Assembly (NCBI GenBank): GCA_025839675.1
Contig: CP104013.1
Coordinates: forward strand, 1,140,001-1,172,000
Direction of reading: 5' to 3'
DNA from: Candidatus Lokiarchaeum ossiferum
GTDB taxonomy: Archaea; Asgardarchaeota; Lokiarchaeia; Sigyniarchaeales; Promethearchaeaceae
Length of the DNA: 32,000 nt
Shown: positions 1 to 32,000 of the stretch, in pieces
Position numbering within the stretch: position 1 is the stretch's first letter
How the letters are laid out: every line of letters starts with the position of its first letter
Translations under genes and position numbers: made by a program
The notes under the pieces: generated by a model
What the model saw: only the letters and a program-made list of their open reading frames with translations
Told to the model about the DNA's origin: nothing
The model's database searches: none

Positions 1-356
1 CCATGATCAGAACTATCGAAACGAGATTTGAAAGAATTTGCACAAAATCCAAGGATAATAACTATAGTTAGGTAGGATAAAATAAAACAATAGTGCTTTT
101 TTAGTGATAATTTAGTAAATAATTTCATAAAGCAATTTGGATCTTCTTAATATTTTAGTGTTTTTATATTTACAAATTGACAGAATTAACATATTTTAAG
201 AGGAAACTATTCTTAGTGCTAAATTTACTTAGAATTTGAATAAATTGAAAAAAAAATTATATCAGAATTCAGTTTAGAAAGACATCTGGAAAAAGAGAAT
301 CTAATTCAAGACACCCTACTGGGAATATTAATATTACATATCCCTACAAAAAATAT

Positions 357-932
357 ATGGTAAAAAAAAAACTTGGAAATAAATATAATTTCTATGCAGC
401 CCCTCATCCAGCGATTGTGGCAGGAACTTTTGTGAATCAGAAACCAACCTACACCCCTTTAGGAGATTTTGGCATCCTTTGTGCCTACCCGTTACACGTT
501 TACATCGCTTCTGTACACACTCATTATTTGAATCAAGGAATTATAGACAATTTGACATTTAGTGTTAACATCCCAAATGAAGATAATTTGGAGAAATTGG
601 ATTATGTAGGTATGGTATCGGGTCATAAAACAGATAAATCACAGGTTTTCAAATATTTTATCGGGGATCTAGAGACAGCACCCATGATTGAAGAATTTCC
701 AGTCACTATGGAATGTAAAGTCCACAAGATAGAAAGAGTCGGACAAAATGATGTATTCATGGCAAAAGTAGAGAATATCTACGCTGATGAGATCTATATG
801 GAAGAAGAGAAATTAAATATAGACAAAGTCAACCCGATAACGCTATTCATGGATTTAAGTTACAGAACGATAGGAAAGGTGATAGGCAGATCTTATCAAA
901 TGGGAAAAAATTACTTAAAAAAGCATCCATAA
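357..932 (+). CDS. Flavin reductase-like / flavoredoxin family protein (FMN-binding split barrel)
   Basis: 191-aa ORF. Length and pattern (PAIVAGT near the N-terminus, SGHKTDK, ECKV..., late NPI...Y) resemble the flavin reductase-like domain family. This is a family-level call from memory of the consensus only. Confidence 0.5.
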   Translation: MVKKKLGNKYNFYAAPHPAIVAGTFVNQKPTYTPLGDFGILCAYPLHVYIASVHTHYLNQGIIDNLTFSVNIPNEDNLEKLDYVGMVSGHKTDKSQVFKYFIGDLETAPMIEEFPVTMECKVHKIERVGQNDVFMAKVENIYADEIYMEEEKLNIDKVNPITLFMDLSYRTIGKVIGRSYQMGKNYLKKHP

Positions 933-1002
933 TTACTCAAGTCCTTCGACAGTAAAAAAAAAACTTAAATCATGATGACCTATATTTCACGAGGGTTAAA
1001 TT

Positions 1003-3186
1003 GTGAATAACAGAACAAAACAACTTTCTACAGTTATATCAGTATTTTTAATATTCATGGTGAGTTTCTCTTCACTTTCATCAAATGGAATATCAAAAAT
1101 AGAGCAAGATGATTTATTGCCAAAATCACAAGCTGCAGCAACATTTGATTTTACTTTTCCTGAAATTGGAGGGCATGCAGATTATTCTGGTAAATCTAAT
1201 GGAGATTATCTCAAGCTTTATGTTATGGTTGCTTCCCCATCAGGATCAATGCCCGATTTAGTTTATGCTATGATGAATAATGAAAAATATGAATTATCAC
1301 CCATGTTTATTGATCCAGGACGAAATACACTTTCACTTCTTCCAAACGATATAAAATCGGGAATTTATTTTGGAACGGTCTTGGGAAATTTACCAGATAA
1401 TAATTATACTTGTCAATTTTTTGTAGAACTCGGCACTAATGTCAAATCAACGAATTCTACATTCAATGCAAATGTATCCATCCCACTTCCGGATAATGTA
1501 TTTGATCCAATAAGTTATTCTACAGGAAGAACTAAGCTGTACACTAACACTTATAGATTCACTTTTACTCATTTAAATCCTTGTGTAGACGTGCAAAGTG
1601 TCGCAGTTACAATTAATGGTACATCCGAGGAAATGAATTGGGATAAATATGAAGAAGAATTCTTTTTCATCAAAGATTTTGGATTAGATACTAATAGTAC
1701 TTATCTCTATAACATGACTATGGTAATTGGAGGCATTTCTAACACAACTCGCAATCGAACTTTTACAATTTTACCAAAACCTTATGAATTTCAGAATATG
1801 TGGGGAATGGTGACTGATTATGGATGTGAGGCAGATACAAAATACGTCTATTTTGAGTGCAGTAATTGGGAAGATCAAGAACCTGAAGATATTATACTAC
1901 AAGTGAATAATGTGAATACCACCTTGAAATGGAAAATCGAGCCCATTTATAAGACCTATGCAGATGGAACATGTTATAAAGAGATAATTGATTGGAGAAA
2001 AATCCAATCTCTCGATTTTGAAGACTATCCAATAACATTTCAAAATGGAATGGACTATAATGTTAGCATGTGGGTAGGAAATGAAACAGGTTATCAAGAA
2101 TGTAAAATATGGGTAAATCGAACATATTATCGGATCGAACCCAATTTTACCATAAGTATTTTGAATCAAACCTTATTTATGGACAGTGAATTCGATTTTT
2201 ACTTAAATGGAACTTTCAAAGTTCAAAGTACCTATGAAAATTTTACTTGGATCAGCCCATCAATCGGAAAGATAGAAGGTCCCGCTGGAAATAGTAATTT
2301 CTTTTGGTTATGGTATCAAGGAGGTGCCAATCTCACATCAGGAGAAATATATGGAAAGGAAGGATATTTATTTACTAATGAAGAAGGTATGTGGGGAAAT
2401 TTTCAATATTTTATTGAGATCACATATGGATTCTTGTTAAATGGAACCAGAGGTACTGGAACTTGGCGATCTCCGGTATATACAATCAATTTACAAGAAT
2501 ATAATACAACGGAAGGAAAATATGGGGTTGAAGCAGAACAATGGTTCATCTATGATTCAACCGTAACCTATGAGTACGACCGACAAACAGATTGTAAACG
2601 TTCCACAGAAAGTTCTTGGCGATATATGTATGAAATTGTGGATATTGGAAGAAATTTAGGATCAGATTTTGTCGATTACAAATATCATTCTTGGGTACCA
2701 TGTGCAAAACAATGGAGCAACACACAGATGATTTCTTCATGTAAACCACTTGATCGTCCAGGAATTTCTCGAAATTACATTGATCCAATGAATTCCGATA
2801 CATATTTGAATTTTCTTATTCCAGAAGATAAGTTAGATTTTAGTTTTGATGAATTAATCAATTTAACCGCTGAAGGATACTTCTCTAAAAAAGGTAACAC
2901 AATCTCGGGGTCGTGGGAAGAAGGAGTTTGGGAAGCAGAATACGAAATTGTGTTTGATCGAAAAGGGGTATTGCAATCAATGATTTTCACTGAAACGATA
3001 AACCATATGACTTCAACCTACACAGTTCAACTATTTTCTGAAGGGAAAGGAGACCTTCCTAACGATGATGGAACATGGAAAGAAAATGGACGCACCACGG
3101 TTTGGACAATCGTTTTAGTGGGAGGTATCGCGGGAGTAATAATCTTCTTGCGGAAAAAAGGATTTATTACTTCCAGTTCTCCCTAA
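1003..3186 (+). CDS. Type-I membrane-anchored extracellular protein, probable surface glycoprotein, function unknown
   Basis: 727-aa ORF with a GTG start at 1003. It has an N-terminal hydrophobic signal/anchor (LSTVISVFLIFMVSFSSLSS) and a C-terminal TM helix plus basic tail (VWTIVLVGGIAGVIIFLRKKG). About 20 N-x-S/T sequons are spread through the ectodomain. No catalytic motif recognised. Confidence 0.7.
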   Translation: MNNRTKQLSTVISVFLIFMVSFSSLSSNGISKIEQDDLLPKSQAAATFDFTFPEIGGHADYSGKSNGDYLKLYVMVASPSGSMPDLVYAMMNNEKYELSPMFIDPGRNTLSLLPNDIKSGIYFGTVLGNLPDNNYTCQFFVELGTNVKSTNSTFNANVSIPLPDNVFDPISYSTGRTKLYTNTYRFTFTHLNPCVDVQSVAVTINGTSEEMNWDKYEEEFFFIKDFGLDTNSTYLYNMTMVIGGISNTTRNRTFTILPKPYEFQNMWGMVTDYGCEADTKYVYFECSNWEDQEPEDIILQVNNVNTTLKWKIEPIYKTYADGTCYKEIIDWRKIQSLDFEDYPITFQNGMDYNVSMWVGNETGYQECKIWVNRTYYRIEPNFTISILNQTLFMDSEFDFYLNGTFKVQSTYENFTWISPSIGKIEGPAGNSNFFWLWYQGGANLTSGEIYGKEGYLFTNEEGMWGNFQYFIEITYGFLLNGTRGTGTWRSPVYTINLQEYNTTEGKYGVEAEQWFIYDSTVTYEYDRQTDCKRSTESSWRYMYEIVDIGRNLGSDFVDYKYHSWVPCAKQWSNTQMISSCKPLDRPGISRNYIDPMNSDTYLNFLIPEDKLDFSFDELINLTAEGYFSKKGNTISGSWEEGVWEAEYEIVFDRKGVLQSMIFTETINHMTSTYTVQLFSEGKGDLPNDDGTWKENGRTTVWTIVLVGGIAGVIIFLRKKGFITSSSP

Positions 3187-3208
3187 ACAAATTCAATTTA
3201 CGCTATTA

Positions 3209-3238
3209 TTTTTTATTGTTTTTTTACATAATTTTTTC
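3209..3238 (+). terminator. Oligo-T tract cluster (T6, T7, T6) downstream of the surface-protein gene; candidate archaeal-type intrinsic terminator
   Basis: T runs at 3209-3214, 3219-3225 and 3233-3238, within 55 nt after the stop at 3186. The next gene starts about 100 nt further on. Confidence 0.35.
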
Positions 3239-3332
3239 TTAGATTTTGTCAATTTTGGACAAATTTTTCCAAATATCTGAGGATTAAAGATGAATTTTTA
3301 TTTTCAAAGAACAAAGGGTCATTAGGGATAGT

Positions 3333-5423
3333 ATGAAACCAACACCAAATAAAAACACCACACAAGATTTTTCAGCGGCAGATTCTAGTTTTCAAAGTCG
3401 ATTGAAATGGATTGCTAAAATTCAAGCCGAAATTGTCAATAATATTCCGGGATTTTTGGTGGTAATGTTGGATTCAGATAAAAAGGTATGTTTTATGAAC
3501 ACTTTTGCATGTGACATGCTCGGTGTGAATCAAGATGCAATATTGAGCCAAAATTGGTTTAATGAGTTTCTTCCACCTCTTGAAATCAAAATATATGAAC
3601 AAAAATTTGAAGATTTTCTGGCTGGAAAGACATTTGATTCAGTGATGGAATATTTTTTGGTCGCAAAAGATGGAACCAAATTTATAGTTCGATGGAATTT
3701 AGAATTGCTTAAAGATGAGCAAGGAAAAATTGTTGGATTATATTGTATAGGAAAGGATGTGACAGAAAAGCGCATTATGCAGATGGAACTAAAGCATCGT
3801 ATTGCAATGGAACAACTTATTACAGAAATCTCAACCACCTTCCTAAATATAGATTTGGATCAATTAGATGAAAAAATTCAAGATCTGCTTGCCAATATTG
3901 GGGTTTTTACCAATACAAACAGGAGTTATTTATTTCTTTTCCAACCTTCCAATGAACAATTCTCGTTATCCCACGAATGGATCTCAAAGGGATTCAGTTC
4001 AATTCAGCCAGATTTAAATACAATTTCTATCAAGGATTTTAATAGGTTTTATAACCTTCTCACCGAAGGAGAAATCATCAATATTCCTACAACGAAGAAA
4101 ATATCCCAAAAAGCGATAAATGAGAGATTGATTCTCCAAAGATTGAAAATAAACTCATTTTTATGTGCCCCCTTAATACAAAATGACAAAATGTATGGCT
4201 TCATTGGGTTAGATTCTCAAATTGAAAACAATATGTGGGAATTACATGATATTCAATTACTTAAAACCATAGCAAATATTTTAGTTAAAGTGTTTCATGA
4301 AAAAGAACTTCTTTTTGAAAAAGAAAAACTTGAAAAGATGTTTGAAAAAGCCTTCTATTCAAATCAGAATCTGATGATTATAACCTCCCGCAAGGATTAT
4401 AAATTTGTCTCGGTTAATCAAAGCTTCCTAAATGCAATTGGGCTTCCCAAAGAGGAAGTTATTGGACATTCTTTACAAGAATTTGGTGTCCCATGGTCTC
4501 AAGATCAGATGAAAATTATTTCTAATCAATTGGATGAAAAAGGGAGGATTTCTTACTTGATTCTACCCTTCATAACGGGTGCAGGAGAAAGAAGAATTGG
4601 ATTATATTCCATGGAAGCCTTTTCTAGCAACGATAGTGAATATGTTTTAACATCTGTAATTGATGTGACCGATCAAAAGCGCATCGAGAATGAATTAGAA
4701 CTTTATAAACGCTTGATTGATACTTCCGATTTAGGTTTTGTAATGTATGATTTACAAGGAAATATTAAATATCTTAACCCGGCGATTTTGAAAATTTGTG
4801 AAATACATACACCCCGAGATTTATTCAAGGGAAATATTCATGAATATTATTCAGAAGAGTATAAACGACTAGTAACGAAAGAAATTATTCCATTAGTAAT
4901 GCAAGAAGGGCAATGGATGGGCGAGATTACAATAAAAACAGCTTTAAATCATTTTGTTCCTTCAATTCAGAATATCTTTCTACTATCAAGTAATGATAAA
5001 AATTCGACCATTGTTGCAAATATAGTTCAAGATATTCGAGAACAAAAGGAAGTTGAACAAATTTTGGTTAAAAAGGAAAAGAGATTTAGGACTCTCGCAG
5101 AAAAAATTCCTCTTCCTATAGCGATTTCAGATACTAATGGAAATCACCTATATCTCAATCCTGCTTTTCAAAAACTTTTTGGTTATTCTTTGGAAGAAAT
5201 ACCAAATACAGAAGCTTGGATGAATTTAGCATATCCAAATGAGGAATATCGACAGTCCATTTATGATTATTGGATTGATATTAAGGCAGGGAAGCAAAAA
5301 TATCAACCTAAGAATATTACATGCAAAGATGGAACGATTAAAAAAATTATTTTTCGTGAATTTCCCCTTGCTGATAATGAATTGGTTTCAATTTGCGAGA
5401 TATTTGAAGATATCTCCGAGTAA
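3333..5423 (+). CDS. Multi-domain PAS-GAF-PAS-PAS-PAS sensor protein without recognisable output domain
   Basis: 696-aa ORF. PAS-type segments end in the typical D(V/I)T(E/D)xK-like junctions (DVTEKR, DVTDQKR, DIREQKE). A GAF-like core (NRSYLFLF ... MYGFIGLDS ... LLKTIANIL) lies between PAS1 and PAS2. No HisKA/HATPase, GGDEF, HD or HTH motif seen. Confidence 0.8.
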   Translation: MKPTPNKNTTQDFSAADSSFQSRLKWIAKIQAEIVNNIPGFLVVMLDSDKKVCFMNTFACDMLGVNQDAILSQNWFNEFLPPLEIKIYEQKFEDFLAGKTFDSVMEYFLVAKDGTKFIVRWNLELLKDEQGKIVGLYCIGKDVTEKRIMQMELKHRIAMEQLITEISTTFLNIDLDQLDEKIQDLLANIGVFTNTNRSYLFLFQPSNEQFSLSHEWISKGFSSIQPDLNTISIKDFNRFYNLLTEGEIINIPTTKKISQKAINERLILQRLKINSFLCAPLIQNDKMYGFIGLDSQIENNMWELHDIQLLKTIANILVKVFHEKELLFEKEKLEKMFEKAFYSNQNLMIITSRKDYKFVSVNQSFLNAIGLPKEEVIGHSLQEFGVPWSQDQMKIISNQLDEKGRISYLILPFITGAGERRIGLYSMEAFSSNDSEYVLTSVIDVTDQKRIENELELYKRLIDTSDLGFVMYDLQGNIKYLNPAILKICEIHTPRDLFKGNIHEYYSEEYKRLVTKEIIPLVMQEGQWMGEITIKTALNHFVPSIQNIFLLSSNDKNSTIVANIVQDIREQKEVEQILVKKEKRFRTLAEKIPLPIAISDTNGNHLYLNPAFQKLFGYSLEEIPNTEAWMNLAYPNEEYRQSIYDYWIDIKAGKQKYQPKNITCKDGTIKKIIFREFPLADNELVSICEIFEDISE

Positions 5424-5505
5424 GGATACATTAGACAGTTTTTTTCACAATTCTTGTGGAATTTTAAATAGAAGATTTAAAAATCCTTAGATCATCTTCT
5501 AAGAT

Positions 5506-6543
5506 ATGGGGACTCAACATAGAATCACAACACAAATGGATTTATTAGATAATAAGGGGCACCTAATAGAACCAGGTTATGCGACAAAACTACTTTGGAA
5601 GTACGATAGAACTAAAATCAAAGCGGGTTGGCATCGAATCAAAGAATGGGATTATTATTATATATTGAATGAAGATTATGGCATTACATTTACTATGTCT
5701 GATTTGGGATATGCAGGTATGCATGCAGTTGCGTGGTTAGATTTTCAAAATAATACAACAACCCAAGTAGATACACTATCTATTCTTCCGAAAGGAAAAA
5801 CTAATTTTCCTTCTACATCCACATCTGGAAATGTAAGTTTTAAGGATAAAAAAATAGACATATCCTTTGAAGTTCATGATAATACACGTATACTAAAAAT
5901 ATCGTGCCCTAACTTTGAAAATAAGCGGGGAGAAAAAGGATTAAAAGGAGAACTAAGATTATTGCAAGAACCAGAAATGGATACTATGGTAATTGCGACT
6001 TCATGGAAAGATAAGCCTAAAAAATTTTATTATAATCAGAAAATAAACTGTATGCGAGCGGAAGGGACCGTTACCATCGGAGATCATGATTATAAATTTT
6101 CACCAGACTCAAGTTTTGCTGGACTGGATTGGGGACGAGGAAACTGGACTTATAAAAATCGATGGTACTGGGGTAGTGCATCAGGTGAATTAAATGGAGA
6201 ACTTTTTGGCTGGAATATTGGATATGGTTTTAGTGATCGAAGTCCCGCTTCTGAAAATATGATCTTTTACAAGGGAAAAGCCCATAAGTTAGATGAAGTG
6301 ACATTTGAAATTGACACAACCGACTATATGAAACCGTGGAGGTTCACTAGCAATGATGGAAGGTTTGAATTAAATTTTACACCTGCTGTGGATCGATATA
6401 GTAAAACTAATTTATGGCTAATCGTTTCTGAGCAACATCAAACTTTTGGACACTTTTCAGGTCATGTAATCTTGGATGATGGGACTAAACTAGAAATTAA
6501 AGATTTTCTTGGATTTGCCGAAGATGTCTTAAATTATTGGTAA
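5506..6543 (+). CDS. DUF2804-like protein (function unknown)
   Basis: 345-aa Trp/Tyr/Gly-rich ORF with no TM segment (WDYYYI, GYAGMHAVAW, DWGRGNWTYKNRWYWGSASG). It resembles the DUF2804 family as I recall it; not verified. Confidence 0.55.
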   Translation: MGTQHRITTQMDLLDNKGHLIEPGYATKLLWKYDRTKIKAGWHRIKEWDYYYILNEDYGITFTMSDLGYAGMHAVAWLDFQNNTTTQVDTLSILPKGKTNFPSTSTSGNVSFKDKKIDISFEVHDNTRILKISCPNFENKRGEKGLKGELRLLQEPEMDTMVIATSWKDKPKKFYYNQKINCMRAEGTVTIGDHDYKFSPDSSFAGLDWGRGNWTYKNRWYWGSASGELNGELFGWNIGYGFSDRSPASENMIFYKGKAHKLDEVTFEIDTTDYMKPWRFTSNDGRFELNFTPAVDRYSKTNLWLIVSEQHQTFGHFSGHVILDDGTKLEIKDFLGFAEDVLNYW

Positions 6544-6617
6544 AATTATAGGCTAGGATAAATTTCGTTGCCACATTTTAGGAAAAATTTTTATTTTTTG
6601 TAATTTTCTCACAAATC

Positions 6618-7574
6618 ATGACTGATATTCTTCAAACGCCCTCGGGATCGACATCTAAACAAAAAAGAATCTCAGAATTACTTCTAGTTACTACAACAAT
6701 TCTCTGGGGTACAACATTTATCATAACTAACACCGTCACACAAGTTGTACCACCGATGTTTTATATGGGAGTGAGGTATTTAATTGGATTTCTTGCTTTT
6801 TTGCCTTTCTTAGCCCATTTAAAACGAATTGACATAAAACAATTAAAAATTGCCTTTATTGCCAGCTTTCTGGTGTGGGCATCTTTCGCACTTCAGACTA
6901 TTGGGATTAAATTAACCACTGCAACTAAATCGGCATTTATAACGGGATTAAATGTAATCATGGTTCCAATTTTTATTGCTATTTTTTATAAGAAAAAAGT
7001 TCCAGTAAAAATATGGATTAGTACTGTACTCGCTCTTTTAGGAGTATCAATCATGACCTTCGGAGGATTCGATTCAATTGAATTAGGAGATATTTTAGTT
7101 TTGATTTGTGATGTCTTCTATGCTTTGTACATAATTTACTTGGATAACAACTTAAAGCACGTAGATACAATTGGATTCTCTATTATCTTAGTTTTCTTGC
7201 TATCCTTCTGTTCCTTTATAGTTTCTTTTATTTTTGAACCCATTGATCAGATTTTTGGAGATCTATCATCACAAATTTTTACTCTAGGAAATCTTTGGAT
7301 AATGCTGTACATGGGAGTAGTTGCTACAATGATTGCAACCTTAACTCAAACTTTTGGACAACGTCATGTTAATTCCACCAGAACTGCGATTATTTTTGCT
7401 TTGGAACCTCTTTTTGCAACCTTTTTTGCAGTGTTAGGAAATGAGAGTTTAAATTGGCAGACTATCATAGGAGGAATTATTATTATTCTGGGGATTTTTA
7501 TTTCAATTGAAAGAGCTAAACCAATTGATGGACCAATTGATCTTAATGGACCTCAAATCACCCAAGAAGAGTAA
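6618..7574 (+). CDS. EamA/DMT-superfamily transporter
   Basis: 318-aa ORF with about 10 hydrophobic helices arranged as two similar halves (duplicated EamA-type organisation). It has a polar N-terminus and a polar C-terminal tail. Confidence 0.8.
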   Translation: MTDILQTPSGSTSKQKRISELLLVTTTILWGTTFIITNTVTQVVPPMFYMGVRYLIGFLAFLPFLAHLKRIDIKQLKIAFIASFLVWASFALQTIGIKLTTATKSAFITGLNVIMVPIFIAIFYKKKVPVKIWISTVLALLGVSIMTFGGFDSIELGDILVLICDVFYALYIIYLDNNLKHVDTIGFSIILVFLLSFCSFIVSFIFEPIDQIFGDLSSQIFTLGNLWIMLYMGVVATMIATLTQTFGQRHVNSTRTAIIFALEPLFATFFAVLGNESLNWQTIIGGIIIILGIFISIERAKPIDGPIDLNGPQITQEE

Positions 7575-7626
7575 ATTTAATCACTTTTTGCTTTTTCTTC
7601 TCCTTCTTCTTCACTTTCAAACTAAC

Positions 7627-7633
7627 TTTAAAA
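7627..7633 (+). promoter_or_regulatory. TATA-like box (TTTAAAA) about 30 nt upstream of the AOR-family start codon
   Basis: The sequence ctTTTAAAAgg ends 31 nt before the ATG at 7664. The spacing fits an archaeal promoter giving a very short leader. AT-rich background makes chance matches common. Confidence 0.3.
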
Positions 7634-7663
7634 GGTTATTTCAACCTAATTACTATTAGGGAA

Positions 7664-9394
7664 ATGCCAAAAATTATCCGCGTGAATTTAAAAACTCATC
7701 AAATAAATACAGAGAGTATTTCGAAAGAGCACCCTCTCAATTTATTTGGAGGTCGTAGCCTTACCTCGAAAATCGTATGTGATGAAGTACCTCCCAAAAT
7801 TGATCCATTAAATTCTGAAAACAAATTGATATTTGCCAATGGACTATTGGGAGGGACATTAGCCCCTTGTTCAGGAAGGATCTCGATAGGAGCTAAAAGC
7901 CCATTAACTAATGGTATAAAAGAATCAAATGTTGGCGGTCGAACCCCCGCATTATTGAGCCATCAAGATATTCGAGCAATAATATTGGAAGAACATGCAA
8001 AGGAGTGGAGTTATTTATTATGTCATGACTCAAAAATTGAACTAATCATGGATAAATCTCTTGTTGGAATGAACAATTATGCTTTGAATAAACATTTCCA
8101 AGAAAAATATGGTGATAGAATCGGTCTATTTTCCATTGGGATTGCAGGAGAACGCCTTTATAAAGCCGCATCCATTGCCTCAACAGATTTGGAAGGATAT
8201 CCTTCCCGCCATGCAGGTCGAGGAGGATTGGGAGCAGTAATGGGATCAAAGAAAGTGAAAGCAATAGTTGTAATTCCTGCTAAAGCAAATTTAATTTCTT
8301 ATTCTAATAAGGAAGCATTCAAAAGCGCAGCAAAAGAGTGGGGATCAACACTTTACAAAAGTAAAAGGAACTTTTCCAAGTTCGGTACTCTCATTGGACT
8401 AACTTTTATGAACACAATGCATGGTTTACCCACTCAAAATTTTCGAAGAGGTGCATTTGAGGATGTTGATAAAATTTCTGCTGAAGCAGTTTTTGATTTT
8501 ATTCAAACCAACCATGGAAAAACGGGTATTCCGTGTAGTCCAGGGTGTGTGATCCAATGTTCGAACTTGGTCTGTGATAGCAATGGAAAACATCTAACCT
8601 CAAGTTTAGAATATGAAACCGTTGCATTGAATGGATCTAACTTACTCATAAACAATATTGAGCATTTAAGCAAAATCGATCATATCTGCGATGATTATGG
8701 GTTGGATACCATTGAAATCGGGAATGCATTTGGTGTTTATATGGAAACAGGCAAAATAAAATGGGGAGATTCTATTTCAGTTATTGAAATCCTGGAAAAA
8801 CTTGAATTAAAAGATCCCGACAGCATTGTTATAGCAAATGGAGCAGTCGCGGTGGGAGAAAAATACAATATCACACGAGTCGCTCAAGTAAAGGGTCAAG
8901 GTATTTCAGGTTATGATCCCCGAACTTTCAAAGGAATGGGAGTAACGTATCTAACTTCACCAATGGGTGCCGATCATACAGCAGGGGCCGCCATCGCAGG
9001 CCGTAAACCATACCCACAAAAAGAATATGGGGAACTTCATAGTGGAGACCATAAAGTAGAACTTTCTCAAGGCCTTCAAATATTTACAATGTTGCTGGAT
9101 GCAATGGGACAATGTTATTTCGTGGGACCTACCTTTGAAACAGTTCCAATTTTGGTAAAATTGCTAAATGCTAAATACGGATGGGAGCTTGAAACAACAG
9201 ATTTGATTTCTATGGGAAAAGAATGGCTGTTAATGGAAGAAAAATATAATATAACTGCAGGACTAAAAAAAACCGAACGATTACCTTCTTTCATGGAAAC
9301 CGAAAAACTAGAAGAGATAGACACAAGGATATGGGATATCCCACAACCAGAAATTGATCGATTTTGGGATGATTTAGTGGTGGAGAAGGAATAA
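7664..9394 (+). CDS. Aldehyde:ferredoxin oxidoreductase (AOR) family tungsto/molybdopterin enzyme
   Basis: 576-aa ORF with an AOR-type N-terminal domain (IIRVNL...GGRSLTSKI...PLNSENKLIFANG...SGR). It has a Cys cluster PCSPGCVIQC plus a distal MGQCYF Cys for the 4Fe-4S centre, and the GLDTIE and GADHTAG motifs. Which AOR subfamily it belongs to cannot be decided. Confidence 0.88.
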   Translation: MPKIIRVNLKTHQINTESISKEHPLNLFGGRSLTSKIVCDEVPPKIDPLNSENKLIFANGLLGGTLAPCSGRISIGAKSPLTNGIKESNVGGRTPALLSHQDIRAIILEEHAKEWSYLLCHDSKIELIMDKSLVGMNNYALNKHFQEKYGDRIGLFSIGIAGERLYKAASIASTDLEGYPSRHAGRGGLGAVMGSKKVKAIVVIPAKANLISYSNKEAFKSAAKEWGSTLYKSKRNFSKFGTLIGLTFMNTMHGLPTQNFRRGAFEDVDKISAEAVFDFIQTNHGKTGIPCSPGCVIQCSNLVCDSNGKHLTSSLEYETVALNGSNLLINNIEHLSKIDHICDDYGLDTIEIGNAFGVYMETGKIKWGDSISVIEILEKLELKDPDSIVIANGAVAVGEKYNITRVAQVKGQGISGYDPRTFKGMGVTYLTSPMGADHTAGAAIAGRKPYPQKEYGELHSGDHKVELSQGLQIFTMLLDAMGQCYFVGPTFETVPILVKLLNAKYGWELETTDLISMGKEWLLMEEKYNITAGLKKTERLPSFMETEKLEEIDTRIWDIPQPEIDRFWDDLVVEKE

Positions 9395-9395
9395 A

Positions 9396-10187
9396 ATGAA
9401 TCTACTATTGCAAGGAAAAAACATACTTATTACGGGTGGGAGCAAGGGGCTTGGTTTTGCTTGTGCAAAACTAATTGCAGAGGAAGGAGCTAATATAATA
9501 TTAGCTTCCCGATCTCTCAAAAACTTAGAATCTGCAGCAAAAGAAATTGAAAAAGATATCGGAATCAAACCGACTATTATTCAAGCGGATTTAGCACAAC
9601 TTGAATCGATTCAAAACTTGCATGCCGTAATTATGTCGAAATTTGAGAAAATTGATGGAATAATCCTAAACGCAGGAGGACCACCTCCAGGTATGTTATT
9701 AGACCATGATGACGAAGTTTGGCAATCTGCTATAAATACAAACCTTTTATCTGTTATCAGAATCTGCAAATTATTTGTTCCATCAATGCAAGGCCAAAAT
9801 TATGGAAGAATTGTTGCGATTACATCCGTTTCTGCAAAACAACCTCTTGATCGGTTGGGATTATCTAATACAACTCGAATTGGAGTCATAGGATACCTAA
9901 AAACACTTTCCAACGAAATTAGTAAAAATAATGTGCTAATTAACACATTATTGCCCGGTCCCACTCGAACTGAACGACTAATAAAATTGAATGAAAATAA
10001 GGCTCGTTTAACGGGACGAAGCATTCATGAGGTAGAACAAGATTGGATTCAGAATATCCCAATTGGGAGATTGGGTGAGCCCGAAGAATTTGCTCCCTTA
10101 GCAGCATACTTAATTTCTGGTCGAAATACCTATATCACTGGTCAAGAGATCGCTATCGATGGTGGTTTTGTAAAATCCGCTTTGTGA
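9396..10187 (+). CDS. Short-chain dehydrogenase/reductase (SDR) family protein, atypical active site
   Basis: 263-aa ORF with the Rossmann motif TGGSKGLG (aa 13-20) and NAGG. The ATG lies 1 nt after the AOR stop. At the position of the canonical YxxxK, the sequence reads SNTTR. Confidence 0.85.
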   Translation: MNLLLQGKNILITGGSKGLGFACAKLIAEEGANIILASRSLKNLESAAKEIEKDIGIKPTIIQADLAQLESIQNLHAVIMSKFEKIDGIILNAGGPPPGMLLDHDDEVWQSAINTNLLSVIRICKLFVPSMQGQNYGRIVAITSVSAKQPLDRLGLSNTTRIGVIGYLKTLSNEISKNNVLINTLLPGPTRTERLIKLNENKARLTGRSIHEVEQDWIQNIPIGRLGEPEEFAPLAAYLISGRNTYITGQEIAIDGGFVKSAL

Positions 10188-10205
10188 TGAAATCTATTTT
10201 CCCAT

Positions 10206-10859
10206 ATGGTTCATAAAGGAACAATAGGATCTTTTTTTTTACTTCGGTTTTCTTCTAATATAATAGGATATCTTATCCAAAGACTTAAAATGAACGAAAT
10301 TTATCTCCCTCTAAAAAAATCCGACAGAAAATCTGACGATTCTCAAGAAATTGGTTATTCGTTGATTGCGACTGGTATATTTATTTTCTTGGTAAGTTGG
10401 AAATGGTTTAAATTGTTGATTTTAGGACTTATTATCTTTGGAATAATTAAAACAATTCAAAAATTGATTATAAGCAAGAATTATCGTAAAAATTGTCCTC
10501 AGAATGAACAAAAATCTTATGTCACTGAAGTTTTCATTGAAAGATTCAAATCTCAACAAACTGCTAAAAAGGATAAAATGGGTGATCCAGTATCGAACAA
10601 TAATTTGGATAATTTTGAGATTCAAAAATCCCCATCTTCGAGTATTGAAGTGATTACATGTAATCATTGTGGTATCACACTAATTTCAGAATTAAATTCC
10701 CAATATATGCAACATGGATATATCTATTGTTATAGTTGTGGGATGAAGATTCAGAGCTGCCAATCTTGTGGACTTAACCTTGAATTTGATATGAAATGGA
10801 TTTTAATTTCCACCCAATTTGTATACTGTTGTTATTGTGGGTCCAAAAATCAGTTGTAA
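10206..10859 (+). CDS. Membrane protein with C-terminal tandem zinc-ribbon-like CxxC pairs, function unknown
   Basis: 217-aa ORF with two hydrophobic helices (aa about 50-85). Four CxxC pairs occur in the C-terminal 60 aa (CNHCG, CYSCG, CQSCG, CCYCG). The true start may be the internal Met at 10290. Confidence 0.5.
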   Translation: MVHKGTIGSFFLLRFSSNIIGYLIQRLKMNEIYLPLKKSDRKSDDSQEIGYSLIATGIFIFLVSWKWFKLLILGLIIFGIIKTIQKLIISKNYRKNCPQNEQKSYVTEVFIERFKSQQTAKKDKMGDPVSNNNLDNFEIQKSPSSSIEVITCNHCGITLISELNSQYMQHGYIYCYSCGMKIQSCQSCGLNLEFDMKWILISTQFVYCCYCGSKNQL

Positions 10860-10862
10860 CCA

Positions 10863-10878
10863 TTTTTTTTCTATTTTT
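10863..10878 (+). terminator. Oligo-T tracts (T8, T5) right after the zinc-ribbon gene in a convergent intergenic region
   Basis: T8 at 10863-10870 and T5 at 10874-10878, starting 4 nt after the stop at 10859. Confidence 0.4.
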
Positions 10879-11005
10879 CCAAATTTGTTCCATAAACCTT
10901 CCTTACTCGTTAAATTCTACTCTACAATTGGTAAGTATATTATAATTTTAAGAAATAAGAAGAGAAAGAGAAAAAATAGATCATTTGGAAAAAAGAAGGG
11001 AAAAA

Positions 11006-12736
11006 CTATTTTCTATTCTTCTGAATAATTAGAAGAATAGTTGTGTTTAACACACTCGCTATGAAAACGAAATTCAGGTCCCCTATACCAATAGAACCGC
11101 CTCTTGATGGAGAACCGACATTATACATATATAATATTTTTCCAATGATTTCATCTTCATGGGTGATCTGAACTTCAATTTCTCCAGTTGAACCAGTTGC
11201 AGCTTGAATATACCATTGTAATGTAACACTTGAATCTGGAGCCATATTAGAAAGTGTTTGAGAACCAGTACCATTTACCAATGAAATATAATCATTTTCA
11301 ACAAGATTAATATCAAGCTCAATGTCATTCGCTTCATTGTATTTGTTATCCAAAGTTAATTCCAACAGAATTGGTTGATTTGGCGTAATCCAGAGATATT
11401 TATAGGCTTCTTCTTGCTGAATTCCAATATTCTCTTCACTACCAGATAATAACGTTGAAACATCAAAATGTGTTCCGAAACTACCATTTCGAGATTCCAC
11501 ATATTCCATGGTAGTAGCCACCGTGGAATACGCATGTTTAATATGATATAGAATGGTTGGCTCATCTGTAAGAGGATTAATTGCAATTCGAGGAGACAAT
11601 ACAGAATAGGGTTGATTTGTCACCCGTTCATCCATCCAGTGTCCAGATTTATTAGTGGAGTACATAATATCCGTTGTATAATAGTGCGAAAATTCGGTTT
11701 GAGGATAACCAACGAATACAATATGAACATCTCCTTCAGAATCAACTGCTATGGAAGGATAACTTGTGGTAGCAGTCAAAGTATTTATAATGGCAGCATC
11801 TTCTTTGGAAGGGGTGTTATCAAGGCGCATATATTTGATATATGCTTGATGAACATCTTGCCCGTTTACAGAAGCCGCTTCAGTCTCAATGAATACAACA
11901 TGAAGGTTGTCATTTTCATCACAAATAATTGTTGGTCTTTCAGCATAGTCTTTAGTTGTTTGTACGGTAGTAAGTCTAATGAGATCCGAAAAGTAAGGTT
12001 CCTCAACATTAGGATTAAATGTTTGATAAAATATATCACGCACTGCTATCGATCCTATCGCCGTATTATTCCAAGATCCTTCAAAAACAATATGAACTAA
12101 CCCATTTGAATCAACTGCTATTGAGGGATTTTGTTCAAAACGGGTTATGGAATTATTTGTTTGATGTTGTTCATGGTGAGTGCTATTAATATAAGTAATT
12201 CCACCTTCATAACTACTAGATGATGATTCTAGCCAATAATAGACAAAATGTACTGCATTATCAGGGCCAATTGCCATCCGGGGTACAAAAGATTTCAATT
12301 GACCTCCACCCATACTTGTTTCAGTCCAAGAATTACCAGAATTATTGATATGAAAGGCACCACCACCATCTGCCCGATAGCTTACTTGACTATCACCTTC
12401 AAGATCAATTAAAATTTGAGGATTCATCGCTCCATAAGACGGATCAGCAATAGTTTCAGGCGAACTCCAACTTCCAGTTGCATTAGTAATAAATAACAAT
12501 TTATCAGAATATTCTTCGGGATCTAAATATACGACTTGCATCGTCCCATCAGGTAAAAAAGCGAATTCAGCATTTCTTCCAAGACCAATTTGAGAAACAT
12601 TAGGTGCAATCCACTTAATATCGGATATTTCAAGACTAGATGTACTCAAAGATGCTTGAACATTTGTAATTGTTCCAATCATCGAGAAAAAGACGCAAAA
12701 CACAAATAATCTACGTCTAAATGTTTGTTTGTTCAT
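11006..12736 (-). CDS. Secreted, C-terminally anchored repeat protein, probably a beta-propeller (BNR/sialidase-like fold), function unknown
   Basis: 576-aa ORF with a signal-like N-terminus (RRRLFVFCVFFSMIGTITNVQA) and a C-terminal TM plus basic tail (FVFIASVLNTTILLIIQKNRK). A strand motif recurs every 50-70 aa (VHFVYYW, VHIVFEG, LHVVFIE, VHIVFVG). About 10 N-x-S/T sequons. Confidence 0.7.
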   Translation of the reverse strand: MNKQTFRRRLFVFCVFFSMIGTITNVQASLSTSSLEISDIKWIAPNVSQIGLGRNAEFAFLPDGTMQVVYLDPEEYSDKLLFITNATGSWSSPETIADPSYGAMNPQILIDLEGDSQVSYRADGGGAFHINNSGNSWTETSMGGGQLKSFVPRMAIGPDNAVHFVYYWLESSSSSYEGGITYINSTHHEQHQTNNSITRFEQNPSIAVDSNGLVHIVFEGSWNNTAIGSIAVRDIFYQTFNPNVEEPYFSDLIRLTTVQTTKDYAERPTIICDENDNLHVVFIETEAASVNGQDVHQAYIKYMRLDNTPSKEDAAIINTLTATTSYPSIAVDSEGDVHIVFVGYPQTEFSHYYTTDIMYSTNKSGHWMDERVTNQPYSVLSPRIAINPLTDEPTILYHIKHAYSTVATTMEYVESRNGSFGTHFDVSTLLSGSEENIGIQQEEAYKYLWITPNQPILLELTLDNKYNEANDIELDINLVENDYISLVNGTGSQTLSNMAPDSSVTLQWYIQAATGSTGEIEVQITHEDEIIGKILYMYNVGSPSRGGSIGIGDLNFVFIASVLNTTILLIIQKNRK

Positions 12737-12896
12737 AAGTTATCCCGTTATTTGTAAAGATATGATATATTTAGAATTTCAACTTAAAAATTTCATGGAG
12801 TTTTTATACAGATTTGGTAAAAATTGGAAACCACAAGGTCATTGTTAAACGAAAAAGGAAAATCTAAATGATTTTCTAAACAACTTAAATTAATCA

Positions 12897-13916
12897 ATGA
12901 AAGATTACGCCATCATTTATAATCCCACTGCAGCCGCGGGAAAAAAAAAGAAACAATTTGACTATGTTATAAAAACCCTCGAAAATCTAAAAATCTCATT
13001 TAAACTATTAAAAACAGAATATTTTGCTCATGCAATCACCCTTGCAGAAGAATGTGCGAAAGATGGTTACCGAATTGTCGGATGGGGTGGCGATGGAACT
13101 TGTAATGAAGTTCTTAATGGAGCGATAAAATCAAAAACAAATGCACTTTTGGGATTTATTCCCATGGGAACGGGCATGGACATTCCCGGAGCGGTCGGAT
13201 ATCGTCCAGATAACCTTAAAAGAGCATGTGAAATTATTGCCAAAGCACATACTGGCAAATTGGATGTTGGAATCGCGACAAATGCGCAAAATGAAAAAAG
13301 ATATTTTTTAGGAATAGGTAGCCAAGGATTTGATGCAGAAGTAACAAAGCGCACAAATGAAGGTAATAAAAACCTTCCTGGTACGTGGAATTATATCGCA
13401 TCGGTTGTAAAAACAGTTTTCGGATTTAAAAAACACAAAATACGGATCATTCACGACAACGGAATCTATCAAAGCACATGCAATCTTGTTGCTGTCGGAA
13501 ATGGCCCCACTTACGGAGGTTGGATGTACATGTGCCCCAGAGCACGGTTGGATGATGGCCTATTCCACATTTCCATCATTGAAATGGGACGATTTGAATT
13601 ATTATATAATTTTAACACAATGTACTCACGTACGCTCCACCCCCACAAACATTTAACAGACTTAATCAGCAAAAAGATTCGTATTGAGATGGTAGAATTG
13701 AATGATGAACCATATATAGCTCAAGTTGATGGAGAAATCATTGGAAATTTGCCTATTGAATATAGTTTTCTTCCAGGACAATATGAATTTATCAAACCCG
13801 AACAAAATGAAGCAGAACAGTGGTTTCAGGAAAAACATGGAACAAAATTCGCAAAACATCTCTCCAAGCTCCAACGAGAAAAATCAGATTACTATACTAA
13901 TTCAAAATTTGATTGA
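12897..13916 (+). CDS. Diacylglycerol kinase catalytic-domain family lipid kinase (YegS/BmrU-like)
   Basis: 339-aa ORF with an N-terminal NP.AG nucleotide-binding start, the GGDGT motif (GWGGDGTCNEV), the G.GMD loop and the DGE motif near the C-terminal part (AQVDGE). Confidence 0.85.
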   Translation: MKDYAIIYNPTAAAGKKKKQFDYVIKTLENLKISFKLLKTEYFAHAITLAEECAKDGYRIVGWGGDGTCNEVLNGAIKSKTNALLGFIPMGTGMDIPGAVGYRPDNLKRACEIIAKAHTGKLDVGIATNAQNEKRYFLGIGSQGFDAEVTKRTNEGNKNLPGTWNYIASVVKTVFGFKKHKIRIIHDNGIYQSTCNLVAVGNGPTYGGWMYMCPRARLDDGLFHISIIEMGRFELLYNFNTMYSRTLHPHKHLTDLISKKIRIEMVELNDEPYIAQVDGEIIGNLPIEYSFLPGQYEFIKPEQNEAEQWFQEKHGTKFAKHLSKLQREKSDYYTNSKFD

Positions 13917-13950
13917 AAAATTCTCTTTTCTTTAGGAGATTCTGAATAAA

Positions 13951-14343
13951 ATGAAACAGATAAAACAAGCGGGACAATCCTATCCTTTAATCGAAAAGAA
14001 ATCAAAATTTATTGCTTCTATTGCTCCAGTTGCAACAGAAAGTGAAGCAAAAGCATTCATCAAAAAAATTTCTGAGCAACATTATAAAGCGAACCACAAT
14101 TGTTTCGCGTACCGAATTGGGATAGATAAAGAACTTCTAGTTAATGAAAGTGATGAAGGAGAACCCTCAGGAACTGCCGGACAACCGATGATGTACGTCT
14201 TGGAAAAACAAGAAATTACAAATACCGTCGTGGTTGTTACTCGCTATTTTGGCGGAATCAAGTTGGGAAAAGGGGGATTGGTGCGAAGTTATTCCAAAGC
14301 AGTTAGTCAAATCATCAAAGCCATTGGACTTATCACAATCTAA
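13951..14343 (+). CDS. IMPACT/YigZ (UPF0029) family protein, N-terminal domain only
   Basis: 130-aa ORF matching the family pattern: KSKFIASIAPV, KANHNCFAYR, DEGEPSGTAGQPM, VVVVTRYFGGIKLGKGGLVRSY. Confidence 0.8.
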   Translation: MKQIKQAGQSYPLIEKKSKFIASIAPVATESEAKAFIKKISEQHYKANHNCFAYRIGIDKELLVNESDEGEPSGTAGQPMMYVLEKQEITNTVVVVTRYFGGIKLGKGGLVRSYSKAVSQIIKAIGLITI

Positions 14344-14370
14344 GGACTATTTTTCTTAGAATAAGGAGAT

Positions 14371-14871
14371 CTACTTTTCTTCTATATAGGGCATCTTTAT
14401 AATTATTTTCTCGCAATGCGTTTGATTTATCAACCGACGGAAAGAATTTTGAGGTATTTGCAGCGTTTCAGTATTAATATTGGGATGGCAGCAAATTTCA
14501 GATGCATTCCAAATAGATTCATCCACAAAAAATATGGTTTTATGTTCATTATCATTGATTAACCCTAAAGGGGATACTGAGCCTGGTGTTAAACCCAAAA
14601 TGGACAAAAGATCTTCAGCTTCTGCAAAACGAATTTTTGGAGCCTGTACAATTTTACGGAATTGTTTTAAATCTAATCGTTTTTTGCTGGGAATAGTAAT
14701 TAAATAATAGCGCCCATTTTTCTTGTTTTTTAGGAAAAGATTCTTGCAATGAACCCCAGGAATGTGACCACAATGAATTTCTGCTTCAGGTACAGTAAAT
14801 ACGGCTTGATGCTTAAATAGAAGATACTTAATATTATTCAAATTTAACCATGTTTCAAGAGAAGGGTGCAT
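14371..14871 (-). CDS. YbaK/ProX-like aminoacyl-tRNA editing (deacylase) domain protein
   Basis: 166-aa ORF. Its pattern is typical of prolyl-tRNA-synthetase-associated editing domains: H.AVFTV.EA, CKNLFLKNKK...YYL, K.LDLK, LGLTPGSVSPLG. Confidence 0.7.
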   Translation of the reverse strand: MHPSLETWLNLNNIKYLLFKHQAVFTVPEAEIHCGHIPGVHCKNLFLKNKKNGRYYLITIPSKKRLDLKQFRKIVQAPKIRFAEAEDLLSILGLTPGSVSPLGLINDNEHKTIFFVDESIWNASEICCHPNINTETLQIPQNSFRRLINQTHCEKIIIKMPYIEEK

Positions 14872-15235
14872 TGTAGATCTACCTTTATATTCAACTGATT
14901 ACTTGGCAAATTATTAGTTAACTTGCTCGTTTGATCAATCTAAGATTTAAATTAATTTAAAGAGGGAATTATAATAAATGCTGGTTTTTTTTTAATTATA
15001 AGAAGATCAGTTTTATTAGTTTTCAAACATTATATTATATAGTACTAGGTACCGAACTTTTTGCAATTCAAAAATTCCTAAGTGATGTTTAGATTTGGAA
15101 TATTAAATCCTATTGAAACTTTGATTTCATTGTTAAATGAGTTGCACAAAAATACCGAGTTTAGATTGATAATATAAATAAGTCCTTCGTTAATTTGAAA
15201 TACATTCAAAGGGAATTCTATCAAAAGGTGAAATT

Positions 15236-15709
15236 ATGGAATATAAATATATACGCACAGAGAGCGGAGAAATCAAAAAAGTAGAAAAAAATAATAAATT
15301 GAGAATTAAACACGATAATTCTGCAGAGGAATATTCTTCTTTGAGAACCGATTTAAAGCAAAACCTTGTAGAAGTCAAGGAAGGGCTAGCTCAACTTTTA
15401 AGTCCAATTCAAAAAAGAGTTTTAAAAATAAATATTGAAAATATCGCCGGTACAATAAAATATTATTTTAGCTCTCAAGCAAATAGACCGAACGCATATC
15501 AAGATCGCTTAAACACCCAAAGTTTCACACAAATCCGTGAACTTGTTCGGAATATGCGAAATAAGACGGATGAAGTAGTCAATCGCGTTAAGAATCAATT
15601 AAAATATATAGAAGATACAATCGAAGAACAGCGAACCTACATCCTTGGAATAGAAGAACAAGGATCCGTGTTAAAGCGTAAAAATCAAAATTTTGAAAAT
15701 TCGTTTTAG
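15236..15709 (+). CDS. Hypothetical protein, charged, probably coiled-coil
   Basis: 157-aa ORF preceded by an AGGTGA SD-like sequence 5 nt upstream. K/E/N/Q-rich with no recognisable motif. Confidence 0.5.
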   Translation: MEYKYIRTESGEIKKVEKNNKLRIKHDNSAEEYSSLRTDLKQNLVEVKEGLAQLLSPIQKRVLKINIENIAGTIKYYFSSQANRPNAYQDRLNTQSFTQIRELVRNMRNKTDEVVNRVKNQLKYIEDTIEEQRTYILGIEEQGSVLKRKNQNFENSF

Positions 15710-15724
15710 TAAAACTTTTGGCGT

Positions 15725-15751
15725 AAAGAATTTAAAAGAAAAAAATTCTTT
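15725..15751 (+). promoter_or_regulatory. 9-bp perfect inverted repeat (AAAGAATTT / AAATTCTTT) enclosing a TTTAAAA TATA-like box 23 nt upstream of uppP
   Basis: The arms lie at 15725-15733 and 15743-15751. TTTAAAA sits at 15731-15737 and the ATG at 15760, spacing that fits a near-leaderless archaeal transcript. The repeat could equally be a hairpin ending the upstream gene. Confidence 0.3.
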
Positions 15752-15759
15752 ATCCCATT

Positions 15760-16560
15760 ATGAGTTTTTTTGAAAATTTGATATTGGGATTTGTTCAAGC
15801 TCTCCTTGAGTGGCTCCCTGTATCTTCTTCTGGAATTGTGTCCATTTTAGCATTAAATGCATTTGGAAAGACTGCCAGTGAAGCTTTCAGCTTAAGTATT
15901 TTTTTTCACTTAGGCACTGCCATATCGGTTTTAGTAAAATATTGGAAAACCTATTGGGATGCAATTTCGAAAGATCGTTCAATGTTAAGATTCTTAATCA
16001 TTTCTACCGCATTTACGGGTATAATTGGGATTCCTTTGTATTTATTATTGAGAAATTTTTTCGTTGAATTGACAGGATTAGCTTTAACACTTATTATAGG
16101 AATATTATTATTGGTAACGGCGACACTGTTGCGAACAGGAAAAATCAAAGCAACGAACAAATTCGCGATGGAAGAAAGAAAGATTTCCGATGAAATTTTC
16201 TTAGGTGCGTGTCAAGGTCTAGCAATATTACCTGGAATTAGCCGGTCAGGTACAACTGTTACATTTCTTTTACTGCGTGGTTTTAAAAAAGAAGATGCAT
16301 TCAAAATGAGTTTCATCATAAGCCTCCCTGCTATTCTTGGGGCAGTAGCATTTGAATTGCTTTTTCCTAATGAAGAAACTGCTTTTATCTTTGGTATTGA
16401 ATACATAGTCGTCTTGCTCTTTGTAGCAATAATTGGATTTTTGACCATGGAAGCACTTCTTAGATTTGCCAGAAAAATGCCTTTTGATATAATCTGTTAT
16501 GTTTTAGGTGGAATCACAATAATTTTGGTTATAATTTTCATGATTGTTGGTTCTTCTTAG
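15760..16560 (+). CDS. uppP: Undecaprenyl-diphosphate phosphatase (BacA/UppP family)
   Basis: 266-aa polytopic membrane ORF with both signature motifs: EWLPVSSSG near the N-terminus and PGISRSG in the second half. Confidence 0.9.
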   Translation: MSFFENLILGFVQALLEWLPVSSSGIVSILALNAFGKTASEAFSLSIFFHLGTAISVLVKYWKTYWDAISKDRSMLRFLIISTAFTGIIGIPLYLLLRNFFVELTGLALTLIIGILLLVTATLLRTGKIKATNKFAMEERKISDEIFLGACQGLAILPGISRSGTTVTFLLLRGFKKEDAFKMSFIISLPAILGAVAFELLFPNEETAFIFGIEYIVVLLFVAIIGFLTMEALLRFARKMPFDIICYVLGGITIILVIIFMIVGSS

Positions 16561-16744
16561 GATTTGTAAAAAAAGTCATAATATATCAATTTATTTTATT
16601 TTTTTAATACATTCTGTAATTGATTCTTTAGTTATAATTGCCTGTAACACATTTTTGAAATTATTTATAAATTATAATGTATTTTGGATCGATTCAATTA
16701 AAAAAATATCGATATATTTTAATTGATAAATTAGTTATAAAACT

Positions 16745-17023
16745 ATGAAAATGGCCTCACGAAGTGATAATTTAACTATTAAATTCGGAAGAGAAGAAGT
16801 CGATAGCATCGTACCCTACAATGTCGCCTTAGAACGATTGAAGCAGTTTGCGGCGAAATACACCCGAAATGAAGTTTATGAGACAATTCAAGCGAAAAAT
16901 TCCAAACGAACCCGCAAGGATTATCCATCAATTGAAGAAGCAGCTAATACGCTTTCAATTTTATCCAACAAAATCCATAACAATATCGAATATTTAGCTA
17001 AAATATTGCAAAGCAAAAAATAA
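16745..17023 (+). CDS. Hypothetical small protein (92 aa)
   Basis: ORF with an ATG start, hydrophilic and helical-looking, with no recognised motif. It is followed 7 nt later by a second small ORF that has its own GGAG RBS. Confidence 0.4.
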   Translation: MKMASRSDNLTIKFGREEVDSIVPYNVALERLKQFAAKYTRNEVYETIQAKNSKRTRKDYPSIEEAANTLSILSNKIHNNIEYLAKILQSKK

Positions 17024-17030
17024 AGGAGAA

Positions 17031-17195
17031 ATGAAAACAATGCCAATCGAAATAAATTTCAATAAATACTTACCCTCAGGAGCAACTTTTTATGCCTATT
17101 ATTCAATTTTAAAAGACTTTGACGTCCCCAATAAACCCATTGACCCAATAGGTTCAAAATCAACCACTTTACTTGACTTTGGAAATTATATTTAA
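17031..17195 (+). CDS. Hypothetical small protein (54 aa), below the ORF-track length cut-off
   Basis: Hand translation gives MKTMPIEINFNKYLPSGATFYAYYSILKDFDVPNKPIDPIGSKSTTLLDFGNYI, ending in TAA at 17193-17195. AAAGGAG lies at 17022-17028, just before the ATG. T7 tracts follow the stop. Confidence 0.3.
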   Translation: MKTMPIEINFNKYLPSGATFYAYYSILKDFDVPNKPIDPIGSKSTTLLDFGNYI

Positions 17196-17199
17196 TCCG

Positions 17200-17222
17200 T
17201 TTTTTTATTGTGTAATTTTTTT
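17200..17222 (+). terminator. Two T7 tracts after the small-ORF pair; candidate terminator
   Basis: T7 at 17200-17206 and T7 at 17216-17222, starting 5 nt after the stop at 17195. Confidence 0.4.
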
Positions 17223-17578
17223 CTGCTTTTAACACTAATTTGATGAACGATCTCTTTTTTCGAGAATTAATGAACCAATAAAAGTTCTGGAAATTGTTCC
17301 AAAATACTTATAGCAAGAATTTACTGTAAAAGCAATTCTTACAGTTACCGTATGCTAAACTCAATTGAAGCTTTAAAATAAACAGTTTGTTTTGCAAATT
17401 TGAAGTATTTCCTAAGATTTTTTTTTGATAAATGATGAAATTGATTATGGATTTAAGTTGTAGAATTCTTCTAATTAACTTCTGAAACCTATGCTAACTA
17501 ATAGGAGTTTATTTACTAGCAATACTTAAGATAATAGACAACATAGTAAAAAATGATTAGTAATAGGAAAGAAAGAAA

Positions 17579-20500
17579 TTGACAGAAAAAGTCGAAGAAA
17601 AAAAACCAAAATTTGGAAAACAGATTTTTACAGGTTATGTGGCGTCAGAATGTGATCGAAATTTATTTCTCTCAATTTCTCGAAAATTTGAAACAAATTG
17701 GATGAAACCAGTAAGAAAGTTAAAGAAAGGAGATCGTCCAATTAGATCCCCTTCTTTTTTAAAAAGACTTGGACATAAATATGAAAAGGATGTGTATGAT
17801 TTATTATATTCAAATCCAATTTCTTCCACTTCCTTTCGTTTGAGTAAAGAACGACCTGGAAATGAATCCCTTACGAAAGAAATATTTGAGGGTATATATG
17901 ATAGAATCCAAGATGGCCAATATACCGATAAAATTCTTGCTGAATTTGAATATCAACCCCCTGCAACATTTTTTGAAGATCTTCTCTCTCTTTCACCCGA
18001 TTTTCGAGGAATTCCTTTGGATTATGGTAATGTAAGACCGGACATTTTGATAATAGGCAACTCGTTGACTAAAACACAGAATTCTATTATGGAGATTCTT
18101 CCTAATGGGGAAATTAAGGAAATTTTAAACAAGGATTTAGAAACTCGCTTTGGAATAAATATATTTGATGTTAAAAATATTAATAAAGATAAAATCGGAA
18201 AAAAACAATTCATTGAAATTTCCTATTATGCATGGACCTTATCTTATTATCTTTCATCTATTAATATGAACCACAAATTTTTTGTTCAAATTGAAAAGAA
18301 TGGCATATTTCCTCAATATGATAATCTTGAAGATCTTAAATTCAATAATCTTACAGATTTCTATCTCGCTATGATTCCAATAAAGTGGAATGAAGCAAAT
18401 AGAATATTTACAAATGTGGCAAAAAAAATTAGGGAACTTTGGAAAAGTGCACCGAATACTATCGAAAATATCAATGTAAACATTCAACCTACTTGTGGGC
18501 AATGTAGTTATTTAAAAGACTGTATCTATACTTTAGGAAAAACGGAGATGTCTGAAGCGAAAGATTGGTCTTTAAAATTAATACCTTATACATCTAACTC
18601 CATAGCTCAGCAATTGGAAAAATTAGGTTTCGAAACCATCGGAGATGTTGGGAAGAACTTAAATAAAATAATAATTGGAGACATTCCAGAGCCCATCTAT
18701 CCAGAATTGCCGCAACTAGCCCTAAAGACAGCTTCACTACTTAAAAATGACATAGTAATTCCAAAAGGAGGATCTATATATAATACCAGCATCCCCAAGT
18801 ATTCTCCAATTAGCATTGTCTTTGTAGCCGAATCAGATCCAAGTAATGAACGGTTATTTGCATTTGGGATTCAATCAACAATGTCTATCCATCCGAAAGC
18901 ACCATATTGTTTGGCTTTTGACAAGTGGTGGGAAATTTGGAAGGGGGCAATAGCCTCAGATGAACCTTCTGAGTTGATTCGGAAAAAAATTGAAGATGAA
19001 CTATATCAAGAAATGAGTATTGAAGAGATCGACCAAATTAAGTCGTTGCTAACAAATTTATCAAATTTTAAAATTTATATTCCGGGAGATACTATCAAAA
19101 AGAAAAAAATAAATCATGCAAAAATTACATTCCAATTTTCCTATGTTACTGAAGGATTAGAGCCCGATGACGAATTCAAATTAATTTTAGAAGCATTCCC
19201 TCGAATTTATGCCCTTTTAACATTATGTAACTATATCGAAAATCACGTAGTCATTAAAGGAATCAAAGAAGGAACATTTTATGGCCCAGATTCTGCAATT
19301 TTTTACTGGTCCAAAGAGCAATTAAATAATATTGAGCAAATGATGCAGCGTAATTTAGACAAGATAATTAAGAACAAAAAATTGAAGGCTTATTTAGCAG
19401 AATTAGTTTCTTGGTTTGCACCAAGTGATTCTGAGGTAACTCACCCATATCAGCATAAAAAAATGTTCAACTTACAATCTTTTGCAGAAACTTCCATGGG
19501 ATTTCCGAAAATCATAAACTATACGTGGCATGAAATAGCAAAAGATCTTTCTGGAACGATCAGTAATTCCCTATATTGGATACCTCATTTTAATTACATG
19601 GATTTTACAGCATGGCACGAATTTTTAATCAAAAAGGAAGATGATTTGCCAAAAGCATTAGAATTAAAAGAAATATTGCATAGGCAGATAAAACATAAAT
19701 TGCGGGTCCTAAATTGGTTACGAATGAATTTTCAGTTTAAATCTAATAAAAATATCTCTAATAATTCGCGTCCCATAAAAATGGATTCACTTAAATCAAT
19801 AAAATTGGATAGAAATTATCATCAAATTGCTTATGTATGGTATCTATTTTCGAAGTTAGAAGGTACTATGGATGAATTGGAGGCGGAGCATTTCAGAACC
19901 ATCTATCCAGAATTTAGTATTGGAAAATTGGCCGCAGCTCGTGTTTCAAACTTACGAGCTCTTGAAACGGGGGATAAAAAAATTATTCATCGCTTTGAAC
20001 TTCGAAATCTATCTTCCAATATGAAAATAAAAGAAGGAGATCAAGTTTTCTTAATTCCTGAGGAAAAACGAGATTTGAAGGTGGGACCATGGATCCGCGT
20101 CTGGATTATAACCATCGAACGAATGCAATGGAACACCAAAATCTCAGGGTATGAAGTAGAAGCAAAAAAGAAACCGAAAAATTTAATCGAAATTTACAAA
20201 GGGGAAGTCGAATTTCCACAAGAAAATCCTCAATGGTATTTGTATCCCTATGCTTTTGATGCATGGTCAACAAAGTTATTTAATCAAAAAGGAGAAGGGC
20301 TTTTACAAAATAATCATTTTGGAGATTCTTGGTTGGGAAAGCGATTATCTTTTTTCTGGGATATTCGTGCCAATCCAGAATTATTTTGGCCGAAATCTTG
20401 GCAATTTAGCACCCCAGAAGTATATTACTACGACCCATCTCAGCTCCCCGATGAAATTACAAAAGAATCTGAAAGTGAACAAAATATTCTCTACTCGGAC

Positions 20501-22117
20501 ATATATCCTTCCCCCGATCCATCTCAAAGTGATGCGATAGATTTCGCGTTAAGAAATGTACTTTATGCGATAAAAGGACCTCCAGGTACCGGCAAATCTC
20601 AAACTATAGCAGCGTTAATTGACGAATATATTTTACGATGTCAAAAGAAAGGACAAAAATCAGTAAAAATTTTAGTTACTGCATTTTCTTATTCTGCTAT
20701 TTTTGTGTTGATTGATAAAATCCAAAAAAGTCGTAATAGCAAGCAAAAACCTACTCTTTCTGCCCAGTTACAAAAAATATTCATCCGTTCAGGTTCCCGT
20801 GATCCTATTGCCGATGAAAAGGGATGCCGGCACATTGATGATTTAGTTCGCGAAAATGGGGCATGGAAATGGAATGGTCTTTCACGAACAGTCACAAAAA
20901 AGAAAAAACTTGAAGAAGTTTTGGAAGAGAATTATATTATTTTTGCCAACGCACACCAATTATATAGATTAAGGGAGCGAGTTAAGGATTCATTTGAATT
21001 TGATCTAATAGTAGTGGATGAAGCCAGTCAATTACCCACAGATCAATTCATGGCAAGCTTACAATATATCCATAAAGAAACATTTCATCTTCAACCAAAA
21101 TCAATGGAATCTGTTTCTCAAGCATTTGGCACAGAAATTGAGAATTTTGAATCAGTTCAAAAGTTAAAAAACATAAACCCAATCAACATAAATAATTTAA
21201 CTAAAGTCGTTATAGTCGGTGATTATAATCAATTACCTCCAGTTCAGCGTATTAATCCACCAAAGAATCTTGAAAAAGTATTAGATAGTTTATTTAGTTA
21301 TTATGTCAGGTATCACAAAATTAAATCGTCTCAATTAAAGGTAAATTATCGATCCCATGAAGAAATTGTTGCCTTTACATCTCAATTGGGGATTTATGAG
21401 GATTTAACCGCATTTTCTTTGAATGCAAAACGAAAAATTACCGGAAACGTAAATCAGATTAAAATTCCTTGGATAAAAACAATTTTAGATCCTGAAGTTA
21501 TTGCTGGAGCAATCATTCACACCACTCAATTTGAAATTGCCATAAGTGCTATTGAGGCATCGATTGTATCTCAGATTGTGATACAATATTTTTTCATGAA
21601 AGAAATTCGGGATGAAAATGAAGAGAGAAAATTCTGGCAAGAAGCAATTGGGGTTGTGGCCCCCCATAATGCTCAAGGACGCCTTATCATCTTAAAAATA
21701 TTTCAAGCCTTGACCGATCCAAAGGATACTTTAACTTTTCTTTCAAACACTGAACTCATGGATTTACTGAAAAGTAGCATTTATTCTGTGGAAAAATTCC
21801 AAGGATCGGATAGAGAATTTATTTTAGCCACCTTTGGACTCTCAGATAAGGATCAATTACGAGCTGAAGATGAGTTTATTTATGATTTAAATCGGTTTAA
21901 TGTGCTTACATCCCGAGCTAAGTCGAAGATAATCGTCTTGTGCAGTCAAGAATTCTTAGATTATATCCCAGATGATAGGGAAATTATGGATCAAGCCGCT
22001 CAAACCCGAAATTATGCTTTAGACTTCTGTAACCATGAAACAAGTATGAAAGTCGAAATCGAAAAATCCACCGGAAAATTTGAAATGGAAACAATTCTAT
22101 TCCGTTGGAAGGGTTAG
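17579..22117 (+). CDS. Fusion of an Fe-S PD-(D/E)XK nuclease (Cas4/AddB/Dna2-type) with an SF1B (Upf1/Dna2-like) helicase, 1512 aa
   Basis: TTG start. Nuclease domain: C25 in the CDRNLFL context plus C306-x2-C309-x5-C315 (nt 17651, 18494-18523), with D155 (RPDIL), D197-V-K199 (IFDVK) and Q210 (QFIEISYY). Helicase domain: Walker A GPPGTGKS aa 1000-1007 (nt 20576-20599), DEASQ aa 1147-1151, GDYNQLPPV aa 1214-1222, NYRSH, FQGSDRE and NVLTSRAKSK. Confidence 0.9.
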   Translation: MTEKVEEKKPKFGKQIFTGYVASECDRNLFLSISRKFETNWMKPVRKLKKGDRPIRSPSFLKRLGHKYEKDVYDLLYSNPISSTSFRLSKERPGNESLTKEIFEGIYDRIQDGQYTDKILAEFEYQPPATFFEDLLSLSPDFRGIPLDYGNVRPDILIIGNSLTKTQNSIMEILPNGEIKEILNKDLETRFGINIFDVKNINKDKIGKKQFIEISYYAWTLSYYLSSINMNHKFFVQIEKNGIFPQYDNLEDLKFNNLTDFYLAMIPIKWNEANRIFTNVAKKIRELWKSAPNTIENINVNIQPTCGQCSYLKDCIYTLGKTEMSEAKDWSLKLIPYTSNSIAQQLEKLGFETIGDVGKNLNKIIIGDIPEPIYPELPQLALKTASLLKNDIVIPKGGSIYNTSIPKYSPISIVFVAESDPSNERLFAFGIQSTMSIHPKAPYCLAFDKWWEIWKGAIASDEPSELIRKKIEDELYQEMSIEEIDQIKSLLTNLSNFKIYIPGDTIKKKKINHAKITFQFSYVTEGLEPDDEFKLILEAFPRIYALLTLCNYIENHVVIKGIKEGTFYGPDSAIFYWSKEQLNNIEQMMQRNLDKIIKNKKLKAYLAELVSWFAPSDSEVTHPYQHKKMFNLQSFAETSMGFPKIINYTWHEIAKDLSGTISNSLYWIPHFNYMDFTAWHEFLIKKEDDLPKALELKEILHRQIKHKLRVLNWLRMNFQFKSNKNISNNSRPIKMDSLKSIKLDRNYHQIAYVWYLFSKLEGTMDELEAEHFRTIYPEFSIGKLAAARVSNLRALETGDKKIIHRFELRNLSSNMKIKEGDQVFLIPEEKRDLKVGPWIRVWIITIERMQWNTKISGYEVEAKKKPKNLIEIYKGEVEFPQENPQWYLYPYAFDAWSTKLFNQKGEGLLQNNHFGDSWLGKRLSFFWDIRANPELFWPKSWQFSTPEVYYYDPSQLPDEITKESESEQNILYSDIYPSPDPSQSDAIDFALRNVLYAIKGPPGTGKSQTIAALIDEYILRCQKKGQKSVKILVTAFSYSAIFVLIDKIQKSRNSKQKPTLSAQLQKIFIRSGSRDPIADEKGCRHIDDLVRENGAWKWNGLSRTVTKKKKLEEVLEENYIIFANAHQLYRLRERVKDSFEFDLIVVDEASQLPTDQFMASLQYIHKETFHLQPKSMESVSQAFGTEIENFESVQKLKNINPININNLTKVVIVGDYNQLPPVQRINPPKNLEKVLDSLFSYYVRYHKIKSSQLKVNYRSHEEIVAFTSQLGIYEDLTAFSLNAKRKITGNVNQIKIPWIKTILDPEVIAGAIIHTTQFEIAISAIEASIVSQIVIQYFFMKEIRDENEERKFWQEAIGVVAPHNAQGRLIILKIFQALTDPKDTLTFLSNTELMDLLKSSIYSVEKFQGSDREFILATFGLSDKDQLRAEDEFIYDLNRFNVLTSRAKSKIIVLCSQEFLDYIPDDREIMDQAAQTRNYALDFCNHETSMKVEIEKSTGKFEMETILFRWKG

Positions 22118-22120
22118 CGA

Positions 22121-22128
22121 TTTTAAAA
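22121..22128 (+). promoter_or_regulatory. TATA-like box (TTTTAAAA) in the 58-nt helicase-mre11 spacer
   Basis: The sequence gaTTTTAAAAgg sits about 48 nt before the mre11 ATG. It suggests mre11-rad50 may have an internal promoter in addition to read-through. Weak evidence in AT-rich DNA. Confidence 0.25.
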
Positions 22129-22175
22129 GGAAGAAGTGTTAATAAAGAATAGAAAAAAAAAACAATCTGATAAAA

Positions 22176-23693
22176 ATGGTTAAATTTCTTCATATTGCCG
22201 ATACTCACTTGGGCTATAAACAATATAATCTTCAAACTCGATATAATGATTTCATCCAAGCATTTCAATTTATCTTAAATAAAGCAATTGACGAAAGGGT
22301 GGATTTTGTATTAATTGCTGGCGATATGTTTAATGATAGTAAAGTGAATCCGGAAACTCTAAGTAAAGTATATCAAATCCTATCTCAATATCAGGACACA
22401 ACTAAATTGAAATTGAAGAAAGATATTCCCATTTTGGCAATTGAAGGGAACCATGATAGTCCAATTTTTTCATCTCAATCGTGGATGAAATTTTTGGCAG
22501 ATTTAGGATTGATTCACCTCCTTTCAGGAGATTATAACACGACATCAAAAACAGTTACTTTCACACCCTATTCACCAGAAACAAATCGGGGAGGATTCAT
22601 AGAACTAGAAGGGGTTAGAATTTATGGGCTGCCTTATTTTGGAAGTAATACACCTTTATTATTTCCAGCGATCTACGAAGCAATCCAAGAATCAGATGAT
22701 TATTTTACTATTTTGATGATGCATTTTGGTATTGCTGGAAGAGATAAAAAAAAAGCGGGAATTAATTACACCCCAGAATTGGAAAAACTCCATAAAAAGG
22801 TGAATTATCTCGCTTTGGGTCATTTTCATACGATGTACACTTTTCCAATGGAAGATGAATGGATTTATAACCCAGGTAGCAGTGAAATAAATGATATCAA
22901 AGAATATGACGTAAATAGGGATCATGGAGCATTTTTAATTGAAATAAATGCAAGTGATACAAAGAATTTTGAAGTTACTAAAATTCTATGTGAAAATGGG
23001 GACTCCCAATCAAAAAATCTAATCCCAAATCGCACTTTTTATTCTCCCACTCCAATGAATGTTGGAGCTTCAAAAGCAACTTCCTTTAAAGAGACATTAC
23101 AAGAAGTCATTAAAAATCTAAAGGCTTTTGGATTTAAATCACGGAAAAATGAAGATAATATAAACAAATCGGATAATTTAAACTATCCAATCTTAGTACT
23201 TACCTTATTTGGAACGGTACCTTATTCGCGGTTAGAATTCAATACTCGTCAATTACGGGAACACATTTTAGAGGAACTCGATATTTTGGATGCACGCATT
23301 TACAGCACTTCAATTCAGTCCGAATTAGATGGAATAATCATTGAAGGTGATGAAGAACTTTCAATTGATGAAATTGAGAAAAAAGTATTCGAATTTATGA
23401 TTGATAGTAATAAAAATTATACTCCTGCAAGAACTGATTTATTAAACTTAATTTTCGATATCAAAGCACAATTGCAAGAAATCGATGCAGATCCTAAATT
23501 TCTAAAGGATCATATAAAACAATGGTATTCTTCCCATATTTCAGAATTGAAGGGCAAAGAAGGAAAGAAAATTAAAGAAAAAAAAATTCAAAATACTGAA
23601 AATGATGCAAATTTAGACGATATGGATGATCTATTGGGCGATTTAACGGAATATGAAGATTCTGGAGAAGAAGAATTTGATTTTGAATTATAG
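22176..23693 (+). CDS. mre11: DNA double-strand break repair nuclease Mre11
   Basis: 505-aa ORF carrying all the calcineurin-like phosphoesterase motifs: HIADTHLG (D9, H11), IAGDMFN (D50), EGNHD (N92, H93), MMHFG and LGHFH. The N-terminal 110 aa are almost collinear with Pyrococcus-type Mre11 as I recall it. The C-terminal extension ends in an acidic tail. Confidence 0.9.
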   Translation: MVKFLHIADTHLGYKQYNLQTRYNDFIQAFQFILNKAIDERVDFVLIAGDMFNDSKVNPETLSKVYQILSQYQDTTKLKLKKDIPILAIEGNHDSPIFSSQSWMKFLADLGLIHLLSGDYNTTSKTVTFTPYSPETNRGGFIELEGVRIYGLPYFGSNTPLLFPAIYEAIQESDDYFTILMMHFGIAGRDKKKAGINYTPELEKLHKKVNYLALGHFHTMYTFPMEDEWIYNPGSSEINDIKEYDVNRDHGAFLIEINASDTKNFEVTKILCENGDSQSKNLIPNRTFYSPTPMNVGASKATSFKETLQEVIKNLKAFGFKSRKNEDNINKSDNLNYPILVLTLFGTVPYSRLEFNTRQLREHILEELDILDARIYSTSIQSELDGIIIEGDEELSIDEIEKKVFEFMIDSNKNYTPARTDLLNLIFDIKAQLQEIDADPKFLKDHIKQWYSSHISELKGKEGKKIKEKKIQNTENDANLDDMDDLLGDLTEYEDSGEEEFDFEL

Positions 23694-23707
23694 GAGGAAT
23701 TTTACAT

Positions 23708-26416
23708 ATGATAATTGAAAAAATCCAATTACGGAATATTACTACTCATAAAGATACAACAATTTCATTTCAAAATGGTCTTAATGTCTTAGCGGGAGCA
23801 AATGGAACAGGTAAATCAACAGTTCTAAAAATGATTGGGCATAATTTATTTGATTTTCTCCCAGCAAAAAGTCAAAATGTCTATGTCAGGGATGCACCCG
23901 ATGCTGGAAAGTCTGGGCTAGTAAAAATATGGGTTCGAGGAGTAGATGATCATCCCTTTTTAATTGAAAGATCCGTTGCCCGGAAACCGAATACTATCAA
24001 GGTAACCGATCTTTTAACAAGTACCATTATTGATAAAATCCATAATAAAGCCAATTTGCAAAAATGGTTAAAAATACAAACTGGAATAAACCAAGAGCAT
24101 GATCTCTCAAAATTATTTCAAAATGCCATTGGAGTTGAGCAAGGGACATTTACTGAACCATTTTTACGACGTCCAAGTGATAGGAAAGATTTTTTTAACC
24201 CTTTGCTTAATGTAGAAATTTATAATAAAATCTACAAAAAATCGGCTAGTATTGTCAAAGAATTTAATGAAGAGATTAATGAGTATAAATTAGAAATTAA
24301 AGGGTATAAAACTCAATTAGAACGAAAAGTGGTTTTAGAAAAGAGTCTAAATAGGTTACAAGCTGAAATTCTGGACAATACAACAAAAAAAAAGATCTTA
24401 TCCCAAGAATTTACTAAAATTCAATCAAAGTATCAAAAATCAAAACAAATTAAAGAGCAAATTGAGAAGCTTCAAAGGAATATTTCAGAATTAACTCAAG
24501 AACAAACTAATATCGCTCAGCAAAGTTCAATAATTACATCCCAAAGACAAGAATCAGAAAAAGCGAAAGAAATTTGCCAACAAAACTTATCTCCAGCTCA
24601 AGAATTTATTAAAATTAAAAAAATTGAAGAAGAACTCATTACTAAAAAAGAAAAATTTGATAGATTGATGAAAACTCAACATACCCTTGAGAAAAACTTG
24701 ACAACCATTCAAACTAAAATCGAAGCATTTCAAAAGCAAAAAGAAGAAATCGAAAACTTGAAAGAATCATATCAAAATCTCAAAAAAGATTATGAAACCT
24801 ACCAGAAAAACTCTCTTAGACTAGAACAAATTCAACAATTAAGTACTCAAACACGAATGAAAAGAGACATTTATGAAAAGCAATCAAAAAACATTCTAAC
24901 CACTCAGAAATCCATTGATGATATTAAACAGAAAATTGTCAAAATTCCAGAGTTACGCACTTTAGTAGATCAAATGGAAAAAGTTCAAGAGGAACTTACT
25001 AAAATAGAAAAACAAATTTCTGTTCTGCTAACTCAAAAAAAGGAGTATGAAAAAAACAAGGAAAGCTCTAAAGATGGAAAATGTCCTTTTTTGGGATCCA
25101 AATGTCAAAATATAGAAGGAGAATCCCTAACCACTTATTTTGAAAAACTACTTGCTACCAATTTCCAGGCACTGCAAAAAAGTAATCAACATCGAAAAAC
25201 GCTAATAAGTCAATTCCAGAAATGTAAAGAAGCTCAACAATCATTAGATCGATTAAAACTATTAGAAGCGCAAGTACAACAAAAATTAGAGTTAGTTAAT
25301 CAACTCAAACTTGAAAATGTTGCGATTAAAGTATTTTTAGACGAAAATAGAAATGTGAAGACTGAACTTGACTCTCTTCAAAAGAAACAAATTTCATTAA
25401 AAAGCAAAGCAGAACAATATCAAATAGTTCATAGCAAAATTACAACAGATTTACCCATTTTGAATAAAAAAATATCTGTAATGCGTGAAAACCGGAAACC
25501 TATTGAGGCAAAAATTGCCCCGATTTTAAAATATCTGCAGGAAAATAATTCAATTTCTGAAAAATTAGGGCAAGTTCGAACCACTCTTAAGAAGCTCCTT
25601 CCAAGTTATGAGAAATATCAAACAAATCTTCAACAATCGAGAAAATTACCGGCTATTTTAGAACAACTTGACAATTTAAAACAAAAATCTATTGTGAATC
25701 AAAAAAAATTAAAGCAAATTCAGGTAACCCACCAAAACTTGAATAAACAATTTGATCTCCACGATTTTGACAAACTAGAGCAAAAAAAAGAAAAATTGAA
25801 TAATGAATTGACTATGATCAAGCAAGATATTCTAAATAAAACCCAACAACAGCATGAACTCGAACGAGAATTTCAAGATTTACTGAAAATTGAAAATAAG
25901 CTCTCGGACATCATTAAAGATTTTGAGAATTTGGAAAACGCATTAGCTTTTACTCAAACGATACGCGATTGGTTTAGAGAAGCAGGACCCAAAATAACCG
26001 GGGCTTTACTAAATAATATTAATCGTCTTGCCTCAGAATTGTTTAGGGATCTCATGGGACTTGACGGGGTAAAATTAATCTGGCAAGAAGATTTTGATGT
26101 TTTAGTCATCTCCAGTCAAAATGAACGCGTATTTTCCCAGCTTTCTGGGGGAGAACAAATGGCTGTCGCCCTTGCCATTCGATTAGCCATATTACGAATT
26201 TTAACATCGATTGATTTTGCATTTTTTGACGAACCGACCACGAATTTAGACACGATTAAACGGCAGAATTTGGCCAAATGTATCCAAAATGTGCGCGGTT
26301 TTCGCCAACTATTTGTGATTTCACATGATGATACCTTTGAAGAAAATGCAGATCATGTAATCCGCTTTGAAAAAGATGAGAGTGAAACTACAAAGGTGGA
26401 TTTTTTAAAAGTTTAA
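23708..26416 (+). CDS. rad50: Rad50-type SMC-like ATPase
   Basis: 902-aa ORF. GGAGG at 23693-23697 lies 10 nt before the ATG. Walker A GANGTGKST (aa 30-38), Q-loop VEQG, then about 600 aa of K/E/Q-rich coiled coil with a central Cys pair (C459, C466). The C-terminal part carries signature LSGGEQ, Walker B FAFFDEPT and H-loop VISHD. Confidence 0.9.
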   Translation: MIIEKIQLRNITTHKDTTISFQNGLNVLAGANGTGKSTVLKMIGHNLFDFLPAKSQNVYVRDAPDAGKSGLVKIWVRGVDDHPFLIERSVARKPNTIKVTDLLTSTIIDKIHNKANLQKWLKIQTGINQEHDLSKLFQNAIGVEQGTFTEPFLRRPSDRKDFFNPLLNVEIYNKIYKKSASIVKEFNEEINEYKLEIKGYKTQLERKVVLEKSLNRLQAEILDNTTKKKILSQEFTKIQSKYQKSKQIKEQIEKLQRNISELTQEQTNIAQQSSIITSQRQESEKAKEICQQNLSPAQEFIKIKKIEEELITKKEKFDRLMKTQHTLEKNLTTIQTKIEAFQKQKEEIENLKESYQNLKKDYETYQKNSLRLEQIQQLSTQTRMKRDIYEKQSKNILTTQKSIDDIKQKIVKIPELRTLVDQMEKVQEELTKIEKQISVLLTQKKEYEKNKESSKDGKCPFLGSKCQNIEGESLTTYFEKLLATNFQALQKSNQHRKTLISQFQKCKEAQQSLDRLKLLEAQVQQKLELVNQLKLENVAIKVFLDENRNVKTELDSLQKKQISLKSKAEQYQIVHSKITTDLPILNKKISVMRENRKPIEAKIAPILKYLQENNSISEKLGQVRTTLKKLLPSYEKYQTNLQQSRKLPAILEQLDNLKQKSIVNQKKLKQIQVTHQNLNKQFDLHDFDKLEQKKEKLNNELTMIKQDILNKTQQQHELEREFQDLLKIENKLSDIIKDFENLENALAFTQTIRDWFREAGPKITGALLNNINRLASELFRDLMGLDGVKLIWQEDFDVLVISSQNERVFSQLSGGEQMAVALAIRLAILRILTSIDFAFFDEPTTNLDTIKRQNLAKCIQNVRGFRQLFVISHDDTFEENADHVIRFEKDESETTKVDFLKV

Positions 26417-26440
26417 GTCTACTTAAACGAAAGTATATTT

Positions 26441-27361
26441 ATGACATCTTTCACAACTCCTACCATATCTGGAGCTTGGAAGCACATGTATAATCCAAAT
26501 CAATCCAAATTTACTCAACGATTCAATTGGATTAACCGAAATCGGTGGTATACGAATGATCACACCTTAGTAAAAACAAGTGATGGAATCTGGCACGGAT
26601 ATGGAATCATCGGGTTTCGCATTTTTAAGCAAGCTTTTGCATGGATTATTGAGCAAAATTTATTTCATATCTCTTCCCCGACCTTATATTCGGATTCGTG
26701 GATTGAACATGATTATGCCCTTGTTGCAAGTCGATCACAAGGAGAAAAATTCCTTTGGGCACCTCATGTGATTAATGTTGAAGATAGATTATATATGTTT
26801 TATTCTGTGGGAAATATTCGACCTTTTGCGAAGTTAGTTGCATCCCATGGAAATATTCATTTAGCCACTTCTACAGATGGAATAAATTGGATCCGTGATG
26901 AACGTAACCCGCAATTTAGTGGCCCCGGTCATGCAAGAGATACAATGCTATTGCAAATTAATGGAGAATACTACATCTATTATACTCAGACGGTGAATGA
27001 TAAGGATAAACATTCGTGCATTGCGGTGAGGAAAAGTAAAGATCTCAAACGGTGGTCCGGTCCAAAAATTGTTCAAATTCAACCTTGGAAACGATGGCAT
27101 TGGGCGGGAAATGCGGAAAGTCCCTTTGTGGTTCAAAAAGGAGAGATATTCTATTTATTTTCTTGTTTAGCCCAAGAATCCTATAATAGAACTGCCGTTT
27201 ATTGGTCTCAAGATCCAGAAAATTTCCCCCTATCAAATCATGTTTGCGATTTACCCACCCATGCATCAGAAATATTGTTTGATGAGAAAGAAGGGTGGTT
27301 TATCACCAATACGGGGTGGGATAAAAAGGGATTATACATTGCTCCACTATTATGGGATTAA
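26441..27361 (+). CDS. Five-bladed beta-propeller glycoside-hydrolase-like protein (GH43/GH32-superfamily-like), cytoplasmic
   Basis: 306-aa ORF with no signal peptide. Propeller-type recurring motifs: WAPHV...LYMFYS, STDGINW, ARDTMLL..NGEYYIYYT, SKDLKRW and AESPFVV.KGEIFYLF. Family assignment is tentative. Confidence 0.5.
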   Translation: MTSFTTPTISGAWKHMYNPNQSKFTQRFNWINRNRWYTNDHTLVKTSDGIWHGYGIIGFRIFKQAFAWIIEQNLFHISSPTLYSDSWIEHDYALVASRSQGEKFLWAPHVINVEDRLYMFYSVGNIRPFAKLVASHGNIHLATSTDGINWIRDERNPQFSGPGHARDTMLLQINGEYYIYYTQTVNDKDKHSCIAVRKSKDLKRWSGPKIVQIQPWKRWHWAGNAESPFVVQKGEIFYLFSCLAQESYNRTAVYWSQDPENFPLSNHVCDLPTHASEILFDEKEGWFITNTGWDKKGLYIAPLLWD

Positions 27362-27372
27362 AAAAAATTGAG

Positions 27373-27915
27373 TTACTCTAATAAAATCAAACCAAGATAG
27401 TAGAATTCTTTAGGCTGATCTTTCGAGGTCAAAATTTTTTGTTGTAACCCTAATTTTTCTAACGTTCCCAAGATGTCGATGCACAATGAACTAATAGAAG
27501 GACGTGCTTGCAAAGGTTTCGCACATTCTTGAGAAATGTGGCACAGATCACATTGATGACAATGTGTTGGAAAAACAGCTAAAGCGAAGCGTAAATTATT
27601 TAACATCGCTTTCCGCTCAATTTCGAGCAAAATCGATTGAGCATTAATTGGAGCACCGAAATCCTGATCAGGGACAAATCTTATTAATAGTGCATTAGAA
27701 TAATCTTTCAAATATTTAATGCATTGTACTGGAGATAAAGTATCATTGGGAGGACATTTTCGCTGAATTCCATAATTTTGGCATCCATACATACATTTCA
27801 ACCGCACTTTTGGAGTGATAATTAACTTGTCCATTGAAAAGAGGGTATAATCAAAACATTCTTCTGCAATCATTAGATTTTGTAAATACTGAGTTAATTC
27901 TGGAGGTAGATTCAT
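27373..27915 (-). CDS. DUF2284-like Cys-rich predicted metal-binding protein
   Basis: 180-aa ORF with CMYGCQNYGIQRKCPP (C41, C45, C54) and HCHQCDLCHISQEC (C119-x2-C122-x2-C125-x5-C131). Its start lies 2 nt after the cbiO stop. Confidence 0.7.
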   Translation of the reverse strand: MNLPPELTQYLQNLMIAEECFDYTLFSMDKLIITPKVRLKCMYGCQNYGIQRKCPPNDTLSPVQCIKYLKDYSNALLIRFVPDQDFGAPINAQSILLEIERKAMLNNLRFALAVFPTHCHQCDLCHISQECAKPLQARPSISSLCIDILGTLEKLGLQQKILTSKDQPKEFYYLGLILLE

Positions 27916-27917
27916 GA

Positions 27918-28811
27918 TTACTGTACCTTCTTCACATTATTTGCAATAAAGGCGATAAGTTCTTCTTCCTTCAATGGAACTTTTTCTTGGGGAGTCAGTT
28001 TTAAGTTTTCGACGAGTTGATAATAAAGCTTAGATACAATTGGTATTTCTAAATTTGCTTGTTGCAATATTTGAGGTTGTGCATATAAATCTCGTCTTGA
28101 ACCTTCAAATAATGTTTCACCTTGATTTAAAACAATAGTTTTTGAAAAGAAGAGCGGAATATGATCTATTTCATGACTGATGCATATTATTGTCTTGTTT
28201 CTCTTATTTAATTGATGCAATATGGAAATCAAATCTGATTTGCTTTTTGGATCGAGATTTGCAAAGGGTTCATCCAGAAGAAAAATATCAGGATCCATCG
28301 CATATATAGAAGCGAAAGCAATTTTCTTTTTCTCACCATAGCTTAAATGAAAAGTTTTCTTTTCCATCAAATTTTCCAGTTTCAATTCGGTAATTGTCTC
28401 TTCAATACGATTTTTGACTTGTTTTTCATTATAACCAAGATTAACCAAACCAAATTCTAACTCTTGATGAACAGTAGGGAGAAAGAGCTGGTCATTTGGA
28501 TTTTGGAACATAATTCCGACCTTCCTGCGAATATATCGTTGATTTTTAGAGTTTACTTCCATATTTTCGACTAATATTTGTCCTTCGAACCGTGCTAATA
28601 GATTCAGTATGCATAGTAAAAGTGTGGATTTTCCTGATCCATTCGCCCCCATAACAACCACGCTTTCCCCTTTCTGAATCGATAAAGATAAATTTTTAAG
28701 AATAACTTGCCCTGGAATAAAACTGAAGGTTAAATTTTTGATCTCGATTTGAGATGTGTTGGTTATTTCCTTTGAATATGGAGTTTGGGTACGATTTGTC
28801 ATAGTTTTCAC
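27918..28811 (-). CDS. cbiO: ECF-type transporter ATPase component (CbiO/EcfA-like)
   Basis: 297-aa ORF with Walker A GANGSGKST, Q-loop, signature LSYGEKKK, Walker B FLLDEPFANLD and H-loop ISHE. Confidence 0.9.
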   Translation of the reverse strand: MKTMTNRTQTPYSKEITNTSQIEIKNLTFSFIPGQVILKNLSLSIQKGESVVVMGANGSGKSTLLLCILNLLARFEGQILVENMEVNSKNQRYIRRKVGIMFQNPNDQLFLPTVHQELEFGLVNLGYNEKQVKNRIEETITELKLENLMEKKTFHLSYGEKKKIAFASIYAMDPDIFLLDEPFANLDPKSKSDLISILHQLNKRNKTIICISHEIDHIPLFFSKTIVLNQGETLFEGSRRDLYAQPQILQQANLEIPIVSKLYYQLVENLKLTPQEKVPLKEEELIAFIANNVKKVQ

Positions 28812-28812
28812 T

Positions 28813-29619
28813 TTAGATGAATATAATAAATAGAAGTAAGTTTAGAATAACAAAACTTCCAACGTATAAAATGGTTGGGGTTAATTTTGCTTTGTAAGAA
28901 ATATCAGGAATTTCCCCTGAGTATCCCCGGGCCATCATTGCTCGGTGAATTTTTGTTCCTCGTTGCATTGAGCGTAAAAGCAACATTGAAAAAATAGTCC
29001 CGATGTGATTAAACCGCTTTTTAAAGGGAAGTTTGGAAAATCGTCGACAATCATCTGCTCGTAAAATTTTAATAAGGTTTTCAAAAAAAAGGAAGAAATA
29101 GCGATAAGTCAGAACCATGATGGTTGTAATGATTTTGGGAAAATGCAATTGATGAAATACATGGATAATATGGATAAAAGGTGTTGAAAGTACAAGAAAA
29201 AGAATAACACTGACGTTGCACATGATGCGAAAGAAAAAATCACGTGCTCCAATCAAACCTAACTCTGAAACTGAAATAGTTAGTGAATGAATCTGAAAGC
29301 TCCATATAATAGATTCCTTTGTGATGAAAATGAGCGGAATTCCAACAATAATAGGATAAATTACACCTAATCCCAGTAACATCTTCAAATATCTTTTAAT
29401 ATTAATTTGAACCGCGATTGCAGCACTAAACAATAAGAGGATTAATCCAATCCATACTAAATAAGTGGTAATGAACTGATTTATAACAACTATCATGAAA
29501 ATGGAAATCAATAATTTAAAAAGAGGAAAGACAAAAAATGTGCGGGTGGATTGACTTTGTTCATATTCAGTCAATAAATAATCTTGAAAACTATTATTGA
29601 CCCGCGCTAAGAGACTCAT
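28813..29619 (-). CDS. cbiQ: ECF transporter transmembrane (T) component (CbiQ/EcfT-like)
   Basis: 268-aa polytopic membrane ORF with the C-terminal ARGY-type coupling motif (MMARGYSG). It ends 1 nt before the cbiO start. Confidence 0.8.
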   Translation of the reverse strand: MSLLARVNNSFQDYLLTEYEQSQSTRTFFVFPLFKLLISIFMIVVINQFITTYLVWIGLILLLFSAAIAVQINIKRYLKMLLGLGVIYPIIVGIPLIFITKESIIWSFQIHSLTISVSELGLIGARDFFFRIMCNVSVILFLVLSTPFIHIIHVFHQLHFPKIITTIMVLTYRYFFLFFENLIKILRADDCRRFSKLPFKKRFNHIGTIFSMLLLRSMQRGTKIHRAMMARGYSGEIPDISYKAKLTPTILYVGSFVILNLLLFIIFI

Positions 29620-29650
29620 TATATATAGGTTTAATAAGGGAAGAGATTCC

Positions 29651-30019
29651 TTAAACTTTTTGAACTATGTTGGTAGTTTGCATAGATGGTGATTTCTTCT
29701 TCTTATAGGTAATAATTTTTGTTAAAGTAAAGATAGCTACAAAGGTTAAGACAGAGCCAATTAAACCTACAATCCAAGTATGGAAATATCCATTCTCTGT
29801 ACCTATAAATTCGTAATCTGGAAGAGGAGCTCCGTCATACTCCATATTCGTGTCTGGTTCCCATTCATCATCTCCAACAATATCAAATAATGACTTTTCT
29901 AATCCATCAGGTCCAGCTAAAAAGATTGGGGACCATAAAAACGCTGCAAGTACAACCATGGTTATACCGAAAGTTATTAAGACAAATTTAGATTGTTTTT
30001 TCATGGTTATTAACTCCAA
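29651..30019 (-). CDS. PDGLE-domain small membrane protein (occupies the CbiN/NikN position of the Ni/Co ECF importer)
   Basis: 122-aa ORF with two TM helices flanking an acidic loop. The literal motif GPDGLEKS follows TM1. Its start overlaps the cbiM end by 10 nt. Confidence 0.65.
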   Translation of the reverse strand: MELITMKKQSKFVLITFGITMVVLAAFLWSPIFLAGPDGLEKSLFDIVGDDEWEPDTNMEYDGAPLPDYEFIGTENGYFHTWIVGLIGSVLTFVAIFTLTKIITYKKKKSPSMQTTNIVQKV

Positions 30020-30684
30020 ATGAGGGTTTCTTCAAAATTAGGTAAGTATTCGGGAGCATATTTGTGGAAAAAGGCAACAATGACTGTGGTTATCAACCCT
30101 TCTCCTAAAGCAATCAGTAGATGATATCCCAACATAGTCGGAACAGTATATTTCAATCCAAATGGAAAGGAACTGGACAATCCGACTTCGATACCACAAA
30201 TCGTTGCAGCTAAAACTACAGAAATATAAGCACCCACAAAAGTGGCAATGAGCAAATTTTGCGTATATTTTTTATCTTCTGTATTAGCTTTTGATTTTTT
30301 TCGAATAGACCAATACGCAAAATAACCAGGTAATGTGGCAATGCCCATGTTAAAGATATTGGCGCCAAGAGCAATTATTCCTCCATCAGCAAAAATAAAG
30401 GCTTGAATAATAAGAACCACAGAAATCATAATAAAAGCAGCTGATGGTGAAATTAAGATAGCCATCAGAATAAATCCAAGAAAATGGCCACTCGTCCCAG
30501 CAGCAATTGGGAAATTGAGCATTTGTAAAGCAAAGACCATTGCGGTGATAACAGAGATAATTGCAATTTGATCTTCCTTAATCGTTTTTTTTATTTTAAA
30601 TAAGGAAAGCGATCCATACCCAATCGTAACAATCCATAGGGGGATGACAATCCATAAATCCAACAAACCTTCTGGGATGTGCAT
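30010..30684 (-). CDS. cbiM: Ni/Co ECF importer substrate-capture component (CbiM/NikM family)
   Basis: Polytopic membrane ORF. I placed the start at the ATG at 30684 so the protein begins MHIPEG. That is the conserved N-terminus whose Met1/His2 bind the metal in this family. The ORF track instead starts 9 nt upstream at a GTG. Confidence 0.85.
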   Translation of the reverse strand: MHIPEGLLDLWIVIPLWIVTIGYGSLSLFKIKKTIKEDQIAIISVITAMVFALQMLNFPIAAGTSGHFLGFILMAILISPSAAFIMISVVLIIQAFIFADGGIIALGANIFNMGIATLPGYFAYWSIRKKSKANTEDKKYTQNLLIATFVGAYISVVLAATICGIEVGLSSSFPFGLKYTVPTMLGYHLLIALGEGLITTVIVAFFHKYAPEYLPNFEETLIWS

Positions 30685-30961
30685 AATAATCACAATTGAT
30701 ATTTTCAGTTGAGTAATACTGATTTATCAACAAATAATATTTGATCATATTCGTTTTAAAATTTTTCATATTGTAATTATAATTCAATTCCAATGATTCT
30801 GCTATTCATGAAAACTTAAGTTCATTATCCTTCTATGCCTCTTCAATTATATCTGAATAGTATTGAAAGACCGAATTATCCACTGAAAAACACTATTGTG
30901 GACAATCCAAGATGATAAATTAAATGAAGTTTTTTAAATAAATTACACAAACTATCAAGGG

Positions 30962-31771
30962 ATGACTTTAGATAAAAAAAAAGGAATTTCTGTAGATATT
31001 GTTATAATTCTAACAATTATGTTACTACTATTCTTCAGCTTCTTCATAGTGGATTGGGTAATATATTTTAAGGAGTTAGAAAATGTATATTATGCAGGTA
31101 TAGCTAAGCCTACATTAACATTTCTATGCTTTCTATTGGTTATTTATATCAAACCTATAGCTTTGGATAAAAAGGACTGGTTTCTTTTATTCTTTGCATT
31201 TTTATGCATGGTACCAACGGATATTCTGATGAGTATTTATGGATTAAGCCCAAATATAGCTGCAGATTCACCCCTATTTATGATAGGAGGAATTCTTTCT
31301 ATTGTTGCCCATGGAATATTTGCAATCCGTCATGGGAAAGGTTTTCCTTATTGGAAGAAATCACATGAATTTGTAACATTAGAGCAAAAATCAAGTGCCA
31401 AAAAATTTATTGATAAATTTTGGATAGGATTATCAATATTTGGAACAGGTATTATAATAGTAATAATATTGTGGACAGATATAGTTAGGATTGGACACAC
31501 AATTATTGCTCCAATTTATCTTGCATTTTTCTGTATGTCAACATGGATTTCTTGGGAAGCAGTGCGATATAAATTATATCCTAAAAAAAATGGCATATTA
31601 CTTGCAATAGGAATGACAGCTTGGTTTTTAACAGAAGTTGTTGGAGAAATTTATAACATTGGAATTGGAAATCCTTCCGAAATTGCATTCCGATTTGTGT
31701 GGGTATTTTATAGCACAACGATTATATGTTTGTCATTAAGTGGATTAGATTGGACTAAAAAAAGACAATAA
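30962..31771 (+). CDS. Polytopic integral membrane protein, possibly YhhN/lysoplasmalogenase-like
   Basis: 269-aa ORF with about 8 hydrophobic helices. It has weak resemblance to YhhN-family patterns (KPTLTF..., ...PTDILM). The functional call is speculative. Confidence 0.55.
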   Translation: MTLDKKKGISVDIVIILTIMLLLFFSFFIVDWVIYFKELENVYYAGIAKPTLTFLCFLLVIYIKPIALDKKDWFLLFFAFLCMVPTDILMSIYGLSPNIAADSPLFMIGGILSIVAHGIFAIRHGKGFPYWKKSHEFVTLEQKSSAKKFIDKFWIGLSIFGTGIIIVIILWTDIVRIGHTIIAPIYLAFFCMSTWISWEAVRYKLYPKKNGILLAIGMTAWFLTEVVGEIYNIGIGNPSEIAFRFVWVFYSTTIICLSLSGLDWTKKRQ

Positions 31772-31776
31772 TCACA

Positions 31777-31783
31777 TTTTTTT
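31777..31783 (+). terminator. T7 tract 6 nt after the stop of the membrane-protein gene
   Basis: The sequence taatcacaTTTTTTTata immediately follows the TAA at 31769-31771. Confidence 0.35.
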
Positions 31784-32000
31784 ATAATATTCCATCAAAT
31801 TTCTTCAAAATTGAGATTTTGATATTAGTTAATTGTTCTAATTCATATAACAATATATTAGATGCATGTAAAAATAATTAATGAGAATTCCTATGCAAGA
31901 ATGGCACAAAAACAACTATTGATATGAAGAAGAATCATCACTCTCAATTTTTAATTTTTTCTGTTAGCTTTTTAAACAACTTATTAACTGACTCTTTACT

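Follow-up and report, generated by a model that had tools for sequence, protein, structure and literature searches.

Mre11-Rad50 recognises and opens DNA ends; in thermophilic archaea HerA-NurA then resects them, and eukaryotes use Dna2 for this step. HerA is a hexameric ATPase of the FtsK/HerA class and NurA has an RNase-H-like fold; Upf1-like SF1B motors, for their part, move 5' to 3' on single-stranded DNA. Haloferax lacks both HerA and NurA, and mre11-rad50 alone is not unusual in mesophilic archaea (PMC7776575). A 2025 paper remarked on an apparent kinship between eukaryotic Dna2 and 'some Asgard homologs' and did not address linkage to Mre11-Rad50 (PMC12680538); this remark was the nearest that we found in the literature, in which no description of the gene cluster reported here was found.

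We analysed a locus from a Lokiarchaeum-type Asgard archaeon that encodes a 1512-aa nuclease-helicase, named HEL here, together with Mre11 and Rad50. Some archaea must resect DNA ends without HerA-NurA, Haloferax among them (PMC7776575), and for this task the locus offers a concrete candidate from the archaeal group nearest to eukaryotes, two species of which, L. ossiferum and P. syntrophicum, are in culture.

The HEL-mre11-rad50 locus

The window (the whole 32-kb stretch of DNA that was analysed) contained three intact, co-directional genes, with open reading frames exactly where the sequence-only reading had placed them:

17579..22117, forward strand: HEL gene, 1512 aa, TTG start, from the ORF list
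22118..22175, forward strand: A+T-rich spacer between HEL and mre11, 58 nt, with TTTTAAAA and TTAATAAAG elements
22176..23693, forward strand: mre11, 505 aa, phosphoesterase motifs I-V intact
23708..26416, forward strand: rad50, 902 aa, with Walker A/B, signature, H-loop and long coiled coil
25082..25105, forward strand: putative Rad50 hook CPFLGSKC with unusual C-x6-C spacing, from an alignment of 31 Lokiarchaeial Rad50 sequences

The gaps of 58 nt between HEL and mre11 and of 14 nt between mre11 and rad50 were also as described. A GGAGG attributed to the second gap was present, but it shares its first G with the end of the mre11 stop codon (taG GAGG), which leaves only GAGG strictly within the 14 nt. 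The 58-nt spacer may hold a candidate internal promoter, judging from its TTTTAAAA and TTAATAAAG elements. Scans for sigma-70 promoters and intrinsic terminators, neither of which applies to archaea, gave background levels. The flanking genes, uppP/BacA and an ECF/Cbi-type transporter, are housekeeping genes as had been noted, and the surroundings are syntenic with those in Ca. Lokiarchaeum ossiferum, whose HEL orthologue is 96% identical and of equal length. The layout of the herA-mre11-rad50-nurA operon was not found: tblastn with Lokiarchaeial HerA, NurA and DUF8166 queries gave no match in the window, bearing out the earlier statement that herA and nurA are missing from it, and neither gene lies beside mre11-rad50.

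Profile searches of the three proteins confirmed Mre11, Rad50 and an Upf1-like SF1B helicase core, and the catalytic motifs of all three enzymes were intact. Mre11 matched NCBIfam Mre11_Pyroc (1e-36; 126.6 bits, below the 600-bit equivalog cut-off) and Metallophos (3e-16), carried the motifs DxH, GDxxD, GNHD, H and GHxH, and was 36-47% identical to Mre11 of other Lokiarchaeial loci. It also aligned with the mre11 products of herA-nurA operons. Rad50 matched PRK03918 from end to end (1e-69, below cut-off; residues 1-890, 878 profile positions), with intact Walker A, LSGGEQ, FFDEPT and ISHD motifs. Its putative zinc hook is C-x6-C rather than CxxC, a variant kept in most Lokiarchaeia. These similarities indicate that Mre11-Rad50 is a canonical archaeal pair, orthologous to the pairs inside the herA...nurA operons of related genomes.

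Domain composition of HEL

The segments and motifs of HEL were located as follows:

17579..18553, forward strand: iron-staple PD-(D/E)XK (Cas4/Dna2-type) nuclease domain, predicted from conserved motifs and modelled fold, about aa 1-325
17645..17662, forward strand: predicted first Fe-S ligand motif SEC25DR27N, from motif position and conservation
18032..18229, forward strand: predicted catalytic motifs VRPD155ILI, IFD197VK199N and KKQ210FIE213ISYY217, from conservation and model
18491..18523, forward strand: cysteine cluster C306-x2-C309-x5-C315 (TCGQCSYLKDC), invariant in 29 sequences
18584..19648, forward strand: HhH-like segment and conserved alpha/beta domain, from conservation and model, about aa 336-690
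19646..20503, forward strand: long stalk helices and beta-barrel before the motor, from model secondary structure, about aa 690-975
20504..21988, forward strand: C-terminal Upf1-like SF1B helicase core, Pfam AAA_11/AAA_12, motifs I-VI located
20576..20599, forward strand: helicase Walker A, from motif search
21017..21031, forward strand: helicase DEASQ, from motif search

The sequence-only reading had assigned an Fe-S PD-(D/E)XK nuclease to the N-terminus, and the motifs and the modelled fold upheld this where sequence profiles did not. In 29 homologues E122, R153-P154-D155, D197-x-K199, Q210, E213 and Y217 were invariant or nearly so, C306, C309 and C315 were invariant, and C25-x-R27 was at least 90% conserved. 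The resulting four-cysteine layout (C25-x280-C306-x2-C309-x5-C315) is predicted to be the Fe-S ligand set of the Dna2/AddB/Cas4 iron-staple type; its cluster has the CX2CX5C spacing of these proteins, and its C-x-R arrangement matches C519/R521 of yeast Dna2 (PMC3439918). In the model of this domain (pLDDT 87.9), the order of strands and helices around the catalytic motifs fits a RecB-type core. A Foldseek search of the residue 1-335 model against BFVD, a set of predicted viral structures from which all the Foldseek support for the nuclease fold comes, gave a best E of 4e-6 and matches to viral Cas4 (E 7e-3, prob 0.97) and PD-(D/E)XK proteins (E 1e-2, prob 0.96). The same domain alone gave nothing significant against the PDB, where the best match was a deubiquitylase (E 0.13) and AddB ranked 40 (E 2.1).

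Sequence searches with residues 1-970 returned no family match in Pfam, NCBIfam, PHROGs, PADLOC or the PDB. Residues 1-700 of eight homologues had no Pfam match even at E<=5 (nor did full-length HEL in this region), including to PF08696 and PF01930, which we take to be the families of Dna2- and Cas4-type nucleases, and a profile of residues 1-700 found no PDB sequence. Alignment of the HEL-family profile with the Cas4-like ORF199 of rudivirus SRV by hhalign gave a probability of 0.8% over a spurious match of 48 columns.

The module that follows the nuclease is strongly conserved and mostly modelled at pLDDT 85-95, with E418 and D420 of an 'AESDP' motif invariant in its alpha/beta part. It had no family match in Pfam, PHROGs or a PDB sequence profile search, and a weak fold hint to poxvirus PolB (E 0.27). 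The layout of Cas4-like nuclease, HhH and alpha/beta domain presumably resembles that of TM0106-like proteins, which we took as a lead; the TM0106-like RecB-family nuclease (TIGR03491) was rejected, with no NCBIfam match at E<=0.01 and no Pfam RNase_H_2 match at E<=5. Over residues 1-974 the top PDB fold match was mouse Dna2 (5eaw, E 5.7e-4), and about 180-210 columns matched Upf1, Ighmbp2, Sen1 and Dna2, a stretch that in the model probably corresponds to the stalk and barrel.

The helicase core was recognised by AAA_11 (aa 980-1058, 1.5e-16), AAA_12 (aa 1236-1457, 4e-19) and the IGHMBP2 family TIGR00376 (4e-26), and its motifs GPPGTGKS, DEASQ, GDYNQLPP, VEKFQGSD and NVLTSRAK were intact. Its PDB sequence matches were IGHMBP2, DNA2, UPF1 and SEN1, and the bit scores of the HEL-family profile were about equal for the first three (52.5, 51.8 and 46.8, respectively).

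Linkage of HEL to mre11-rad50 and loss of herA and nurA

The survey of neighbourhoods covered 80 species-representative genomes with matches to HEL. In 33 of them, each of Lokiarchaeial type, HEL, mre11 and rad50 lay side by side, a linkage that is strongly conserved in Lokiarchaeia. The gap between HEL and mre11 in 29 other loci ranged from -4 to 113 nt. With recurrence in 33 such genomes and a median gap of about 20 nt, this adjacency is not due to chance. Identity of HEL among linked loci fell to about 40%, and across many HEL loci the only conserved neighbours were Mre11 and Rad50. In a neighbour-joining tree of 32 sequences, the only kind of tree made and one in which many genomes are MAGs, the linked copies formed one clade in 93/100 bootstraps; one member, L067, had no mre11-rad50 within 10 kb. 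Pairwise distances correlated between HEL and Mre11 (r = 0.95), HEL and Rad50 (r = 0.94), and Mre11 and Rad50 (r = 0.94), and HEL had diverged least (mean p-distance 0.51, vs 0.55 and 0.65 for the other two proteins). The tree and the distances indicate that HEL linkage is inherited vertically with mre11-rad50 across Lokiarchaeia.

The HEL family is rare, accounting for 339 cluster representatives in a set of 1.84 billion proteins, with full-length homologues at 34-48% identity to HEL of the window, and it has an unusual spread across Asgard archaea, Myxococcota and Acidobacteria, being patchy in the bacteria. Heimdallarchaeial, myxobacterial and acidobacterial homologues were unlinked to mre11-rad50. 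A Lokiarchaeial sister clade of paralogues occupied restriction-modification-like neighbourhoods. In one genome (L093) the paralogue adjoins methylase and ResIII/restriction-endonuclease genes, after which comes a Metallophos gene; in another (L092) a DNA methylase gene and one resembling anti-Pycsar genes are close by. The acidobacterial homologues were flanked by an N6/N4 DNA methylase. A core repair role, which had been proposed from the flanking genes, agrees with the housekeeping flanks of the linked locus, but core status does not extend to the whole family. A scan of IMG/VR found no full-length relatives of HEL, only generic matches to the helicase domain.

Three gene orders join HEL to mre11-rad50. 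The majority have HEL-mre11-rad50, as in the window. L077 has HEL-DUF8166-herA-mre11-rad50-nurA, as do L087 and L088 with two inserted genes, and L090 has herA-mre11-rad50-HEL-nurA with a full-length HEL that is 40% identical. A HerA-NurA operon, with DUF8166, surrounds the orthologous mre11-rad50 in L077, L086, L087, L090 and L091; in L086 and L091 it lacks HEL, and L091 is syntenic with L090 apart from HEL. The suggestion that HEL occupies the position of herA did not hold: in genomes that keep herA, HEL precedes DUF8166-herA (L077, L087) or separates rad50 from nurA (L090). It therefore joined the HerA-NurA genes and existed beside them until they were lost.

Most lineages no longer have herA and nurA at the locus, and the loss was repeated in separate subclades that retain HEL. 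Relative to L087, MK-D1 (L007) and L005 lack DUF8166, herA and nurA, and L005 still has NurA fragments 3' of rad50. The genes between HEL and mre11 in Promethearchaeum, considered as possible herA or nurA, encode a CitMHS transporter and an oxidoreductase. In word-seeded protein searches, a Lokiarchaeial NurA query returned 31 proteins, none on a megabase contig, although such a search may miss divergent copies, and none of the best 120 HerA matches was on a megabase contig. The L. ossiferum HEL cluster, unlike any NurA match, is on a contig of 6.27 Mb. The absence of herA and nurA thus covers the 32-kb window and, indirectly through these searches, two related complete genomes. By comparison with these gene orders, we conclude that the locus in the window has lost herA and nurA. 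The sequence-only reading had set their absence against the usual archaeal clustering of these genes with mre11-rad50; the loss from the locus stands, but mesophilic Haloferax also lacks both (PMC7776575).

Functional interpretation and comparison with known systems

Our best explanation, to which we give an even chance of being correct, is that HEL resects DNA ends with Mre11-Rad50 and was added to a HerA-NurA system that it later displaced. HEL, Mre11 and Rad50 would form a module for the processing of DNA double-strand-break ends, in which Mre11-Rad50 would recognise and open the ends first and HEL would then load on the 5'-terminated strand. The SF1B motor would feed this strand into the N-terminal iron-sulfur PD-(D/E)XK nuclease, and, judging from domain content, the outcome would be a 3' tail for the RadA recombinase. 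We observed directly which genes are present, that their motifs are intact, that the three genes stay linked and are inherited together, and that herA and nurA are gone from the locus; beyond this we infer that HEL cooperates with Mre11-Rad50 (physically or functionally), acts with the stated polarity, resects ends and substitutes for HerA-NurA.

The gene orders resemble successive steps of a non-orthologous displacement within a repair operon, from HerA-NurA alone, through HerA-NurA with HEL, to HEL alone (where one genome still has a decaying nurA). They suggest that HEL was recruited beside an ancestral DUF8166-herA-mre11-rad50-nurA operon in Lokiarchaeia, that HEL and HerA-NurA then coexisted, a state still seen in some lineages, and that HerA-NurA may have become dispensable and been lost several times, among them in the lineage of the window. 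A further step, that Lokiarchaeia preserve a stepwise change from HerA-NurA to a Dna2-type enzyme and that the HEL family or its Asgard relatives were the source of eukaryotic Dna2 and the MRN-Dna2 axis, we regard as unlikely; if true, the Dna2 link would bear on the origin of the eukaryotic recombination machinery.

HEL might instead be an accessory partner of Mre11-Rad50 for special substrates such as blocked ends, reversed forks or flaps, by analogy with Dna2, which acts at forks. HerA-NurA or another nuclease would then carry out bulk resection, the missing herA and nurA having been relocated or compensated by other enzymes. We find this possible but doubtful. HEL shares one cluster with herA and nurA in L077, L087/L088 and L090, and its presence alongside HerA-NurA in at least three lineages means that it may have a distinct, non-redundant function; the module of 350 residues (HhH and alpha/beta) also suggests substrate recognition beyond simple threading. 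Lokiarchaeial HerA-NurA operons without HEL (L086, L091), and Haloferax, which copes without HerA-NurA and without HEL (PMC7776575), point the same way. However, loss of herA and nurA recurred in separate subclades that kept HEL, nurA is decaying in L005, and no NurA was detected on the megabase contigs of complete Lokiarchaeial genomes.

The neighbourhoods of the relatives bear on another reading, namely that the trio defends the cell against viruses or plasmids, with an SbcCD-like ATPase-nuclease that senses foreign ends and a nuclease-helicase that degrades them. The sister paralogues lie near methylase, restriction and anti-Pycsar-like genes (L093, L092), the acidobacterial homologues lie beside a DNA methylase in a family that is patchy in bacteria, and PADLOC matched the helicase to MkoA (7e-29) and DpdJ and Rad50 to LmuB (1e-30) and mad3. 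These matches are limited to generic helicase and ABC-ATPase parts, the MkoA match covering profile positions 817-1082 of 1112 and the LmuB match a generic SMC head and coiled coil, and Mre11 had no PADLOC match. Since, moreover, Mre11-Rad50 is orthologous to the pairs of herA-nurA repair operons, with archaeal DSB-repair families as its best matches, the linked clade is vertical and slowly evolving among housekeeping genes with conserved synteny, and the viral contigs of IMG/VR yielded no copy, we consider defence decidedly unlikely. It is very unlikely that the adjacency is functionless, with HEL an Upf1-like RNA/DNA helicase-nuclease for Okazaki flap removal or RNA surveillance that is a neighbour by descent. 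The core is as near to the RNA helicases UPF1, IGHMBP2 and SEN1 as to DNA2, the Heimdallarchaeial and bacterial homologues are unlinked, and vertically inherited neighbours also yield high mirror-tree correlations; but the linkage outlasts the divergence at which all other neighbours changed, it was re-created in three gene orders, including an insertion between rad50 and nurA, and the intergenic distances are very short or overlapping, which suggests co-expression.

Among known systems, the helicases MkoA (Mokosh), DpdJ (Dpd), Hhe and ProA share the Upf1-like AAA_11/AAA_12 core with HEL, but their matches are confined to this domain and far below family cut-offs, and the N-terminal 970 residues of HEL are unrelated to them. 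No full-length match to the trio was found among Mokosh, Dpd, Lamassu and Hhe, nor were their partner genes found in the window. The bacterial Dna2-like protein Bad and the AddAB/AdnAB helicase-nucleases resemble HEL in joining iron-staple nuclease domains to SF1 motors, whereas their nuclease regions have no detectable sequence kinship with that of HEL and their length and middle domains differ. To our knowledge, no linkage of Bad to SbcCD or Mre11-Rad50 has been reported. Bad contains an Fe-S cluster and combines 5'-3' translocation on ssDNA with endonuclease activity (PMC7430649). With Cas4/DUF83 nucleases, set side by side as rudivirus SRV ORF199, HEL shares the motif order C-x-R...hhD...(D/E)xK...Q..Y...CxxCxxxxxC, but its domain is about 100-130 residues larger than ORF199 (199 aa), and roughly as much larger than the phage Cas4 and PD-(D/E)XK matches (229-292 aa), and it has no CRISPR context.

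Like HerA-NurA, the locus encodes a motor and a 5' strand nuclease beside mre11-rad50, although HEL is an unrelated single chain in which an SF1B helicase is fused to a PD-(D/E)XK nuclease. The proposal of a eukaryote-like set-up held in part. HEL differs from Dna2 in its extra conserved module (about 350 residues, aa 336-690) with no Dna2 counterpart, in the physical linkage of its gene to mre11-rad50, in a nuclease region that matches no Pfam family, and in a helicase core equidistant from IGHMBP2, DNA2 and UPF1 by profile score. The Dna2-style domain logic itself was supported, with Dna2 as the top PDB fold match: like Dna2, HEL has an N-terminal PD-(D/E)XK nuclease with a predicted C...CX2CX5C iron staple, a barrel and stalk, and a C-terminal Upf1-like SF1B helicase, and the role proposed for HEL downstream of Mre11-Rad50 would match that of Dna2 with MRN/MRX.

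The three-gene locus and its surroundings

The sequence-only reading had placed three co-directional open reading frames here, with spacers of 58 and 14 nt, and the ORF table returned exactly these coordinates:

17579-22117, + strand: nuclease-helicase gene, hereafter HEL (1512 aa, TTG start)
22176-23693, + strand: mre11 (505 aa)
23708-26416, + strand: rad50 (902 aa)

A GGAGG motif does precede rad50, but it overlaps the end of the mre11 stop codon by one base, so that it does not lie wholly within the gap as had been described. The mre11 and rad50 identities were upheld by profile searches, in which Mre11 matched Metallophos (3e-16) and NCBIfam Mre11_Pyroc (1e-36) and Rad50 aligned end to end with PRK03918 (1e-69). 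Both scored below the curated equivalog cut-offs and are therefore divergent members, with all catalytic motifs found in a motif check of the sequence. At the hook position (25082-25105, aa 459-466), Rad50 carries CPFLGSKC (C-x6-C), where a CxxC zinc hook would be canonical. This CP[FI]Lxx.C variant is kept in most Lokiarchaeial Rad50 proteins, those of herA-nurA operons included, and CPVC or CPLC occurred only at three loci (L025, L033 and L072). Because Rad50 from loci that have herA and nurA can be aligned throughout with Rad50 from loci that do not, and both have the unusual hook, the window pair is, as judged from these alignments, the canonical repair Mre11-Rad50 and not a second, defence-type copy.

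The flanking genes (BacA/UppP, a lipid kinase and a CbiM/Q/O-type transporter) are housekeeping genes, and herA and nurA are missing from the window, both as earlier proposed; tblastn with Lokiarchaeial HerA, NurA and DUF8166 proteins as queries gave no match there. HEL is 96% identical to its counterpart on the 6.27 Mb chromosome of the Ca. Lokiarchaeum ossiferum relative compared with the window (hereafter L. ossiferum), where the gene order is identical, and identical copies of the window genes are present in Logan assemblies. L. ossiferum differs from the window by indels: it encodes an additional MFS transporter (L085 20645-22006) between DUF2284 and the ABC ATPase, and it has a 580-nt gap in place of a 576-aa ORF of the window (11006-12736, - strand) with only a faint BNR_4 match. 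A GH43-like, five-bladed-propeller-type gene (26441-27361) starts 24 nt 3' of rad50 on the same strand; it has the same place in L. ossiferum and was found at no other locus, and is thus probably not part of the module. The 555 nt preceding the HEL gene (17024-17578) are non-coding and very A+T-rich, with a called 54-aa ORF at their start.

Domain architecture and spread of HEL

The proposed SF1B helicase was confirmed: HEL has an Upf1-like core (AAA_11, aa 980-1058; AAA_12, aa 1236-1457; profile searches), matches TIGR00376 of the IGHMBP2 family (4e-26), and has all helicase motifs intact. Residues 1-970 matched nothing in Pfam, NCBIfam, PADLOC, PHROGs or PDB sequences, with permissive thresholds and a family profile. 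When conservation was scored on alignments of 20-29 full-length homologues, E122, R153-P154-D155, D197-x-K199, E213, Y217, C306, C309 and C315 were invariant, and C25-x-R27 was conserved in at least 90% of them; no in-frame ATG 3' of the TTG start would retain C25. The cysteines thus follow C-x280-C-x2-C-x5-C and enclose a D...(D/E)xK...Q..Y core, which is the "iron staple" signature known from AddB, Dna2 and Cas4 (PMC3439918; PMC7430649). In yeast Dna2 the spacing is CX248CX2CX5C, and the second residue after the first cysteine is a conserved arginine (PMC3439918); ORF199, a Cas4-like protein of Stygiolobus rod-shaped virus, has the same motif order as HEL.

An AlphaFold model of residues 1-974 (pLDDT 77.7, pTM 0.71) had mouse Dna2 as its best PDB fold match (5eaw_A; E 5.7e-4, prob 0.91), followed by Upf1, Ighmbp2 and Sen1 over ~180-210 columns each, which we attribute to a predicted stalk and barrel before the motor. 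A model of residues 1-335 alone (pLDDT 87.9, pTM 0.87) found nothing significant in the PDB; among predicted viral structures it gave E-values of 4e-6, 1e-4 and 7e-4, and the named viral matches included Cas4/RecB-family (E 7e-3, prob 0.97), PD-(D/E)XK (E 1e-2, prob 0.96), DUF2800 and DUF83. Thus an N-terminal Fe-S PD-(D/E)XK nuclease domain, as the sequence-only reading had it, is well supported by motifs and predicted fold, but not by sequence-profile homology. Uncharacterised giant-virus proteins were among the best fold matches of this domain (window 17579-18583), namely a Faunusvirus protein of 846 aa (rank 1, E 4e-6) and a Yasminevirus protein of 892 aa (rank 5, E 8e-3), which, being large, might have more than the nuclease domain in common with HEL.

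A profile of HEL residues 1-700, searched against 1.84 billion representative proteins, retrieved only 339 at E<=1e-3. Most of the matches listed that cover the whole profile are 1400-1750 aa long and shorter ones resemble fragments, from which it appears that the N-terminal module never occurs apart from the helicase. A survey in which each species was represented by one genome yielded 80 loci, with HEL identities of 40-48% in Lokiarchaeia/Promethearchaeota, 32-39% in Heimdall- and Kariarchaeia, 29-41% in Myxococcota and "Deltaproteobacteria", and about 27% in Acidobacteriota. Full-length myxococcal/"deltaproteobacterial" loci (L029, L032, L041, L043-L045, L049, L051, L054, L056 and L062) had no conserved neighbours. 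Most myxococcal copies form one clade (91% bootstrap) nested among Asgard sequences, which points to inter-domain transfer of HEL between Asgard archaea and Myxococcota.

Linkage to mre11-rad50 and the fate of herA and nurA

The predicted conservation of linkage in relatives was found within one clade. Mre11 and Rad50 adjoin HEL at 33 of the 80 loci (tblastn and ORF clustering) and are its sole conserved neighbours across many of them; many loci lie on MAG contigs that bear just the label "uncultured archaeon", and one of the linked loci comes from a bin assigned to Bathyarchaeota. Spacers measure -4 to 113 nt between HEL and mre11 (29 loci, median ~20 nt) and -38 to +16 nt between mre11 and rad50. 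In a neighbour-joining tree (100 bootstraps, trimmed MAFFT alignments), the linked copies grouped together in one clade (32 sequences, 93% support), the exceptions being two members at contig ends and L067, which alone truly lacks mre11-rad50 nearby. Pairwise distances correlated tightly (HEL with Mre11, r = 0.95; HEL with Rad50, 0.94; Mre11 with Rad50, 0.94) and HEL was the slowest-evolving of the three, which is compatible with strongly constrained, vertical co-inheritance, although such correlations would be seen for any genes passed on vertically. One Lokiarchaeial subclade has a second Rad50/SMC-like ATPase (~840-860 aa) 3' of rad50, followed by a 130-175-aa protein and an AAA_5 (MoxR-like) ATPase.

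Second Rad50/SMC-like ATPase genes
L021, 17459-19978
L048, 19089-21629
L058, 19107-21698
L059, 19126-21642

The proposal that HEL occupies the position of herA was not borne out; HEL is instead an addition that can coexist with HerA-NurA. L077 has the contiguous order HEL-DUF8166-herA-mre11-rad50-nurA, the Promethearchaeum relatives L087 and L088 have HEL-LRR-CitMHS-DUF8166-herA-mre11-rad50-nurA, and L090 has herA-mre11-rad50-HEL-nurA, its HEL (40% identity to the window protein over the whole length) falling inside the linked clade. L091 (Sigynarchaeum) is syntenic with L090 but without HEL, and L086, with DUF8166-herA-mre11-rad50-nurA, likewise lacks HEL within 10 kb. P. syntrophicum MK-D1 (L007) and the Promethearchaeum MAG L005 have HEL...CitMHS-mre11-rad50 without DUF8166, herA and nurA; just 3' of rad50 in L005 (13215-13434), two short fragments resembling NurA aa 330-366 and 380-403 are apparently a decaying pseudogene.

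With a Lokiarchaeial NurA as query, only 31 proteins were retrieved and none of them came from a megabase-size contig; nor did any of the best 120 HerA matches lie on a contig comparable in size to the chromosome of L. ossiferum or MK-D1, whereas the L. ossiferum HEL cluster was listed on its 6.27 Mb contig. This is indirect evidence that both complete genomes lack herA and nurA; divergent copies could escape a word-seeded search.

The ~200-aa DUF8166 protein (Pfam) is encoded directly 5' of herA in all four Lokiarchaeial herA-mre11-rad50-nurA operons in which the position is visible, and may be an undescribed fifth component of this operon in Lokiarchaeia.

DUF8166 genes
L077, 1118-1720
L086, 9385-9999
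L087, 9148-9750
L091, 3715-4326

Possible roles and known resection machinery

The herA-mre11-rad50-nurA operon is the archaeal paradigm, and SF1B motors move 5'-3' on single-stranded DNA. With such a motor fused to a Cas4/Dna2-type nuclease, HEL would be suited to degrading the 5' strand: Mre11-Rad50 would open the DNA end first, and HEL would then degrade the 5' strand, yielding a 3' tail for RadA. Among relatives, the locus occurs with HerA-NurA only, with both (in two gene orders), with HEL only (most lineages) and with a decaying nurA, four states that match the pattern expected of non-orthologous displacement inside an operon. Of the eukaryote-like resection set-up proposed earlier, the linkage and the domain logic stand; orthology to Dna2 would be putative, the family profile scoring IGHMBP2, DNA2 and UPF1 about equally and the nuclease region having no Pfam match.

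Chance adjacency is unlikely, since three independent gene orders hold the genes together and the spacers are very short. HEL might instead be an accessory factor, as its functions need not be redundant with those of HerA-NurA, with which it coexists in three lineages. A defence module would find some precedent in a sister paralogue clade (100% bootstrap; L093 5421-10142 and L092 10001-14860). In L093 the order is methylase, ResIII/RE_endonuc, HEL, an 80-aa gene, a 401-aa Metallophos gene, and 215-aa and 688-aa genes; in L092, a DNA methylase gene and an anti-Pycsar-like gene are close by. N6/N4 DNA methylases flank acidobacterial homologues (L071, L073-L075, L078-L080 and L082), and PADLOC models match generic helicase and ABC parts. 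Several observations nevertheless argue against defence for the window locus, namely orthology of its Mre11-Rad50 to those of repair operons, slow evolution and vertical inheritance, housekeeping synteny with L. ossiferum, and the lack of any full-length HEL relative on viral contigs in an IMG/VR scan. The restriction-modification-like settings of non-linked homologues suggest a defence-type branch outside the linked clade; a core role, as first proposed, does not apply uniformly across the wider family.

Searches of the open literature turned up no account of the HEL family, of an operon-like cluster in which a nuclease-helicase is conserved with archaeal mre11-rad50, or of herA and nurA being lost alongside. 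The locus is notable for its Asgard setting and for the evolutionary intermediates that can be seen. Occurrence of mre11-rad50 without herA-nurA is common among mesophilic archaea (PMC7776575), and Dna2-like iron-staple nuclease-helicases are known from eukaryotes, some archaea and a few bacteria (PMC7430649). According to a 2025 paper that does not mention Mre11-Rad50, there appears to be a relationship between eukaryotic Dna2 and "some Asgard homologs" (PMC12680538). We class the HEL locus as candidate end-resection machinery of the helicase-nuclease kind that would work with Mre11-Rad50.
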